Shown here piece by piece: positions 1 through 64,000 of a stretch of 64,000 nt of DNA; position 1 is the stretch's first letter; the number at the start of each line of letters is the position of its first letter. Below the pieces are notes generated by a model. That model saw nothing but the letters and a program-made list of their open reading frames with translations, made no database searches and was not told where the DNA came from. This DNA comes from Phenylobacterium sp. (lineage in GTDB: Bacteria > Pseudomonadota > Alphaproteobacteria > Caulobacterales > Caulobacteraceae), in assembly GCF_020253645.1 (NCBI RefSeq), contig NZ_JADCBG010000037.1, positions 24,501-88,500 on the forward strand. The letters run 5' to 3'. Made by a program: the position numbers and the translations under genes.

Positions 1-2
1 TC

Positions 3-284
3 GACGACCTTGCCGTGAAGATGAAGTCGGGCATTTCAGGCGCCTATGACCTGGCGATGATCACGAACCGTGGCGTCAAGGTCTGGCCCCAGGGCTTGCC
101 GGAGACCTTCTGCACCGATCACTGGCGCTGCCGCTATCTCGCAAGACCAGACCAACCGTTCACCCTCGAGGACACCTTGACCCTCCTCCAGGGGCTCAAC
201 CGGGCCGGGGTGGACTTCGTCAAGACCGAGCTCCTCTTCACCTTCGATGGCGAGCCCGGCTACTCCCTCGGCCAGGGCCAGTAG
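3..284 (+). CDS. icd: Isocitrate dehydrogenase, C-terminal fragment (5' partial)
   Basis: MITNRGVKVWP...DHWRCRY...KTELL.TFDGEPGYSLGQGQ resembles the C-terminal extension of alphaproteobacterial NADP-IDH; frame is open from the window start. Confidence 0.75.
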   Translation, partial: DDLAVKMKSGISGAYDLAMITNRGVKVWPQGLPETFCTDHWRCRYLARPDQPFTLEDTLTLLQGLNRAGVDFVKTELLFTFDGEPGYSLGQGQ

Positions 285-308
285 AGCGCCTGGACCGGCC
301 TTCCCGGG

Positions 309-941
309 TCAGTCCCCGAAAGGTCGGTCGAGATCCCCGGGCCTGTCGACGTCGAACAGAACCCCGGGGCTTGGCGAGGGTATCCGGGCCACCTGGTCCC
401 CCAGTTGCTTCAGGATGTCCCGGGCGCCTGCGTCGCCCCTCGCCCCCGCGAGACCGGCCGCGGCTTCTGTCGAGAAGAGAACGGGGTGGCCCCTGCGTCC
501 CTTGTACTCGGGGGCCGCCGCCGGCGCCCCCGCCTCGACGGCGGCAATCAGCGGCGCAATGATGTCCGGCGGAATCTCCGGCATGTCGCCCAGGAAGACG
601 AAGACGCCGTTCAAACCCTGGGCAAGGCTCGCCGCCCCGGCGCGCAGGGAGGCGCCCATGCCCTCTTCATGGTCGGCGGCGTGGGTGAATCGCAGGCGGC
701 CGCTCTCCGCATCGGGTCCGGCCGCCGCCCTGCAGGCTTCCTCCACGGCTGCGGAGTCGGTTCCGGTGACGACCACCACCTGATCCGACGGCGTCGCCAG
801 CGCGGTCTTCAATGCGCCCGAAACCAGGGGCGCTCCGCGCCACGGGGCGAGCAGCTTGCCGCCGCCAAAGCGCCGTCCGGCCCCCGCAGCGAGGATGATG
901 GCGGCGTATCCGGTTCCTCCAGCGACGTCCTCCCCTGTCAT
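309..941 (-). CDS. mocA: Molybdenum cofactor cytidylyltransferase-like nucleotidyltransferase
   Basis: [23 protein letters not shown] and GHPVLF motifs; sits beside the Moco operon; ATG at 941 chosen. Confidence 0.75.
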
Positions 942-972
942 GTTCTGCAAACCCCGCCTATGTTGCTCGGGC

Positions 973-2004
973 ATGACGCCGCTCGACACCGCGCCCGCTG
1001 TTCGCACCCGTCCGCTCCTCGTGGACGGGTTCGGCCGCGCCGTCACCTACCTGCGGGTTTCGGTTACGGACCGCTGCGACCTGCGCTGCGTCTATTGCAT
1101 GTCCGAGCATATGACCTTTCTGCCGAAGGCGCAGGTGCTGACCCTCGAGGAACTTGAGCGCGTGACCGGCGCATTCATCGATCTCGGCGTGCGAAAGGTC
1201 CGCATCACCGGCGGTGAACCGCTGGTCCGCAAGGGCGTCATGGACCTTTTCGGGGCCCTGTCCCGTCGCATCGGCCCTGATGGCCTGGACGAGCTGACGC
1301 TGACCACCAATGGGACGCGGCTCTCCGAGTTCGCGGGCGCACTGGCGGAAGCGGGCGTGCGGCGGGTCAATGTCTCTCTCGACACCCTTGATCCGGCCCG
1401 TTTCCGACGCCTGACCCGGGGCGGCGACCTGGCGCGGGTGCTTGCAGGGCTTGAAGCCGCCAAGGGCGCCGGCCTGTCGGTCAAGATCAACACGGTGGCC
1501 CTGCTTGACGATAACGCCGCCGAGCTTCCGGACCTGATCGCCTGGGCGCACGGCCAGGGGTTCGACGCCACGCTTATCGAAGCCATGCCCATGGGTGAGG
1601 TCGACGTCGACCGGACTGACCAGTTCCTGTCGCTCAAATCGGTACGCGAGCAGCTGGAGAGCTTCTGGACCCTGCAGGATCTTGACCTGACCACGGGAGG
1701 ACCGGCCCGCTACGTCCGGGTCGCCGAGACCGGCGGCCGGTTGGGCTTCATCACCCCCCTCAGCCATAACTTCTGCGAGCTGTGCAATCGCGTCCGCCTG
1801 ACCTGCACCGGAACCCTGCACACCTGTCTGGGCCGGGAGGACGCCAGCGATCTCCGCGCTGTCCTTCGCGGCGGGGCGAGCGAGGCCGAACTGCACGACG
1901 CCATCCGGGCCGCCATCGGCGTCAAGCCCAAGGGGCACGACTTCCGGATCGACCGCAATGCCCCTCCCGCTGTCCAGCGGCACATGTCCACGACGGGGGG
2001 CTGA
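973..2004 (+). CDS. moaA: GTP 3',8-cyclase (radical SAM)
   Basis: [37 protein letters not shown]-terminal GG. Confidence 0.97.
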
Positions 2005-2005
2005 C

Positions 2006-2245
2006 TTGGCCCGGGTCCTCCTGTTCGGACGATTGGCCGATCTCGCCGGCTGGCGGGAACGCGAGATTCCCGCAGCGACCTTGGCGGAGCTGCGCGGCTG
2101 GATCGCCGGCGAGGACCCGGCCCTCTTTGAGGCCCTGCAGGCGCCGGCGGTGAGGACTGCGGTGGACCAGGAACTGGTCAACCTGGATGTGGCGCTTCGT
2201 CCCGAGTCGGAAGTCGCCTTTCTGCCGCCGATGAGCGGGGGCTGA
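2006..2245 (+). CDS. moaD: Molybdopterin synthase sulfur carrier subunit
   Basis: About 79 aa, EVAFLPPMSGG C-terminus, TTG start just after the moaA stop. Confidence 0.92.
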   Translation: MARVLLFGRLADLAGWREREIPAATLAELRGWIAGEDPALFEALQAPAVRTAVDQELVNLDVALRPESEVAFLPPMSGG

Positions 2246-2248
2246 TCC

Positions 2249-2692
2249 GTGATCCGGCTGGTCAGCGCCCCCTTCGACCCAGGTGAGGCCCTCGCGGAGT
2301 TCTGCCGGGGACGGCGGGAGACTGGCGCGGTGGCCAGCTTCACCGGCCTCGCGCGGGCCGAGGCTGGTCGGACCACACGGCTCGAGCTCGAGGCCTATCC
2401 CGGCTTCACGGAGAAGGAGATCGCCCGTCATGCGTCGAGTGCGCGGGACCGGTTCAGCCTTCAGGATGTACGAGTGATCCACAGGGTCGGATCCATCCCA
2501 CCCGGCGAGGCGATCGTATTCGTGGCTGCGGCGGCGGCGCACCGCCGATCCGCCTTCGAGGCCTGCGACTTCCTGATGGACTACTTGAAGTCCCGGGCGC
2601 CCTTCTGGAAGAAGGAGTCAGGGCCCGACGGTGCGCGATGGATCGAGCCGACGGACCGTGACCGTGACGACCTGGCGCGATGGGAGAGATAA
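2249..2692 (+). CDS. moaE: Molybdopterin synthase catalytic subunit
   Basis: GAVASFTG, LEAYPG, HRVG, MDYLKSRAPFWKKE. Confidence 0.95.
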   Translation: MIRLVSAPFDPGEALAEFCRGRRETGAVASFTGLARAEAGRTTRLELEAYPGFTEKEIARHASSARDRFSLQDVRVIHRVGSIPPGEAIVFVAAAAAHRRSAFEACDFLMDYLKSRAPFWKKESGPDGARWIEPTDRDRDDLARWER

Positions 2693-3255
2693 TGACCTCT
2701 GAGACTCCGATGACTCTGGCCCCCGGCGGGCGGATCGATACCGCCCGGCCCTTCATTCCCGTCCGGATCGCGGTCCTGACGGTCTCGGATACCCGAGACG
2801 AGGAAAGCGACACGTCCGGCCAGGTGCTGGCCGACCGCGTGACCGGCGCCGGCCATGTCCTGGCGGATCGCGCCATCGTCCGCGACGACGTGGACGAGAT
2901 CCGGGCCCGTATCCTCGCCTGGGTGGACTCCGGGGAAGTTGACGCCGTGATCAGCACCGGCGGCACCGGGATCACAGGGCGAGACGTCACGCCGGAGGCG
3001 GTCGAACCGCTGTTCGACAAACGGATCGACGGTTTCTCGGTGGTCTTCCACCTTGTCAGCTACCAGTCGGTGGGCCTGTCCACCCTGCAGTCGAGGGCTA
3101 CGGCGGGGATCGTCAACGGCGTCTTCGTCTTCTGTCTTCCCGGGTCGAACGGGGCGGTCAGGGACGGATGGGACAAGGTGATCAAGGCCCAGTTGGACAG
3201 TCGTCATGGCCCCTGCAACATGGTCGAGCTCATGCCGAGGCTTCTGGAGACGTGA
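2692..3255 (+). CDS. moaB: Molybdopterin adenylyltransferase MoaB/Mog family
   Basis: [30 protein letters not shown]; TAATG overlap with moaE. Confidence 0.93.
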
Positions 3256-3722
3256 AGGGTCTGACCCATATCGACGCACAGGGCCGCGCCCGCATGGTGG
3301 ACGTCTCGGACAAGCCCGTGACGGACCGCGAGGCGGTCGCAGAAGGCTTTGTCCGTATGGCCCCCGAGACCCTGAAACTTGCGGTCTCGGGCCAGGGTCG
3401 CAAGGGCGACGTGAGGGCCGTGGCGGAGATCGCCGGGGTCATGGGCGCGAAGCGGACTTCGGACCTGATCCCCCTTTGTCATCCGCTGGATATCTCAAAG
3501 GCCGAGGTGGCGGTCGAGGTGGCCGGAGACAGGCTCAGGGTGTTGGCGCGAGTCCGCACCAGCGGTCGGACCGGGGTGGAGATGGAGGCGCTGACGGCGG
3601 TGAGCGTCGCCTGCCTGACCCTCTATGACATGCTCAAGGCCGCCGACCGCGGCATGGTGATCGAGGACATCCGGCTCCTCTTGAAGTCGGGCGGTCGCTC
3701 CGGAGACTGGGGTCGCGAATGA
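3252..3722 (+). CDS. moaC: Cyclic pyranopterin monophosphate synthase
   Basis: [40 protein letters not shown]; GTGA overlap with moaB. Confidence 0.97.
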
Positions 3723-4909
3723 AGTTGATGAGCGTCGAGGCGGCCCGGACCGCCATGCTGGCCCCCATCCGGCGGCTGGGTCCCATAGACCTTCCCCTCA
3801 CGGAGGCCCTCGGGCGTCTCCTTGCCGAGGATATCCGGGCGATCCGTGATCAGCCGCCCTTCACCAATTCGTCCATGGATGGCTGGGCGGTTCGCAGCGC
3901 AGATGGTCCAGGGCTTCGCCGCGTCGCCGGTGAGAGCGCGGCCGGGCGCGGATACGACGGCGGGCTGGGGCCAGGTGAGGCCGTGCGGATCTTTACCGGC
4001 GCGGCCATGCCACAGGGCGCCGACGCCGTGGTGATCCAGGAGGATGTGCAGCGAGAGGGCGACCAGATCCGCGTGCCGGACATCGCCGCCGGAGAGAACG
4101 TCCGCGAGAGGGGCCGTGACTTCCAGGCAGGCGCCCGCCTGCTGGCCGAGGGACTGCGTCTGGATCCCTGGCGGATTTCCCTTTGCGCCTCCGCTGGCCG
4201 CGACCGGGTGCGGGTGGTCCGTCCCCCCGAGGTCAGCATTGTTTCCACCGGCGAGGAGGTGGTCGAAGCGCCCACGGCGCCGGGACCCTGGCAGATCTTC
4301 GACTCCGGTTCGCCAGGTCTTGAGGCCATGTTGCGGTCCTGGGGGGCGGGCGTGCGGCGCGTCACCGGGGTCAGCGACCGTCGCGAGGCGGTGCGCGAGG
4401 CCATCGCCGGGGCTGGAGGCGACCTCGTGGTGACCCTCGGCGGCGCCTCCGTCGGTGATCATGATCTTGTCCGGTCCGTCGCCGCTGACCTTGGGCTGGA
4501 CCTGCGGGTCGAAAGCGTTGCAGTCCGTCCCGGCAAACCGACCTTCTTCGGTCTCCTCGCTGACGGACGCCCGATGCTGAGCCTGCCCGGAAACCCGGCT
4601 TCGGCCTTTGTCTGCGCCGAACTCTTCCTGAGGCCGCTTGTCGCCGCCCTTGAGGGGCGGCCCTTTACCCCGGCCCTGCGCCGGGTCCGCCTGTTGACAG
4701 CCCTTCCGGCCAACGGCCCTCGCGAGCACTGGATGCGCGCCCGGCTGGTCTCCGAGTCGAAGCGCGAGGCCGTCGAGGCCTTCCCGGATCAGGACTCCTC
4801 ACTTGTCCGGATCTTCTCGGAGGCCGACGCCCTGCTGCGCAGGCCCCCTGGCGCGTCTCCCGCCGCGGCCGGCGAAATCGTCGAGGTGCTGCCCCTCGTC
4901 AGGGGCTGA
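3719..4909 (+). CDS. moeA: Molybdopterin molybdotransferase
   Basis: [41 protein letters not shown]; ATGA overlap with moaC. Confidence 0.96.
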
Positions 4910-4913
4910 CCGG

Positions 4914-5894
4914 CTACCGACCGGCCCGGTCCCCGCCGCCGAAGCGTTCGGCCATGATCTGGCCGATCACGGAGACCGCAACGGCCCAGGGCGCCTTGCC
5001 GCCAATGTCCAGGCCGATCGGCGCGTGTACGCGCGACAGGACCGCCTCGGATACGCCGGCGGCCCGCAGGGGCGCGAGGCGTTCATCGAGACGGCGGCGC
5101 GCGCCCAGAAGACCCACATAGCCGGCGTTCGAGGGCAGGGCGGCGGCCAGGGCCTCGCGGTCCAGTTCCAGATTGTGGCTGGCGATCGCCACAGCGGTCC
5201 AGGCGTCGGTCCCGATCGAGGCCAGGGCGGCGGCGGGAGCCTCCCGGCTGTAGGCCAGACCCGGAACAGGCGGCGGCGCCTCTGGCCCCTTGCCCCTGAC
5301 CAGGGTGGTCTCGAAACCGGACTGGACTCCGAGTGTGGCGATGGCCAGGGCGGTCGGATCGGAGCCGAAGACCACCAGGCGCTGGGCCGGCTCGCATCGG
5401 CGCACGAAGGCGCCCTCCCAGGCCGCGATGGTTCCCGGCGCGCCGCACCCCCGCCGGCGGCCGTCGCTCGCCCACTCCGCCGGTCGGCGATTCGCCCAGG
5501 CCTCGAGAAGGTCGGCGAGCGCAGGATCGGTCGCCTCCACACGCTCGAGGAGGATCTCGATACGGGCGCCGCAAAGCAGGCGGATATCCGGCCAGGGACT
5601 TCCCTCCCCATAGACCAGGCGTCTGGGCTCGCCGTCATCCAGGCAGGCGTAGGCATGATCCGCGACATCGGATTCCACGCATCCGCCCGAGAAGTATCCC
5701 GCCACCGGATCAGGAGACGCATCGCCTGACCGGGTGAAGACCATCTGTGTACCCACCTGGCGCGGACCACCTCCCTCCACCGCCACCAGGGTGGCCAGAA
5801 CCGAGGTCCGGCCAAGGCGCCGCGCCTCATCCAGGGCCGGACGGACATCGTCCGCGAATCCAAAGACCGGCCAGTCGGGAAGGGGTGTTCTCAT
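4914..5894 (-). CDS. xdhC: XdhC/CoxI family Moco sulfuration chaperone
   Basis: GYFSGGCVE, CG, YVGLLGARRR, VHAPIGLDIGGKAP. Confidence 0.88.
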   Translation of the reverse strand: MRTPLPDWPVFGFADDVRPALDEARRLGRTSVLATLVAVEGGGPRQVGTQMVFTRSGDASPDPVAGYFSGGCVESDVADHAYACLDDGEPRRLVYGEGSPWPDIRLLCGARIEILLERVEATDPALADLLEAWANRRPAEWASDGRRRGCGAPGTIAAWEGAFVRRCEPAQRLVVFGSDPTALAIATLGVQSGFETTLVRGKGPEAPPPVPGLAYSREAPAAALASIGTDAWTAVAIASHNLELDREALAAALPSNAGYVGLLGARRRLDERLAPLRAAGVSEAVLSRVHAPIGLDIGGKAPWAVAVSVIGQIMAERFGGGDRAGR

Positions 5895-5996
5895 CAGGGT
5901 CTTTTTTAACGACCCGTAAGGATTTCAGAAACCGCTTCTTTAGGCATTACGGCGAGGATGGCGCGTTGAGTCATCCAGGGCGCGCCTGAAGAAGTC

Positions 5997-6869
5997 ATGT
6001 CTTCGCCAGTTTCCAAGCTTGGCCTCGCATCGGGGCAGTTCGCGTTCGATCGTGCGCCGGTTCGAGGCCGCACGGTTCAGGCCGAGGTCCGGGACATCTT
6101 CGATATCGCCGCGAAGGCGGGCGTGCGACTTCTGGATGTCGCCGGCCGATCGGTTCAGGCGGAGCGCGAGCTTGGCGCCCTTCTGGTGAGCCCGGACAGC
6201 TTTCGGGTCTGCATCTCGACGATCCGGCCCGACAGGGGACCAGACATCGTGGAGGCGGAAGCCCGCGCCTGCCTCGCCCGGCTGGGCGTTACCCAGGCCG
6301 ACTGCATCCTCGTGCCCTCCGTCGCTGAGTTGCTGGGTCCCCACGGTGCGGCGCTCTGGGACCGGCTCAAGGCCCTCCGGGATGAGGGGCTGACGCGGAA
6401 GATCGGCGTGTCGGTCTTTGCGTCTGATGATCCCCTGGGAATCGCCCGGCGGTTCCGGCCGGACGTCGTCCAGGCGCCGGCGAGCCTCCTCGACCAGAGA
6501 TTGATCAATGACGGCACCCTGGCCGCAATCGCCGGCCTGGGCATGGAAGTTCATCTGAGGTCGATCTTCCTGAATGGTCTGCTGCTTCTGCCGCCGGACC
6601 GGGCGCCCAGTCACCTGAGGGCCGCCGCCGCCCGCATTTCCCGCGCCCGGCGGATGATAGCGGAAGGTCGCTCGGATCCCCTGCAGGCGGCGCTTGGCTT
6701 CGCCCTCTCCCGCCCCGAGGCCTCGGCTGTCCTGGTCGGTGCAGCGTCCGCTGCGGAGTTCAATGCGATTGTCGCCGCCGCCGCGAGCCCGCCTCCTGAC
6801 CTGGACTGGGACGACATGGCCATTGACGACCCCGAGGCCCTGGACCCGGGCGCCTGGGCGGCGGCCTGA
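5997..6869 (+). CDS. kidO: Aldo/keto-reductase-fold protein, KidO-like cell-cycle regulator
   Basis: AKR-type motifs (KLGL, KIGVS, RSIFLNGLL) without the catalytic Tyr/Lys/His; ends in AAA; strongly resembles Caulobacter KidO as I recall it. Confidence 0.75.
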   Translation: MSSPVSKLGLASGQFAFDRAPVRGRTVQAEVRDIFDIAAKAGVRLLDVAGRSVQAERELGALLVSPDSFRVCISTIRPDRGPDIVEAEARACLARLGVTQADCILVPSVAELLGPHGAALWDRLKALRDEGLTRKIGVSVFASDDPLGIARRFRPDVVQAPASLLDQRLINDGTLAAIAGLGMEVHLRSIFLNGLLLLPPDRAPSHLRAAAARISRARRMIAEGRSDPLQAALGFALSRPEASAVLVGAASAAEFNAIVAAAASPPPDLDWDDMAIDDPEALDPGAWAAA

Positions 6870-6878
6870 GTTCGGCTT

Positions 6879-7997
6879 TCAGGCCCAGGCGGCGTAGGGG
6901 TCCGTGAACGGCCGCCCTAGGGCCTCCGCCACCGCAGGGTGGGTGACGCCCCCTTTCAGGAGATTCAGCCCGCGGGCGAGGTTCCGGTCGGTCTCCAGGG
7001 CTGCGAGCCCCTGGTCGGCCAGCTTGACGACGTAGGGGAGAGTGGCCGCGCCGAGGGCCTCCGACGCAGTCCGGGGGACGGCGCCCGGCATGTTCGCCAC
7101 GCAGTAGTGGACCACCCCGTCGAGGACAAAGGTCGGCTCGTGGTGAGTGGTGGGCCGGCTGGTTTCGAAGCAGCCGCCCTGGTCGATGGCCACGTCGACG
7201 ATGACCGAGCCGGGGCTCATCCGCGCGAGGTGCTCACGGCGCAGGAGTCGCGGGGCGGCGGCGCCCGGGGCAAGGACGGCGCCGATCACGACGTCGGCCG
7301 CAAGGATCTCGGCTTCAACCGCGTCGAGGCTGGCGTAGCGGGTGCGGACCCGGCCGCCGAAGAGTTCGTCGAGGGTGCGAAGGCGGGGCGCCGAGCGTTC
7401 GACCAGGGTAACCTGCGCGCCCAGGCCAACCGCCATCCGAGCCGCGTTCGTTCCCACCATGCCGCCTCCCAGGATGGTCACCCGCGCCGGAGGCGATCCA
7501 GCCGCACCGGGGAGGAGAAGCCCCATTCCGCCATTGTGTTTCTGCAGGTGGTGGGCGGCCGCGAGCACCGAAAGCCGTCCTGCGATTTCCGACATTGGAG
7601 CCAGCAGGGGAAGGCCGCCCCCGGGGTCGGTCACGGTCTCATAGGCGATGGCTGCACAGCCGGATCGCGCCAGCCCCTCAGCCTGGGCCGGGTCTGGCGC
7701 AAGGTGCAGATAGGTGAACAGGATCTGCCCCTCCCCAAGGCGCTCCCACTCGGCTTTCTGGGGTTCCTTGACCTTCACGATCATGTCCGCGCCGGCGAAG
7801 GTCGCGCCGGCGTCCGGGGCGAGGGTGGCGCCGGCCTCCAGATAGGCGGCGTCCGTAAACCCTGAGCCTGCGCCGGCGCCGCTCTGGACCAGGACCGGAT
7901 GGCCCCGAGAGGTCAGCTCCCGCACCGCCGACGGAATCAGGCCGACTCGATGCTCGTCAGGCTTGATCTCCTTTGGCACCCCGATCCTCATGGTCAC
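6879..7997 (-). CDS. ald: Alanine dehydrogenase
   Basis: IGVPKEIK..E.RVG, KVKEP, LFTYLHLA, DVAIDQGGCFETS, HYCVANMPGAVP. Confidence 0.97.
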   Translation of the reverse strand: MTMRIGVPKEIKPDEHRVGLIPSAVRELTSRGHPVLVQSGAGAGSGFTDAAYLEAGATLAPDAGATFAGADMIVKVKEPQKAEWERLGEGQILFTYLHLAPDPAQAEGLARSGCAAIAYETVTDPGGGLPLLAPMSEIAGRLSVLAAAHHLQKHNGGMGLLLPGAAGSPPARVTILGGGMVGTNAARMAVGLGAQVTLVERSAPRLRTLDELFGGRVRTRYASLDAVEAEILAADVVIGAVLAPGAAAPRLLRREHLARMSPGSVIVDVAIDQGGCFETSRPTTHHEPTFVLDGVVHYCVANMPGAVPRTASEALGAATLPYVVKLADQGLAALETDRNLARGLNLLKGGVTHPAVAEALGRPFTDPYAAWA

Positions 7998-8018
7998 GCT
8001 CCTTCTGGAAGGCCCCGT

Positions 8019-8759
8019 TCAACTGGGGCGTGAGGACAGCACGCAGTCCGCCAGACCGTCGCGGCGAACCGTTCCCGCCGCGGCGCCGATTCGGCCTGAC
8101 CGCCGTTTGACATATGGGCCCGGCTTCGCCGCCCGCCACTTCAGGGGGCTTGGCAGGATAGCCGCCAGTCGGGCGGCCTGGGCGGGGGTAAGGCGATCTG
8201 CTCCGACGCCGAAGTTGCGCCGGGCGGCCGCTTCGGCGCCGTAGACGCCCGGTCCCCACTCGATGGTGTTCAGATAGACCTCGAGAATCCGGCGCTTGCC
8301 CCAGCCAAGCTCGATCAGGACCGTGAAGCCCGCCTCCAGGCCCTTTCGGAGATAGGATCTCTGCGGCCAGAGGAAAACGTTCTTGGCCGTCTGCTGGCTG
8401 ATCGTGGAGCCGCCGCGAAGGCGGTCGGATGTTTCATTGTGCTCCCAGGCGGCTTGGATGGCCTCGAGTTCGAATCCCCGGTGAGTGCAGAATCCGGCGT
8501 CCTCGGCTGCGATGACGGAACGGATGAGGGCGGGCGACATCTCGTCCAGGGGACGCCAGGTTCTGGAGAACCCCTTTCCCTCCAATGACCTCTGGATCAT
8601 CAGGATCGTCACTGGCGGCGGCGCGAACCGGTAGATGGCGACCATTGCGACCGGCGCGCCCACGAGAAGGATCAGGGCCCAGACAAGCGCCTTGCGCAGC
8701 CAGCCCCCCTTGCCCCTTCGTGTCCCCGTGCGCGACGTCATCGGTTCAGGATAGGCCAT
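8019..8759 (-). CDS. mtgA: Monofunctional biosynthetic peptidoglycan transglycosylase
   Basis: [44 protein letters not shown]. Confidence 0.95.
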
Positions 8760-8854
8760 GACGGCGGCCAGGCAAACGCGCTGACAAGCCCGCCGCCGGG
8801 GTGCTAGTCAGGCAGGGTCGCAGGGATGGGCCCCGGCAGGAGGGGAAGAGTGTC

Positions 8855-9520
8855 ATGAAGGTCAGCGAAGCCGTCGATCGCCGGATTTCGATCCGCGCCT
8901 TCCGTCCCGAGTGTCCGCCGGAGTCCCTCGTGCGCAGTATCCTTGAGGCTGCGGCGAGGGCGCCTTCTGGCGGGAATCTGCAACCTTGGAAGGTCTACGC
9001 CCTGGCCGGCGCACCTCTTGCGGAGCTCAAGGCGCGGGCTGCCGCCAATCCCATGGGCGAGCCTCCGGAATACGATGTCTATCCGCCGAACCTCTGGGAT
9101 CCGTTCCGTACCCGGCGGTTCCAGAATGGCGAGGACCTCTACGCCACCCTTGGCATTCCCCGGGATGACAAGGCGGCTCGGCTCCGGCAGCTGGCGATGA
9201 ACACCGAGCTTTTCGGCGCGCCTGTCGGCCTGTTCTTCTGCCTCGACCGCAAGCTTGGCCCGCCACAGTGGTCGGATGTCGGCATGTACATGCAGACTGT
9301 CATGCTGCTGGCGGTAGAGCGGGGCCTGGACACCTGCGCCCAGGAATACTGGGCGCGCTATCCCAAGACGGTGTCCGATCTCCTTGGCCTGCCCGACGAT
9401 CACATGCTGTTTTCAGGCATGGCCCTGGGCTGGCGCGATGACGCCGCCCCGATCAACACCCTGCGCACCGCACGGGACCCCTTCGAGGTCTGGGGCGAGC
9501 TGCGCGGATTCGAGGGCTAG
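8855..9520 (+). CDS. Nitroreductase family protein
   Basis: RISIRAF, APSGGNLQPW, FGAP, D.GM.MQ..ML.A...GL.TC.Q. Confidence 0.9.
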   Translation: MKVSEAVDRRISIRAFRPECPPESLVRSILEAAARAPSGGNLQPWKVYALAGAPLAELKARAAANPMGEPPEYDVYPPNLWDPFRTRRFQNGEDLYATLGIPRDDKAARLRQLAMNTELFGAPVGLFFCLDRKLGPPQWSDVGMYMQTVMLLAVERGLDTCAQEYWARYPKTVSDLLGLPDDHMLFSGMALGWRDDAAPINTLRTARDPFEVWGELRGFEG

Positions 9521-10482
9521 ACTTCGAAGACCCCGGCGGCGCCGGCCTCGTCTCCCCATGCCAGGCGACGGGCCCTGCGGCTGAAGGAGAGCGCCGAAAC
9601 GGCCTCTCCCTTCTCCGCCCTTCGCATGTCGATCTTCTGTCCGGAGAGGTCGCAGGTCCAGACCCGGCCATCCTCCAGCCCGGCGGCCACCAGGCGCGAA
9701 TCGGGGTCCCCCGCCACCCGGGCGACGAGGACGCTCTCGTCATAACCGACCTCCGCCGCCTGTTTCCCGAGCGGACCCGCCGGTCCGGAAAACGGCCAGA
9801 CGACCACGCCGTTCGCACCGGAAGTGGCCAGCATCTGGCCCTTGGACAGGAAGGCCAGGCTCTTCACCTTGGCCGGGTAGCCGCCCATCTTGAGGTTCTT
9901 GTCGTCCGCGACCCGCCAGCCATGCAGGGCGTTTTCCTGCATGGCGCTCATCAGGAACTTGCCGTCTGGGCTCCAGGCGAGGGCGATGTGGCTGCCGGCC
10001 CACTTGAGGACCTCGGGCTTCTGTTCGGCGATGCGGGCGTACCAGAGCCAGGCGCCTCCGTAAGTGGCCGCGGCCAGGCGACGACCCCGCGGATCGAAGG
10101 CAAGGTCCGTCACCGAGCGCTCGTGAACGAAGGTACGCTGAAACTGCGGGTCTGCGGCGTCGCGGACGTGCACCTCCCGGCCAGTGGCCCAGGCGAACAG
10201 GCCGGACTGCGAACTGGCGGCCAGGGCGTCGATCCAGCGCCCGCGCATCTGCTCCAGGACGACGGGACCCGACGCCCGGGTCCAGACGACCGCGCCGTCG
10301 TCTCCGCCGGTCAGAATCCCCTGACCCGTGGGATGAGGAGCGGCGCAGAGGACGGCCCCGTCGTGGGCCTGATGGACGCCGCCGTCCTCCGTCCGGAGCG
10401 TTCCATCGCCGAGGGCGAACCAGGCGCGGTCCTCGGAATCGAAGAGGACTGCTGTAACGAAGGCGTCAAAATCAAAGGTCAT
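9517..10482 (-). CDS. WD40-repeat beta-propeller protein
   Basis: Repeated HDGAVL, LTGGDDG, LAWSPDGK, LATSGANG, AAGLEDGRV units. Confidence 0.85.
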   Translation of the reverse strand: MTFDFDAFVTAVLFDSEDRAWFALGDGTLRTEDGGVHQAHDGAVLCAAPHPTGQGILTGGDDGAVVWTRASGPVVLEQMRGRWIDALAASSQSGLFAWATGREVHVRDAADPQFQRTFVHERSVTDLAFDPRGRRLAAATYGGAWLWYARIAEQKPEVLKWAGSHIALAWSPDGKFLMSAMQENALHGWRVADDKNLKMGGYPAKVKSLAFLSKGQMLATSGANGVVVWPFSGPAGPLGKQAAEVGYDESVLVARVAGDPDSRLVAAGLEDGRVWTCDLSGQKIDMRRAEKGEAVSALSFSRRARRLAWGDEAGAAGVFEV

Positions 10483-10619
10483 GGGACATCAATAGCCCCG
10501 GCGGACCGCCGAGGGGAGGGGGCGCGTCGGGTTGGGGCTTTACAATCCCGGTCTGATTGGCGATGGGTTTCGCAACACAGCCGGTCGCCGAAAGGCGACC
10601 CGAAGGGAAGGATCGTTTC

Positions 10620-11048
10620 ATGGGTGCGAAGCTTGGCGGCGGTGGCAGCGGGCGCTTCGATCTCGGCCAGAATAGCGAAATCAACGTCACGCCCTTCGTG
10701 GATGTGATGCTTGTGCTTCTGATCATCTTCATGGTGTCTATTCCGGCCGCCACAGTGTCCATCAAGCTCGACCTGCCCCCCGCCGTCCCACCGCCTCCGG
10801 GCGCCAAGGTCGAGGAGCCGACCGTCATCAATATCCAGGACGGGGGCGTCTTCATTGGCGAGGACGCCACCACGATCGAGCGGCTCGCCACGGATCTGGC
10901 CCGCATCCTGGATAAGCCTGATCCGACCCAGGAGCGGGTGTATATCCGCGCCAACCGCGACGTCCGCTATGGCGAGTTCATGCGCGTCATGAACACCCTG
11001 CAGGGCAATGGCTACTTCCAGGTCGCGCTGATCAACGAAGAGCTCTGA
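10620..11048 (+). CDS. exbD: ExbD/TolR biopolymer transport protein
   Basis: EINVTPFVDVMLVLLIIFMV, IRAN.DVRYG.FM.VM..LQ..G. Confidence 0.92.
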   Translation: MGAKLGGGGSGRFDLGQNSEINVTPFVDVMLVLLIIFMVSIPAATVSIKLDLPPAVPPPPGAKVEEPTVINIQDGGVFIGEDATTIERLATDLARILDKPDPTQERVYIRANRDVRYGEFMRVMNTLQGNGYFQVALINEEL

Positions 11049-11072
11049 TCCCAGAGGATCGGTAGGCTGAAG

Positions 11073-11102
11073 GGCCCGCCCGGGGGACCGGGCGGGCCTT
11101 TT
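11073..11102 (+). terminator. Intrinsic terminator after exbD
   Basis: GGCCCGCCCGG-ggga-CCGGGCGGGCC followed by TTTT. Confidence 0.8.
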
Positions 11103-11132
11103 CCCGTTATGGCGGAGACAAGGGCGCGCGGG

Positions 11133-12185
11133 TCAGGCCGCGCAGGCCTCGAAGCCGGACTTCAGGGCGTCTCCGTCCAGGTTGCGGCCGATGAAGACCA
11201 GCCTGGAGACCCGCGGCTCGTCCTCGCGCCAGGGCCTCTGGAGGTCTCCCTCCAGGATCATGTGGACGGCCTGGAACACAAGTCGTCGGTCCTCGCCGGC
11301 CACGCTGATGATTCCCTTGGCGCGAAGGATGTCCGGGCCCTGGGTCTGCAGGACATCGTTGATCCAGGCGCTGACCCGCGCACCGTTCATCGGCCGGTCG
11401 AGGGTGAGCGAGACGCTGGAGATGCCGGCATCGGCAGCGTGGTCGTGCGCGTGGCCGTGATCATGGTGGTGGTCATGTCCGTGATCATGGCCATGATGGT
11501 CGCAGGACTCGTCGTGGACGTGGCCAGGTTCACCATGGGCCGGGTTCAGGAACTCCGGCTGAAGCTCGGAGATCCGTTCCAGGTCGAAGCCGCCCCGGCC
11601 AAGGATCATCTCCAGGGGTACGTTCGACCTCTGCGCCCGATGGATGGGGGCGAGGGGGTTCAGCCGACGGATCCGGGCCTCGATGTCACGCAGCTGGGCC
11701 TCGGTGACCAGGTCGGTCTTGTTGAGGATGATCTGGTCGGCGAATGCAATCTGCTCGACCGCCTCCTTCGAGTCGCCGAGCCTCAGGGGCAGGTGCAGGG
11801 CGTCGACCACCGTGGTGACGCTGTCCAGCTCGGTGCGCGCCCGCACGTCGTCATCCACGAAGAAGGTCTGGGCCACCGGTCCGGGATCCGCAAGGCCCGT
11901 GGTTTCCACAATGATGGCGTCAAATCCGCCCTTGCGCTTCATGAGGCCAGAGAGCACCCGGATCAGGTCGCCGCGTACGGTGCAGCAGACACAGCCATTG
12001 TTCATCTCGAAGACTTCCTCGTCGGCGCCGACGATCAGGTCGTTATCGATTCCGACCTCTCCGAACTCGTTCACGATGACCGCGTAGCGGCGGCCGTGAT
12101 CCTCCGAGAGAATACGGTTCAGGAGGGTGGTCTTTCCGGCCCCGAGGTAGCCGGTCAGGACGGTGACGGGTGTCTTCTGGCTCAT
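11133..12185 (-). CDS. COG0523/CobW family G3E GTPase metallochaperone
   Basis: TGYLGAGKTT, VNEFGEVGID, NGCVCC, ETTGLADP, NKTD, His-rich insert, CobW_C-like tail. Confidence 0.95.
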   Translation of the reverse strand: MSQKTPVTVLTGYLGAGKTTLLNRILSEDHGRRYAVIVNEFGEVGIDNDLIVGADEEVFEMNNGCVCCTVRGDLIRVLSGLMKRKGGFDAIIVETTGLADPGPVAQTFFVDDDVRARTELDSVTTVVDALHLPLRLGDSKEAVEQIAFADQIILNKTDLVTEAQLRDIEARIRRLNPLAPIHRAQRSNVPLEMILGRGGFDLERISELQPEFLNPAHGEPGHVHDESCDHHGHDHGHDHHHDHGHAHDHAADAGISSVSLTLDRPMNGARVSAWINDVLQTQGPDILRAKGIISVAGEDRRLVFQAVHMILEGDLQRPWREDEPRVSRLVFIGRNLDGDALKSGFEACAA

Positions 12186-12195
12186 GCCCTTCCCT

Positions 12196-12240
12196 CTAGA
12201 GCGCGTTTCGGAGGAGTGGAACCCGGTTTTGCGACCGGGT
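12196..12240. repeat. Remnant of an alphaproteobacterial intergenic palindromic repeat (BRU-RS/CIR-like)
   Basis: CTAGAGCGCGTTTCGGAGGAGTGGAACCCGGTTTTGCGACCGGGT resembles the recalled family pattern CTAGAGC...AAGTGGAAACCGGTTTT; internal ACCCGGT/ACCGGGT stem. Confidence 0.5.
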
Positions 12241-12403
12241 CGACCCAAGTCCTTGATGTAGGACCTGATTTTCTCTTCCTCGGTCCCGAGCGCCGGCTCG
12301 GTGCGCCCGGGGCCACCCGACCCCGTCGGCTTGGCGCAGCGCCTGTGGCCATGGTACGGAGTCACACGGCAGCGGGCCCGCCGCGCCCCGGAAGGCCTGC
12401 TGC

Positions 12404-13285
12404 GTGTCTGCTCCCGCTCCTGACGCCGAAGTCTCCCCCGCTGCGGCGGGCGCTGCGCGGAATGAAAGGCGGACCTGGGCGGCCGCCCTGCTGGTGGCCG
12501 TCGCCTCAGGGACCCAGGTGGCGGCCGGCCTGGCCTATGGTTCGGTCGCACTGGTCGCCAACGGCGCGCACTCGGGGGCCCATGTGGCGGCCCTCGCGGT
12601 GGCCGGCGCCGCATACTGGTTGGCGCGTCGCAACCGGACGAATCCGCGCTTCGCGCATGGGGCGGGACGGATCGGCGATCTCGCCGCCTTCGCCAATGCG
12701 GTGCTTCTCGCGCTCGCGGCGCTGGGTCTGGCCGTCGAGGGCCTTTCAAGGCTCATTGCGCCGGAGAGCCCCGACTACCCCGCCGCCCTGTATGCCGCCG
12801 TCGGCGGGCTTGTCCTGAATCTGGCCTGCATGGCCCTGTTGAAGCCGACGATGGAGGATCTGCGTGATCCGTCCGGCGACATCAATCTCTCAGCCGCCCA
12901 CCTCCACGTCACCGCCGACGCCGCTGTTGCGGCGTTCACCTTGGCGGGCCTGGCCGCCGCCTGGCGTCTGGGCTGGGTCTGGGCGGATCCCGTGATGGCC
13001 CTGGTCGGCGCGGCGCTCATCGCCCACTTCGCCGGCTCGATCCTGCGCCGCGCCGGGGCGGCGCTCCTCGACATGCGGCAGACTCCCGCTCTCGAGGCCG
13101 AGGTCGCCCTTCGCCTGAGGGCTGCGGGCCTTGCCCCGGTGGTGGTGCGAGCCTGGCGCACCGGGCCTGGCCTCAGCGCTGTGACCGTACGCCTTGAGGC
13201 GCCGCCGCCTGAGGCGCCGGAGGCGGTACTGCGGGCTCTGGCCGATCTGCCCGGCGTAAGCCGGGTCAGCCTGGATCTGATCTGA
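12404..13285 (+). CDS. Cation diffusion facilitator, DmeF-like
   Basis: Several TM helices; HxxxH (HSGAH) in TM2 and HxxxD (HVTAD) in TM5; WADPV; GTG start uncertain. Confidence 0.8.
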   Translation: MSAPAPDAEVSPAAAGAARNERRTWAAALLVAVASGTQVAAGLAYGSVALVANGAHSGAHVAALAVAGAAYWLARRNRTNPRFAHGAGRIGDLAAFANAVLLALAALGLAVEGLSRLIAPESPDYPAALYAAVGGLVLNLACMALLKPTMEDLRDPSGDINLSAAHLHVTADAAVAAFTLAGLAAAWRLGWVWADPVMALVGAALIAHFAGSILRRAGAALLDMRQTPALEAEVALRLRAAGLAPVVVRAWRTGPGLSAVTVRLEAPPPEAPEAVLRALADLPGVSRVSLDLI

Positions 13286-13330
13286 CCTCTTCGGCTTGAC
13301 GACCGGCCCCGGATCAGGCCTGAAACGCCC

Positions 13331-14704
13331 ATGTCCGATTTCCGGTCCGGTCCCATTCTGCCGCCCGCACCTCGCCCTCCAGGCCTCCTCTGGCGCCTGG
13401 CGGCGGTCCTCTGGGTGGCGGCGGACGTCCTCTGGCTGGCTCCGGCCTATGTCCTTCATGGCCTGCGGTCTGCGCCCTCCGCTCTCCGCAGGCTGGGCGA
13501 GCACGCCGCGGACCTGAGCGTTTCAGCGCTTTTGCTCGTTTTTCGGAGGCCCTTCGCCACGGCGGCCCTGGCCCTTTTCGTGACGACAGGTCCCATTGCC
13601 GCCGCCGTCGCGGCGCCGATCTTCCTCCGGCTTGATGACGGCCCTGAAGCCGCCCGCTCGACAAATGGAGCCGTTGAGCCGGGGGCGCCCCCTGTGCGCC
13701 GGGATCAGGACCTCGCCTCCCGACCGACGCCTCCCGCTCCACCCGAACTGGTCTCCCGTCTCGCTGAACTGGACCCTGGCTTCCGCCGCCCTGTCGGGGT
13801 GGCCGTCATGGACGTGGATAGCGGCTGGCTGGCCGCAGCCCATGGAGACCGCGCCTTTCCCCAGCAAAGCGTCTCCAAGCTCTGGGTGGCGATGACCATC
13901 CTTGACCAGGTCGACTCCGGCCGGCTGTCCCTGGATCAGCGCGTGGTTCTGACCGACGCCGACCGCAGCGTCTTCAACCAGCCGGTCTCTCACCTGATCG
14001 AGAATGGCGTTTACGAGACCACACTCAGGGATCTCCTCCGTCGCGCCCTCATCAAGTCCGACAACGCCGCCAACGACAAGCTCATGGCCCTCGCCGGAGG
14101 CCCCAGCGCCGTCCAGGCCTTCCTGACCTCCCGGGGCATGTCAGGGATTCGCCTGGCCGAGGACGAAAGGCGTCTGCAGTCGCGCATTGCCGGCCTCGAG
14201 TGGAGTCCTGAGCTGTCGGCCTACGGAGCCTTCGAGGCCGCTCGGTCGCGTCTTGACCCGGAGGTCCGGGCCGCTTCCCTGGACGCCTATGTGGAGCAGC
14301 CCTACGACGGCGCCACGCCCGCCGGCGTCGTCCGCGCCCTGGCGGCCCTGGCCCGTGGCGAAGTGCTCTCGGCCGCTTCAACCGAGTTCATGTTGCAGAC
14401 CCTGGGCCGGGTGACCACCGGACCCATGCGCCTTCGGGGCGGCCTCTCGCCTGGCTGGCGCGCGGCGCACAAGACCGGCACGGGCCAGGATTTCCGCGGC
14501 GAGACCTTTGGCCTCAACGACGTCGGCCTGGTGACGGCCCCCGACGGCAGGATTTACGCCGTGGCGGTGCTGGCGCCTCAGGTGCCGAAGGGATCGCCCC
14601 AGCGTCTGCGGGTGTTTCAGCGGGTCTCCTCCACCTTGGTCGATCACTGGCGGGTGGAGGTGGCTTCCGCCGTCCGGAACGCCGACTCCCGGGGCGCCGA
14701 CTGA
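13331..14704 (+). CDS. Class A beta-lactamase-like serine hydrolase with N-terminal membrane extension
   Basis: SxxK (QSVSK), SDN and KTG (HKTGTG) motifs in the expected order. Confidence 0.85.
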   Translation: MSDFRSGPILPPAPRPPGLLWRLAAVLWVAADVLWLAPAYVLHGLRSAPSALRRLGEHAADLSVSALLLVFRRPFATAALALFVTTGPIAAAVAAPIFLRLDDGPEAARSTNGAVEPGAPPVRRDQDLASRPTPPAPPELVSRLAELDPGFRRPVGVAVMDVDSGWLAAAHGDRAFPQQSVSKLWVAMTILDQVDSGRLSLDQRVVLTDADRSVFNQPVSHLIENGVYETTLRDLLRRALIKSDNAANDKLMALAGGPSAVQAFLTSRGMSGIRLAEDERRLQSRIAGLEWSPELSAYGAFEAARSRLDPEVRAASLDAYVEQPYDGATPAGVVRALAALARGEVLSAASTEFMLQTLGRVTTGPMRLRGGLSPGWRAAHKTGTGQDFRGETFGLNDVGLVTAPDGRIYAVAVLAPQVPKGSPQRLRVFQRVSSTLVDHWRVEVASAVRNADSRGAD

Positions 14705-14713
14705 GTGGCCGCG

Positions 14714-14741
14714 TTGACTCAGCCTGACCCGTCTGTATAAG
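14714..14741 (+). promoter_or_regulatory. Sigma70-type promoter of rplU-rpmA
   Basis: TTGACT-N16-TATAAG; a GANTC site (GACTC) overlaps the -35. Confidence 0.7.
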
Positions 14742-14809
14742 AGCGCGCTTCCGTCCGCAGGCTGGCCCGCGGGCGCATCTGTTATTGATCTTTTTTCGGG
14801 ACGCCAATC

Positions 14810-15388
14810 ATGTACGCGGTGATCAGGACCGGCGGCAAGCAGTACCGGGTCGAGCCCGGAGACGTGCTGGTGGTCGAAAAGCTGGCCGGCGAGCCAGGGG
14901 CCGATGTGGCCTTCTCCGACGTGCTCATGCTCGGCGATGGCGCCGCGGTGACCGTGGGCGCCCCGGTTATCGACGGCGCTGCGGTCAACGCCACCCTGAT
15001 CGAGACCCGCAAGGGCGAGAAGGTCCGGATCTTCAAGAAGATCCGTCGCCAGGGCTATCGCCGCACTCGCGGCCATCGCCAGCCGGAGACGGTCCTGCGC
15101 GTCACCTCCATCTCCGGCGCCGGCAAGACGGCGGCCTGGGACGGCGTGGTCGACCTGACCCCGAAGGCCCTGCTGGACGCCAAAGCCCGCAACCTGAAGG
15201 CCGTGGTCGCTTCCCTGGAAGCTGCGGCGCCTGTCGCCGCCCCGGCCAAGTCGCCCGCGAAGGCCAAGGCGCCCGCCAAGGCCAAGGCCGCGCCTGCGGA
15301 GGCCGCTGAGGCGGCTCCGGCTGAGAAGCCCGTCGCAAAGAAGGCTGCGCCGAAGAAGGCCGCGGCCAAGAAGACCGACGCCGAGTAA
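14810..15388 (+). CDS. rplU: 50S ribosomal protein L21 with Ala/Lys/Pro-rich C-terminal extension
   Basis: MYAVIRTGGKQYRV, FKKIRRQGYRRTRGHRQ. Confidence 0.98.
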   Translation: MYAVIRTGGKQYRVEPGDVLVVEKLAGEPGADVAFSDVLMLGDGAAVTVGAPVIDGAAVNATLIETRKGEKVRIFKKIRRQGYRRTRGHRQPETVLRVTSISGAGKTAAWDGVVDLTPKALLDAKARNLKAVVASLEAAAPVAAPAKSPAKAKAPAKAKAAPAEAAEAAPAEKPVAKKAAPKKAAAKKTDAE

Positions 15389-15417
15389 GCGTCGGAACCT
15401 AGTTTCAGGAGGCCCCC

Positions 15418-15678
15418 ATGGCTCACAAGAAATCCGGCGGTTCCTCGCGCAACGGGCGCGACTCGGCGGGCCGCCGCCTCGGCGTCAAGAAGTTCGGTGG
15501 TGAAGCGGTCCTGGCCGGCAACATCATCGTGCGCCAGCGTGGCACCAAGTTCTTCCCGGGCGACAATGTCGGCATGGGCAAGGACCACACCCTCTTCGCG
15601 ACCGCCCATGGCGCCGTGAAGTTCGTCACCAAGCGTGACGACCGCACCTACGTCTGCGTGGACAACGCGGCCGGCTGA
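15418..15678 (+). CDS. rpmA: 50S ribosomal protein L27
   Basis: [33 protein letters not shown]. Confidence 0.99.
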
Positions 15679-15732
15679 CGCGGACCTTCCCGAAGGTCCG
15701 CCTGCCTGGCGGACCGGAGGACCTCCCGAAGC

Positions 15733-15768
15733 GGGGAGCCCGGACGCCGGGCTCCCCGTTTTCGTTTT
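15733..15768 (+). terminator. Intrinsic terminator after rpmA
   Basis: GGGGAGCCCGG-acg-CCGGGCTCCCC followed by GTTTTCGTTTT. Confidence 0.75.
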
Positions 15769-15803
15769 CAGGCCCCCGGCAGAGGGGCCGGGAGGTTCCC
15801 GCC

Positions 15804-16337
15804 ATGCTTTCCGTCGACTTCCAGCCCGTCTTGGAGACGCCCCGCCTGCAGCTGCGGCCCCTGAGCCTGTCGGACGCCCCGCGGATCGCGGCCCTGTGCG
15901 CCGACTTCGAGGTGGCGCGCACCACGGCCCGCATTCCCCATCCCTACACTCTCGCGGACGCCGAGGCCTTTCTCGCCTCAGGCGAGACCCTGGATCCCGA
16001 CCAGGAGGCCCGCTTCGCTCTGGATCACCCGGACGAGGGCCTGGTCGGCATCCTGTCCTTCTTCGGCGAGCCCGCCCCGGCGACGGAGATCGGCTACTGG
16101 CTCGGCCGGCCCTACTGGGGCGCCGGCCTGATGACCGAGGCGGTCAAGGCCGCCCTGGCCTGGGCGGTGCGGCACTGGGGCCGCACCCATGTCCGCGCCT
16201 GGCGGCTGGACGAGAATCCGGCGTCGGACGCGGTGCTGGTGAAGGCGGGTTTCCTCTACACCGGCGAGCGCCGTCAGACCTTCGTCACCTCCCGCGGCGA
16301 GGCCCTGCCCTCCCGCGGGATGATCTGGCTGGCCTGA
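15804..16337 (+). CDS. GNAT acetyltransferase, RimJ/RimL family
   Basis: LETPRL.LRP, IPHPY, EIGYWLGRPYWG.G.MTEA, NPAS..VL.K.GF. Confidence 0.9.
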   Translation: MLSVDFQPVLETPRLQLRPLSLSDAPRIAALCADFEVARTTARIPHPYTLADAEAFLASGETLDPDQEARFALDHPDEGLVGILSFFGEPAPATEIGYWLGRPYWGAGLMTEAVKAALAWAVRHWGRTHVRAWRLDENPASDAVLVKAGFLYTGERRQTFVTSRGEALPSRGMIWLA

Positions 16338-16359
16338 TTTTGCCGGCGGGACGTGCTAG

Positions 16360-18521
<2,162 letters not shown>

Positions 18522-19736
18522 TCAGGGAATGGCGGTGATCTTCCGCGCTGCGAGGTCCGCCAGCCGGCCAGAGTCGACGCCCAGTCCCTCCAGGACCTCC
18601 CGGGTATGCGCACCGAGGGCCGGACCCGGCCAGCGCACGCCGCCCGGCGTCTCCGAGAGCCGGGGGAAGGCGTTCTGCATCTTCACCTTCCCGAAGACCG
18701 GGTGGTCCACCTCGACGATGGATTGCCGGGCGGCGAACTGGGGGTCCTCCAGCATGTCAGGGGCACGGAAGATCCGGCCGCAGGGCACGCCGTTGGCCTC
18801 CAGAAGGGCCAGGAGTTCGGGAAGCGGCCAGTTCCGCGTCCAGGCCGAGACGAGGGCGTCCAGCTCGGCCTGGTTCTCGCCCCGGGCGGCGTGGGTGGCG
18901 TAGCGCGGGTCGGCGGCCAGGTCCTCGCGGCCCATGGTGGCGGCCAGGCGGGCGAAGACCGCATCGCCGTTGCCGCCGATCAGCAGGCTCTCGCCATTGG
19001 CGCAGGGATAGACGTTGGACGGGGCGATGCCGGGCAGGATGGAGCCCGAGCGCTCGCGGACATAGCCGGTCAGGTCGTACTCGGTGACCAGGTTCTCCAT
19101 CACTGACAGGACGCTCTCGTAGAGGGCCACGTCGATCATCTGGCCGCGTCCGGTGCGCTCGCGGTGGTGCAGGGCCATCATGACGCCGATGACGGCGTGC
19201 AGGGCGGTGAGACTGTCGCCGATCGAGATGCCCGCCCGGGCCGGCGGCCGGTCGGGCTCGCCGGTCACGTACCGCAGGCCGCCCATGGCCTCGCCGATCA
19301 GGCCGTAGCCGGCCCGCTCCGAATAGGGCCCGGTCTGGCCAAAGCCCGATACCCGGGCCATCACCAGCCGGGGATTGCGGGCGGCGAGGGCCTCGTAGCC
19401 CATGCCCCACTTCTCCATGGCGCCGGGGCGAAAGTTCTCAATCAGCACGTCGGCCTGATCGATCAGGGCCAGGGCCAGCTCACGGCCTTCAGGCTGGCGC
19501 AGGTCCAGGGCCACCGAGCGCTTGTTTCGCCCGATGACCGGCCACCAGGGCGACAGGCCCTTGGGCAACGACCGGCCCCACTGGCGCATGGGATCGCCCT
19601 TGCCCGGGTCCTCGATCTTGACCACGTCGGCGCCGAAGTCGCCAAGCACCTGGCCGCAGAAGGGTCCGGCGATCAGGGTGCCCATCTCCACGACCCTAAG
19701 GTCTGACAGGGGCCCCTTGGGGGAATTCTCGGTCAT
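18522..19736 (-). CDS. CaiB/BaiF family III CoA transferase
   Basis: IAGPFCG..L.DFGADVVKIE.P..GD..R, RNKRS..LDL, ENFRPG. Confidence 0.93.
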   Translation of the reverse strand: MTENSPKGPLSDLRVVEMGTLIAGPFCGQVLGDFGADVVKIEDPGKGDPMRQWGRSLPKGLSPWWPVIGRNKRSVALDLRQPEGRELALALIDQADVLIENFRPGAMEKWGMGYEALAARNPRLVMARVSGFGQTGPYSERAGYGLIGEAMGGLRYVTGEPDRPPARAGISIGDSLTALHAVIGVMMALHHRERTGRGQMIDVALYESVLSVMENLVTEYDLTGYVRERSGSILPGIAPSNVYPCANGESLLIGGNGDAVFARLAATMGREDLAADPRYATHAARGENQAELDALVSAWTRNWPLPELLALLEANGVPCGRIFRAPDMLEDPQFAARQSIVEVDHPVFGKVKMQNAFPRLSETPGGVRWPGPALGAHTREVLEGLGVDSGRLADLAARKITAIP

Positions 19737-19841
19737 CGCGCGCTCCAAGTCGGGGCGTGAGACCTAGGCCGCAGCGCCAGCCAGGTGTCAATCCGTAGCG
19801 CCTGCAGGGTTTTCCTCTCCGGCGGGCAGGCGTAAGCCAGC

Positions 19842-20525
19842 ATGATGAACCGACTTGCACATCCCGCCCCGCTCCCTGTCCTGATCCCGATTGCAGGGTC
19901 TGACGCCGTCTTTCCCGTGCGCAGGGTGCTCTGCGTCGGACGCAATTACGCCGCTCACCGGCGGGAGATGGGCGGTGATGACCGCGACCCGCCCTTCTTC
20001 TTTTCCAAGCCGACCGACGCCCTTGTTCCCCCTGGAGGACAGGTTCCCTTTCCCTCAGCGACGCAGAACCTTCACCATGAGATCGAACTCGTCGTCGCCC
20101 TGAAGTCGGGAGGTTCCGACATCCCGGTCGGGCGGGCTCTTGAGGCCGTCTTCGGCTACGCCGTCGGCGTCGACCTGACCCGCCGGGACCTGCAGGCCCT
20201 GGCCAAGGAGAAGGGCCAGCCCTGGGAGGCCGCCAAGGGCTTCGACGCCTCTGGCCCCGTCTCGGCGATCCGGCCCTGGTCGGAGGCCCCGCCCCAGGGC
20301 GCCATCCGCCTCTCCGTCAACGGCGCGGTCCGTCAGGACGCTGTCGTGGCGGACATGATCTGGGACGTCGCCGAGATCATTTCCGAGGCCTCCCGCCTTT
20401 GGACGCTGAAGCCTGGCGACCTGATCTTCACGGGGACGCCGGAAGGAGTCGGTGCTCTCCAGCGCGGCGACCGAATCGAGAGCGAGGTCGAGGGCGTCGG
20501 CTCTCTGTCCTTTCAGCTGGAGTGA
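19842..20525 (+). CDS. Fumarylacetoacetate hydrolase family protein
   Basis: VGRNYAAH, FFSKP, HHEIEL, DLTRRDLQ, KGFD, GDLIFTGTPEGVG. Confidence 0.93.
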   Translation: MMNRLAHPAPLPVLIPIAGSDAVFPVRRVLCVGRNYAAHRREMGGDDRDPPFFFSKPTDALVPPGGQVPFPSATQNLHHEIELVVALKSGGSDIPVGRALEAVFGYAVGVDLTRRDLQALAKEKGQPWEAAKGFDASGPVSAIRPWSEAPPQGAIRLSVNGAVRQDAVVADMIWDVAEIISEASRLWTLKPGDLIFTGTPEGVGALQRGDRIESEVEGVGSLSFQLE

Positions 20526-21175
20526 CCATCTTGACCCTCACCCTCTACAACTTCTGGGCCGCCACGGCGCCCTACCGAGTCCGGATCGGCCTCGCCCTGA
20601 AGGGGCTGGAGTTCGACACCGTCCCCGTCGACCTGCGGGCTGGCGACCAGCATGGCGAGACTTATCGCTCCCGAAATCCGCAGGGCCTGGCGCCGGCCCT
20701 CGAGACGGGAGGCGGGGAGCTCCTGACCCAGAGCCTGGCCATCTTGGAATGGCTGGAGGAGACCTACCCCGAGCCCGCGCTCCTGCCGGCCGATCCCCTT
20801 GGACGGGCGCACGTGCGCGCCATGGCGAACATCGTGGCCTGCGACATTCATCCGCTGAACAACGTCCGCGTCCAAAGGGCCCTGGAGGGCCTGGGCGTCT
20901 CACGCGATGACGTCACGGCCTGGTGCGCCCGCTGGGTGGGCGACGGGTTCGACGCCCTTGAGATTCTGGTCAACCGGCATGGCGGGGGGTTCGCCTTTGG
21001 CGCGACGCCGACCTTCGCCGACTGTCTCGTGATCCCGCAGGTCTACGCCGCTGCGCGCTACGACCTCGACATGTCACGCTGGCCGGCCCTCAAGGCGGTC
21101 GCCGAGCATGCCGCCGGTCATCCAGCTTTCGAGGCCGCCCATCCCCGGAACCAGCCGGGAGCCCCGAAGTCCTGA
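20522..21175 (+). CDS. maiA: Maleylacetoacetate/maleylpyruvate isomerase (GST zeta-like)
   Basis: YRVRIGL.LKGL, NPQGL.P, QSLAILEWLEE.YP, ACDIHPLNN.RV. Confidence 0.88.
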   Translation: MTILTLTLYNFWAATAPYRVRIGLALKGLEFDTVPVDLRAGDQHGETYRSRNPQGLAPALETGGGELLTQSLAILEWLEETYPEPALLPADPLGRAHVRAMANIVACDIHPLNNVRVQRALEGLGVSRDDVTAWCARWVGDGFDALEILVNRHGGGFAFGATPTFADCLVIPQVYAAARYDLDMSRWPALKAVAEHAAGHPAFEAAHPRNQPGAPKS

Positions 21176-21805
21176 ATGCTGGAGGATCTTAAGGCCAATA
21201 ACCGCAGGTGGGCCGCCGCCAAGCTGTCCGTCGATCCCGGCTTCTTCCAGCGCCTAGCGGGCCAGCAGAGCCCGGAGTATCTGTGGATCGGCTGCGCCGA
21301 CAGCCGGGTGCCGGCAAACGAGATCGTCGGACTCGACCCCGGAGAGCTCTTCGTGCACCGGAATGTCGCCAACCTCGCCCCGCCCCAGGACGCCAACTAC
21401 CTGTCCGTCCTGCAGTTCGCCGTCGATGTCCTCAAGGTCCGCCATGTCATGGTCGTAGGTCACTACGGCTGCCACGGAATTGCGGCTGCGGTCGACGGAA
21501 AGCGGCGGGGCCTGGTCGACCACTGGCTTCACCCGATCCGCGAGACCTACGCCGAGAACCGGGGTGAACTTGAGGCCCTCGAAACTGGCCCGCGTCTGGA
21601 CCGGCTCTGCGAGCTGAACGTGATCCGCCAGGTGCGGAATGTCGCCTCCGACGTCTTCGTCCAGGAGGCCTGGGCGCGCGGCCAGGCGGTCAGCGTCCAT
21701 GGCTGGATCTACGCCATCCACGACGGCCTTCTGACGGACCTTTCGGTGACGGTGTCGGACGCCGCCGGGCTGGAGGCCCTGCAGCCCGCCTTCAGGCCAG
21801 CTTGA
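21176..21805 (+). CDS. can: Beta-class carbonic anhydrase
   Basis: WIGCADSRVP, FVHRNVAN, GHYGC. Confidence 0.96.
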   Translation: MLEDLKANNRRWAAAKLSVDPGFFQRLAGQQSPEYLWIGCADSRVPANEIVGLDPGELFVHRNVANLAPPQDANYLSVLQFAVDVLKVRHVMVVGHYGCHGIAAAVDGKRRGLVDHWLHPIRETYAENRGELEALETGPRLDRLCELNVIRQVRNVASDVFVQEAWARGQAVSVHGWIYAIHDGLLTDLSVTVSDAAGLEALQPAFRPA

Positions 21806-22739
21806 TCTCCCTCAGCCTCTGCTGGAGGAAGGCGTCGGCGGTGATCGGTTCGGGGAAGGCGTCAGGCCGCTCCGGTGTGATGCAGCCGGGCAGGGTGTGG
21901 ACCTCGAAGTCCGGCCGGAAGTGCAGGAAGAAGGGCGTCGAGTAGCGCGACACGCCCCGCCGCTCCGGCGCCGGATTGACCACCCGGTGGATGGTCGAGG
22001 GCAGGACCCGGTTGCTCAGCCGCTCCAGCATGTCGCCGATGTTGCAGACCAGGGATCCCGCCGGCGGATTCACGGCGATCCAGCGGCCGTCATGGTCGAG
22101 GACCTCCAGCCCCGCCTCCTCGGCGCCGAGCAGCAGGGTGATGACGTTGATGTCCCCATGCGCCCCGGCCCGGATGTTCGGCCCGTCCGGCGAGACCGGA
22201 GGATAATGCAGGAGGCGCAGGATGGAGTTGCCGTCCTGGACCGGGTCGTCAAACCAGTGGCGGTCAAGGCCCAGGTAGACCGCCAGGGCCTGCAGCACCC
22301 TCAGGCCGAAGTCCTCCAGGGCTTGGAAGAGCCAGGACACCTCCTCGCGGAAGGCGGGGATCTCGGCGGGCCAGACATTGGGCGGCATGACCGCCGCGTA
22401 GGGGTGCCCGGCCGGAAGATCCCGGCCCACATGCCAGAACTCCTTCAGGTCGAAGTGCTGGGAGTCCTTGGCGGTCTCGACTCCGAAGGGGGTGTAACCG
22501 CGCTGACCCCCGACGCCGGTCACGTAGCGGCGCTTCACCTCCTCCGGCAGGGCGAAGAAGGCGCGGGAGGCTTCCAGCGCCCGGTCGATCCTGGGCAAGT
22601 CCAGGTCGTGGTGGGCGATGACGCAGAAACCGTACCGGACGAAGCTGTCGCCCAGGCGTCGGGAAAAGCCCTCGAAGTCAGCGGACCAGTCGTTGAAATC
22701 CACCGGCGGAAGGCCGGAAGGGGCGGGGCTCTGGCTCAT
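21792..22739 (-). CDS. 2-oxoglutarate/Fe(II) oxygenase, isopenicillin N synthase family
   Basis: LLHYPP, AHGD (HxD), STIHRV (distal His), RYS (RxS). Confidence 0.92.
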   Translation of the reverse strand: MSQSPAPSGLPPVDFNDWSADFEGFSRRLGDSFVRYGFCVIAHHDLDLPRIDRALEASRAFFALPEEVKRRYVTGVGGQRGYTPFGVETAKDSQHFDLKEFWHVGRDLPAGHPYAAVMPPNVWPAEIPAFREEVSWLFQALEDFGLRVLQALAVYLGLDRHWFDDPVQDGNSILRLLHYPPVSPDGPNIRAGAHGDINVITLLLGAEEAGLEVLDHDGRWIAVNPPAGSLVCNIGDMLERLSNRVLPSTIHRVVNPAPERRGVSRYSTPFFLHFRPDFEVHTLPGCITPERPDAFPEPITADAFLQQRLREIKLA

Positions 22740-22813
22740 ACTCGCCTCCTACACCGGGGCGAGCCTCCGCGCCAATCCGGAGGCCCCCCAGGGCGTCCGG
22801 GACGTTTTCAAAT

Positions 22814-22826
22814 GCTGCAATGCAGC
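22814..22826. promoter_or_regulatory. PhaR-like palindromic operator upstream of scoA
   Basis: GCTGCA-A-TGCAGC; contains CTGC-N3-GCAG. Confidence 0.55.
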
Positions 22827-22839
22827 GTAGGGTGATCCC

Positions 22840-23559
22840 ATGGCGACCAAGATTCAATCCGATGCAGCCTCCGCCCTCTCCGGCCTGTTGTTTGACGGCA
22901 TGACGGTCATGGCTGGTGGCTTCGGCCTCTGCGGCATTCCCGAAAACCTCATCCTGGCGATCCGGGAGTCCGGGGTGAAGGACCTGACCGTGGTCTCGAA
23001 CAACTGCGGCGTCGACGGCTTCGGTCTCGGCCTGCTGCTCGAGAACGGCCAGATCCGCAAGATGATCAGCTCCTATGTGGGCGAGAACGAGCTCTTTGAG
23101 CGGCTCTACATCGAGGGCCGGCTGGAGGTGGAGTTCACCCCCCAGGGCACCCTGGCCGAGCGCATCCGCGCCGGCGGCGCCGGCATCCCGGCCTTCTACA
23201 CCCGCACGGGCGTGGGCACGGTGGTGGCCGAGGGCAAGGAGACCCGCGAGTTCGATGGAGAGACCTACCTGATGGAGCGGGCGCTGAAGGCCGACATCTC
23301 CATCGTCAAGGCCTGGAAGGGCGACGCCGAGGGCAACCTGATCTACCGGAAGACCGCGCGGAACTTCAATCCGATGATGGCCACGGCCGGCCGGGTGTGC
23401 GTGGCCGAGGTCGAGCACCTCGTTCCGACCGGGACCCTCGACAAGGACATGATCCATACGCCGGGGGTCTACGTGCACCGCATCCTCCAGGGTCCGGCCT
23501 ACGAGAAGCGCATCGAGCGCCTGACCACCCGTCCCCGCAGCGAGAAGGCGAGCGCCTGA
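22840..23559 (+). CDS. scoA: 3-oxoacid CoA-transferase subunit A
   Basis: [43 protein letters not shown]. Confidence 0.95.
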
Positions 23560-24203
23560 TGCCCTGGACCCGCGATGACATGACCGCCCGGGCGGCGCGC
23601 GAGCTGAAGGACGGCTTCTACGTCAACCTCGGCATAGGCATCCCGACCCTGGTGGCCAACCACATCCCGCCAGGCATGGAGGTCACCCTGCAGTCGGAAA
23701 ACGGCATGCTGGGCATGGGCCCCTATCCCTTCGAGGGCGAGGAGGACCCGGACCTGGTCAACGCGGGCAAGATGACCATCAGCGAACTGGACTCCTCGTC
23801 CTATTTCAACAGCGCCGAGTCCTTCGCCATGATCCGCGGCGGGCATATCGACCTTTCGGTCCTCGGCGCCATGCAGGTGGCGGCCAATGGCGACCTGGCG
23901 AACTGGATGGTGCCCGGCAAGATGGTCAAGGGCATGGGCGGCGCCATGGACCTGGTGGCGGGCGTCAAGCGGGTCATCGTGGTCATGGAGCACTGCGAGA
24001 AGTCGGGTCGGTCCAAGCTGGTCCGCGAGTGCACCCTGCCCCTCACCGGCAAGGGCGTGGTCGACCTGCTGATCACCGACCTCGGCGTCTTCGAGATCAA
24101 CCGGGGCCGCGGCGCCGTCAGGCTTGTGGAACTGGCCCCCGGCGTTACCCTTGAGGAGGTCCGGGCCCGGACCGAGGCGGCCTTCGTCACCGACCTCGTC
24201 TGA
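23559..24203 (+). CDS. scoB: 3-oxoacid CoA-transferase subunit B
   Basis: VNLGIGIPT, LQSENG (catalytic Glu), GMGGAMDLV; TGATG overlap with scoA. Confidence 0.95.
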   Translation: MPWTRDDMTARAARELKDGFYVNLGIGIPTLVANHIPPGMEVTLQSENGMLGMGPYPFEGEEDPDLVNAGKMTISELDSSSYFNSAESFAMIRGGHIDLSVLGAMQVAANGDLANWMVPGKMVKGMGGAMDLVAGVKRVIVVMEHCEKSGRSKLVRECTLPLTGKGVVDLLITDLGVFEINRGRGAVRLVELAPGVTLEEVRARTEAAFVTDLV

Positions 24204-24231
24204 TCGCGCCCGCCGCAATGGAGTTGCGCCC

Positions 24232-24825
24232 ATGATGCGTGTCGTCCTGGCCCTGTGCCTGGCCCTGCTGGTGGGCGCCGCAGTCCCCGCCGCTTCCGCC
24301 CCGCCCAAGGGCTCGAACCTGAGGACCTCTGTCTTCGCGGGCGGCTGCTTCTGGTCCGCCGAGCACGACATGGAGGGCGTCCGCGGCGTGGTCGACGTGG
24401 TGGTCGGCTACTCGGGAGGGACGAAACGCAATCCCACCTACGAGAACCACGAGGGGCACCTGGAGGCCATCCGGGTGACCTGGGACCCGGCCCGAACGAC
24501 CTACCCGGACCTGGTCGCCGCCTTCTTCCGGAACATCGATCCCACGGATCCCAACGGCCAGATCTGTGACATCGGCCCCAGCTACCGCACGGCGGTCTTT
24601 GTCGAGACCGACGCCGAGAAGCGCGTCGCGGAGCAGGTCAAGGCCGACGTCGCCCGCCAGATCCGCCGGCCGGTCGCCACCCGGATCCTGCCCCGTTCCA
24701 CCTTCTGGGTGGGCGAGGGCTACCACCAGGACTACGCAGTCAAGAATCCCGGCCACTACAAGCGCTACAGGGTCGGCTGCGGCCGGGACGCCCGGATCCG
24801 GGCGGTCTGGGCCGGGCGCGGCTGA
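24232..24825 (+). CDS. msrA: Peptide-methionine (S)-S-oxide reductase with signal peptide
   Basis: GGCFW, GYSGG, PTY, EGYHQDY, C-terminal GCGRD; hydrophobic N-terminus. Confidence 0.92.
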   Translation: MMRVVLALCLALLVGAAVPAASAPPKGSNLRTSVFAGGCFWSAEHDMEGVRGVVDVVVGYSGGTKRNPTYENHEGHLEAIRVTWDPARTTYPDLVAAFFRNIDPTDPNGQICDIGPSYRTAVFVETDAEKRVAEQVKADVARQIRRPVATRILPRSTFWVGEGYHQDYAVKNPGHYKRYRVGCGRDARIRAVWAGRG

Positions 24826-24885
24826 GGGGCGCCCGTTGCGCGGGCACACCGGGCTTGAAGCGTGGTGTTTTTGCAGCAGTCCGAC

Positions 24886-24942
24886 CTGTGAATCCGACTG
24901 TTAAAAAACCGTCACCCAAATTGTGACATTCCGCGCTATAGG
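24886..24942 (+). promoter_or_regulatory. Pho-box-like direct repeats and -10 element upstream of the TonB receptor
   Basis: CTGTTAA-AAAA-CCGTCAC at 24898-24915, flanked by CTGTGAA (24886) and TTGTGAC (24921); TATAGG at 24937 with no canonical -35. Confidence 0.55.
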
Positions 24943-24999
24943 CACGCCCGACCGGTCGGGGCAGGCTGCAGGCCGGATTGATCCGATGGAGGGGTATCC

Positions 25000-27900
25000 A
25001 TGATGTCCACGAGAATGCTCGCCCGCAGTACGGCGGTGGCCGCCCTGATGTGCGCCATGGCCGCTCCGGCCTTCGCCCAGGAAACCACCAGCGCCATCCG
25101 CGGCCGCATTACCGACGCCTCAGGCGCGTCCGTAGCCGGCGCCACAGTCACCATCACCCACGCGCCGACCGGCACTACGGTGACCACCCTCTCCGGCCCT
25201 GACGGCTTCTATACCGCCCGTGGCCTGCGCGTTGGCGGTCCCTACAAGATCGAGGCCACCTCTTCCGGCCGGACCGAGTCCTCGCAGGTCCAGTCGGTCG
25301 GTGTCGGCGCCCCGGTGACTGTAAACCTCGCCTTCGCCGCCGACGAGGTGGAGGAGGTGGTCATCACCGCCGCCCTGGCCAAGCGCGAGGAGAACGGCGG
25401 TCCGACCAGCAACTACGGTCTTGGCGACATCCAGGATCTGCCCAGCCTGAAGCGCGACCTCAAGGACGTGGCCCGGCTCAACCCCTTTGTGGTGCTGGAC
25501 CCCTCCAACCTCGACGCCGTCTTCGCCGGCGGCGTATCCAACCGCTTCAATAGCCTGACTGTCGACGGCGTGAAGCAGAACGACGACTTCGGCCTGAACA
25601 ATAACGGTTATCCCACGCAACGCAGCCCAATTTCGACGGACGCCGTCCAGGCCATGTCGGTGAACCTGGCGCCCTATTCTGTACTCTACAACGACTTTCA
25701 GGGCGCCAATATCAATGTGGTCACCAAGTCCGGTACCAACGACTTCAAAGGCACCTTTGTCTATGAGTATTCCGACCAGGATTACATCGGCGATAGGGCC
25801 AATGGCCAGAAGTTCGCTAACATCTTCGAGGAGACGTCCTGGGCCGCCACCCTGGGCGGGCCAATCATCAAGGACAAGCTCTTCTTCTTCCTGTCCTACG
25901 AGCAGTTCGACGCCGAGCGCGGCACGATCGCCGGCCCGGTGGGCTCCGGAAAGCCTGTGATCGCCGGCAACCCGAACGCCGCCATTCCCTTCATTACGCC
26001 GGCGCAGGTGACCCAGGTCCAAGATATTCTCAAGAATGTCTACGGCTACGGCGTCGACTCCGGGAGCTCAATCCTCAACAATCTGGCCCTACCGGAAGAG
26101 GACACCAAGAGGCTCGTCAAGCTGGACTGGAACATCACCGATAACCACAGGCTGGCCTTCACCTGGCAGTCCACCGAGGGTACCCGGCTGATCGAGGGCA
26201 ACCGGTCGTCCTCGACCCAACTGGCCCTGTACTCGAACTACTACACCAAGGGCGACGATCTGACTGTCTACACCGCCCAGCTGAATTCGGGGTGGACCGA
26301 CAACTTCCGTACCGAACTGACCGTCACCCAGAAGGAAGTGGTAACCCTGCAGGTCCCGGTCGGCGGTGTCTCTGGAAACGCCTCCGGAAATGGCGACGAG
26401 GCGGCCGAGTTCGGCCAGTTCTCCATCGGCGCCAACCCTGCGGTCTCTGGCACGGCGACCCGGATTCTGGCCGGTCCGGACAACTCGCGCCACGCCAACG
26501 AGCTTGAGAACACCGTCAGGACCTACCGCGCCCGCGCCTTCTACGACCTGGGCGACCACGAGTTCGCCGCCGGCGTCGAGAAGGAGAACCTCGAAGTCTA
26601 CAACCTCTTCGCCCAGCGCACGGAAGGCGAGTTCACCTTCAACAGCGTGGCCGACCTCCAGAACCGGGTCCTTAACCAGCTCGTCTATCAGAACGCCATT
26701 GTCGATGCGAACGGCGACGGTGTGCGTAACGAGAAGGACCTGGCGGCCCAGTTCGACTACGACACCTGGAACTTCTACGCGCAGGACACCCTGCGCGTCA
26801 CCGAGGACCTGACGGTCACGGCGGGCTTCCGATATACCCGGCTGAACCAGAGCGACAAGCCGCTCGCCAACCCCTACTTCCTCAGCCGCTATGGCTTCTC
26901 GAACTCGGAGAACCTGGACGGCAAGTCGGTCTTGATGCCGCGCGTTAGCTTTGACTGGCGACCGGATTATGAAGCCAATTTCGGGGCGGTGGGCGTCAGT
27001 GGCCTGCGGGTCACCGGCGGCTTCGGCCTCTTTTCTGGCGGCGCCGCCACCGTCTGGGTGTCGAACAGCTTCTCGAACACCGGCGTCCTCGGCGCCAGCG
27101 TCTCGTGCCTGCGCAACGCCACCAGCTCGGCCTGCGGCCTGGCCGCGGGCACCAATGACAACGCCATCCTGTCCCAGGTCACCAGCTTCGCGGACCTTCC
27201 GACGGCGCTCGAGGCTCTGCTGGATCCGACCAGGCCCTCGATCGTCAACATCCAGCGCTCGGCTGGCGCCAACGGGATCGACCCGAGCTTTGAGCCGATC
27301 CAGACTTGGAAGAGCAGCCTGACCTTTACCGGCGACCTCAATCTCGGTTGGCTGGGTGACGACTACGAGTTCTCGGTGGACTACCTGCGCGGCGACGTCC
27401 GCAAGGGTATCCTCTGGAAGGATTATCGCGGCGGCCTCTCGCCGGTCGCCTTTGCCCCCGACGGCCGGCCGATCTACCGCCGGAACGCAGAGCGTGGTCT
27501 GTTCGTCACCGGCGTGGCCTCGTCCGACACCGGCAGCGACCTGATCCTCACCAACACCGATCAGGGCTTCCAGCAGGCCTGGGCCTTCAGCCTCTCCAAG
27601 TCCTGGGACTCCGGTTTTGACGGCAGTTTCAGCTACACCCTGACGGACGCCAAGGACGTGAACCCGGGCACGAGCTCTGTGGCCTTCTCCAACTGGGCCA
27701 ACTTGGCGACGGCGGATGTCAATAACCCCGGCCTGGCGACCTCGAACTACGAGATCAAGCACTCGTACAAGCTGCGTCTGTCCTGGACCAAGGAGTTCTG
27801 GGACGACAACAAGACCAACGTCTCCCTCTTCATGGAGCACCGGTCGGGCCTGCCCTACAGCTTTGTTTACAACATCTCCAGTTCGGCCTCGATGTCGACC

Positions 27901-28392
27901 TTCGGCGACGGCGCCTCGAACCGGCAGTTGTTCTACGTGCCTAAGGTGGACAGCTCGGGCAACGTGACCCTGACCAGCGACCCGATCGTCACTTATGCGA
28001 CGGGCTTCAACATGGCGGCCTTCAACGAGTATCTGAAGGGCGTGGGCCTGACCGACCATGCGGGCAGAATCTCGCCCAGGAACGGCTTCCGTTCGGATGA
28101 TGTGACCCGCTTCGACCTGCGCCTGAGCCAGGAACTGCCAGCCTTTGTGCCGAACGGCGCCAAGCTCAAGCTCTTCGCGGACTTCATTAACATCGGAAAC
28201 ATGATCAACGACGAGTGGGGCATCCTTGAGCAGGTAGACTTCCCTTACGTCGCACCCATCGTCGGCGTAGCCCTTGCGGGCGGTAAGTACACCTATTCGA
28301 ACTTCCAGCCGGCGGTGAAGACCCTTTCCAACTCGGACGCGCCGAACCGTTCGCTCTGGCAGGTCAAGTTCGGCGTCAAGTACTCCTTCTGA
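25000..28392 (+). CDS. Oar-like TonB-dependent outer membrane receptor
   Basis: Signal peptide (AFA-QET), carboxypeptidase-regulatory-like N-domain, plug (VDG...NDDFGL, NVVTKSGTN.F.G), C-terminal GVKYSF. Confidence 0.93.
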   Translation: MMSTRMLARSTAVAALMCAMAAPAFAQETTSAIRGRITDASGASVAGATVTITHAPTGTTVTTLSGPDGFYTARGLRVGGPYKIEATSSGRTESSQVQSVGVGAPVTVNLAFAADEVEEVVITAALAKREENGGPTSNYGLGDIQDLPSLKRDLKDVARLNPFVVLDPSNLDAVFAGGVSNRFNSLTVDGVKQNDDFGLNNNGYPTQRSPISTDAVQAMSVNLAPYSVLYNDFQGANINVVTKSGTNDFKGTFVYEYSDQDYIGDRANGQKFANIFEETSWAATLGGPIIKDKLFFFLSYEQFDAERGTIAGPVGSGKPVIAGNPNAAIPFITPAQVTQVQDILKNVYGYGVDSGSSILNNLALPEEDTKRLVKLDWNITDNHRLAFTWQSTEGTRLIEGNRSSSTQLALYSNYYTKGDDLTVYTAQLNSGWTDNFRTELTVTQKEVVTLQVPVGGVSGNASGNGDEAAEFGQFSIGANPAVSGTATRILAGPDNSRHANELENTVRTYRARAFYDLGDHEFAAGVEKENLEVYNLFAQRTEGEFTFNSVADLQNRVLNQLVYQNAIVDANGDGVRNEKDLAAQFDYDTWNFYAQDTLRVTEDLTVTAGFRYTRLNQSDKPLANPYFLSRYGFSNSENLDGKSVLMPRVSFDWRPDYEANFGAVGVSGLRVTGGFGLFSGGAATVWVSNSFSNTGVLGASVSCLRNATSSACGLAAGTNDNAILSQVTSFADLPTALEALLDPTRPSIVNIQRSAGANGIDPSFEPIQTWKSSLTFTGDLNLGWLGDDYEFSVDYLRGDVRKGILWKDYRGGLSPVAFAPDGRPIYRRNAERGLFVTGVASSDTGSDLILTNTDQGFQQAWAFSLSKSWDSGFDGSFSYTLTDAKDVNPGTSSVAFSNWANLATADVNNPGLATSNYEIKHSYKLRLSWTKEFWDDNKTNVSLFMEHRSGLPYSFVYNISSSASMSTFGDGASNRQLFYVPKVDSSGNVTLTSDPIVTYATGFNMAAFNEYLKGVGLTDHAGRISPRNGFRSDDVTRFDLRLSQELPAFVPNGAKLKLFADFINIGNMINDEWGILEQVDFPYVAPIVGVALAGGKYTYSNFQPAVKTLSNSDAPNRSLWQVKFGVKYSF

Positions 28393-28418
28393 TCCCAGCC
28401 GGGTTCAGTGGAATTCGG

Positions 28419-28453
28419 GGGGCGGCCCGGCGACGGGCCGCCCCTTCGCTTTT
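28419..28453 (+). terminator. Intrinsic terminator after the TonB receptor
   Basis: GGGGCGGCCCG-gcga-CGGGCCGCCCC followed by TTCGCTTTT. Confidence 0.7.
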
Positions 28454-28529
28454 CGGGGGCGCCGCGAGAGCTTGACGTCGGGGCCCGCCTCGCCCATCTG
28501 CCCGCGTCCCCCCAAGGGAGAACCGCGCC

Positions 28530-29528
28530 ATGTCCCGTCCCGTCCCCGCCGAGTGGGCCCCGCACCGGGCCATGTGGCTGGGCTTTCCCAGCCACGAAGA
28601 CCTCTGGGAGGACAACCTCGTCCCCGCCCAGGAGGAGGTGGAGGCCCTGGCCCGGGCCCTGGCCGGCCCCGGCGGCGAGCGCGTGCGCCTGATGACCGGG
28701 ACCCCGGAGGGCGACGCGGAGGCCCGCCGGCGCCTGGGCGGCGTCGCCGGCGTCGACATCGTCGCCGGCCGCTTCGGCGATGTCTGGCTGCGGGACACCG
28801 GCCCCATCTTCCTCGGTTCCGACGCCGCCGCCGGCTTCCGGTTCAACGGCTGGGGCGGAAAGTACGATCTGCCCCATGACGACGAGGTCGCCGACCAGAT
28901 CGCCTCGGTGGCCGGAGTCGACCTCCTGCGCAGCGACGCCATCCTCGAGGGGGGCGCCCTCGACCATGACGGGGAGGGGACGATCCTCACCACCCGCCAG
29001 TGCCTCCTGAACCCCAACCGGAACCCGGGCTGGACCGAGGCGGAGGCCGAGGCGGCCCTCGCCCGGGACCTCGGGGCCCGCAAGGTCCTCTGGCTTGGCG
29101 AAGGCCTGCAGAACGACCACACGGACGGCCACGTGGACAACCTTGCCCGCTTCGTCGCCCCCGGCGTCGTGGTCTGCCCCGTGGGCTTCGGCGCCGGGGA
29201 CCCCAACGGCGAGGTCTATGACGCCGCCGCCCGGACCCTGTCGGGGATGACGGACGCGGCGGGCCGCCCCCTGCGCGTGATTCGGATCCCCTCGCCGGGC
29301 TGGATCGAGGTTGATGGCGTCGGCGGCGCCCCGGCCAGCCACATGAACTTCATCATCGCCAACCGCGCGGTGATCTTGCCCGTCTACGGCGAGGGCATGG
29401 CCGCCCGCCTGGCCGCCCAGGGCCTCGCCGAGGCCTTCCCTGGGCGTGAGGTCATTTCCCTGCCGTCCCACGCCCTCCTGACCGGCGGCGGGTCCTTCCA
29501 CTGCATCTCCCAGCAGGAGCCGGCCTGA
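28530..29528 (+). CDS. aguA: Agmatine deiminase
   Basis: PAEWAPH, DVWLRDTGP, LEGGA, DHTDGHVDN, GGGSFHCISQQ.P. Confidence 0.95.
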   Translation: MSRPVPAEWAPHRAMWLGFPSHEDLWEDNLVPAQEEVEALARALAGPGGERVRLMTGTPEGDAEARRRLGGVAGVDIVAGRFGDVWLRDTGPIFLGSDAAAGFRFNGWGGKYDLPHDDEVADQIASVAGVDLLRSDAILEGGALDHDGEGTILTTRQCLLNPNRNPGWTEAEAEAALARDLGARKVLWLGEGLQNDHTDGHVDNLARFVAPGVVVCPVGFGAGDPNGEVYDAAARTLSGMTDAAGRPLRVIRIPSPGWIEVDGVGGAPASHMNFIIANRAVILPVYGEGMAARLAAQGLAEAFPGREVISLPSHALLTGGGSFHCISQQEPA

Positions 29529-30406
29529 TGCCCCGCACCCTCACCGTCGCCGCCCTGCAGTCCGCCTATGGCGCGGACCGGGACGCCAACATCGCCCGCA
29601 CCGCCGACCTGATCCGCGAGGCGGCCAGCCGGGGCGCCCAGGTCATCCTGCCGTCGGAGCTCTTCCAGGGCCCCTATTTCTGCGTCGCCCAGGAGGAGCG
29701 CTGGTTCGGGCAGGCCCATCCCTGGCGCGAGCACCCCTGTGTTACCGCCCTGGCGCCCCTCGCCGCCGAGCTGGGCGTGGTCCTGCCCATCTCGATCTTC
29801 GAGCGCGAGGGCCCGCATTACTTCAACAGCCTGGTCATGGTGGACGCCGACGGCTCCCTCCTCGGCCTCTACCGCAAGAGCCACATCCCGGACGGCCCCG
29901 GCTACATGGAGAAGTACTATTGCCGGCCTGGCGACACGGGCTTCCGGGTCTGGGACACCCGCTTCGGCCGCATCGGGGCCGGGATCTGCTGGGACCAGTG
30001 GTACCCGGAGTGCGCGCGGGCCATGACCCTGATGGGGGCCGAGGTCCTGCTCTATCCCACGGCGATCGGTTCCGAGCCTCATGATGCGAGCCTCGACACG
30101 GCCGCGCCATGGCGCAGGGCCATGCAGGGCCACGCCGTCTCCAACGTCATCCCCGTCGTTGGCGCCAACCGCACCGGCTTCGAGCCGTGGGAAGGTTATC
30201 CCGGCGGAGGCCAGGGCTTCTACGGCTCCAGCTTTATCGCCGACCACAGGGGAGACCTCCTGGCGGACATGGGCCGTGACGAGGAGGGCGTGGCTGTCGC
30301 CAGCTTCGATCTTGACTTCCTCGCCGGCCACCGGGCCGCCTGGGGCTTCTTCCGGGATCGGCGCACCGACCTCTACGGATCGCTGGTCCAGCCGAGGCCG
30401 GCGTGA
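29528..30406 (+). CDS. aguB: N-carbamoylputrescine amidase
   Basis: Nitrilase triad ELF, RKSHIPDGPGY.EK, ICWDQWYPE; YPTAIGSEP. Confidence 0.95.
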   Translation: MPRTLTVAALQSAYGADRDANIARTADLIREAASRGAQVILPSELFQGPYFCVAQEERWFGQAHPWREHPCVTALAPLAAELGVVLPISIFEREGPHYFNSLVMVDADGSLLGLYRKSHIPDGPGYMEKYYCRPGDTGFRVWDTRFGRIGAGICWDQWYPECARAMTLMGAEVLLYPTAIGSEPHDASLDTAAPWRRAMQGHAVSNVIPVVGANRTGFEPWEGYPGGGQGFYGSSFIADHRGDLLADMGRDEEGVAVASFDLDFLAGHRAAWGFFRDRRTDLYGSLVQPRPA

Positions 30407-30933
30407 TCGAGACCGAGCGGCTGGTCCTGAGGCCCTGGCGGGACGAGGACAGGGCGGCCTTCGCCGCGATCAACGCCGATCCCCGCGTCCATGACTGGCT
30501 GGGCGGGCCCATCCCGCCCCAGGCGACCGACGCCATGGTCGACCGGATCAACGCCGCCATGGCGGCGAACGGCTTCAGCTTCTGGGCGGCGGAGCACCGG
30601 GCGGACGGCCGCCTGGCCGGCATGATCGGCCTGTCGCGCGTGGGGGAGGGCGACCTGCCCGTGGGCCCCTGCGTAGAGATCGGCTGGCGGCTCCACCCGG
30701 ACTTCTGGGGTCATGGACTGGCCAGCGAAGGCGCGAAGGCGGCGCTCGACTGGGGCTTCGGCCCCGGCGGCCTTGCCGAGATCATCGCTTTCACGGCGCA
30801 GACCAACCTGGCCTCCCAGGCGGTCATGCGCCGGATCGGGATGACCCCCGACCCGGCGTGGGACTTCGACCACCCCCGGCTGGCCCCGGACCATCCCCTG
30901 CGCCGCCACGTGGTCTGGACGGCTCGCTCATAG
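30403..30933 (+). CDS. GNAT acetyltransferase, RimJ/RimL family
   Basis: IETERL.LRPW, EIGWRL...FWG.G.ASE.A, N.ASQAVM.RIGM; GTGA overlap with aguB. Confidence 0.88.
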   Translation: MIETERLVLRPWRDEDRAAFAAINADPRVHDWLGGPIPPQATDAMVDRINAAMAANGFSFWAAEHRADGRLAGMIGLSRVGEGDLPVGPCVEIGWRLHPDFWGHGLASEGAKAALDWGFGPGGLAEIIAFTAQTNLASQAVMRRIGMTPDPAWDFDHPRLAPDHPLRRHVVWTARS

Positions 30934-31009
30934 TTCCTACCCCAACGGGCAGGTGGACCGCGAAGCCGGCCGGAGGGGGTCTGCGAGGGTGCAGGCGCAC
31001 CCCCGCCGC

Positions 31010-31891
31010 CTAGCGGAGGACTGTCAGGCCGTTGCGGATGACGGTGACGTTGCGGGCCTTCACACGGGCCTCGAACGAGATGTTCTTGCCGTCCTTCCAG
31101 ATGTCGACCGTGATCAGGTCCCCGGGGAAGACCGGCGAGGAAAACCGGGCCTGATGGGAATAGATCTGATCAGGATCAAACCCGGTCACCTCCTGGAGCA
31201 CGGCGCGGCAGGTGATGCTGTAGGTGCAAAGCCCGTGCAGGATCGGCCGGTCGAAGCCCGCCTTTCTGGCGACGCCGGGGTCGGAGTGCAGGGGGTTGCG
31301 ATCGCCATTCAGGCGATAGAGCAGGGCCTGGTCCTCGCGGGTGGCGAAGTCCACGGAGATGTCCGGCGCCCGGGTGGGCACAGCGTGGGGCTCGGGGGCG
31401 CCCTCCGAGGGACCGCCGAAGCCACCGTCGCCCCGGGCGAAGGTGGAGCCGGTGAGGGTGGCGACCTTCTCGCCCTTTTCATCCGTCCAGACGGTCTCGT
31501 TGATGATCACCGCGCCCTTGCCCTCGCCCTTGTCATAGGCGCCGATCGTGCGGCCCTCGGCGGTAAAGGTCCCGCTGGTCGGGAGGGGCCTGTGCAGCTC
31601 GACCTTTTGTTCGCCATGGACAACCATCAGGAAGTTGATCTGGCTGGGCCGGTGGCCGGGCGGCATTTCCGGGGCGGGCCCCGCTGCGCCCCGGAGAGCA
31701 GAGGCCAGCACGGTGGCGGCTGTCGGGACGACCTTCAGGCCCTTCTCATAGACGAAGGCCAGCTCGGTCTCGTTCATCGGGTCCTGCCCCAGGCCGATGC
31801 CAAGGGCGTACAACATCACGTCCTTGTCGCCATACGAGAAGGTCCTCGGCGCCGTGCGCTGCTGAAGGATGTCTGGAAAAAAGATGGCCAT
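31010..31891 (-). CDS. MaoC-like double-hotdog (R)-enoyl-CoA hydratase, MFE-2 type
   Basis: LYALGIG, VHGEQ, LYRLNGDRNPLHSDP, PILHGLCT. Confidence 0.9.
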   Translation of the reverse strand: MAIFFPDILQQRTAPRTFSYGDKDVMLYALGIGLGQDPMNETELAFVYEKGLKVVPTAATVLASALRGAAGPAPEMPPGHRPSQINFLMVVHGEQKVELHRPLPTSGTFTAEGRTIGAYDKGEGKGAVIINETVWTDEKGEKVATLTGSTFARGDGGFGGPSEGAPEPHAVPTRAPDISVDFATREDQALLYRLNGDRNPLHSDPGVARKAGFDRPILHGLCTYSITCRAVLQEVTGFDPDQIYSHQARFSSPVFPGDLITVDIWKDGKNISFEARVKARNVTVIRNGLTVLR

Positions 31892-32088
31892 GAAATCGTT
31901 TCCTCTCCAAAGGCGGTTAGGCCGCCCCTCGTTATGGTTCGATTGAAGCGGGTACCTTCCTCGGGCGCAAGCCGCCGACACTCCGATTTGCCGCCCATCC
32001 TGCAATCGGCTAGAAGCGGCGTCCTTCGTCCCGGCGGTCCCGGCCGCCGTGCGTCTCAGACCCTCGCCCTCCAGACCCAAGGCACTCC

Positions 32089-32895
32089 ATGGCGACCCCC
32101 ACTCAGATCAACCGCGGCGGCCAGATCTCCGGCACCGTCCTGTTCTACAACAAGCCGGAGCCGCTTTCGCCCGAGCTGCACAAGGGAATGGGCGTCAATC
32201 GCCTGGATGGCCCCTTTGGCTTCGCCCGGACCGGTCACGCCGTGCCGCTGACGGTGACGGAGTTCAGCATCGCCTGCCTGACCTTCCCGATCATCTTCGT
32301 CGGTGAGGACAAGACCCCTCTGGCGGTCATGGGCCTGAATGCCGAGCAGAACATGTTCCTGCGGGATGACGGCCTGTTCGATCCGGGCATTTATGTCCCG
32401 GCCTATATCCGTCGCTATCCCTTCGTCTTCGCCAATGACGACGTGGCCAAGCAGTCCATCCTCTGCATCGATCGCTCCGCGGAGTTCATCGTCGAAGGCG
32501 GCGACCTGCCCTTTTTCAACGAGGACGGCTCGCCCAGCGAGTACACCCAGAACTGCATCGAGTTCTGCAACAACTACGAGGTGGAGCGCCAGAAGACCCT
32601 GGCCTTCGTCCAGCTGCTCAAGGACCTCGACCTGTTCGAGGTCAAGAAGGCCACCCACACCCCGGTCAATCCCGACGGCACGGCGGGCGAGCCCCAGCAG
32701 ATCGCCGAGTATTTTGGCATCTCGGAGGAAAAGCTGAACGCCCTTCCCCACGACAAGCTGGCGGAACTTCGCGACAACGGCGCCCTCCAGCAGATCTACG
32801 CCCATATCATCAGCCTGTTCGGCTGGGACCGCCTGATCGCGCTGCAGATCTACAAGCTCTCCGAAGCCCAGGCGAACTCCGTTGCTGGGGCCTAA
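32089..32895 (+). CDS. SapC family protein
   Basis: LFYNKPEPL, VPLT..EF, FPIIF, YVPAYIRRYPF, G...ISEEKL..L, IYAH..SL. Confidence 0.85.
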   Translation: MATPTQINRGGQISGTVLFYNKPEPLSPELHKGMGVNRLDGPFGFARTGHAVPLTVTEFSIACLTFPIIFVGEDKTPLAVMGLNAEQNMFLRDDGLFDPGIYVPAYIRRYPFVFANDDVAKQSILCIDRSAEFIVEGGDLPFFNEDGSPSEYTQNCIEFCNNYEVERQKTLAFVQLLKDLDLFEVKKATHTPVNPDGTAGEPQQIAEYFGISEEKLNALPHDKLAELRDNGALQQIYAHIISLFGWDRLIALQIYKLSEAQANSVAGA

Positions 32896-32913
32896 GGTTC
32901 CGCCGGGAGCCCG

Positions 32914-33306
32914 CTAGCGCGAGAAGACGCTGCGGGTCAGGCAGGAGAAGACCAGCCGGCCCGCCTCGTCCAGCAGGTCATGCTGAGCGATGACGATGCC
33001 CTTGCCGTCGCCTACGGGGTCCTTGCCCATGATGGTCATGCGCCCCCGCAGGACTTCCCCGGCCGGCGGGTTCCGGACCCAGCGCAGGGCGTCAACGCCC
33101 AGCCGCTTGGTCTGTGGCCAGCCTACGGCGGAAATGGCGTCGAGGCGGCTCCATATCGCGAAGACCATGGAGTCCGGGGCCCCCCGTTCGACGGGCCAGC
33201 CCGGAGCGAAGGCCTCGGTAAACGCCTCGAGGGCGCGGGCGTCGACCCTGACCTCTCCAAGTGTCGTCACCTGCCCGATCTCTATCTCGTCAAACCTGCC
33301 CGGCAC
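32914..33306 (-). CDS. Small MaoC/hotdog-fold dehydratase-like protein
   Basis: FDEIEIG, F...F, G.D.LRW..P..AG..L; GTG start chosen. Confidence 0.65.
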   Translation of the reverse strand: MPGRFDEIEIGQVTTLGEVRVDARALEAFTEAFAPGWPVERGAPDSMVFAIWSRLDAISAVGWPQTKRLGVDALRWVRNPPAGEVLRGRMTIMGKDPVGDGKGIVIAQHDLLDEAGRLVFSCLTRSVFSR

Positions 33307-33473
33307 GCGCGGGTCTCCCTTTCTCGGTTTCCGCTCCGGACGATCATGAGGCGGACTGCGCCCTGAATCGAGCCCTTGCGTCACGTCCGGGCCGATTGCC
33401 TTGCGCCCCCCGGGGGCCATATTAGGCGCGCTCCCGGTCCGTGCGACTGTCTGGAAGGCCATCTGGGGAACGC

Positions 33474-35609
33474 ATGCTCAAGAGACTGCTTGCCGGCCTG
33501 GCGGCCCTGGTCGCCCTCGGGGTCATGCCGATGTCCGCGTCCGCGGTCGCCGGGCCTGTCCGGACAGGGCACCTGACCGCCGAGCTGGTCGCGGCCACAG
33601 AAGGCGCGCGCGCCGGCGGCGAGTTCCAGCTCGCCCTGCGACAGGCCATCGACAAGGGCTGGCATACGTACTGGCGGAACTCCGGAGACTCCGGCGCTCC
33701 GACGGAGCTGAGCTGGACCCTGCCCGCCGGCTGGACCGCGAGCGAGATCGTCTGGGCGCCGCCCTCGCGCAAGCCCATCGGGCCGCTGATGAACTACGGC
33801 TATTCGGGCGAGGTGCTCCTGCCGGTCGCTGTCCGGGTTCCCGCCTCGGCGCCGGCTGGCCAGACGGTCACGCTCAGGGTCAAGGCCGCCTTCCTGGTCT
33901 GTTCGGACATCTGCATTCCGGAGGACGCGGATCTCTCCCTCGATGTGAAGGTGGTGGCAGGGGATCCGGCGCCTGACGCCACCTGGGGGCCCCGGATCCA
34001 GGCCGCCCTCGACGCCGCTCCAAGACCGGGTCAGGTGCAGGCGGTCCTGAACTCGGGGCCCGAGGGCCTGAAGGTCGCAGCCGCCGGCGCCGCGATCGCC
34101 GGCGGAACCGCACGCGACGCCTACTTCTTTCCCTATGCGGCGGCGGTGATCGACCATGCCGCGCCCCAGGCCCTGGATCGCGGGCCCGAGGGGCTGACCC
34201 TGACCCTGAAGACTGCTCCGGGTGCGACGGCGCCGGCGACGCTGGCGGGCGTGCTGGCGGTCGACGGACGGTTCTACGAGATCGAGGCCTCGCCCGGCGC
34301 AGCGCCGGCCGGCGCCTCCGGCCTGGGCCCGCCGCCCGCCGCAAAGGCGCCGCAGGGCGGGGCCGGTGGGCTCGCGGGCGCCATCCTGTTCGCCTTTGTG
34401 GGCGGTCTGATCCTGAACCTCATGCCCTGCGTCTTCCCGGTGCTCGCCATGAAGGCGGCCTCCCTGGCGGGCCATGGCCATGACCGGGCGGCCGCGCGGG
34501 CTCAGGGCCTGGCCTTCCTCGCCGGGGTGATGGCCACCTTCCTCGGGCTGGCCGCCCTGCTGCTGGCGGTCCGGGCCGGCGGCGAGGCGGTGGGCTGGGG
34601 CTTCCAGCTTCAGTCCCCTCCTGTGGTTGCGGGCCTCGCCCTCCTCATGCTGGCGGTCGGGCTGAACATGTCCGGGCTCTTCGGGATCGGCTCCTCCCTC
34701 CAGGGGATCGGCGCTGGCGCAGCCTCCCAGGGCGGCGGGCTCGGAGCCTTCCTGACCGGGGCCCTCGCCGTCGTCGTCGCCGCGCCCTGCACCGCGCCCT
34801 TCATGGCGCCCGCCCTCGGCTGGGCCATGACCCAGCCGGCGGCCCTGTCACTGGCCGTCTTCGCCGGCCTCGGCCTGGGCTTCGCCGCCCCCTTCACCCT
34901 GGCCGCCCTCGCGCCCGGCGTCCTGTCGCGCCTGCCCCGACCCGGTCCCTGGATGGATACTTTCCGCAAGGTCCTGGCCTTCCCGATGTACGGGGCGGCC
35001 GCCTGGCTGGCCTGGGTGCTGGCGGTGCAGGCGGGCCCGGACCTCCTGGCCCGGCTCCTCGCGGCCGGCGTCGCCCTGTCCTTCGCCTGCTGGCTGGCGG
35101 GCCTCGCCCAGAGGCGTTCCCTCCTCGGCCAGCCGGCCCGGGCGCTTGGCGTCGTCGCCCTGGGCGTCGCCGTCCTGTCTGTCGCCGCGGCGGTATGGCC
35201 CACCCCGGCGCAGGCCGTGGCGGAGGGGTCCGCGCCGTCTGGAACCGACGCCTCTGGCCTGGCCTACGAGACCTACACGCCAGAGCGCCTCGCCGCCCTG
35301 CGCGCCGAGGGCAGGGCGGTGTTCGTCAACTACACCGCCGCCTGGTGCGTCACCTGCCAGGTCAACGAGCGCGTCGCCTTCTCCACCCGTACGGCGGCGG
35401 AGGCCTTCGCAGTGTCCGGGACGGTCTACCTTAAGGCCGACTGGACCCGGCGGGACGCCGTCATCGCCGAGGACCTGGCCCGGTTCGGAAGGGCCGGGGT
35501 GCCCCTTTACCTCGTCTATCCCGCCGGCGGGGGCGATCCCGAGGTCCTGCCCCAGCTCCTGACGCCGGATATGGTCGCCCGCGCGGTCAAGGCCGCAGCC
35601 GACGGATGA
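33474..35609 (+). CDS. dsbD: DsbD family thiol:disulfide interchange protein
   Basis: N-domain WHTYW.N.GDSG and VCSDIC; TM domain NLMPCVFP and APCTAP; thioredoxin domain WCVTC. Confidence 0.92.
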   Translation: MLKRLLAGLAALVALGVMPMSASAVAGPVRTGHLTAELVAATEGARAGGEFQLALRQAIDKGWHTYWRNSGDSGAPTELSWTLPAGWTASEIVWAPPSRKPIGPLMNYGYSGEVLLPVAVRVPASAPAGQTVTLRVKAAFLVCSDICIPEDADLSLDVKVVAGDPAPDATWGPRIQAALDAAPRPGQVQAVLNSGPEGLKVAAAGAAIAGGTARDAYFFPYAAAVIDHAAPQALDRGPEGLTLTLKTAPGATAPATLAGVLAVDGRFYEIEASPGAAPAGASGLGPPPAAKAPQGGAGGLAGAILFAFVGGLILNLMPCVFPVLAMKAASLAGHGHDRAAARAQGLAFLAGVMATFLGLAALLLAVRAGGEAVGWGFQLQSPPVVAGLALLMLAVGLNMSGLFGIGSSLQGIGAGAASQGGGLGAFLTGALAVVVAAPCTAPFMAPALGWAMTQPAALSLAVFAGLGLGFAAPFTLAALAPGVLSRLPRPGPWMDTFRKVLAFPMYGAAAWLAWVLAVQAGPDLLARLLAAGVALSFACWLAGLAQRRSLLGQPARALGVVALGVAVLSVAAAVWPTPAQAVAEGSAPSGTDASGLAYETYTPERLAALRAEGRAVFVNYTAAWCVTCQVNERVAFSTRTAAEAFAVSGTVYLKADWTRRDAVIAEDLARFGRAGVPLYLVYPAGGGDPEVLPQLLTPDMVARAVKAAADG

Positions 35610-37171
35610 CTGACGCTGAAGACGCCTGGGCGGCCCTCGAGGCCGCCGTTCGCGCCGACCCGTCCCTGCGGCGGTTGTTCGAGCTTGAGCCCGACCGGGC
35701 CGCGCGCCTGACCTTCGAGGCCTGCGGCCTCGTCCTGGACCTGTCCAAGCAGCCCTGGTCCGCCGCTGGCTTCGCCCGGGCCGTCGACCTCGCCCGGGCC
35801 TCGGGCGTGGAGGCCCTCCGGCAGGCCCTTTTCGCTGGCGAGACCGTCAACGCCTCGGAGGGACGGGCGGTCCTGCACATGGCCCTGCGCGCGCCGGGCG
35901 CGCGGGCCTGGCGCGCCGCGGGCCAGCCCGTGGCGGAGGGCGTTGCGGCCGGGCTTGCGCGGATGCTGGCCTTCGCCGGCGACGTCCGCGCGGCTGGCGA
36001 GATCCAGGCTGTCCTGCATATCGGCATCGGAGGATCCGACCTCGGCCCCCGCCTGGTCTGGGAGGCCCTGGCCCCCGTCGCGCCGGAGATCGACCTGCGC
36101 TTCGCCGCCAACGTCGATCCCTCCGAGATCACCGCCGCCCTCGCCGGGCTGGACCCCGCCCGGACCCTGGTGGTGATTGCCTCCAAGACCTTCACCACCC
36201 AGGAGACCCTGTTCAACGCCCGCGCCGCGCGGGCCTGGCTGGACCAGGCGCCCGGCGCCGGGGACCGGCTGGTCGCGGTCACGGCCGCACCGGAGGCCGC
36301 CGCCGCCTTCGGGGTCGACCCGTCAAGGGTCTTCCCCTTCGCAGACTGGGTGGGCGGCAGGTTCTCGCTGTGGTCCGCGGTGGGCCTGTCCTGCGCCATC
36401 GCCCTTGGGCCCGACGCCTTCGAAGGGCTCCTGCGGGGGGCGGCGGAGATGGATGACCACTTCCTCGGGGCGCCGCTCGAAGGGAACCTGCCGGTGGTCC
36501 TGGCCCTGTCCCACGTCCTGAACCGCGATCTCCTCGGCCGGCCCGCCCGCGCCGTGGTTCCCTACGCCCGCCGGCTGAGGCTCCTGCCCGCCTTTCTGCA
36601 GCAGCTGGAGATGGAGTCCAACGGCAAGCGGGTCGGGCGCGACGGCCGGCCCGTCCCGTGGCCCACGGCCGGCGTCGTCTTCGGCGATGCGGGCACCAAC
36701 GGCCAGCACGCCTTCTTCCAGGCCCTGCACCAGGGGACGGACGTGATCCCCCTCGACATCCTCGCCGTACGCCAGCCGGTGGAGGGGGACCCCGCCGCCC
36801 ACCGCGCCCTGCTGGCCAACGCCATCGCCCAGGCCGAGGCCCTGATGGCCGGGCGGACGCAGGCCGAGGCCCTGGCGGTCGCCGGGGGCGATCCTGTCCT
36901 CGCCGCCCAGAAGGCCTTTCCCGGCGACCGGCCCTCAGGCTTCTTCCTGCTGGAGCGCCTCGACCCGCCGACCCTCGGCGCCCTCCTGGCCCTTTTCGAG
37001 CACAAGGTCTTCGTCGAGGGCGTCCTGTGGGGGGTCAACAGCTTCGACCAGTGGGGTGTCGAGCTGGGCAAGGTCCTGGCCGCGCGCATCCTTCCCGAGC
37101 TGGAGGGCGGGCCGGCGGGCGCCCACGACGCCTCCACGGCCGCCCTCGTCGCCCGCCTCCGCGCCCCCTGA
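35606..37171 (+). CDS. pgi: Glucose-6-phosphate isomerase
   Basis: GIGGS, SKTFTT.ET, DWVGGRFSLWSAVG, QQLEMESNGK, FDQWGVELGK. Confidence 0.97.
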   Translation: MTDAEDAWAALEAAVRADPSLRRLFELEPDRAARLTFEACGLVLDLSKQPWSAAGFARAVDLARASGVEALRQALFAGETVNASEGRAVLHMALRAPGARAWRAAGQPVAEGVAAGLARMLAFAGDVRAAGEIQAVLHIGIGGSDLGPRLVWEALAPVAPEIDLRFAANVDPSEITAALAGLDPARTLVVIASKTFTTQETLFNARAARAWLDQAPGAGDRLVAVTAAPEAAAAFGVDPSRVFPFADWVGGRFSLWSAVGLSCAIALGPDAFEGLLRGAAEMDDHFLGAPLEGNLPVVLALSHVLNRDLLGRPARAVVPYARRLRLLPAFLQQLEMESNGKRVGRDGRPVPWPTAGVVFGDAGTNGQHAFFQALHQGTDVIPLDILAVRQPVEGDPAAHRALLANAIAQAEALMAGRTQAEALAVAGGDPVLAAQKAFPGDRPSGFFLLERLDPPTLGALLALFEHKVFVEGVLWGVNSFDQWGVELGKVLAARILPELEGGPAGAHDASTAALVARLRAP

Positions 37172-37259
37172 GCCCTGCGAGGGTTTACGCCCGCCCGCCC
37201 TGGGCTAGAGTGAAGCGAAGGGGACCGCAAGCGCCCCCGCCGGAGGAGACCAAGGGCCC

Positions 37260-38801
37260 ATGCATCTCGCCGACCACGCGCGCCTGACCCCTGACAAGCC
37301 GGCCCTGATCTCGGCCGATACCGGCCGGATCGTAACCTTCGCCCAGCTGGACGAGCGCTCGCTGCGGATGGCCAACCTGTTCCGCGAGCGGGGCCTGAAG
37401 CGCGGCGACCATGTCGCCCTGCTGATGGAGAACAACCTCGCCTTCATGGACGCGGTCTGGGCCTGCTTCCGCTCGGGGCTCTACATCACCACCATCAACC
37501 GCTACCTGCCGCCGGACGAGGCCGCCTACATCGTCAATGACTGCGGCGCGAAGGTCCTGATCAGCTCCTTCGCCAAGCGGGAGACCGCCGAGGGTCTGGC
37601 CGACCTCATCCCCGCCTGCCCGATCCGCCTGATGGTCGACGGCGTCATTCCGGGCTGGGAGTCCTACGAGGCGGCCTGCGACGGCGCCTCGGCCGCCCCC
37701 CTCGACCGGGAGTGGATGGGCGACTCCATGCTTTACAGCTCGGGCACCACGGGCCGGCCCAAGGGCATATTGCGCCCCCTCCCGGAGGCGAGCCCCGCCG
37801 AGGCCTTCGCCCTGCGCCAGCAGGCCAACCGCTACGCCTTCGGCCCCGACACCGTCTATCTGTCGCCGGCGCCGCTCTACCACGCCGCTCCACTCGCCTA
37901 CGTCGTCACGGTCCAGTCCTTTGGCGGTACGGTGGTGATGATGGAGCGCTTCGACGCCGAGCGGTCACTGGAGCTGATCCAGGACTACCGGGTCACCCAC
38001 TCCCAGTGGGTGCCCACCATGTTCGTACGCATGCTCAAGCTGCCGGAGGAGGTCCGCAGGGCGTTCGACGTCTCCAGCCTGCAGGTCGCCATCCACGCCG
38101 CCGCCCCCTGCCCGGTGGAGGTCAAGCGCCAGATGATCGACTGGTGGGGGCCCGTCCTCTACGAGTACTACGCCGGCACCGAGGGATCAGGCTCTACCTT
38201 CATCGACAGCGAGGACTGGCTGAAGCATCCCGGTTCGGTAGGCCGGGCGGCGGTCGGCGTCCTGCACGTCTGCGACGAGGAGGGGAGCGAACTGCCCCCT
38301 GGCGAGACCGGCCTGATCTACTTCGAGCGGGAAATCCCGACCTTCGAGTACCATAACGACCCGGAGAAGACGCGCTCGGCCCGGCACCCCAAGCACCCGA
38401 ACTGGAACGCCCTGGGCGACGTCGGCTACCTCGACGAGGAGGGCTATCTCTACCTCACCGACCGCAAGGCCTTCATGATCATCTCGGGCGGGGTGAACAT
38501 CTATCCCCAGGCCATCGAGGACGCCCTGATCACCCATCCCAAGGTCGCCGACGTCGCGGTCTTCGGGGTGCCCGACCCGGAGATGGGCGAGGCGGTGAAG
38601 GCGGTGATCGAGCCGGCTCCGGGTGTGGCGCCCTCCGAGGATCTCGCCGCCGAGCTCATGACCTACGCCCGCGAGCACCTGGCTCACTACATGGCCCCGC
38701 GCTCCATCGACTTCATCGAGGAAATGCCGCGACTGCCCACGGGCAAGCTCTACAAGCGCATCCTCCGCGACGCCTACTGGCAGGGCGACCGCAAGATCTG
38801 A
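37260..38801 (+). CDS. Acyl-CoA synthetase (AMP-binding enzyme)
   Basis: [38 protein letters not shown]. Confidence 0.93.
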
Positions 38802-38821
38802 ACAGGACGGGAAGGAACACC

Positions 38822-39682
38822 ATGCAGGACCTCGCGGGAAAGACCGTCTTCATCACTGGCGGGGCCTCGGGGCTCGGCCTCGCCATGGCCCACGCCTTCG
38901 GCGCCGCCGGCATGAACGTCATGCTCGCCGACATTGAGACAGAGCCCCTGGCCCGGGCCGTCGCGGAGCTGGAGGCGCGGCAGGTGAAGGTCGCCGCCGT
39001 CCAGTGCGACGTCACCGACCGCGCCGCCCTGGTGGCCGCCGCCCGGGAGACGGTGTCCGCCTTCGGCAAGGTCCATGTCCTGTGCAACAACGCCGGCGTC
39101 GGGGCTGGCGGCGCCGTGGACGAGATGAAGCCCGCCGACTGGGACTGGACCTTCCAGGTCAACCTGATGGGCGTGATCTACGGCTTCGAGGCCTTCCTGC
39201 CTCACATCCGCGCCCACGGCGCGGGCGGGGCCATCATCAACACCGCCTCCATGGCGGGCCACATGTCGCCGCCGGGCATGGAGGCCTATAGCGCCTCCAA
39301 GTTCGCCGTGGTGGCCCTCACCGAGGGCTGGGCGGCCCAGCTGGCGCCCGAGAACATCCAGGTCCAGGTGCTGTGCCCGGGGTTTGTGCGCACCCGGATC
39401 AACCAGTCGGGCCGCAACCGCCCGGCCAGGTTCGGCGGCCCGCAGGTGCGCGAGATCGTCCCCGACGACCGGGTGGCCAACGGCATCGACCCCGCCCGGG
39501 TCGGCGCCCGGGTGCTGGAGGCCCTGCAGGCCGGAGACCTCTACATCTTCACCCATCCGGACATGCGGCCCTTCGTCCAGATGCGCTTCGCCGGGATCAT
39601 GGAGGGCTTTGACTCCGCCGACCGAAGCCAGGCCCTCAAGGGCATGGACTACCGCACCCCGGACCTCGACCTCCTGCCCTGA
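38822..39682 (+). CDS. Short-chain dehydrogenase/reductase
   Basis: TGGASGLG, NNAG, NTAS, YSASK. Confidence 0.93.
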   Translation: MQDLAGKTVFITGGASGLGLAMAHAFGAAGMNVMLADIETEPLARAVAELEARQVKVAAVQCDVTDRAALVAAARETVSAFGKVHVLCNNAGVGAGGAVDEMKPADWDWTFQVNLMGVIYGFEAFLPHIRAHGAGGAIINTASMAGHMSPPGMEAYSASKFAVVALTEGWAAQLAPENIQVQVLCPGFVRTRINQSGRNRPARFGGPQVREIVPDDRVANGIDPARVGARVLEALQAGDLYIFTHPDMRPFVQMRFAGIMEGFDSADRSQALKGMDYRTPDLDLLP

Positions 39683-39747
39683 GGCGCGGGGTCCCGCCGG
39701 CCTCCGGGGCTGGACGATCCCGCGGCGATGGGCTAGGGACCCGGCCC

Positions 39748-39825
39748 ATGTTCCGTCAGGTTCACCATCACGCCCCCCACCATCCGACCTGCGAAAGCGG
39801 GAGCGGGCGGGTGCGTTCGGCCTGA
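39748..39825 (+). CDS. Putative his leader peptide MFRQVHHHAPHHPTCESGSGRVRSA
   Basis: 25-codon ORF with 5 His codons within 7 codons, ending 82 nt upstream of hisS. Confidence 0.75.
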   Translation: MFRQVHHHAPHHPTCESGSGRVRSA

Positions 39826-39907
39826 TCGAACCTCCGGCGCCGGCCCCCGCGCAATGCGGACGGGGCCGGCCGGCGGCTCCGTCCCTGGCCAACCAAGGGA
39901 TAGGACC

Positions 39908-41404
39908 ATGAGCACCCCCAATACATCGACAGACCCAGCGGAGGCGTCACGCCCCGAGGCCCGCGCGCCCCGCGGCTTCGTTGACCGCCGCGCCCGCGAC
40001 CTGGCCGCAGAGCGCCGGATCCTGGCCCGGGTCTCCGAGGTCTATGAGCGCTATGGCTTCGAGGCCCTCGACACCGGCGCCCTCGAGTACGCCGACGCCC
40101 TGGGCAAGTTCCTGCCCGACGCCGACCGTCCCAACGAAGGCGTCTTCGCTCTGCAGGACGACGACGACCAGTGGATGGCCCTGCGCTACGACCTCACCGC
40201 GCCCCTGGCCCGCTTTGTCGCCCAGAACCGCGAGGGCCTGACCCGGCCCTTCCGGCGCTACGCCTACGGCCCGGTCTGGCGCAACGAGAAGCCCGGCCCG
40301 GGGCGTTTCCGCGAGTTCACCCAGTGCGACGCCGACACGGTGGGTTCGGCCCGGCCCGAGGCCGACGCGGAGATCATCGCCATGGCCGCCGAGGGCCTGG
40401 CCGCCGCCGGCCTGCCAGAGGGCGGCTATGTCCTGCGCATCAACAACCGGCGCCTGCTCAACGGCCTGCTCGACCGGGCCGGCGTGGCGGACGAGGGCCA
40501 GAAGCTGGCCGTCCTGCGGGCCGTCGACAAGCTGGACAGGCTGGGCCCGGAGGGCGTCCGCCTCCTCCTCGGCGAGGGCCGGAAGGACGAGTCCGGGGCC
40601 TTCACCCGCGGGGCCGGGCTCACGCCCTCGGCGGCCGAGTCCGTCCTGGCCTTCACCGCCGCGGGGGCGGGCGACCGGGCCGAGACCCTGCGCCGGATCG
40701 CCGCGGTGATCGGCGGCTCGGCCGAGGGCGACGCCGGGCTCGAGGAGCTGGCGGGCATTGACCGGGCCCTCGCCGGCATGGGTGTGGGCGCCGACCGGGC
40801 GGTCTTCGATCCCTCCGTGGTCCGGGGGCTGGAGTACTACACCGGCGCCGTCTTCGAGGCTGAGCTGCGCCTCGAGACCCTGGACGAGAAGGGCCAGCCG
40901 GCCCGGTTCGGCTCGGTGGGCGGTGGCGGCCGCTATGATGACCTGATCGCCCGCTTCACAGGAGAGCGCACCCCCGCCACCGGCTTCTCCTTCGGCGTCT
41001 CGCGCCTCGCCGCCGCCCTTCGCGCCGCGGGCCGGGACCTGGGCCGGGAGGCGAGGGGGCCTGTCGTGATCATCGCCTTCTCGCCGGACGACATGGCCGC
41101 CTACTTCGCCGTGGCCGCCGAACTGCGGGCCGCCGGGATCGCCGCCGAGGTCTATCTCGGCGCTTCCGGGATGAAGGCCCAGATGAAGTACGCCGACCGC
41201 CGTCTGTCTCCCGCCGCCGTCATCCTGGGGGGTGACGAGATCGCCGCCGGGACGGTCACCATCAAGGACCTCGACCTCGGCCGGGCCCTCGCCTCCGACG
41301 TCACGGACAACGCCGCCTGGCGGGCCGAACGCCCGGGCCAGCAGACCGTCCCCCGCGACCAGTTGGTCGGCGTGGTCCGGCGCATCCTGGGGGACGCGCC
41401 ATGA
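39908..41404 (+). CDS. hisS: Histidine--tRNA ligase
   Basis: PRGFVD, LRYDLTAP.ARF, WRNEKPGPGRFREF.QCDAD, VRGLEYYTG, GGGRYD. Confidence 0.97.
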   Translation: MSTPNTSTDPAEASRPEARAPRGFVDRRARDLAAERRILARVSEVYERYGFEALDTGALEYADALGKFLPDADRPNEGVFALQDDDDQWMALRYDLTAPLARFVAQNREGLTRPFRRYAYGPVWRNEKPGPGRFREFTQCDADTVGSARPEADAEIIAMAAEGLAAAGLPEGGYVLRINNRRLLNGLLDRAGVADEGQKLAVLRAVDKLDRLGPEGVRLLLGEGRKDESGAFTRGAGLTPSAAESVLAFTAAGAGDRAETLRRIAAVIGGSAEGDAGLEELAGIDRALAGMGVGADRAVFDPSVVRGLEYYTGAVFEAELRLETLDEKGQPARFGSVGGGGRYDDLIARFTGERTPATGFSFGVSRLAAALRAAGRDLGREARGPVVIIAFSPDDMAAYFAVAAELRAAGIAAEVYLGASGMKAQMKYADRRLSPAAVILGGDEIAAGTVTIKDLDLGRALASDVTDNAAWRAERPGQQTVPRDQLVGVVRRILGDAP

Positions 41405-42531
41405 TCCAGACCCCGGCTCTTCCGCAAGCCCGGCTCGAGGCGATCCGCACGCCTTTTCGGGAGACCGGAGCGGACTGGGTGCAACCCCCGGTCCTTCAGC
41501 CCCTGTCCTTGATCCTTGACCTGGCGGGAGAGGCCCTCCGCTCTCAGCTCTTCGTGCTTCAGGCGGCGGGTGGGGAAGAACTCTGCCTTCGCCCGGACCT
41601 CACCACGCCCGTGGCACGGCTGCACCTTGCGTCCGGTGCGGCGACCCGGGACTACGCCTATGAGGGGCTTGTCTTCCGGGCCTCCGCGCATGAACCTCAG
41701 GAGGTGCTGCAGATCGGCATAGAGAGGTTCGCGCCAGAGGCCGATCGGGTCTCGGCCGACGCGGATCTGGTGGACCTGATCTGGCGCGCCGCGATGGGCG
41801 GGGGGCGGCGGGACCTGTCGCTAAGGCTGGGTGATGCGGGTCTCTTTCGCGCCTTTGTAGAGTCCCTCGCCCTGAGCCCGGTCCAGACTTCCCGGCTGGT
41901 GCGGATGGCCGCCCGACCCAGCCAGATGGCCGCAGAGCTGGCCGGAGCGGGCGAGTCGGCCCTCCCGCGGGAGGAAGAGGCTGTGATTGCAAGGCGGCTC
42001 GGCGCCCTTCCGCCAGAGGAGGCTGCGGCCCTTCTGGAGGAAATCTGGAGCCTCTCAGGCATCACCCCGGTGGGAGGGCGAGGTGCGATGGAGATCGCCG
42101 CCCGGCTTATCCGCCGCTCCGAGTCCGCCCTGGCGCCCGCCCTCTCTCAGGGCGAGGCGGACGCTGTCCGAGCTTTCCTGGCGGTTCGGGACACGCCCCG
42201 GGAAGCCCTGAAGCAGATCGCCCGGCTGGCGCCAGGCGCAGGGACCCTGCAGGCGCGACTCACCGACTGGGCGCGCCGACTGGACAGGATCGAGGCGGCG
42301 TCCGCCGGCCTTGCCGCCACTGTTTTCGAGGCCGCGCCCCGAGGCGATTTCGCCTATTACGACGGCCTGGTCGTCGAGGTCCTCTCTGACGCCCTGGGCC
42401 CCGATCGCCCCCTTGCCGCCGGCGGGCGGTACGACGGTCTTCCCGCCCGCCTCTCAGGGGCGCCGTGGACCGGATCGGCTCTGGGCGGGATGGTCCTGCC
42501 CGGACGAGCCATCCTGGAGGCGGGACAATGA
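41401..42531 (+). CDS. hisZ: ATP phosphoribosyltransferase regulatory subunit
   Basis: LCLRPDLT.PV, Y.Y.G.VFR, Q.GIE, AYYDG, AGGRYDGL; HisRS paralog lying between hisS and hisG. Confidence 0.9.
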   Translation: MIQTPALPQARLEAIRTPFRETGADWVQPPVLQPLSLILDLAGEALRSQLFVLQAAGGEELCLRPDLTTPVARLHLASGAATRDYAYEGLVFRASAHEPQEVLQIGIERFAPEADRVSADADLVDLIWRAAMGGGRRDLSLRLGDAGLFRAFVESLALSPVQTSRLVRMAARPSQMAAELAGAGESALPREEEAVIARRLGALPPEEAAALLEEIWSLSGITPVGGRGAMEIAARLIRRSESALAPALSQGEADAVRAFLAVRDTPREALKQIARLAPGAGTLQARLTDWARRLDRIEAASAGLAATVFEAAPRGDFAYYDGLVVEVLSDALGPDRPLAAGGRYDGLPARLSGAPWTGSALGGMVLPGRAILEAGQ

Positions 42532-43478
42532 ACGAGCCGCTGATCTTCGCCATTCCCTCAAAGGGGCGATTGAAGGAGCAGGTCGAGTCCTGGCTCGAGG
42601 ACTGTGGCCTCGGCCTCGACATGAGCGGGGGAGAGCGGGGCTACCGGGCCCGCCTTCGCGGTGTCGACGGCGTCCAGGTCCGGCTCTTGTCCGCCAGCGA
42701 CATCGCCTCCGCCCTGGTGGCCGGTGAGGCGCATCTTGGAATCACGGGCGAGGACCTTCTGCGGGAACAGGGCGCGGAGGCGGCTGCGTCCGCCCTGCTG
42801 CTGCGGGCTCTTGGCTTCGGCCGGGCGGACCTGGTCGTCGCCGCGCCCCGCAGCTGGCTGGATGTCTCGACGCTCGCCGACCTGGAGGAGGTCGCCCATG
42901 AGCGCCTGGTCCGAACTGGCCGCCGGCTGCGGGTGGCCACAAAGTACCTTGTCCAGACCCGTGAGTTCTTCGCCCGCCACGGAGTGACGGACTATCGGAT
43001 CGTGGAGTCCGGCGGCGCCACTGAGGGGGCGCCGGCTGCAGGCGTCGCCGATGTGGTGGTGGACATCACCACCACCGGAGCGACCCTGCGGGCCAATGAC
43101 CTGAAGATCCTTCGTGACGGGATCATTCTCCGGAGCCAGGCTCAGCTGACGGCCGCCCTGCGGGCGCGATGGACGCCGGAAGGGCTGGTTGCGGCGGAAT
43201 CGCTGGTCAGGATCGTCGAGGCCAGGGCCGCGGCCCACGCCTCCGCGACACTCATCTGGCCGGGTGGCGATTCGGACCCTATCCTTCCTGACCTGGAGGC
43301 TCTCGGGGCCGTACGCCGGCCGAATGGTCTCCTGGCTCCGGTCGATCTGGTGGCCCGTGTTGCGGCCCGACTGACGGCCGCGGGGCGCGGGCCCGTCACG
43401 GCCTCACGCCCCGACTTCGTCTTCGAGACGGCCTGCCCGCCGATCGAGCGGCTGCGCAGCGCCCTGCAACTTATTTGA
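42528..43478 (+). CDS. hisG: ATP phosphoribosyltransferase
   Basis: AIPSKGRL, LGITGEDL, LGFGRA, RVATKY, GATEGAP..G.AD..VDITTTG.TL.AN.L. Confidence 0.96.
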   Translation: MNEPLIFAIPSKGRLKEQVESWLEDCGLGLDMSGGERGYRARLRGVDGVQVRLLSASDIASALVAGEAHLGITGEDLLREQGAEAAASALLLRALGFGRADLVVAAPRSWLDVSTLADLEEVAHERLVRTGRRLRVATKYLVQTREFFARHGVTDYRIVESGGATEGAPAAGVADVVVDITTTGATLRANDLKILRDGIILRSQAQLTAALRARWTPEGLVAAESLVRIVEARAAAHASATLIWPGGDSDPILPDLEALGAVRRPNGLLAPVDLVARVAARLTAAGRGPVTASRPDFVFETACPPIERLRSALQLI

Positions 43479-43537
43479 CGGAAGTGTCAGGATTTTTACC
43501 TGCATCTGCAAGATTGGACGCACGATCAAACCGCTTG

Positions 43538-43566
43538 TTGACAGTGCCGGGCATTTGCCCTCAATT
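43538..43566 (+). promoter_or_regulatory. Sigma70-type promoter of the intergenic sRNA
   Basis: TTGACA-N17-TCAATT in an AT-rich stretch. Confidence 0.7.
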
Positions 43567-43569
43567 CTT

Positions 43570-43689
43570 GTCCTGCGAGAGACATGGCGGCCATTGAACC
43601 GTCAATCTCCGGCGTTTCGGGGAGGAAACGCCCTCTTCAATTCCAAGGCCGAAGGCCGAGACAACCCGCCGGGAGGCGGGTTGTTTTTT
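43570..43689 (+). ncRNA. Putative trans-acting small RNA (~120 nt)
   Basis: Own promoter; stem GGCGTTTC/GAAACGCC with loop GGGGAG; outer ATTGAA/TTCAAT pairing; intrinsic terminator; 5' end estimated. Confidence 0.7.
43661..43689 (+). terminator. Intrinsic terminator of the sRNA
   Basis: Perfect 10-bp stem ACAACCCGCC-ggga-GGCGGGTTGT followed by TTTTT. Confidence 0.88.
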
Positions 43690-43826
43690 GAATCCGGCGG
43701 AACTTTGACAAAGCCGTCAAATCCATTTCAGCGGCGACAAGGGCGGGCGCCAATCCCCGCCAGAGCCTGCTCCTGCAGGCCTGATTCGCCTGGGCGAAGG
43801 GCGCCGGATGGCGGAAGTGACATCGT

Positions 43827-45032
43827 ATGACCCGTCCCGGCGTCGTCATCGCAGGCGCAGGACCCGCCGGACTCATGGCCGCTGAGATCCTCGCCCGAGG
43901 CGGGGCGAAGGTGACCGTCCATGACCGCATGCCCAGCCCCGCCCGTCGCCTTCTGATGGCGGGTCGCGGCGGTCTGAACCTCACCCACTCCGAGCCCATC
44001 ACCGACATGATCGGGCGCTACAGCGCGCGGTCGGACAGGATCGCGCCATTCCTGGAGGCGTTCCCGCCCGCCGCCCTTCGCGACTGGGCCGAGGGACTGG
44101 GCCAGGCGACCTTTGTCGGCACCAGCGGTCGGGTCTTTCCACGTGCCCTCAAGGCCTCTCCCCTGGTGCGGGCGTGGCTGACGCGTCTGGACGATCTCGG
44201 GGTCGAAATCCGGCTCCGCTCGACCTGGACCGGGTGGGATCCGGACGGGCGTCCACGATTCCGTGGGCCTGATGGGGTCGAGGTTGGCCACGCCGCCGAC
44301 GCCCTGCTCCTTGCACTCGGGGGCGCCAGCTGGCCCCGCCTGGGGGCGGACGGCGGATGGACGGACCTGCTGGCTGCCGCTGGCGTCCCGCCTGCACCCC
44401 TCCGCCCAGCCAACTGTGGATTCGTCGCCGACCTGTCGCCGGCCTTCGCCGCCCGTCATGCCGGCGCCCCCCTGAAGGCCGTGGAGATCCGGTTCGGCGA
44501 GGCCACTGCGCGGGGAGATGTGGTTCTGACGCGTCGGGGTCTGGAGGGCGGGGCGATCTACGCCCTCTCCGCCCGCCTCCGGGACGCTGTCGAGTCGACA
44601 GGCGAGGCCCGGGTGTCCATTGATCTGCGGCCCGACCGGAGTATCGACGACCTGGCGGATCGGATCGCCCGCCAGCCACGAAAGGCCAGTCTGGCGACGC
44701 GACTGCGCAAGGCCCTGTCCCTTTCGCCCGCTGCGATCGCCCTGCTGCGCGACGCAGGCCCACCCCCGGCGGATCCCCTGGCCCTGGCCCGCAAGATCAA
44801 GTCCACCCCTCTGCGCCTTGTGGCGACCTCCGGTCTTGAGCGCGCCATCTCGACGGCGGGCGGCGTCCGGTTCGAAGACCTTGACCCTGGCCTCCAGCTC
44901 CGGGCGAGGCCCGGGGTCTGGGTCGCCGGAGAGATGATCGACTGGGAGGCGCCGACCGGGGGCTATCTCCTGCAGGCGGTCTTCGCCACCGGCGTCCGCG
45001 CCGCCCGGAACATTCTCGACCGGGCGGGCTGA
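43827..45032 (+). CDS. HI0933/BaiN-like flavoprotein
   Basis: IAGAGPAGLMAA, LMAGRGGLNLTHSE, GTSGRVFP, AISTAGGV, GEM.DWEAPTGGYLLQ. Confidence 0.9.
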   Translation: MTRPGVVIAGAGPAGLMAAEILARGGAKVTVHDRMPSPARRLLMAGRGGLNLTHSEPITDMIGRYSARSDRIAPFLEAFPPAALRDWAEGLGQATFVGTSGRVFPRALKASPLVRAWLTRLDDLGVEIRLRSTWTGWDPDGRPRFRGPDGVEVGHAADALLLALGGASWPRLGADGGWTDLLAAAGVPPAPLRPANCGFVADLSPAFAARHAGAPLKAVEIRFGEATARGDVVLTRRGLEGGAIYALSARLRDAVESTGEARVSIDLRPDRSIDDLADRIARQPRKASLATRLRKALSLSPAAIALLRDAGPPPADPLALARKIKSTPLRLVATSGLERAISTAGGVRFEDLDPGLQLRARPGVWVAGEMIDWEAPTGGYLLQAVFATGVRAARNILDRAG

Positions 45033-45036
45033 GGCG

Positions 45037-47070
45037 TCACCAGATCCGGGCCCTCTGGTCCTCAGGCAGGTGCATGGCGTCGCCCGGCTTGACCCCGAAG
45101 GCTTCGTGGAAGGCGTCGATATTCCGGACCGGCAGGTTCACACGCGCCTGGGGCGGCGAATGCGGCCCTGTGGTCAGTTGCTGGCGCGCACGATCATCGC
45201 GCAGCTTGGTCCGCCAGACCTGGGCCCAGCCGTAGAACACCCTCTGGTCGCCCGTCAGGCCGTCGATCACCGGCGCGGGGGCGCCCTTCAGGGAGGCGCG
45301 GTAGCCGTCAAGCGCCAGCAGGATTCCGCCGAGGTCTGCGATGTTCTCGCCCATGGTGAGGTCGCCCTTGATGAAGACGCCTGGCAGGGCCTCGAAGCCC
45401 GAGTACTGTGCGCCCAGCTTCGCGGACTCGGCCTTGAACCGTTCGGCGTCCTGCGGCGTCCACCAGTCGTTCAGGCGACCGTCACCGTCGGATTTGCGGC
45501 CCTGGTCATCGAAACCGTGGGTGATCTCGTGTCCGATCACCCCGCCGATGGCTCCGTAGTTGATCGCCATGTCGGCCTTGGGATCGAAGAAGGGCGGTTG
45601 CAGGATGCCGGCGGGGAAGACGATGACATTGCGGGTCGAGGAGTAGTAGGCGTTCACGGTCGCCGGGGTCATGGACCATTCCCGTCGGTCGACGGGTCTG
45701 TCCAGGCGGGTGACGAGGCGGTTCCAGTCCCACTCCCGGGCCCGCGAGACGTCTCCGAAGAGATCCCCCGGTGTCATCCGGAGCCCGGAATAGTCCCGCC
45801 AGACCTCGGGGTAACCGATCATGACGCTGAACTTCGACATCTTTTCCAGGGCGCGGGCGCGGGTCTCCGCGCCCATCCAGGAGACCCCCTCGATCCGCCT
45901 GCGCATGGCGGCCTTGATGTCGGCCACCAGGCTTTCCATCAGGGCTTTGGACTCCGGCGGGAAATAGGCGGCCACGTAGTCCCGCCCCAGGGCCTCGCCG
46001 AGCTGGTCGTCAACCAGGGCGACCGCCCGCTTCCAGCGCGGCTGCTGCTCCTGCTGCCCGGTCAGCACCTTGCCCCGGAAGTCGAAGTTCGCATTGTCGA
46101 ATGCCGGCGCGATGTAAGGGGCCGCCTCGTCGGTGAGGCTGAGAGCCATGTAGGCTTTAAGGGTCGCCAGAGGGGTTTCCGCGAAGATCTTGGCGATTTC
46201 CGGAAAGGCCTCCTGCTCGCGCAGGATCAGGCGAGGCACGCGGGAGAGGCCTGCGCCCTCCAGGTAGTCGGACCATGGAAAGCCGGGCGCGAGGCGGGCC
46301 AGTTCCCTCGGCGTCGCGGGATTGTAGGTGCGATCCCGATTCCGGCGCTGGGCGTTAGTCCAGGAAGCCTTCGCGATCTTCGTCTCGAACGCGAGGATAG
46401 CGTCCGCCGAGGCGCCCGGATCAGGCCAGCCGGCAAGCGTCAGAAGCCGCTCCACATAGGCCTGGTATTCGGCGCGTTGACGCTCGAAGCGGGGCTCGAG
46501 ATAGTAATCCCGGTCCGGCAGGTTGAGGCCCGCCTGGCCCAGATACACGGCGTAGGCCTGCGGATTTCGGGCGTCATCGAAGATGGCGGCCGAAAAGACC
46601 GAGCCTCCGAATCCCTTGGCCGAGCGGCCCATGAGCCGGGCGATCTCCCGATGGGTGCGCGTCCGGCGGATCTCTTCCAGGCCGGGCTCGATCGGCTTGG
46701 CGCCCAGTTCGGCGATCCTGGCCTCGTCCATGTAGTTCCGATAGAGGATCGCCAGCCGCGCCCGGTCCTCCGAGGGCGCGGGATCCGCCACGGCCCTCTC
46801 CAGGACGGCGCGCATGCGTTGCGCGGAAAGCTCCCGCAGCATGTCGAAGGCCCCGAAGCTGGACCGGTCGGCGGGAATCTCCAGCCCGTCCAGATAGACG
46901 CCGTTGGCATGGCGGAAGAAGTCTTCCGAGGCCGGGGTGGCTGGATCCCGGCCCGACAGGTCAAAGCCCCAGGCCCCCATTCGCGGCGCGGAGAGATCCG
47001 CGGCGGCGGCGGGCAGAGCCACCGCAAGGGCGAGAGCTGCGAAGAGAGGGCGGGCGAGGGTCACAGACAA
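45037..47070 (-). CDS. M13 family (neprilysin/PepO) metallopeptidase with signal peptide
   Basis: VNAYY, GHEITHGFDD, GENIAD, HSP; TTG start preceded by GGAG. Confidence 0.95.
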   Translation of the reverse strand: MSVTLARPLFAALALAVALPAAAADLSAPRMGAWGFDLSGRDPATPASEDFFRHANGVYLDGLEIPADRSSFGAFDMLRELSAQRMRAVLERAVADPAPSEDRARLAILYRNYMDEARIAELGAKPIEPGLEEIRRTRTHREIARLMGRSAKGFGGSVFSAAIFDDARNPQAYAVYLGQAGLNLPDRDYYLEPRFERQRAEYQAYVERLLTLAGWPDPGASADAILAFETKIAKASWTNAQRRNRDRTYNPATPRELARLAPGFPWSDYLEGAGLSRVPRLILREQEAFPEIAKIFAETPLATLKAYMALSLTDEAAPYIAPAFDNANFDFRGKVLTGQQEQQPRWKRAVALVDDQLGEALGRDYVAAYFPPESKALMESLVADIKAAMRRRIEGVSWMGAETRARALEKMSKFSVMIGYPEVWRDYSGLRMTPGDLFGDVSRAREWDWNRLVTRLDRPVDRREWSMTPATVNAYYSSTRNVIVFPAGILQPPFFDPKADMAINYGAIGGVIGHEITHGFDDQGRKSDGDGRLNDWWTPQDAERFKAESAKLGAQYSGFEALPGVFIKGDLTMGENIADLGGILLALDGYRASLKGAPAPVIDGLTGDQRVFYGWAQVWRTKLRDDRARQQLTTGPHSPPQARVNLPVRNIDAFHEAFGVKPGDAMHLPEDQRARIW

Positions 47071-47252
47071 CTCCGGGCGATGACGAAGACCGAAGCCAGA
47101 TTGGCGCCTGAGCCCGGAGTTATCACGCAGATTCTGAACCGTCTGGACCCGAAGCTACAGTCCGCCGGTGGCAGACGCCCCGCCGCGGCGACTGCACCGG
47201 GGTCTCGCACCTGACGCGCCCTTGAGCCATAGTCGCGATCGAGGGGGAGACC

Positions 47253-49031
47253 ATGGCTTTTCCGGCGCCCGGCGAGTTCAAGGATGTCGTGCTGTTTCTT
47301 GCGACAGCCGGGATCGTCGTGCCCGTTTTCCGGCGGTGGAAGGTCAGCCCGATCCTGGGGTTTCTCGTTGCGGGCGTCGTTCTGGGGCCCTCGGGGCTTG
47401 GCGCCCTGGCGTCCCATTTCCCCTGGGCGGCGGAAGTCACGATTGATTCGCCGGAAGACCTTGGACAGCTCGGCGAACTCGGCGTCGTCTTTCTCATGTT
47501 CATGATCGGCCTGGAGCTGTCGTGGGTCCGGCTCTGGCTCATGCGCCGCTATGTCTTCGGACTCGGCGTCCTGCAGGTGCTCGGCTGCGGCCTGATCGTT
47601 GCGCTCATCACCCACGCCTTCGGAGCATCAGTCACCACCGCCGCCGCAGTCGGCGCGGCCATGGCCCTGTCCTCGACGGCGGTGGTCATGCCTATCCTGA
47701 CAGAGAACCGGAGGCAGCACGTCCAGGCTGGACGGATCACATTCGCGGTGCTGCTGTTCCAGGATCTCGCAGTAGCCCCCATCCTCATCACCCTCGCCGT
47801 CCTCGGACGGGAGGGAGGCGGCGAGACCCTGTCTGCTGAAAGCCTTCTCAGCTTCGCGCCCGCCGCCCTGGCCGTTGCGGCCCTGCTCGTCTTCGGCCGT
47901 TTTCTCCTGCGTCCGATGATGCGCTCGGTGGCGCGGGCCCGGAGCGAGGAACTGTTTGTCGCCGCCTGCCTTCTGGTGGTCATTGGCTCGGGATTGCTGG
48001 CCGCCGTGGCCGGGCTTTCCATGGCGCTTGGCGCCTTCGTCGCCGGCCTGCTCCTCGCCGAGACGGAGTTCCGGCACCAGGTTGAACAGGTGATCGAGCC
48101 CTTCAAGGGGCTGCTGCTCGGGCTTTTCTTCCTGGCGGTGGGCGCGGGCCTGGACGTCGGCCTGCTCCTTCGCGAGCCCCTGCAGATCCTGGGCGTGACC
48201 TTCGGGCTGATGGCGATCAATGCGGCCTTGATCTTTGGTCTCGCGAGGGCGTTCGGCCTCACCTCGCGGTCGGCGGCGGAGGCCGCTCTCCTTCTGGCGG
48301 CCAGCGGCGAGTTCGCCTTCGTCATTCTGGCCTCCGCCATGGACAAGGGCTTGGTCCCGGAGGACCTTGGCCAGAGTCTGCTGGTGTCCGCGACCGTCTC
48401 GATGATGTGTATTCCCGCCCTCGCCGCCCTGGGCCTTCGCGTTGCGGGTCGGGCGACGGCGGGGGTTTCGGAGGCGACCACCGGAGCCGCCCGCGCGCCC
48501 GAGGGGCGCGTGCTCATTGTCGGCTTCGGGCGGGTCGGCCGCCTGGTGGGGGAAATGCTTGACCGGCACGGGGTTCCCTGGGCGGCCGTCGATATGGACG
48601 CAGGGGTGGTTGAGCGGGGCCGCCGCAGCGGCCGGAACCTCTATTTCGGCGACGCCTCCCGCCCTGGGTTCCTGCAGCGCTGCGGTCTCGATACGGCGAG
48701 GGCGCTCGTCATCACCGCCGATTCAAACGGAGACGGCGGCGGGGGCGTCGAGGCTCTGGTGGCCCTGGCCCGGGACCAGAGAGCAGACATCGTCATTGTC
48801 GCCCGCGCGCGAGACAGCCAGGAGGCCCTGAGGCTCTACGATCTTGGCGTGAGCGATGCGGTGCCGGAAACCATCGAGGCCAGTCTTCAGCTATCCGAGG
48901 CGGTGCTCGTCGGCGTCGGCGTCCCGGCCGGGCCAGTGATCGCCTCGATTCACGAACGGCGCGATGAGTTCCGCCGGGAACTGAACCGGGGGGACGGATT
49001 TCTCGCCAAGACCAGTCCCGAGGGCGGCTGA
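47253..49031 (+). CDS. CPA2/Kef-type cation:proton antiporter with TrkA-N domain
   Basis: ELGVVFLMF.IGLELS, LLFQDLA, LSMALGAF.AGLLLAETEFRHQ, IVGFGRVG, FGDA. Confidence 0.93.
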   Translation: MAFPAPGEFKDVVLFLATAGIVVPVFRRWKVSPILGFLVAGVVLGPSGLGALASHFPWAAEVTIDSPEDLGQLGELGVVFLMFMIGLELSWVRLWLMRRYVFGLGVLQVLGCGLIVALITHAFGASVTTAAAVGAAMALSSTAVVMPILTENRRQHVQAGRITFAVLLFQDLAVAPILITLAVLGREGGGETLSAESLLSFAPAALAVAALLVFGRFLLRPMMRSVARARSEELFVAACLLVVIGSGLLAAVAGLSMALGAFVAGLLLAETEFRHQVEQVIEPFKGLLLGLFFLAVGAGLDVGLLLREPLQILGVTFGLMAINAALIFGLARAFGLTSRSAAEAALLLAASGEFAFVILASAMDKGLVPEDLGQSLLVSATVSMMCIPALAALGLRVAGRATAGVSEATTGAARAPEGRVLIVGFGRVGRLVGEMLDRHGVPWAAVDMDAGVVERGRRSGRNLYFGDASRPGFLQRCGLDTARALVITADSNGDGGGGVEALVALARDQRADIVIVARARDSQEALRLYDLGVSDAVPETIEASLQLSEAVLVGVGVPAGPVIASIHERRDEFRRELNRGDGFLAKTSPEGG

Positions 49032-49180
49032 AGGCCGAGGCGAGCGCTGGAGCTTGCCTCGGACGTGCGGACCGAATACACGCCAGTGTTGCGATGACGA
49101 CACTTTCGCGGTGCGAGTGTCCTGTTATAAGGATGTCTTGGCGGCTTCGATCCCGCAGACGGGCAAGAGAGGGCTCTGAT

Positions 49181-50389
49181 ATGAAATTCAAACTCCTGGC
49201 TGGGGCGGCTTTGGCCGCTGTCACCATCGCCACCGGGGCGTCTGCCCGTGAAGTTGGCTGGTACGGCGCGCTTGACCTCGGCTATCACTGGCCGGCGGGC
49301 ATTGATGCGACGTCGAGCAACAACTCCGCAAACGGCAAGCCCTACAACTGGTCGATCAACCAGGCCGAAGACTGGAGCGGGTTCGCACGTCTCGGCTACC
49401 AGGTTTCCAGCAACTGGCGTGTCGAGCTTGAGGGCGGTTACCGGTTCGGCAGCATCGACTCGATCCGCGGCGGCTCCAGCAACGCCATCCTTGGCCTCTG
49501 CACGGCCGGCGTGGTCCGGACGGCAGCGGCCCCCAACTGCGGCTCGCCCACCGGCGATCTGCGGGCTCTGACCCTGATGGGCAATGTCATCTATGACATC
49601 ATGCCGGACTCGGCGCTCAACCCGTTCCTCGGTGTTGGCGTTGGTGTCAACCAGACCCGTGTGGACAGGGTTGTCGGGCAGTTCTCGACCATCACCCCGG
49701 TGGGCCCCGCCGCGACCGCGGCGAACCCGGCCATCCAGAACCTCACCATCGATGACGATGATGTGGCGTTCGCCTGGCAGGGTATCGCCGGCGTGGCCTG
49801 GGCGATCACCGATCGCCTCGATGCGGATCTGACCTATCGCTATCTGGGCGGTTCGGACCTGACCTTTGCGTCGCGGGGCTCTCATGCCCTTCAGCCCGGC
49901 GCATTCGATGGCGCCTATGAGGACCAGTCTCTGACCATCGGCCTGCGGTACTCCTTCGCGCCGCCTCCGCCGCCTCCGCCGCCTCCGCCTCCGCCGCCTC
50001 CGCCGCCTCCGCCTCCGCCGCCGCCGCCGCCGCCTCCGCCGCCGCCGGCCTACGAGGCCCGGCAGTTCGTGGTCTACTTCCCGTTTGATCAGTCCATCCT
50101 GACGCCGGAAGCCCAGACCATCGTCACGGAAGCCGCTGAGTACGCCAAGGCTGGCAACGCCACCCGCGTGATCGTGGTCGGTCACACCGACTCGTCCGGC
50201 TCGCCGGCCTATAACGTCCGCCTCTCCGAACGTCGGGCCAAGGCTGTCGCCGACGCCCTGGTGGGGCAGGGCGTGGGCCAGCAGGTGATGCAGGTCGACT
50301 GGAAGGGCGAAACCGAACTCGCAGTCGCCACTGGTGACGGCGTGAAGGAACCCCTGAACCGTCGTTCGACGATCGATATCAACTTCTGA
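49181..50389 (+). CDS. ompA: OmpA family outer membrane protein (beta-barrel, poly-Pro linker, PG-binding domain)
   Basis: Signal peptide, barrel ending GLRYSF, VYF.FD.S, GHTD, YN..LSERRA..V, NRR. Confidence 0.93.
   Translation: MKFKLLAGAALAAVTIATGASAREVGWYGALDLGYHWPAGIDATSSNNSANGKPYNWSINQAEDWSGFARLGYQVSSNWRVELEGGYRFGSIDSIRGGSSNAILGLCTAGVVRTAAAPNCGSPTGDLRALTLMGNVIYDIMPDSALNPFLGVGVGVNQTRVDRVVGQFSTITPVGPAATAANPAIQNLTIDDDDVAFAWQGIAGVAWAITDRLDADLTYRYLGGSDLTFASRGSHALQPGAFDGAYEDQSLTIGLRYSFAPPPPPPPPPPPPPPPPPPPPPPPPPPPPPAYEARQFVVYFPFDQSILTPEAQTIVTEAAEYAKAGNATRVIVVGHTDSSGSPAYNVRLSERRAKAVADALVGQGVGQQVMQVDWKGETELAVATGDGVKEPLNRRSTIDINF
49961..50047 (+). repeat. (CCG/CCT)29 tract encoding 29 consecutive prolines
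   Basis: Counted directly from the sequence. Confidence 0.95.
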
Positions 50390-50422
50390 TCTCGATCCGG
50401 GGCGGAGACGCCTTGAGATATC

Positions 50423-50453
50423 GGGGCCCGGTCGAAAGACCGGGCCCCTTTTT
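50423..50453 (+). terminator. Intrinsic terminator after ompA
   Basis: GGGGCCCGGTC-gaaa-GACCGGGCCCC followed by TTTTT. Confidence 0.9.
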
Positions 50454-50572
50454 CGTGCGGGATCGCCTTCGTCTTGAGCGGCCACGTCCCATACGGATTG
50501 AGTTCACAGTCTCGTGAATCACTCGCCCGCAGGGCGCTGAAACTCGAGCATGTTCAAGCGTCAAGCCCCGAG

Positions 50573-50587
50573 TTAACCTGTTGTTAG
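50573..50587. promoter_or_regulatory. CtrA-like box upstream of nrdA
   Basis: TTAA-cctgttg-TTAG, one mismatch to TTAA-N7-TTAA. Confidence 0.5.
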
Positions 50588-50643
50588 TAAAAAACTCCGG
50601 GGGAGAACCCGCCCGCCCCGTTGACGAGTCGTTAGGGTCATGG

Positions 50644-50690
50644 CCCCATGATGTTGCGTAGTCGGGCGGGGCGCCCACTAGATATAGACG
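50644..50690. promoter_or_regulatory. Tandem NrdR boxes upstream of nrdA
   Basis: CCCCATGATGTTGCGT (50644) and CCACTAGATATAGACG (50675) against consensus acaCwAtATaTwGtgt; starts 31 bp apart. Confidence 0.8.
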
Positions 50691-50752
50691 TTTACTGGGA
50701 TGGCGCTGGCGGAGGGTTTCCGTTGCGCCGGTGAGGATTGCGGGTGCAGGGC

Positions 50753-52618
50753 ATGAGCGGCGGAGAAGCAGTCAGGCGCAGGATTGAGGCGGTCGCGCAA
50801 GGCCAGCCCGAACGTGTGGAGCGTCCCCAGCTGCAGCTGGTGCGGAAGGTCGAGGTGGACCGGTCGCGGGACGCCCTGCTGACCGACTTCGGTAAGACCA
50901 CCCTGGAAGACCGTTATCTCCTGCCGGGCGAATCCTACCAGGATATGTTCGCGCGCGTGGCTAAGGCTTATGCGGACGATGCCGAACACGCCCAGCGCGT
51001 CTACGACTACATTTCCCGCCTCTGGTTCATGCCGGCGACCCCTGTCCTGTCCAATGGCGGCGCCGATCGCGGTTTGCCCATCTCCTGCTTCCTGAACGCC
51101 GTGAATGATTCCCTCGACGGGATCCAGGGGGTGTGGAACGAGAATGTCGCCCTCGCCTCGAACGGCGGCGGCATCGGCACCTACTGGGGCGGGGTCCGTT
51201 CGATCGGCGAGAAGGTCAAGGGCGCCGGGCAGACCAGCGGAATCATCCCCTTCATCCGGGTGATGGACAGCCTGACCCTCGCCATCAGCCAGGGGTCCCT
51301 TCGTCGCGGGTCTGCGGCCGTCTACCTGGACATCCACCACCCGGAGATCGAGGAGTTCCTCGAGATCCGGAAGCCGTCCGGCGACTTCAACCGCAAGTCC
51401 CTGAATCTCCACCACGGCATCTCCATCACAGACGAGTTCATGGAGGCTGTCCGGGAGGGTGCGCCGTTTGGCCTTCGCTCTCCCAAGACCGGCGAGGTGT
51501 TGCGTGAGGTCGACGCCCGCAGCCTCTGGCAGAAGATCCTGGAGATTCGTCTCCAGACCGGCGAGCCCTATCTGATCTTCTCCGACACGGTGAACCGGTC
51601 CATGCCGCAGCATCAGCGCGACCTCGGATTGTCGGTCCGGCAGTCGAACCTCTGCTCGGAGATCATGCTCCACACCGGTATGGATCACCTTGGCAAGGAA
51701 CGCACTGCGGTCTGCTGCCTGTCTTCGGTGAACGCCGAGACCTTCCTGGAGTGGCGCGACCACCCCACCTTCATCGAGGATGTCATGCGCTTCCTCGACA
51801 ATGTGCTCGAGGATTTCATCACCCGGGCGCCGTCCAGCATGGCCAACGCCATTTACGCCGCCCGGCGGGAGCGCTCCGTGGGCCTGGGCCTGATGGGCTT
51901 CCACTCCTTCCTCCAGAGCCAGAACGTTCCGTTCGAGTCGGCCATGGCCAAGTCCTGGAACATGCGGCTCTTCAAGCACCTGCGCCGTCAGTGCGACGCC
52001 GCCTCCAGGGTGCTGGCCGCCGAGCGCGGGCCCTGCCCGGACGCCGCCGAGCGCGGCGTGATGGAGCGCTTCTCGCACAAGCTGGCCATCGCCCCGACGG
52101 CTTCGATCTCCATCATCTGCGGCGGGACCAGCGCCGGCATCGAGCCGATCCCGGCCAACATCTACACCCACAAGACCCTCTCGGGCACCTTCGCGGTCCG
52201 CAATCCCTACCTGGAGCGCCTTCTGGAGACCCGGGGCCAGAACACCCCGCCGGTCTGGGATTCGATCCTCGAGAACGAGGGTTCGGTCCAGCACCTCGAT
52301 GTCCTGACCCAGGACGAAAAGGATGTCTTCAAGACCGCCTTCGAGCTGGACCAGCGCTGGGTGATCGAACTGGCGGCGGACCGCACGCCGGACATCTGCC
52401 AGTCCCAGTCGGTGAACATCTTCCTGCCGGGCGATGTCGATAAGTGGGATCTCCACATGCTTCACTGGTCGGCCTGGGAGCAGGGGTGCAAATCCCTCTA
52501 TTATCTGCGCTCGAAGTCGGTGCAGCGCGCGGCTCATGCGGGCGCCGAAGCGGTGGAGAACATCGATATGGTCGACGCCGGCCGCACAGACTACGAGGAA
52601 TGCCTGGCCTGCCAATAG
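50753..52618 (+). CDS. nrdA: Class I ribonucleotide reductase alpha subunit lacking an ATP cone
   Basis: PATPVLSN, ISCF, QSNLCSEI, AVCCLSS, AIAPTAS, SLYYLRS, C-terminal CLAC. Confidence 0.96.
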   Translation: MSGGEAVRRRIEAVAQGQPERVERPQLQLVRKVEVDRSRDALLTDFGKTTLEDRYLLPGESYQDMFARVAKAYADDAEHAQRVYDYISRLWFMPATPVLSNGGADRGLPISCFLNAVNDSLDGIQGVWNENVALASNGGGIGTYWGGVRSIGEKVKGAGQTSGIIPFIRVMDSLTLAISQGSLRRGSAAVYLDIHHPEIEEFLEIRKPSGDFNRKSLNLHHGISITDEFMEAVREGAPFGLRSPKTGEVLREVDARSLWQKILEIRLQTGEPYLIFSDTVNRSMPQHQRDLGLSVRQSNLCSEIMLHTGMDHLGKERTAVCCLSSVNAETFLEWRDHPTFIEDVMRFLDNVLEDFITRAPSSMANAIYAARRERSVGLGLMGFHSFLQSQNVPFESAMAKSWNMRLFKHLRRQCDAASRVLAAERGPCPDAAERGVMERFSHKLAIAPTASISIICGGTSAGIEPIPANIYTHKTLSGTFAVRNPYLERLLETRGQNTPPVWDSILENEGSVQHLDVLTQDEKDVFKTAFELDQRWVIELAADRTPDICQSQSVNIFLPGDVDKWDLHMLHWSAWEQGCKSLYYLRSKSVQRAAHAGAEAVENIDMVDAGRTDYEECLACQ

Positions 52619-52638
52619 GCGGGCCGTCCCCAGGCCAT

Positions 52639-52685
52639 TCACAACATGTTGGGTCCGGATGTGAGAGACCCCCTAGATATCGGGG
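52639..52685. promoter_or_regulatory. Tandem NrdR boxes upstream of nrdB
   Basis: TCACAACATGTTGGGT (52639) and CCCCTAGATATCGGGG (52670); starts 31 bp apart. Confidence 0.8.
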
Positions 52686-52751
52686 GCGACACATGCCTAG
52701 ATCGACCCCTGAGTTGAAGTGTTCAATCGCGTTCCCGAGGAGAGCCTGACC

Positions 52752-53783
52752 GTGCCCGCCAAGTCCGCCCTGCCCGGCCTGCTCACGCCGTCCTACGCCT
52801 ACAAGCCCTTCCGTTATCCTTGGGCCTACGAGTTCTGGAAGCGCCAGCAGCAGGTCCACTGGATGCCCGAGGAAGTGCCCCTCGGCGAGGACCTCAAGGA
52901 TTGGGCCGCCAAGCTCAACGACCGCGAGCGGAACCTTCTGACCCAGATCTTCCGCTTCTTCACCCAGTCGGACGTCGAGGTGAACGACAACTACATGGAG
53001 CGCTACGCGCGCGTCTTCCGTCCGACTGAGATCAAGATGATGCTGGCCTCGTTCTCCAACATGGAGACGATCCACATCGCCGCCTACGCGCTTCTGCTCG
53101 AGACGATCGGCATGCCCGACTCGGAGTTCACGGCCTTCCTGGAGTTCGAGGAACTCAAGGCCAAGCATGACTACATGCAGAAGTTCGGGGTCGACACAGA
53201 GGCGGACATCGCGCGCACCCTGGCCATGTTCGGCGCCTTCACCGAGGGGCTCCAGTTGTTCGCCAGCTTCGCCATGCTGATGAACTTCCCGCGGCACAAC
53301 AAGATGAAGGGCATGGGACAGATCGTGTCCTGGTCGGTGCGCGACGAGAGCCTGCACTGCGAAGGCATCATCAAGCTCTACCACGCCTTCAACCAGGAGA
53401 CCGGCGCCGTCACACCCGCCGTGGCCGACGACATCGTCGACTGCTGCAAGACGGTGGTCAGCCTCGAGGACAAGTTCATCGACCTGGCCTTCTCCGCCGG
53501 CGAGGTCCAGGGCATGACCCCGGACGACATCAAGGCCTACATCCGATTCATCGCCGACTGGCGCCTGCGCCAGCTGGCCCTGCCCGAGGTCTACGGGGTC
53601 AAGGAGAACCCGCTGCCCTGGCTTCAGTCGATGATCTCGGGGGTCGAGCACGCCAACTTCTTCGAGGCCCGGTCGACCGAATATTCCAAGGCCGCCACCC
53701 GCGGCCAGTGGCACGGCGATTCCGGAGTCTGGACAGAGTTCGACCGCCTCCTCGCCCGCCGTCAGCAGGAACCGGCGGAGTAG
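52752..53783 (+). CDS. nrdB: Class Ia ribonucleotide reductase beta subunit
   Basis: HW.PEEV, D..V, ETIH..AY (radical Tyr), TEG, RDESLH, NFFE; GTG start after GAGGAG. Confidence 0.96.
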   Translation: MPAKSALPGLLTPSYAYKPFRYPWAYEFWKRQQQVHWMPEEVPLGEDLKDWAAKLNDRERNLLTQIFRFFTQSDVEVNDNYMERYARVFRPTEIKMMLASFSNMETIHIAAYALLLETIGMPDSEFTAFLEFEELKAKHDYMQKFGVDTEADIARTLAMFGAFTEGLQLFASFAMLMNFPRHNKMKGMGQIVSWSVRDESLHCEGIIKLYHAFNQETGAVTPAVADDIVDCCKTVVSLEDKFIDLAFSAGEVQGMTPDDIKAYIRFIADWRLRQLALPEVYGVKENPLPWLQSMISGVEHANFFEARSTEYSKAATRGQWHGDSGVWTEFDRLLARRQQEPAE

Positions 53784-53870
53784 CCCTCCGTCCGGCTCTG
53801 ATCAAGACGCAAGGACAGGCCGCTTTCGTCCCCTTCAGAGGGAGCCGTGGTCAGGGCCTTCGGGCCGCGC

Positions 53871-54731
53871 CTAACGCCTTCCAGCCATCTCCATCAGGGC
53901 CGCCACCCGGTTCGCGGTGGACGGATGGGTGGAGAACAGGTTGTCCACCCCCTCGCCATGCAGCGGGTTGATGATGAACATATGGCTCGTCGCGGGATTG
54001 GCTTCGGCCTCGGGGTTGCGCACCCCCTTTGCGTAGGCCTCGATCTTCCGCAGGGCGCTCGCCAGGGCCTCAGGGTCGCCTGACATCTCCGCACCGGCCC
54101 GGTCAGCTTCGTACTCCCGGCTGCGGCTGATGGCCATCTGCACCAGGGCGGCGGCCAGGGGCGCCAGGATCATCACCACTATGCCCAGCAGACCGGGTCC
54201 GCGGCGCTCGCTGTCGCCCGACAGGCCGCTGAAGGCGGCCAGGTTCGCCAGGGTGGAGATGGCTCCCGCAAGGGTCGCGGTCACCGTCATGGTCAGGGTG
54301 TCGCGGTGCATGACATGGGCCAGTTCATGAGCCATGACGCCGCGGATCTCGCGCCGGTCCAGCATCTGCAGAAGACCGCGTGTCGCCGCGACGGCGGCGT
54401 TCTCGGGGTTGCGTCCGGTCGCGAAGGCGTTGGGCTGGTCCTGATCGATGATGTAGATTTTCGGGAGCGGCATCTGCGCCCGCGCCGCCAGTTCCTTGAC
54501 GTCCGCCACATAGGCCCGCACGCGGGCGTCGGGGTGGGACTCGTCCGCAGGCTGGGCCCGGTACATCCTGAGAACAAGCTTGTCCGAGTTCCAGTAGCTG
54601 AAGAGGTTCATCGCCACGGCGAGGCCGAGGGCGATCAGCATGCCGTTCAGGCCGGCCATGCTGTAGCCGATCCCCACGAAGATGGCCGAGAGGGCGGCCA
54701 GCAGGGTGAAGGTCTTCAGGGTGTTGCGCAT
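53871..54731 (-). CDS. htpX: Zinc metalloprotease HtpX
   Basis: [31 protein letters not shown]. Confidence 0.96.
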
Positions 54732-54762
54732 GGGTCTCCACCGGTCACTGCGTGTGTCCGGA

Positions 54763-54791
54763 ATATGGGGAGGGCCTGCCGACCTGGGAAG
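54763..54791 (-). promoter_or_regulatory. RpoH (sigma32)-type promoter of htpX
   Basis: Minus strand reads CTTC-N17-CCCCATAT. Confidence 0.65.
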
Positions 54792-54871
54792 ACCGGCGCG
54801 GTGCGCCAGCTGGCCGGGACCTTCCCGTCCAGCCCCCTCGAAATCCGGAAGCGGGCGGGCTATCAACAGGC

Positions 54872-56323
54872 ATGAGAAAACTCGACGACGCTGCGCGCAT
54901 CTGCGATGCGCTGGAGGCCGGATACGACGCTTCCGTCACCGCCCTCCGGACCGCCCTTCAGGCTTTCCTCTCCGACGGCGTCCCGCCGGACCCGGCCCTG
55001 CGCGCCAGAGGCGCCTTCGCCTATCCGTCGCTGAGACTCGAGTGGCCGCCGGGCCAGGACTTCCCCCGCCTCGCCCGGGCCTACGCCCGCCTTGGGGCCC
55101 CGGGCGTCTATGAGACGACGGTCACCCGGCCCCGTCACTTCCGCGACTTCCTCCAGGAACAGCTTTCCCTTCTGATGTCGGACTTCGATGTCCGGGTCAG
55201 CGTGGGCCTGTCCTCCCAGGAGATTCCCTTCGCCTACGTTCTGGATAGCTCGGTCGACCTCGCTCGCGCCGATGCCGGATCTGCCGGGATCGCCCGCCAC
55301 TTTCCGACCACGGAACTCGCTCACATCGGTGATGAGGTCGCCGACGGATCCTGGGTCTCGGCGCCCGATACGCCGCGTCCGCTCGCCCTGTTCGACGGCC
55401 TGAGGACCGACTTCTCCCTCGCCCGGCTGACCCACTACACGGGCACGCCTGCAGAGCATGTCCAGTCCTATGTGCTGTTCACCAACTACCACCGCTATGT
55501 GGATGAGTTCGTCCGCTGGTCCTGCGAGCGGCTCCGGAGCGGCGAAGGCTACACCGCCCTCTCCGCCGCCGGCGGGGTGTTGGTGACGCCGCAGACCCCC
55601 GATCCGGAGCAGGCCGTGGCCGATGCGCCCTGGCGTCGGCACCAGATGCCGGCCTACCATCTCATGGCTCCGGGCCGGCGGGGGGTGACCCTGGTGAACA
55701 TCGGCGTCGGGCCCTCCAACGCCAAGACCATCACCGACCATCTCGCCGTCCTGCGTCCCGAGGCCTGGCTGATGATCGGTCACTGCGGCGGGTTGCGCGG
55801 CTCCCAGACCATCGGTGACTACGTCCTGGCTCACGCCTATCTGCGCGATGATCACGTCCTTGACGATGTTCTGCCGCCGGAGATCCCCATCCCGCCGATC
55901 GCCGAGGTCCAGGTGGCCCTCGGCCGGGCCGCCGAGAGCGTGACGGGCGAAAGCGGCGAGGCCCTCAAGCGGCGCCTGCGCACCGGCACGGTGGTCACCA
56001 CCGATGACCGCAACTGGGAGCTGCGCTACTCCTCAAGCGCCTTGCGCTTCAACCAGTCGCGGGCCGTGGCCATCGACATGGAGAGCGCCACCATCGCCGC
56101 CCAGGGCTATCGCTTCCGCGTGCCCTACGGCACCCTCCTGTGTGTCTCCGACAAGCCCCTGCATGGCGAGATCAAGCTGCCCGGCCAGGCCAACGCCTTC
56201 TATGACCGGGCCATCGGCCAGCACCTCCAGATCGGCCTCGCCACGGTCGACCTGCTGCGCCGGGAGGGGGCCGGCCTCCACTCGCGCAAGCTGCGCAGCT
56301 TTGACGAGCCGCCCTTCCGCTGA
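54872..56323 (+). CDS. amn: AMP nucleosidase
   Basis: [53 protein letters not shown]. Confidence 0.97.
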
Positions 56324-56386
56324 TCGCGGGTGCTGACAGGCGCGCCGGCTTCGCCTAATCGTCGCGCGCCGAACAGGGAGGGCGAC

Positions 56387-57556
56387 ATGCAGAGCTTTCA
56401 GCCGCCGAGGCGCATCCTCATGGGGCCTGGCCCCTCAGACGTCAGCCCCCGGGTCCTCTCGGCCCTGGCCCGGCCGACGGTCGGGCACCTGGACCCCGCC
56501 TTCCAGGACCTGATGGAAGAGATCAAGGCCGCCCTGGCCCGGCTCTTCAATGCGCCGGACCACGCCTGCGTGCCTCTGCCTGCGCCCGGGACGGCGGGCA
56601 TGGAGGGCGCCCTCATGAACCTCCTGGAGCCGGGCGACCGGGCCGTGATCGCCGTCAACGGCGTCTTCGGCGGCCGCATGGTCGACATGGCCGGCCGGGC
56701 CGGCGCCGAGGTGATCCGGGTCGACGTTCCCTGGGGCGAGCCGGTTGATGTCGCCGCCGTCGAGGCGGCCCTGGCGCAGGGCCCCGCCAAGGTCCTCGCC
56801 TTCGTCCACGCCGAGACCTCCACAGGCGTACGCTCCGACGCCGCCGCCCTCTGCGCCCTCGCCCGCCGTCACGGCGCCCTGTCCATCGTCGACTGTGTCA
56901 CCTCCCTCGGCGGCGTGCCGGTGGACGCTGCGGGCTGGGACGCCGACGTCCTTTATTCCGGGACCCAGAAGTGCCTCTCGGCCCCTCCGGGCCTCTCCCC
57001 TGTGGCCTTCTCGCGCCGCGCCCTCGCCGCCGTCGCCGCCCGCACCACCCCGGTCCGCAACTGGCTGCTCGATGTCAGCCTGCTCATGGCCTACTGGGGC
57101 GGGGAGGGCGGCCGCACCTATCATCACACTGCGCCCATAAACGCCCTCTATGGCCTGCATGAGTCCCTGGTCGCCCTCTTCGAGGAGGGTCAGCAGGCGG
57201 TCTATGTCCGCCACGCCCGGGTGCATGAGGCCCTGGTCGCCGGGCTGGAGGCCCTCGGCCTCGCCATGCTTGTGGCGCCGGAGCACCGCCTGCCCCAGCT
57301 GAACACGGTCCGGGTTCCCGATGGCGTGGATGAGGCGGCCGTGCGGGCGCACATGCTCGCCCGCTGGGATCTGGAGATCGGCGCAGGCCTTGGTCCCCTC
57401 AAGGGCCAGGTCTGGCGCATCGGCCTCATGGGCGCCTCGGCCACGCCCTGGCATGTCCGCCTCTGTCTCACCGCCCTGGCGGACGCCCTTGGCGCCCAGG
57501 GGCGCGAGGTTGACCCCGCCGCCGCCCGGGCTGCAGCCGACGCCAGGCTGGGCTGA
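56387..57556 (+). CDS. Class V PLP aminotransferase, alanine/serine-glyoxylate type
   Basis: LMGPGPS, HAETSTG, VDCVTSLGG, SGTQKCLS.PPG, YHHT.P. Confidence 0.92.
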   Translation: MQSFQPPRRILMGPGPSDVSPRVLSALARPTVGHLDPAFQDLMEEIKAALARLFNAPDHACVPLPAPGTAGMEGALMNLLEPGDRAVIAVNGVFGGRMVDMAGRAGAEVIRVDVPWGEPVDVAAVEAALAQGPAKVLAFVHAETSTGVRSDAAALCALARRHGALSIVDCVTSLGGVPVDAAGWDADVLYSGTQKCLSAPPGLSPVAFSRRALAAVAARTTPVRNWLLDVSLLMAYWGGEGGRTYHHTAPINALYGLHESLVALFEEGQQAVYVRHARVHEALVAGLEALGLAMLVAPEHRLPQLNTVRVPDGVDEAAVRAHMLARWDLEIGAGLGPLKGQVWRIGLMGASATPWHVRLCLTALADALGAQGREVDPAAARAAADARLG

Positions 57557-57610
57557 CAGGCGACGCGGGCAGGGGCATAGTCAGGTCTCCTGTCCCGCAA
57601 GGAGCCGCCC

Positions 57611-58489
57611 ATGTCCGAAGACTGCCGCACCCCAAAGGACGAACCTGAAGGTTCAAGCCTCTCCCGGCGTGATCTTGGCGTCCTCGCAGCCGGCGCCGCG
57701 GTCGCCGCCTCGGCGCCGGCCGCCGCCGCCCTCAGAGTCATGGAGATGGACGTCGAGGTCCAGACGCCGGACGGCGACTGCGACGCCGTCTTCGTCCATC
57801 CCGTCGGCAGGGCGCCCGCCGGCGGTTGGCCGGCGGTCCTGGTTTGGACCGACCTCATGGGCCTGAGGCCCGTCTTTCGGCAGATGGCCAGCCGCCTCGC
57901 CGCCGAGGGCTACGCCGTCCTCGTTCCCAATCCCCACTACCGCAAGGGCCGGGCGCCGATTCCCGCCGGGCCCGTCAACTGGGCCGATCCCGCCGACCGG
58001 GCGAAGCTGATGGAGCTCAGGTCCGCCCTCACCCCCGAGGCGACGGCCCGTGACGCCATCGCCTGCTTCGCCTGGCTGGACGGCCAGTCCCTGGTCGATC
58101 CCGGCAAGGGCGCCGGCGTCCAGGGCTACTGCATGGGCGGGCCTATGTCCTTCCTCGCCGCCGCCGCCCTCCCGGACCGGGTCGTCGCCGTCGGCTCCTT
58201 CCATGGCGGAGGCCTGGTCACCGCGGCGGCGGACAGTCCGCACCGGCTCATCGCCCGCACCCGGGCTGAGTTTCTGGTCGCCATCGCCGAGGACGACGAC
58301 CAGAAGGAGCCTCAGGCCAAGGAGGCTCTCCGCGCCGCCTTTCGCGCCTCCGGCAGACCCGCGGAGGTCGAGGTTTACGCGGGGGCCCGCCACGGATGGT
58401 GCGTTCCGGGATCCGCCGTCTACAATCCCGAGGCCGCCGAACGGGCCTGGTCAGCCCTCCTCGCCCTCTACCGCCGTCGCCTCACCTGA
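57611..58489 (+). CDS. Dienelactone hydrolase family protein with Tat-like signal
   Basis: SRRDL followed by a hydrophobic stretch; GYCMGG nucleophile motif; FHGG; HGW. Confidence 0.88.
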   Translation: MSEDCRTPKDEPEGSSLSRRDLGVLAAGAAVAASAPAAAALRVMEMDVEVQTPDGDCDAVFVHPVGRAPAGGWPAVLVWTDLMGLRPVFRQMASRLAAEGYAVLVPNPHYRKGRAPIPAGPVNWADPADRAKLMELRSALTPEATARDAIACFAWLDGQSLVDPGKGAGVQGYCMGGPMSFLAAAALPDRVVAVGSFHGGGLVTAAADSPHRLIARTRAEFLVAIAEDDDQKEPQAKEALRAAFRASGRPAEVEVYAGARHGWCVPGSAVYNPEAAERAWSALLALYRRRLT

Positions 58490-58930
58490 CCGGCGGCCGC
58501 GCCGGGCGCGGAAGAACCCCTTGAGCAGGTCTGCGGACTCCGCTGCGAGCACGCCGCCCTCGACCTCAGGCCGCCAGTGGCAGGTCGGCTGGTCGAAGAC
58601 GCGTGCGCCCTGCAGGACGCCGCCGCCCTTGGGATCGTCCGCGCCGAACACCACCCGCCCGATCCGGGCGTGGCTGATCGCCCCGGCGCACATGGGGCAG
58701 GGCTCCAGGGTCACGTAGAGGGTCAGGCCGGTCAGCCGGTAGTTTCCCCGTTTCCGGGCCGCCGTCCTCAGGGCGCGGATTTCCGCGTGGGCGGTGGGAT
58801 CGGACTCGCCGATCGGGGCGTTGCCCGCCGCGGCGACGACTTCGCCGGTCGCGGGATCGACCACGACGGCGCCCACGGGGGTCTCCCCCCGGTCCGCAGC
58901 GGCTTGCGCCTCGGCCAGCGCAATGCGCAT
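58451..58930 (-). CDS. tadA: tRNA adenosine(34) deaminase
   Basis: GETPVGAV, DPTAHAE, TLEPCPMCAGA, ARI.RVVFGA.DPK.G; ATG at 58930, alternative GTG at 58951. Confidence 0.92.
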   Translation of the reverse strand: MRIALAEAQAAADRGETPVGAVVVDPATGEVVAAAGNAPIGESDPTAHAEIRALRTAARKRGNYRLTGLTLYVTLEPCPMCAGAISHARIGRVVFGADDPKGGGVLQGARVFDQPTCHWRPEVEGGVLAAESADLLKGFFRARRGRRSGEATAVEGEEG

Positions 58931-58942
58931 GTACTCCCGATC

Positions 58943-60139
58943 ATGATCCACGATCCGTTACGAACCCCCGGCCGGGACGAAGGTCAATCCCCGGAAGGGA
59001 GCGGTGAGCGCATCGCCAAGGCCCTCGCCCGGGCCGGCGTCGCCTCGCGGCGCGAGGTCGAGCGCCTGATCGCTGAGGGCCGGGTGGCCATCAATGGCCG
59101 TACCCTGACCACGCCCGCCGTCCGTATCGACGCCGGGGACATTCTGACCGTGGACGGCGAGGTGGTGGGCGAGCCTGAGCCCGCCCGCCTTTTCCGCTAT
59201 CACAAGCCCTCGGGCCTGGTGACCTCGCACAAGGATCCCCAGGGCCGTCCCACCGTCTTCCAGGCCCTGCCACAGGGCCTGCCCCGCCTGATCTCGGTCG
59301 GCCGCCTTGACCTGACCACCGAGGGCCTTCTCCTTCTGACCAATGACGGTGGCCTTGCGCGGGCCCTTGAGCTTCCCTCCACGGGCCTGGTCCGCCGCTA
59401 CCGGGCCCGGGCCTTCGGCCGCATCACCCAGGACCGCCTCGACGCCCTCAAGGCGGGTGTCACCGTGGATGGCGTCCGCTACGGCCCCGTCGAGGCGGTG
59501 ATCGACAAGGCCCGCGACGGCGCCTCCGGCGCCAACCTGTGGATCAGCGTCACCCTTTCCGAGGGCAAGAACCGTGAGGTCCGAAAGGTGCTCGAATCGG
59601 TGGGCCTGAAGGTCAACCGGCTGATCCGCCTGGCCTACGGCCCCTTCGCCCTCTCCACCCTGCCGCCGGGCGAGATCGAGGAGGTCGGTCCCCGGGTCAT
59701 CCGCGAGCTCTTCTCAGACCTCATCGCGCCCGAGGATCTGCCCCGGGGCGACCGGCCCCAGTGGAGCCGCCGTGCGCCCGTCTCCGAGAAGCGCCGGGAG
59801 GCGGCGGCGGGGCCGGTCGCCGCTACAGGGGCTCCCGAGGCCCGCGCCCGGCCCGCCTACAAGCCCGGCTGGGCCCGGCCCAAGGCCAAGGCGGCCGGCC
59901 CCCGGCCGCCCCGCAAGGGCCCGGCGCGCAAGCCTGACGCCCCCCGGCCCGGCATGACCGACCTGGGCGGCCCTGGCGGCGGAAAGAAGGCGCACGCGGT
60001 CAGACCTTCTGGATCTCCACCGGCTGGCGGGCGCCCTCCAGGGCCGCGCGGGCCGAAGCGGTCCGCATCACCTCCAGGAAGGAGCGGCGCTCCTCGGAAA
60101 GGCCCTCCGAAAGGGGGCGATCGAGGGCCGCGCGGGTAA
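58943..60139 (+). CDS. rluB: rRNA pseudouridine synthase, RluB/RsuA family, with low-complexity tail
   Basis: S4 domain ERIAKALARAGVASRR, VGRLDLTTEGLLLLTNDG, EGKNREVR. Confidence 0.88.
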   Translation: MIHDPLRTPGRDEGQSPEGSGERIAKALARAGVASRREVERLIAEGRVAINGRTLTTPAVRIDAGDILTVDGEVVGEPEPARLFRYHKPSGLVTSHKDPQGRPTVFQALPQGLPRLISVGRLDLTTEGLLLLTNDGGLARALELPSTGLVRRYRARAFGRITQDRLDALKAGVTVDGVRYGPVEAVIDKARDGASGANLWISVTLSEGKNREVRKVLESVGLKVNRLIRLAYGPFALSTLPPGEIEEVGPRVIRELFSDLIAPEDLPRGDRPQWSRRAPVSEKRREAAAGPVAATGAPEARARPAYKPGWARPKAKAAGPRPPRKGPARKPDAPRPGMTDLGGPGGGKKAHAVRPSGSPPAGGRPPGPRGPKRSASPPGRSGAPRKGPPKGGDRGPRG

Positions 60140-60800
60140 GCCGCTTGGCGGCGGCGATGCCTTCGGCCCCGCGACCCTCCCATTCGCGCGCCATCTCCAG
60201 CGCCCGGGCCAGGGGATCTGAGGACAGCTCATGCACCAGGCCGATGGCGTGGGCCTCCGTCCCCGTGAAGGTCAGACCGCGCAGGATGATCTCGAGGGCC
60301 CTGGACTCGCCCACCACGCGCGGCAGGCGCTGGGTGCCGCCGCCGCCGGGGAAGATGCCGATCCGGGTCTCGGGCAGGCCGATCGAGGCCGCCTCCGGCG
60401 TGGCGATGCGAATGTCGCAGGCCAGGGCCAGCTCGAAGCCGCCACCCTGGCAGAGGCCGTTGATGGCCGCCACCACCGGCTTGTCGGCTGCGGCGATGAT
60501 GTCTGTCATCTCCAGGAACCCGGGCGGCGGCGGCGGGGCTCCGGCGCGTGGCGGCGGTGGAGGCGGGCCGTCCTGCAGGCGGGCGCTCATATCGGCCAGC
60601 TCGTCCACGTCGTAGTGGCGGATGAAGACGCCGGGCACGCCTCCCGTCAGGATCAGGCAGCGGACTTCCGGGTCGTCCAGGGCGGCCTTGGCCAGGGCGT
60701 ACATCTCCCGGGCGCCGGCCGCGGTCATGGTCCCCCAGGGCGGGTTGGCGTAGGTCAGCACGACCGCCGACCCCTTGCGTTCGCGGGTCACCAGGCTCAT
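60000..60800 (-). CDS. Enoyl-CoA hydratase/isomerase family protein
   Basis: VVAAING.C.GGGFELALACD.R, GLPET.IGIFPGGGGTQRL.R. Confidence 0.9.
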   Translation of the reverse strand: MSLVTRERKGSAVVLTYANPPWGTMTAAGAREMYALAKAALDDPEVRCLILTGGVPGVFIRHYDVDELADMSARLQDGPPPPPPRAGAPPPPPGFLEMTDIIAAADKPVVAAINGLCQGGGFELALACDIRIATPEAASIGLPETRIGIFPGGGGTQRLPRVVGESRALEIILRGLTFTGTEAHAIGLVHELSSDPLARALEMAREWEGRGAEGIAAAKRLTRAALDRPLSEGLSEERRSFLEVMRTASARAALEGARQPVEIQKV

Positions 60801-60859
60801 CAGGTCCTCCCCTGAGGTTTTCTTTTTCGCACCCTAGACCCGACCGAGGCGATCCCGCC

Positions 60860-61435
60860 ATGCGCATTGTTTCCGGCGCCCTGAAGGGCCGAAGCCTCGC
60901 CGCGCCGCCGGGCCAGGGGACCCGGCCTACCTCCGACCGCGCCCGGCAGGCCGTCTTCAACATCCTCGAGCACGCCGGCTGGGCGCCGTCCCTCGCCGGC
61001 GCGCGGGTCATCGATCTCTTCGCGGGATCGGGCGCCCTGGGCTTCGAGGCCCTTTCCAGGGGGGCGGCCTTCTGCCTCTTCGTGGAAACCGACGCCGCCG
61101 CCCGGGGCGCCATCCGCGACAACGCCGAGGCCTTCGCCCTGTTCGGCAAGACCCGCATCCACCGCCGCGACGCCACGGACCTCGGCGTTCGCCCCGGCGC
61201 CGACGGCCCCGCCTTCACCCTGGCCTTCCTGGATCCGCCCTATGCCCTGGGCCTGGGCGAGGTCGCCCTGGCCCGCCTTCGCGATGGCGGCTGGCTTGCC
61301 CCCGGGGCTCTGGCCGTGCTTGAGACCGGCGCCGGCGAGCCGGCCCCTGAAGTCGCCGGCTACACCCTCCTCGACGCCCGCACCTGGGGCGCCGCAAGGG
61401 TCTGGTTCCTGCAGCTGGAGGGCGGGGAGGGATAA
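60860..61435 (+). CDS. rsmD: 16S rRNA m2G966 methyltransferase
   Basis: MRIVSG.LKG, RPTSDR.R...FN, DLFAGSGALG.EALSRGA, DPPY. Confidence 0.96.
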   Translation: MRIVSGALKGRSLAAPPGQGTRPTSDRARQAVFNILEHAGWAPSLAGARVIDLFAGSGALGFEALSRGAAFCLFVETDAAARGAIRDNAEAFALFGKTRIHRRDATDLGVRPGADGPAFTLAFLDPPYALGLGEVALARLRDGGWLAPGALAVLETGAGEPAPEVAGYTLLDARTWGAARVWFLQLEGGEG

Positions 61436-61520
61436 ACCCCCTTGTGGAGCGCGCCGCGCGAAGGAGGGCTGCGGGGGCGCCGGCGGCCTCTCGAGCGGGT
61501 CGCCCGGCCGGGCGCGAGGC

Positions 61521-62429
61521 TTATGCGCCCGTGGCCTGGCCCAGCAGGTCCAGGAGGGTGGTCCGGACGAGGTCCGGCCTCTCCATGGGCAGGAAGTGGG
61601 TGGTCCCCGGGATCACCTCAAGCCGGACCCGGCCGCTGGCGGTGAGGTCGGCCTCGTGGCCGTCGGAACGACAGGTCGAGCCTGTCTCGGCCTTGAGGAT
61701 GCGGATCGGGACGCCGGCGGCCTCGAAGGACGGCCAGGGGTCATGGCCGTGGCTGGCGAAGTTGGAGGCCTCCCAGGCCGGATTGCAGTTCAGCTCCACC
61801 TCCCCCGAGGGCGTGTCGTGGAAGCCGTCCTCCACGTAGTCGGCCAGCATGTCGGGGGTCCAGGCGCGGAAAGCGCCCTTTCCGGAATAGGAAGCGATCA
61901 CCGCCGCCTTGCTGGGGAAGACCGCACGCCGGCGCAGGGCGCCCTGCAGCAGGGGATTGTCGGTGTTGAGCGGTCGGTTCCCGTTCTGGGCGGCGAAGCC
62001 GGGCGGCATGACCACGGGATCGAACAGGGCGATGCCCCGGACCCGGCCGGGGCTCTCGGCCGCGGCCATCAGGCTGACCGTCCCGCCCATGGAATGACCG
62101 CCCAGGACGGCGTTCCGGATATCGAGCGCTTCCAGCACCGCCTTCAGGTCAGGTACGAGGTCGTACCAGTTGCGGGCCGGGTCCCCGAGGCGCGGCGGCA
62201 GGCCGGACAGGCCATGGCCGCGCTGGTCGACGGCGATGATCCTCAGCCGGTCAGAAAGGGGGCCAAGGATCGAGCGGTAGGTCAGGGCGTTGAAGCCGTT
62301 GGCGTGGGAGAAGACGATGTCCACCGGGCGATCCTGGGGGCCCATTTCGATGGCGGTCCCATAGCCCCCGACAGCCGGCAGGTCGAACCGCAGGCGGCGG
62401 AAAGCAAAACCCGGAACGGTGCTGGACAT
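61521..62429 (-). CDS. Alpha/beta hydrolase
   Basis: HANGF, DQRGHG, GHSMGG (GxSxG), HFLPME. Confidence 0.9.
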   Translation of the reverse strand: MSSTVPGFAFRRLRFDLPAVGGYGTAIEMGPQDRPVDIVFSHANGFNALTYRSILGPLSDRLRIIAVDQRGHGLSGLPPRLGDPARNWYDLVPDLKAVLEALDIRNAVLGGHSMGGTVSLMAAAESPGRVRGIALFDPVVMPPGFAAQNGNRPLNTDNPLLQGALRRRAVFPSKAAVIASYSGKGAFRAWTPDMLADYVEDGFHDTPSGEVELNCNPAWEASNFASHGHDPWPSFEAAGVPIRILKAETGSTCRSDGHEADLTASGRVRLEVIPGTTHFLPMERPDLVRTTLLDLLGQATGA

Positions 62430-62533
62430 GGATGGACGGCCTCCCCTTGCCGCTGTTCTAGCGACTCGGGGCCGCCCGTGCACCCTCAAGGATGCCCCTT
62501 GCGACGGGACGGTCGCCGGGACTAGGTCGGCGC

Positions 62534-64000
62534 ATGAGCCCGGGTGACGCGCCGATCGAATGGACCGAGGACGGGAGACCCCGTTCGTCCCTCTACCGCG
62601 ACGCCTACTTCGGCGCCGATGATGGGCTGGCGGAGTCCCGGGCCGTCTTCCTCCAGGGCTGCGGCCTGCCGGGGGCCTGGGCGGGACGCCGGAGCTTCAC
62701 CGTCGCCGAGCTGGGTTTCGGGACGGGGCTCAACATCCTCGCCCTGCTGGACCTTTGGCGCAGGGAGGCCCCCCCGGGCGGGCGCCTGCACCTTTTCAGC
62801 GTCGAGGCCCACCTGATGCCGCGGGAGGACGCCGCGCGCGCCCTCTCCGCCTGGCCGGAGCTTGCGAGCCTGGCGGCGCCCCTCCTTGCCCAATGGCCCG
62901 GAAAGCGCCGGGGCTTTCACCGGATCGACCTGCCGGAGTCGCGCGCGAGCCTGGACCTCGCCCTCATGGAGGCGGGGGAGGCCCTCTCCCGGTGGGGAGG
63001 ACGGGCGGACGCCTGGTTCCTCGACGGCTTCGCCCCGGCCCTCAATCCCGACATGTGGCGGGACGAGGTCCTCCAGGCGGTGGCCGCACGGTCCGCCCCG
63101 GGCGCCCGGGTCGCCACCTTCACCGTCGCCGGACAGGTCCGCCGGGGGTTGGCAGCTGCGGGCTTCGAAGTGAGTCGGGCGCCCGGCCATGGCCGCAAGC
63201 GCGAGCGCCTGGAGGCGGTCCTCCCCGGCCAGGTGACGACGCCCGGACTTGCCGGGCCCGCGGCGGTGATCGGCGCCGGGATCGCCGGGGCCGCAGTCCG
63301 TCGCGCCCTCCTGGCCCTGGGCGTTGAGGTGGTCCAGTTCGAGGCCGAGGCTCCGGGGGCGGGCGCTTCCGGCAATCCCGCCGGCCTGGTGACGCCGCGC
63401 CTGGACGCCGGCCTGGGGCCCGTCGCCCGGCTGGCGGCCCAGGCCTACCTCCGGGCCCTGGACGTCTACGCCGCCCTGCCCCGGGCGGTGATCTCGCGAG
63501 GGGTGCTGCAGTTGGCGGCGAGCGAGAGGGACCCGGACCGGTTCGCCCGGATCGCTGCCTCGGACCTTTTTCCGGAAGGGGCGTTGCGACGTCTGGACCC
63601 GACCGCCGCCTCGCAACGGCTGGGGGAGCCGACGCACCGGGCAGGCCTGGACCAGCCTGACGCGCTCAGCCTGGACCCCCGCGAGGTCCTCGCCAGCTGG
63701 TGTGACGCAGATCTCCGCGGGCGCGTCGAGCGCTTGGAACCCGTGGAGGGCGGTTGGCGCCTGACGACCGCGGCTGGCGAGGCGCAGACCTTCCGGACGG
63801 TGATCCTGGCGGCCGGAGCCGAGCTTGCCCGCCTCTGGACAGGGGCGCCCATCCTGCCCGTCCGAGGCCAGGCCAGCTGGATCGCCGACCCTGGCCCGGA
63901 AACTCCCTGGGCGGCAGGCTGGGGCGGTTACATCGCCCCCATGGCGGCGGGGTTCCTTTTCGGCGCCACCTTCCGGCGCGGCGAGACCTCCACCGAACTG
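62534..64000 (+). CDS. mnmC: Bifunctional tRNA mnm5s2U synthesis protein MnmC (3' partial; absent from the ORF track because no stop is reached)
   Basis: Translated by hand: YRDAYFG..DGLAESRAVF, AELGFGTGLN, WFLDGFAP..NP.MW, PGHGRKRE, VIGAGIAG, PVRGQ, GATF, all in one frame. Confidence 0.92.
   Translation, partial: MSPGDAPIEWTEDGRPRSSLYRDAYFGADDGLAESRAVFLQGCGLPGAWAGRRSFTVAELGFGTGLNILALLDLWRREAPPGGRLHLFSVEAHLMPREDAARALSAWPELASLAAPLLAQWPGKRRGFHRIDLPESRASLDLALMEAGEALSRWGGRADAWFLDGFAPALNPDMWRDEVLQAVAARSAPGARVATFTVAGQVRRGLAAAGFEVSRAPGHGRKRERLEAVLPGQVTTPGLAGPAAVIGAGIAGAAVRRALLALGVEVVQFEAEAPGAGASGNPAGLVTPRLDAGLGPVARLAAQAYLRALDVYAALPRAVISRGVLQLAASERDPDRFARIAASDLFPEGALRRLDPTAASQRLGEPTHRAGLDQPDALSLDPREVLASWCDADLRGRVERLEPVEGGWRLTTAAGEAQTFRTVILAAGAELARLWTGAPILPVRGQASWIADPGPETPWAAGWGGYIAPMAAGFLFGATFRRGETSTEL

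Follow-up and report, generated by a model that had tools for sequence, protein, structure and literature searches.

The stretch of DNA analysed here, 64,000 nucleotides from a Phenylobacterium sp. and referred to below as the window, carries a short His-rich open reading frame upstream of hisS, hisZ and hisG. The question raised by this locus is whether that frame and the RNA that follows it control the three genes in response to histidine. From the sequence, the predicted folds and the comparison among relatives, we consider it probable that the hisS leader is an unannotated, His-responsive attenuator of translation, in which the switch would be mediated by a ribosome on a (near-)leaderless upstream ORF (uORF). 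Leader-peptide attenuation is of a known kind; the hisS-leader family itself was previously unrecognised.

The leader ORF, its promoter and the downstream genes

39711..39739, + strand: promoter P1, with a −35-like TGGACG (39711-39716) and the −10 box GCTAGGGA (39732-39739), of the Caulobacter sigma73 GCTANAWC type
39748..39825, + strand: leader ORF (uORF), MFRQVHHHAPHHPTCESGSGRVRSA and a stop, from the ATG at 39748 to the TGA at 39825, 25 codons, kept in 35 leaders
39908..41404, + strand: hisS, histidine--tRNA ligase (TIGR00442, 382.7 bits against a cutoff of 286.75)
41401..42531, + strand: hisZ, ATP phosphoribosyltransferase regulatory subunit (NF008949, 384.6 bits, below the equivalog cut-off of 420; HisZ family)
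42528..43478, + strand: hisG, ATP phosphoribosyltransferase, short form (TIGR00070, 167.1 bits)

The HisS protein of the window is 84-94% identical to Phenylobacterium HisS, and ATGA stop/start overlaps connect the three genes, at 41401 (hisS/hisZ) and 42528 (hisZ/hisG). An in-frame ATG at 39854 was considered as an alternative hisS start and rejected; it lies inside a pairing segment of the leader (segment B below) and is not conserved in relatives. The window sequence was found only in freshwater DNA metagenomes, and sequencing runs containing a Caulobacter relative yielded genome-like contigs.

A sequence-only reading of the locus had proposed a His-rich ORF opening at the ATG at 39748, and every coordinate that it gave proved correct when the sequence was re-read. 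His codons 6-8 (CAC CAT CAC, 39763-39771) and 11-12 (CAC CAT, 39778-39783) place five His within eight residues. The two strands of the 64-kb window together contain 1,675 start-stop combinations of 8-60 codons, and no other shows this arrangement; at the His content of six neighbouring proteins, 1.3%, the probability of at least 5 His in 25 residues is about 2e-5. The uORF was found upstream of hisS in 35 distinct Phenylobacterium and Caulobacter leaders, and the ATG is kept in all of them. The conservation of His codons, on which the sequence-only reading had staked its proposal, was borne out in all 35 homologues, each of which contains 4-7 in-frame His codons in 23-26 amino acids. At the His columns the C and A are near-invariant (33-34 of 35 where conservation is highest), and the third position is a mixture of C and T. 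Indels are whole codons, and the stop codons interchange (TAA in 16 leaders, TGA in 12 and TAG in 7). This codon-periodic conservation, together with the whole-codon indels, the invariant ATG and the interchanging stops, suggests that the uORF is translated. The gap between the uORF and hisS is 82 nt in the window, and the distance from the stop to the hisS ATG is 72-96 nt across the leaders.

The promoter-like element noted earlier, TGGACG followed after 16 nt by CTAGGG (39733-39738), was confirmed, and its end lies 9 nt 5' of the uORF ATG. In 19 aligned loci a conserved −10 box, GCTATAG, precedes the uORF ATG by 9-10 nt, and no E. coli-type sigma70-like site was detected in a consensus scan of 39300-40300. 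In C. crescentus the homologous promoter, TTCCCC..CCGCTA, has a sigma73 motif and a hisS TSS mapped at 3785405(-) (Zhou 2015, PMC4287350 Dataset S4). Placed by alignment to close relatives and not on the NA1000 sequence, the C. crescentus +1 precedes the homologous AUG by about 3 nt. The predicted 5' UTR of the uORF in the window is only about 2 nt and lacks an SD. The conserved −10 box and the C. crescentus TSS, the latter aligned via relatives, back the earlier guess that the mRNA is near-leaderless.

Two exclusive sets of leader helices

39783..39807, + strand: P0, a hairpin within the uORF made of region 0 (UCCG/CCUGC), a GAAA loop and region 1 (GCGGG/CGGG); part of the MFE, −11.9 kcal/mol
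39797..39813, + strand: region 1, the 3' half of the uORF, GCGGGAGCGGGCGGGUG; can pair with 39832-39850 (A) once P0 is open
39815..39831, + strand: small hairpin GUUCGG/UCGAAC with the uORF stop UGA in its loop; folds, with analogous hairpins in relatives
39834..39852, + strand: segment A, core GCCGGCCCC (39839-39847); partner in the MFE is B, A:B hairpin −30.8 kcal/mol
39856..39876, + strand: segment B, GCGGACGGGGCCGGCCGGCGG; its part B' (39858-39867) alternatively pairs with C (39875-39884), B:C hairpin −23.9 kcal/mol
39875..39888, + strand: segment C and the anti-Shine-Dalgarno, GGCUCCGUCCCUGG; partner is B' or the SD region
39893..39910, + strand: segment D, comprising CC, the SD-like AAGGGAUAGGA (39895-39905) and the hisS ATG (39908-39910); C:D −16.3 kcal/mol

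The core of B that pairs with the core of A is GGGGCCGGC (39862-39870), and the overlapping core of B', GGACGGGG (39858-39865), pairs with the core of C, CTCCGTCC (39877-39884). For the free leader, in the window and in relatives alike, the MFE given by RNAfold consists of P0, A:B and C paired with the SD, and in this OFF fold the SD is fully paired with C. The helices thus fall into two mutually exclusive sets, P0/A:B/C:D and 1:A/B:C. Three of them, A:B, B':C and the pairing of TCCCT (39882-39886) with AGGGA (39896-39900) at the hisS RBS, had been predicted by the sequence-only reading with the right coordinates, and the RNAfold MFE structure has exactly these helices. P0 and 1:A, the proposed link between a stalled ribosome and A:B, were absent from that reading. 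The first base of P0 is the third base of His codon 12, and P0 also appears in the MFEs of relatives. The MFE z-scores are modest (−1.54 for the window).

We propose that transcription would start at P1 about 2-3 nt before the uORF AUG. When His-tRNA is plentiful, the ribosome would reach the uORF stop, and region 1 would be covered or would be retaken by region 0 in P0; A:B would then form, C with the anti-SD would pair with the Shine-Dalgarno region, and hisS would be initiated poorly, an OFF state that would spread to hisZ and hisG through coupling at the ATGA overlaps. When His-tRNA is scarce, the ribosome would dwell on the His codons, chiefly codons 11-12 that abut P0, and its footprint would hold region 0; the freed region 1 would pair with A, B left without A would pair with C, and the SD would be exposed. 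A shortage of charged tRNA-His would in this way raise both histidyl-tRNA synthetase and the first enzyme of histidine biosynthesis. Translation of the uORF, the driving role of ribosome pausing at the His codons and the sequence in which the helices form are inferred.

When a ribosome footprint was placed on His codon 12, the constrained fold of the window leader was 1:A enclosing the stop hairpin (−31.3 kcal/mol), and 1:A comprises 10-18 bp in most leaders; a ribosome paused on His codons 6-8 falls short of P0. When the footprint was placed at the last His codon of each leader, B:C was the MFE state in 8 of the 35 and lay within 3 kcal/mol of the MFE in 17 of the 35. Folding of the growing window transcript yielded 1:A at 108 nt and 1:A together with B:C at 138-145 nt. 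At equilibrium, A:B with C:SD is still favoured in the presence of the stalled footprint, by 4.1 kcal/mol in the window and by up to 10.7 kcal/mol in some relatives, so that any switch has to operate kinetically or through strand invasion. The energy required to open the RBS in the window was 12.9 kcal/mol in the free leader, 10.4 kcal/mol with a ribosome at the stop and 4.4 kcal/mol in the B:C state. The mean opening energies were 9.7-10.0 kcal/mol for the OFF states versus 5.1 kcal/mol for the ON state, which was the lower in every one of the 35 leaders.

Co-evolution of the helices was assessed by comparing cognate with non-cognate segment duplexes, using segments delimited by hand. A:B, B:C and C:D co-evolve (each p<=0.0002), as does 1:A (p about 0.003), eight control segment pairs gave no significant co-evolution in the same test, and the result persisted with 25 representatives below 85% identity. 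P0 gave no significant covariation in the duplex test (p=0.33 and 0.08), since it is too conserved for covariation to be detectable, and none was significant for the stop-codon hairpin (p=0.46). Paired cells made up 93.1% of B':C across the 35 leaders versus 34-52% in slid controls. Y/R covariation in B:C (UA in 17, CG in 13) involves at least three independent switches on the HisS tree, and 22 of the 35 leaders carry a G.U pair in this helix that is sense-specific. RNAalifold on MAFFT alignments recovered B:C only, because the A and anti-SD/SD arms are out of register, and for the same reason the duplex test was used in place of a covariance model. We also tried a mimic of C within the uORF, C0 (CCAUCCGAC, identical to the core of C), as a partner for B' or the start region and rejected it, as cognate duplexes did not outperform non-cognate ones (0:B, p=0.98; 0:D, p=1.0); its pairing is further disfavoured in that species with Y=C would carry an A.C mismatch. 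The comparative data thus support the logic of competing helices put forward in the sequence-only reading, as A:B, B':C and C:SD all co-evolve. The features by which attenuation is recognised, namely a cognate codon run, mutually exclusive helices and an output that sequesters the RBS, are present in the sequence and the folds of the leader.

Alternative explanations of the locus

The same leader peptide could sense His with a mainly transcriptional output, either through Rho-dependent polarity, with termination within the leader or early in hisS while the RBS is closed, or through A:B as an atypical terminator, with RBS sequestration as only the trigger. Control by the classical his and trp leaders is transcriptional, A:B is very stable, the RNA is rich in C 3' of the uORF stop, CUUUG or CUUGG comes after B in Caulobacter, and a tiling-array "sRNA" of about 173 nt spans just the C. 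crescentus hisS leader. However, neither A:B nor B:C has a U-tract after it in the window or in Phenylobacterium, and the last helix buries the SD and the start codon and co-evolves with them, which would be superfluous for a pure terminator; we consider a mainly transcriptional output unlikely. The lack of a U-tract had been noticed before, and the consensus scan of 39300-40300 agreed with it in detecting no terminator-like site. Given that there is no U-tract terminator, the reasonable reading is control of translation, to which Rho polarity may contribute secondarily.

The leader DNA also overlaps an RNA recorded on the other strand, and the sequence-only reading had suggested a correspondence with CC3513. 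RF01528, "caulobacter sRNA CC3513", matched the window over the full model on the minus strand at 16.5 bits (E=3.5; gathering score 40), and it matched homologous leaders at 47.8 bits (L003) and 99.9-135.9 bits (Caulobacter). In Caulobacter leaders the model runs from the promoter through the uORF and A to where B begins. The window carries a divergent homologue of the RF01528 DNA, read on the other strand; the suggested correspondence holds for the DNA but not for the strand, the matches being always opposite to hisS. The functional unit could accordingly be proposed to be this opposite-strand small RNA (CC3513, CCNA_R0080), with the His-rich ORF merely its reverse complement. CCNA_R0080 was detected by tiling arrays, but has neither RNA-seq support nor a 5'-PPP site in the same table, in the available part of PMC4117421 (suppl. 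3). Folding is no less stable for the antisense strand, which is favoured by 15 kcal/mol on average (a G.U effect), yet the composition-corrected z-scores are similar (−1.7 versus −1.5) and no better for antisense, and folding energy failed as a strand discriminator. Further against an antisense unit, the mapped TSS and the sigma73 motif are those of the hisS strand, the 3-nt periodicity (ATG, CAY, stops, whole-codon indels) would be meaningless on the other strand, the G.U pair of B:C would become an A.C mismatch in 22 of the 35 leaders, and the helices include the hisS SD. We regard an opposite-strand functional unit as very improbable. Literature searches on CC3513 and CCNA_03628 returned unrelated papers only.

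Least credible of all is that the ORF encodes a His-rich micropeptide with a function of its own, such as metal binding, or provides mere coupling or reinitiation for hisS with no sensing of His: the PT and GR.R.A motifs are fairly conserved and a functional leader peptide, peTrpL, exists in alphaproteobacteria (PMC7298713), but the C-terminal half of the peptide swaps residues (I/S, V/D/G) and keeps the nucleotides that pair with A and region 0, the distance to hisS is too long for direct coupling, and the exclusive association with hisS-hisZ-hisG together with the run of His codons points to sensing.

Relation to known leaders and significance

The closest known system to the proposed hisS attenuator, as far as the available part of the source describes it, is that of the mycobacterial polycysteine attenuators (Canestrari et al., bioRxiv 10.1101/834739). 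There, a leaderless short ORF is the first cistron, as the hisS uORF is predicted to be or nearly to be; in both, a codon run specifies an amino acid tied to the downstream genes, and a structure would sequester the RBS of the next gene, such that control is translational and no terminator is needed. The two share no sequence homology, and they differ in amino acid and lineage (Cys in Actinobacteria, His in Alphaproteobacteria) and in that the hisS leader would control an aminoacyl-tRNA synthetase and HisZ/HisG. In the mycobacterial model, again from the available part of that source, the stalled ribosome itself blocks the sequestering structure, whereas the hisS leader appears to use a relay from P0 to 1:A to B:C.

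Two other leaders come from the same bacterial class as the window, and in them, too, an ORF with cognate codons stands before the matching synthetase gene: uORFC-8-2 precedes cysS in Rhodobacterales (PMC8632094), and a small leader CDS precedes trpS in C. crescentus (available part of PMC4117421). The cysS motif, unlike the hisS leader, ends in an intrinsic terminator (PMC8632094). In the available text of these sources, neither leader is said to be leaderless or to control a biosynthetic enzyme along with the synthetase, and hisS is absent from the available main text of PMC8632094 and PMC4117421. RF01528/CCNA_R0080 is the same DNA as the hisS leader, but was entered as a gene for a trans sRNA, placed on the strand opposite to hisS and given no function. 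A description of a hisS leader in Alphaproteobacteria was not found in the literature searched.

For the enterobacterial his leader, a six-segment model (A:B/C:D/E:F versus B:C/D:E) was reportedly put forward by Johnston et al. in 1980. The hisS leader resembles hisL (RF00514, PF08047) in having a run of His codons in a short leader ORF and a series of three hairpins whose alternative is two shifted ones, the whole series being predicted to flip on ribosome pausing at the His codons. It differs in that its last hairpin hides the SD, whereas that of hisL is a U-tract terminator, in that its ORF has no SD and is predicted to have virtually no 5' UTR, and in its genes, which are hisS-hisZ-hisG and not hisGDCBHAFI. 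The Rfam search that the sequence-only reading had recommended returned only the weak minus-strand CC3513 match: RF00514 (His_leader) was matched neither in 39000-40500, at E<=10, nor anywhere in the window at gathering. No match to PF08047 was found for the window peptide (the best relative reached 11.2 bits against a cutoff of 25), and the leader peptide had no match in NCBIfam. T-box leaders are the usual control of hisS in Firmicutes; no T-box was matched when 39000-40500 was scanned permissively or when the whole window was scanned at gathering.

We also favour, with somewhat less assurance than the attenuator reading itself, the broader proposal that the Caulobacteraceae hisS leaders form a new family of leaderless His-sensing translational attenuators that use a three-step relay, the translational equivalent of the his attenuator of Salmonella, and co-regulate the synthetase and ATP-phosphoribosyltransferase, and that CC3513/CCNA_R0080 is a strand-misassigned record of the same element. 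A bolder extension, by analogy with rnTrpL/peTrpL in Sinorhizobium, is that an abundant leader RNA or peptide may also act in trans. If the proposal is correct, this would be, as far as the literature searched shows, the first histidine leader-peptide attenuator in Alphaproteobacteria, and a leaderless sensory short ORF outside Actinobacteria. It would explain how Caulobacter and Phenylobacterium link the supply of HisRS to the first step of histidine synthesis, with coupling at the ATGA overlaps spreading one translational decision across the operon. It would also provide a function, and probably the correct strand, for the orphan Rfam family RF01528 and the "antisense sRNA" of NA1000.

The hisS leader and its conserved reading frame

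The sequence-only reading had described a His-rich leader peptide and overlapping RNA helices upstream of hisS-hisZ-hisG, and all of the sequence elements it listed were found where it had placed them. The ATG at 39748 begins a 25-codon ORF (uORF), MFRQVHHHAPHHPTCESGSGRVRSA, with a TGA stop at 39823-39825, and the first later ATG to have an SD-like motif, at 39908, starts hisS (TIGR00442, 382.7 bits). The gene 5' of the leader, encoding an SDR oxidoreductase, ends at 39682; hisS is followed by hisZ and then hisG, and the ATGA stop/start overlaps at the hisS/hisZ (41401-41404) and hisZ/hisG (42528-42531) junctions argue that the three genes are translationally coupled. Consensus scans of 39300-40300 detected neither an intrinsic terminator nor an E. 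coli-type promoter. The leader segments read in the sequence are:

39839-39847, + strand, segment A
39862-39870, + strand, segment B
39858-39865, + strand, segment B'
39877-39884, + strand, segment C
39882-39886, + strand, TCCCT
39896-39900, + strand, AGGGA

His makes up 1.3% of residues in six neighbouring proteins, which gives a probability of about 2e-5 for at least five His in 25 residues, and the uORF was the sole case of five His in eight residues among 1,675 start-stop combinations (8-60 codons, both strands of the window). We next compared 80 species-level genome loci across Alphaproteobacteria and 80 metagenome loci, collected by HisS alignment; the window HisS shares 84-94% identity with its Phenylobacterium counterparts. 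A His-rich small ORF was present at the equivalent site 5' of hisS in 18 genome and 17 metagenome loci, and the distinct leaders, the window included, number 35. Those of named origin all belong to Phenylobacterium, Caulobacter or unclassified Caulobacteraceae, and the ORF was not found in Brevundimonas or in any non-Caulobacteraceae locus among those examined. In a strand control, the search matched 22 of 78 forward strands versus 6 of 78 (spurious) on the reverse strand.

The uORF ATG is kept in 35/35 leaders, which encode peptides of 23-26 aa with 4-7 His (consensus M-T-R-x-x-HHH-G-HHH(H)-PT-...-GR-x-R-x-A) and end in TAA (16), TGA (12) or TAG (7). In the His codon columns with the strongest conservation, 34/35 leaders have C at the first position, 33-34/35 have A at the second, and C and T are mixed at the third (for example, 17 C and 16 T); insertions and deletions within the coding part comprise whole codons. 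On these sequence grounds, the uORF looks translated. The peptide is essentially without annotation: only one of ten variants was present in a 15-billion-protein collection, and that one had no name. No family match was obtained in Pfam or NCBIfam, the best score to PF08047 His_leader being 11.2 bits against a cutoff of 25.

Upstream of the uORF, TGGACG (39711-39716) and CTAGGG (39733-39738) are separated by a 16-nt spacer, with 9 nt between the end of CTAGGG and the ATG. The aligned loci carry a GCTATAG box 9-10 nt 5' of the ATG (in the window, GCTAGGGA), which corresponds to the Caulobacter sigma73 -10 consensus, GCTANAWC. In C. crescentus, TSS 3785405(-) was assigned to CCNA_03628, histidyl-tRNA synthetase, and its sigma73 motif, TTCCCCTCACCGCCGCCATCCGCTA, begins at -35 (Zhou et al. 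2015, PMC4287350, Dataset S4). In L027 and L010, the closest relatives, 13 nt separate the same motif from the uORF ATG; this distance and the C. crescentus TSS together place +1 about 3 nt 5' of the AUG. By homology to C. crescentus, the window +1 would lie about 2 nt before the uORF AUG. C. crescentus is documented to have leaderless mRNAs that are abundant and efficiently translated (PMC4117421).

Alternative folds and access to the hisS start

When folded without constraints, the window and almost all of its relatives give MFE structures with four elements in common (coordinates and energies are those of the window):

39783-39807, + strand, P0 hairpin with a GAAA loop, starting directly after the last His codon, -11.9 kcal/mol
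39815-39831, + strand, small hairpin with the uORF stop codon in its loop
39834-39876, + strand, A:B hairpin, -30.8 kcal/mol
39878-39905, + strand, hairpin of C and the anti-SD with the SD, -16.3 kcal/mol

The SD hairpin in most relatives also includes the start codon (CCRUCCGUC:GACGAUGG), and 7-14 (mean ~11.6) of the 17 nt of the start site are paired in these folds. In constrained folds, a ribosome placed at the last His codon covered region 0, the 5' arm of P0. Region 1 (39797-39813) was then able to pair with A (39832-39850), with the stop hairpin nested (-31.3 kcal/mol), and B paired with C in the stalled-footprint fold of the window (39858-39867 with 39875-39884, 10 bp, -23.9 kcal/mol). 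A ribosome pausing at His codons 6-8 left the footprint short of P0 in constrained folds of the window. When a growing window transcript was folded with the stalled footprint, 1:A appeared at 108 nt and the MFE structure was 1:A with B:C at 138-145 nt; upon addition of the SD region, A:B with C:SD was again ahead by 1-4 kcal/mol. Across the 35 leaders, the stalled B:C state was the MFE in 8, lay within 3 kcal/mol of it in 17, and was at worst 10.7 kcal/mol above it, and in many leaders the equilibrium was on the side of the OFF state (P0, A:B and C:D, where D is the SD region). The cost of opening the RBS was lower in the ON state (1:A and B:C) than in the free leader in 35/35 leaders.

RBS opening, given as the ensemble cost for -13 to +4 of the regulated start (kcal/mol)
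Free leader: 35-leader mean 9.7, window 12.9
Ribosome on the stop codon: 35-leader mean 10.0, window 10.4
Stalled ribosome with B:C: 35-leader mean 5.1, window 4.4

RNAalifold on a MAFFT alignment recovered B:C as the sole helix, with standard pairs in 93.1% of cells versus 34-52% when the partner was slid by 1-3 columns. One B:C pair covaries (U-A in 17, C-G in 13), having switched at least three times independently on a HisS neighbour-joining tree, and 22 leaders have a G.U pair in B:C where the opposite strand would have an A.C mismatch. Because the other arms were out of register in the MAFFT alignment, we compared RNAduplex energies of segment pairs from the same species (cognate) and from different species (non-cognate) by permutation.

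Cognate advantage in the duplex test
1:A, -1.24 kcal/mol, p 0.003
A:B, -1.96 kcal/mol, p <=0.0002
B:C, -1.69 kcal/mol, p <=0.0002
C:D, -1.62 kcal/mol, p <=0.0002

No cognate signal was seen in this test with eight control pairs (0:B, 0:D, 1:C, A:D, 0:A, B:D, 1:B and A:C), and the outcome was stable in 25 representatives of <85% identity. P0 and the stop hairpin likewise gave no signal, being either overly conserved or too loosely delimited. These comparisons lend evolutionary support to both conformations.

We conclude that the leader is, as judged by sequence comparison, a real, conserved and unannotated regulatory element, and we infer for it a six-segment relay in which the OFF state would consist of 0:1, A:B and C:D and the ON state of 1:A and B:C. 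A ribosome reaching the uORF stop would leave A free for B, and C would close the hisS SD. A ribosome pausing on His codons 11-12 would release region 1 to capture A, whereupon B would capture C and the SD would open; the ATGA overlaps would carry the decision to hisZ and hisG. With a translational output, the switch would not need a one-time decision during transcription, and region 1 could invade A:B whenever a ribosome occupies the distal His codons. The earlier interpretation, that shortage of His-tRNA exchanges the helices and frees the RBS, is supported, and the constrained folds and duplex test extend it by the link between P0 and 1:A.

Known attenuators and other hisS upstream regions

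The closest system by architecture is the enterobacterial his leader; that of Salmonella is a six-segment relay, and the Caulobacteraceae hisS leader would have an SD sequestor in place of the Salmonella terminator. By mechanism, the closest are the mycobacterial polycysteine leaderless sORF attenuators, whose stalled ribosomes relieve RBS sequestration (10.1101/834739), and by gene class the uORF motif found at cysS in Rhodobacterales (PMC8632094) and the leader CDS of trpS in C. crescentus (PMC4117421). Comparative work on attenuators recognises translational variants (PMC9413887). The hisS leader, tested against Rfam His_leader, Pfam His_leader and the T-box family, belonged to none of them, and the literature searched contained no description of an alphaproteobacterial hisS His leader, an earlier computational prediction being possible. 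The leader is probably a new member of an already known kind, leader-peptide attenuation.

Other arrangements were seen upstream of hisS. In many Phenylobacterium and Caulobacteraceae loci (L002-L009, L016, L017, L022, L039 and others, e.g. L003:2433-2500), the attenuator-controlled SD/ATG begins an ORF of ~17-30 codons, not hisS; this ORF ends on the hisS ATG (ATGA), has its stop ~12 nt ahead of that ATG, or is in frame with hisS. Within it, ~9 nt 5' of the hisS ATG, is a conserved CCTTGCCGC...GCTAAGCG motif that looks like a second sigma73 promoter, from which hisS would be transcribed without a leader. This module is missing from the window, L001, L081 and Caulobacter. Caulobacteraceae and Brevundimonas loci that have no His leader (L008, L011, L013, L014, L019, L021, L030, L033, L094, L102 and L107) carry this same motif, in a CCTTGCC-N-G(C/A)TAAGC-like form, 6-9 nt 5' of the hisS ATG, which suggests that these loci make a leaderless hisS mRNA that is not subject to His attenuation. 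Another His leader, of 12 codons and unlike the first (MNTRTHHHHHHA, MKTRLHHHHQHS, MNIALHDHHHHS), is present at L132:772-810, L150:690-728 and L154:793-831, where HisS is 58-61% identical to that of the window. It lies ~10 nt 3' of a TTGAC-N17-TATCC-like promoter and 166-221 nt 5' of hisS, and is followed by CGCGCC/GGCGCG/GCGCCUC alternative helices; in L150, hisS is also preceded by a tract rich in U and by a tRNA-Gln gene. On the far side of the operon, window 43575-43693 (+), in the gap between hisG and a TIGR03862 flavoprotein gene, matches RF01527 (40.8 bits, gathering score 38), the family of CrfA, a carbon-starvation sRNA of Caulobacter. The order hisS-hisZ-hisG then CrfA recurs in L001, L003, L010, L015 and L027 (45-160 bits).

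The RF01528 family and the functional strand

A permissive Rfam scan aligned 39699-39861 (-) with the full length of RF01528, the CC3513 sRNA, although weakly (16.5 bits, E=3.5); Caulobacter leaders scored 99.9-135.9 bits and L003 47.8 bits. The matches were always on the strand opposite to hisS (window, L003, L010, L015, L027, L091 and L092). The reverse complement of the RF01528 consensus reads ATG GCC CGC AAG CCG CAC CAT CAC GGC CAC CAC CAC CAT CCG ACC..., the coding sequence of the leader peptide; in reverse complement, the family comprises the promoter of hisS, the leader ORF and the first arm of the hairpins. CCNA_R0080, its counterpart in the NA1000 annotation, has tiling-array support only (Schrader et al.). 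Folding energies of the leaders do not tell the hisS strand from the antisense strand; we favour the hisS strand as the functional one on the grounds of the codon-periodic conservation, the promoter with its TSS, the G.U pairs that suit only the sense strand, and the part that the hisS SD takes in the helices. The leader, which is testable in a model organism, gives a new interpretation of an orphan Rfam family: RF01528 has probably been assigned the wrong strand and the wrong type.

Follow-up and report, generated by a model that had tools for sequence, protein, structure and literature searches.

In Caulobacter crescentus, CrfA is a sponge for the four alphaR8 siblings SisA-D and not an mRNA-binding activator (Vogt et al., Nat Commun 2025, PMC12559287). 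The evidence comprises Hfq RIL-seq, structure probing, compensatory mutations and reporters (PMC12559287). SisA-D share the single-stranded core UUUCCUCCCU, and all four protect nucleotides G49-C63 of CrfA in structure probing (PMC12559287). The CrfA-Sis interaction is abolished when G49-G54 is swapped for UUCG, and the mutations M1 and M2 within the CrfA site abolish sponging (PMC12559287). Upon removal of carbon, CrfA rises from a low basal level about six-fold within 10 minutes, and SisA decreases about 50-fold within 30 minutes (PMC12559287). The fall of SisA de-represses TonB-dependent receptors and other targets, and the CrfA-Sis interaction is Hfq-dependent (PMC12559287). CrfA is the most strongly Hfq-enriched sRNA in C. 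crescentus.

According to work cited by Vogt et al. (PMC12559287), alphaR8 sRNAs occur in all Alphaproteobacteria except Rickettsiales and are often multi-copy in Caulobacterales. They have a weak hairpin, a single-stranded C/U-rich seed (UUUCCUCCCU) and a terminator. Members of this family (SuhB, MmgR and SisA-D; Rfam RF00519) and of the CrfA family are alike in being Hfq-associated sRNAs with intrinsic terminators. The logic of CrfA is shared by QrrX from Vibrio, where one sponge neutralises sibling sRNAs via the seed that they have in common and accelerates their decay (Vogt et al., PMC12559287). This is a functional analogy only, as sequence and organisms are unrelated and the input to QrrX is quorum sensing, not carbon starvation.

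Family assignment and genomic context

The window, i.e., the whole 64-kb stretch of DNA that was analysed, comes from a freshwater member of the Caulobacteraceae that is uncultured and related to Phenylobacterium. The window sequence is present in about 20 freshwater or lake metagenomes, and the host is thus an uncultured lake bacterium. From the stop codon of hisG (43478) to the next ATG (43827) there is a gap of exactly 348 bp. For this gap, a sequence-only reading had proposed an independent sRNA with TTGACA and TCAATT boxes separated by 17 nt, a central hairpin with a GGGGAG loop and a perfect 10-bp terminator stem with a T-run. The length of the gap and all of these strings are confirmed (Table 1).

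Table 1. Features of the crfA locus and its neighbours in the window (positions are those of the window)
Feature	Position	Strand	Remarks
hisS	39854-41404	+	upstream of hisZ
hisZ	41401-42531	+	between hisS and hisG
hisG (ATP phosphoribosyltransferase)	42465-43478	+	NCBIfam TIGR00070, E = 3.7e-49; as called in a public assembly, equivalent to 42528-43478 (316 aa)
-35-like box of the predicted crfA promoter	43538-43543	+	TTGACA, read directly; TTGAC kept in homologs
-10-like box	43561-43566	+	TCAATT, 17 nt after the -35-like box; weak match to TATAAT
Predicted CrfA transcript	43575-43689	+	about 115 nt, four hairpins; Rfam RF01527 and family model R1
Hairpin 1	43579-43609	+	outer helix GAGA/TCTC, inner helix TGGCGG/CCGTCA, ATTGAA in the loop; from the fold
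Hairpin 2	43611-43632	+	8-bp stem GGCGUUUC/GAAACGCC, 6-nt G/A-rich loop GGGGAG
Parts of hairpin 2	43611-43618, 43619-43624, 43625-43632	+	GGCGTTTC, GGGGAG and GAAACGCC, respectively; read directly
Anti-seed, predicted binding site for alphaR8 (SisA-D/SuhB/MmgR)	43619-43633	+	GGGGAGGAAACGCCC, equals CrfA G49-C63
CCUCUUC	43632-43638	+	can pair with GGGGAGG (43619-43625), which masks the anti-seed
Hairpin 3	43647-43657	+	GGCC-GAA-GGCC; from the fold
Intrinsic terminator	43658-43689	+	10-bp perfect stem (ACAACCCGCC 43661-43670 with GGCGGGTTGT 43675-43684; 13 bp when G-U and A-U extensions are included), GGGA loop, U-run to 43689
Flavoprotein, TIGR03862 family	43827-45032	+	NCBIfam E = 4.8e-139; outside the element

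CrfA (RF01527) is the sole Rfam family that scores above its gathering score in the window, and permissive Rfam scans of the window yielded nothing further of relevance. The match covers 43575-43693 on the plus strand and the full model (1-136), with 40.8 bits versus a gathering score of 38, which is a small margin (2.8 bits). The score is this close to the threshold because RF01527 was seeded with Caulobacter sequences. Elsewhere, RF01527 scores 44.9 bits for L059, the closest locus among the matches listed, 44.3 for Brevundimonas and 160 for Caulobacter, with a range of 62 to 160 bits for Phenylobacterium and Caulobacter. A family model built here (R1) matches 43574-43689 with 82 bits (E = 1.4e-19), and the element folds better than shuffled sequences (z = -3.3). 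When aligned to the RF01527 consensus, the 22-nt hairpin 2 is identical (positions 41-62), while hairpin 1 and the terminator align through structure and not through sequence.

The Rfam match above gathering score, the better-than-shuffle fold and the approximately 116 listed syntenic homologs with covarying stems place the element beyond chance. It is almost certainly the ortholog of CrfA from C. crescentus (CCNA_R0093, Rfam RF01527). The sequence-only reading had treated the element as a CrfA-like novelty, but it is CrfA itself, an RNA that was already known and whose mechanism was published in 2025, and not a new analogue. As a routine consequence for annotation, the intergenic region after hisG can be labelled crfA (RF01527).

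One genome per GTDB species was scanned with an 18-nt core (CGTTTCGGGGAGGAAACG). This returned at least 120 loci, and about 116 of the matches listed are from Caulobacterales. They are distributed over Brevundimonas, Caulobacter, Phenylobacterium, Asticcacaulis, Hyphomonadaceae, Terricaulis and Robiginitomaculum; four of the listed loci are evident chance matches. In the true loci, the core is found 85-420 nt downstream of hisG, which is preceded by hisS and hisZ, and is on the same strand as the his genes. In Brevundimonas and Asticcacaulis, the core is 140-210 nt downstream of hisS, again on the same strand. The Rfam model misses copies from Hyphomonadaceae and Terricaulis that have the conserved 15-nt site. 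L059 is from a MAG that carries the label Phenylobacterium deserti (Caulobacteraceae). Identity between its proteins and those of the window is 95% for hisS, 81% for hisG, 73% for the flavoprotein and 79% for pepO, and the two CrfA copies are 80% identical. The flavoprotein gene is found downstream in only 5 of the homologous loci listed, most others having a convergent pepO, and therefore the sRNA is not a leader of the flavoprotein gene.

Compared to CrfA from C. crescentus, the copy in the window belongs to the same covariance-model family and has the same four-hairpin architecture. The 22-nt hairpin 2 and the 15-nt SisA-D binding site are both identical, and the -35 TTGAC box is at an equal distance upstream. 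As in Caulobacter (loci L018, L027, L047 and L090), the gene follows hisS-hisZ-hisG on the same strand. However, overall identity to the Caulobacter copies is only about 66%, and the window copy is about 115 nt long, with a shorter hairpin 1, whereas the CrfA model has 136 positions. The downstream neighbour is the flavoprotein gene in the window but a convergent pepO in the Caulobacter crfA context. The -10 region reads TCAATT in the window and TTTCTA in Caulobacter. The window copy has an additional self-complementary CCUCUUC when compared to C. crescentus. In its terminator, the loop (GGGA) is tight and the U-run is clean, whereas that of Caulobacter CrfA has a large UAUCCCCC loop and a poor U-run. 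This C-rich loop is found in about 95 of the 116 listed homologs and is absent from the window copy and from L059. The C-rich loop of the other homologs is complementary to GGGGA of the seed loop.

Secondary structure, predicted anti-seed and putative alphaR8 partners

Covariation was analysed with R1, a covariance model derived from 20 copies of the Phenylobacterium type, to which 57 non-redundant homologs were aligned. Such a model was needed because a plain MAFFT alignment misplaced hairpins 1 and 3, so that RNAalifold on this alignment missed everything but hairpin 2 and the terminator. Among the 57 homologs, 94.9% of the cells are paired and 24 of the 34 pairs show compensatory changes, counts that are biased towards the model to which the alignment was fitted. 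In slid controls, where partners were moved by 1-3 columns, 32-50% of the cells are paired. The covariation score is 0.312, compared to 0.124 in shuffles (0 of 500 reach 0.312) and at most 0.075 in the slid controls.

Hairpin 1 has compensatory changes at all 11 pairs of its two helices across the 57 homologs. Between the window and L059, the changes are U-A to C-G, G-U to A-U and G-C to G-U. The helix homologous to hairpin 3 (GAGC/GCTC, GATC/GATC) has compensatory changes at all four pairs, and 7 of 11 pairs of the terminator helix are changed on both sides among the homologs. In hairpin 2, the outer two pairs vary as G-C, G-U or A-U, and the inner six are invariant, which is no independent evidence because the search pattern required those pairs. 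Related contigs from four lake metagenomes (at least 85% identity) have zero variants in 43602-43632, while both flanks vary, with many differences in hairpins 1 and 3. This invariance hints at conservation in a less biased way than the homolog search does. As a side observation, read depth in the lake metagenomes peaks over the core, and assemblies break at the core.

The minimum free energy fold uses the GGGGAGG/CCUCUUC helix (-54.7 kcal/mol), while the fold with the conserved hairpin 2 reaches -54.3 kcal/mol. Ensemble probabilities of the two folds are about 0.47 (alternative helix) and 0.52 (hairpin 2). Only about 15 of 56 homologs can form this alternative helix in full, and since one of its sides never varies, it provides no covariation information. 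The sequence-only reading had closed the central hairpin by a helix of ATTGAA (43593-43598) and TTCAAT (43636-43641). Both strings are present, but the helix is unsupported, ATTGAA being located in the loop of hairpin 1. The closing helix has an ensemble probability of 0, and a fold forced to contain it has -46.5 kcal/mol compared to -54.7, which is about 8 kcal/mol worse. Its positions pair in 51.9% of the cells from the 57 homologs versus 51.3% in shuffles.

The anti-seed GGGGAGGAAACGCCC is identical to positions 49-63 of the RF01527 consensus, G49-G54 being the loop GGGGAG. Over 15 uninterrupted nucleotides, 43619-43633 is complementary to GGGCGUUUCCUCCCU of the Rfam suhB/MmgR consensus, with 14 Watson-Crick pairs and one G-U pair. 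Thus, as the sequence-only reading had described it, the complement spans the G-loop and, being longer than the 10-mer, reaches into the 3' stem arm of hairpin 2. The suhB core given in that reading is right (Rfam consensus GGGCGUUUcCUCCCU), except that the complement ends in U and not in C. In a cofold of the window RNA with one alphaR8 RNA, exactly 43619-43633 is paired, with a gain of 12.7 kcal/mol over the monomers. Cofolding was used in place of RNAduplex, which was uninformative on the two full-length RNAs because shuffled partners scored alike. With respect to the alphaR8 family (RF00519), the element is complementary, not homologous: it has the G/A-rich complement of the seed in a loop and stem, and the consensus GGGCGUUUCCUCCCU is the reverse complement of 43619-43633 apart from the terminal G-U. 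It is a predicted alphaR8 antagonist and no member of RF00519.

Neither the window nor the 120 listed loci that carry CrfA contain an alphaR8/suhB gene. The Rfam comparison that the sequence-only reading had suggested matched CrfA and left suhB unmatched in the window: RF00519 had zero matches on both strands at E up to 10 (43300-43950) and at E up to 5 (whole window). The alphaR8 10-mer has a single perfect match in the window, and this is only the antisense of hairpin 2. A scan of metagenomes with GGCGTTTCCTCCCT returned many loci with the arrangement GCCCTCCTTG-GGCGTTTCCTCCCT-AGACTTGGGCCG followed by a terminator. All 16 of the loci tested belong to Rfam suhB/MmgR, with the consensus UGCCCUUCUUGGGCGUUUcCUCCCUAgACUU. 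When contigs were compared with a locus carrying three alphaR8 copies, alphaR8 cores were found in 4 of 4 metagenomes. In one sample (X1), the window sequence is present at 100% of the sampled words, and an alphaR8 core with a terminator is also present. This core is on a 206-nt contig with a depth of 4.7, compared to 10.6 for the window, which is co-occurrence at the level of the sample only. This alphaR8 variant is absent from the metagenome loci that were fetched. A look-up by exact protein sequence retrieved one 8.9-kb Logan contig of the same locus and not the rest of the genome.

The window carries the exact nucleotides G49-C63 of CrfA, and therefore the mechanism proposed in the sequence-only reading (an anti-seed sponge that pairs via its G-loop and then via the stem) is the published mechanism of the CrfA family. 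Its statement that Caulobacter CrfA sponges the suhB/alphaR8 family agrees with Vogt et al. (PMC12559287). Apart from the closing helix and the missed identity with CrfA, that sponge interpretation is supported. It is most likely that CrfA from the window works as an alphaR8 sponge as it does in C. crescentus, the experiments in that species being what suggests its sponge activity, its Hfq dependence and the presence of alphaR8 partners in the genome. By the same homology, carbon exhaustion would induce CrfA. Hairpin 2 displays GGGGAG in its loop, and the loop together with the 3' stem arm (43619-43633) is complementary to the alphaR8 core GGGCGUUUCCUCCCU, which carries the anti-Shine-Dalgarno seed UUUCCUCCCU. 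Assisted by Hfq, CrfA would anneal to alphaR8 sRNAs, beginning at the exposed loop and then opening the stem. Pairing would mask the alphaR8 seed and trigger decay of the alphaR8 sRNAs. The mRNAs repressed by them (mainly those for TonB-dependent receptors, transporters and metabolic genes) would then be de-repressed.

The mapped 15-nt sponge site is kept letter for letter in this lake bacterium and in more than 100 species of Caulobacterales. Since the site fits the alphaR8 consensus at the level of the whole family, the CrfA-alphaR8 circuit probably extends across the order Caulobacterales. These comparative data are modest additions to the 2025 study of C. crescentus and leave the known mechanism of the RNA unchanged.

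Transcription and alternative interpretations

In 102 of the 115 loci listed, the conserved core is preceded by TTGAC at a distance of 60-80 nt, compared to a background of 2.7% in random 35-nt windows. Loci without TTGAC at this distance are short copies of the Hyphomonadaceae type, in which the box is closer to the core. When the upstream regions are aligned on the model start, the order is TTGAC(A/T), about 12 nt, a ATTGCCGTTTTCT-like box, about 7 nt and the first base of the model. The ATTGCCGTTTTCT-like box belongs to crfA copies of the Caulobacter/Phenylobacterium type. A variant (ATTTGCC/ATTTGAC, then TCAATTC) is common to the window and L059, the latter carrying the same TCAATTC at -10; TCAATT shares just 3 of its 6 positions with TATAAT. 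The conserved TTGAC box and the variant shared by the window and L059 support an independent crfA promoter. Most likely, CrfA is transcribed from its own promoter, starting near 43575, as judged by homology with C. crescentus, and ending at the terminator (43689). The positioned TTGAC box and the ATTGCCGTTTTCT-like box could help to find the regulator that induces CrfA on carbon starvation.

A scanner using E. coli-type consensus sequences called neither a sigma-70 promoter nor a terminator in the region. For the terminator, this is probably because G-T pairs extend the stem into the T-run and leave too few T in the tail. One 133-nt fragment from a freshwater metatranscriptome spans 43600-43732 and thus runs 43 nt beyond the predicted terminator. 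It could be due to read-through or to DNA carry-over and is weak evidence of expression. The type of adapter at the 43732 end would indicate plus-strand RNA if the library is dUTP-stranded. In the same run, there is zero coverage of hisG or the flavoprotein gene, and a lower identity threshold added nothing.

Taken as a whole, we assign a probability of about 0.85 to the interpretation that the element is a CrfA ortholog which acts as an alphaR8 sponge and is transcribed from its own promoter. In the original model from 2010, CrfA pairs directly with mRNAs and stabilises them, its targets being the 5' UTRs of TonB-dependent receptor genes. The alternative offered in the sequence-only reading, an sRNA that targets CU-rich RNAs, corresponds to this older model, which has been refuted for C. 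crescentus. The G-rich loop is able to pair with any CU-rich stretch, and the model was based on the loss of CC3461 regulation in a CrfA point mutant (as summarised in PMC12559287). RIL-seq in C. crescentus, however, found no CrfA-mRNA chimeras, the effect of CrfA on a reporter is lost without sisA-D and does not occur in E. coli, and the old point mutant is explained by lost pairing with SisA (PMC12559287). Furthermore, a contiguous match to alphaR8 that includes the in-stem part is unexpected for assorted mRNA targets, and direct action of this copy on mRNAs is very unlikely. The element could also represent the 3' end of the hisS-hisZ-hisG operon, i.e., a structured 3' UTR or terminator, possibly processed into an sRNA. 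It is always directly downstream of hisS or hisG and on the same strand in the listed loci, there is no obvious terminator between the hisG stop codon and the element, and the sole cDNA fragment defines no 5' end. Yet TTGAC is at a fixed distance in those 102 of 115 listed loci even though the upstream gene varies (hisG or hisS), and the start of the Rfam model, for which the C. crescentus transcript was the basis, is about 30 nt past this box. In addition, the low basal level of CrfA in C. crescentus and its approximately six-fold increase in 10 minutes without carbon (PMC12559287) speak against a 3' UTR, and the zero coverage of hisG in the run that covers the sRNA weakly points in the same direction. 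We consider a mere operon 3' end to be very unlikely.

A functional transcript on the minus strand would have a hairpin that presents the alphaR8-like seed GUUUCCUCCCC, and that strand does contain TTTCCTCCCC (43619-43628), the one place in the window where the 10-mer pattern is matched perfectly. Nevertheless, suhB is unmatched on both strands even at E up to 10, the terminator U-run is present on the plus strand only, and the -35 box and the his-gene orientation are on the plus strand in all listed homologs. Moreover, in genuine alphaR8 RNAs the seed is single-stranded, comes after a weak hairpin and is flanked by other conserved sequences, which makes the probability of a minus-strand RNA close to negligible. 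Finally, the copy in the window may be a decaying or inactive CrfA, having lost the C-rich terminator loop, with a divergent -10 region and a self-masking seed. It has no UAUCCCCC loop, its alternative fold is equally stable, and with 40.8 bits its Rfam score is low when copies from Phenylobacterium and Caulobacter reach 62 to 160 bits. On the other hand, the 15-nt site, the four hairpins and the -35 box are all intact, and contigs from several lake metagenomes show no differences in this region. L059 has the same type of terminator and the same -10 box, together with compensatory changes in hairpin 1; thus, this form is maintained across species, and decay is highly improbable.

For the functional CrfA that we favour, it is tempting to speculate, although we regard this as a rather unlikely refinement, that the RNA may be a self-masked two-state sponge in the lineage of the window and L059, whose activity would depend on Hfq or alphaR8 shifting it between folds, and that the C-rich loop found elsewhere may be a second functional site.

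Breadth of the CrfA family

The curated Rfam model RF01527 does not cover all relatives of CrfA. Shorter CrfA-like RNAs, which share the 18-nt core, the TTGAC box and a terminator, occur 3' of hisG or hisS in further lineages (see table). Five of these loci were scanned with Rfam (L007, L002, L050, L085 and L109), and none reached the RF01527 gathering score. Because all five scanned copies score below this threshold, the CrfA family is wider than the curated model detects.

Genomic neighbourhood and promoter

Among the matches listed (core-matching loci L001-L120), crfA is tied to histidine genes throughout the order. It follows hisS-hisZ-hisG in Caulobacter, Phenylobacterium and Hyphomonadaceae; in Brevundimonas and Asticcacaulis, hisS is directly 5' of crfA. 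The next gene is usually a convergent M13 peptidase gene (pepO-like). The Caulobacter sRNA CC3513 (RF01528) was encountered about 4 kb from crfA at one Caulobacter locus and one Phenylobacterium locus; within the 64-kb window, it had no match at threshold.

Shared promoter boxes were assessed in the regions upstream of CrfA from about 100 loci among the matches listed. In promoters of the Caulobacter/Phenylobacterium type, TTGAC(A/T) is followed after about 12 nt by a ATTGCCGTTTTCT-like box, which lies about 7 nt ahead of the transcript start. The regulator that induces CrfA upon carbon starvation may bind here. The window carries a variant.

Features of crfA loci and associated RNAs
Feature	Location	Remark
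crfA promoter region	window 43538-43574	box variant ATTTGCCCTCAATTCT
CrfA homologs with C-rich terminator loop (examples)	L016:3668-3792 (-); L018:4060-4188 (+)	
CC3513 (RF01528)	L018:75-245 (-); L016:7601-7767 (+)	
Shorter CrfA-like RNAs	L007, L008, L009, L030, L042	Hyphomonadaceae
Shorter CrfA-like RNAs	L002/L114	Terricaulis
Shorter CrfA-like RNAs	L050, L085, L109	
alphaR8/suhB genes	L150:944-1455 (-)	three in tandem

Terminator loop and alternative hairpin

A nearly invariant C-rich loop in the terminator, (G)AU(G)UAUCCCCC, was found in about 95 of 116 CrfA homologs among the matches listed (Caulobacter, Brevundimonas, Phenylobacterium and Asticcacaulis). It is complementary to GGGGA in the CrfA seed loop. 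In the sections consulted of Vogt et al. (2025, Nat Commun, PMC12559287), no mention of this loop was found. The window copy lacks it, having a tight 4-nt terminator loop (43671-43674), as does the closest locus among the matches listed (L059, a MAG labelled Phenylobacterium deserti).

In the window, an alternative hairpin that masks the anti-seed can form between GGGGAGG (43619-43625) and CCUCUUC (43632-43638). This hairpin and the conserved hairpin 2 fold differ in energy by no more than 0.4 kcal/mol, each taking up about half of the ensemble.

alphaR8 genes, metagenomes and RNA

Adjacent alphaR8 sibling copies are mentioned in the literature; an example is the trio at L150, spaced by 220 nt on a 1-Mb MAG contig.

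The metagenome assemblies X2 and X4 (compared over window 43600-43640) break at the CrfA core, with contig ends clustered at 43608-43631. There, k-mer depth climbs from about 12 to about 300. The identical core is common to many co-occurring Caulobacterales.

The sole metatranscriptome fragment over the sRNA extends 43 nt beyond the predicted terminator (43690-43732) and differs from the window at 43699 (G>A). The overrun and this difference point either to transcription through the terminator in a near-identical strain or to carried-over DNA.
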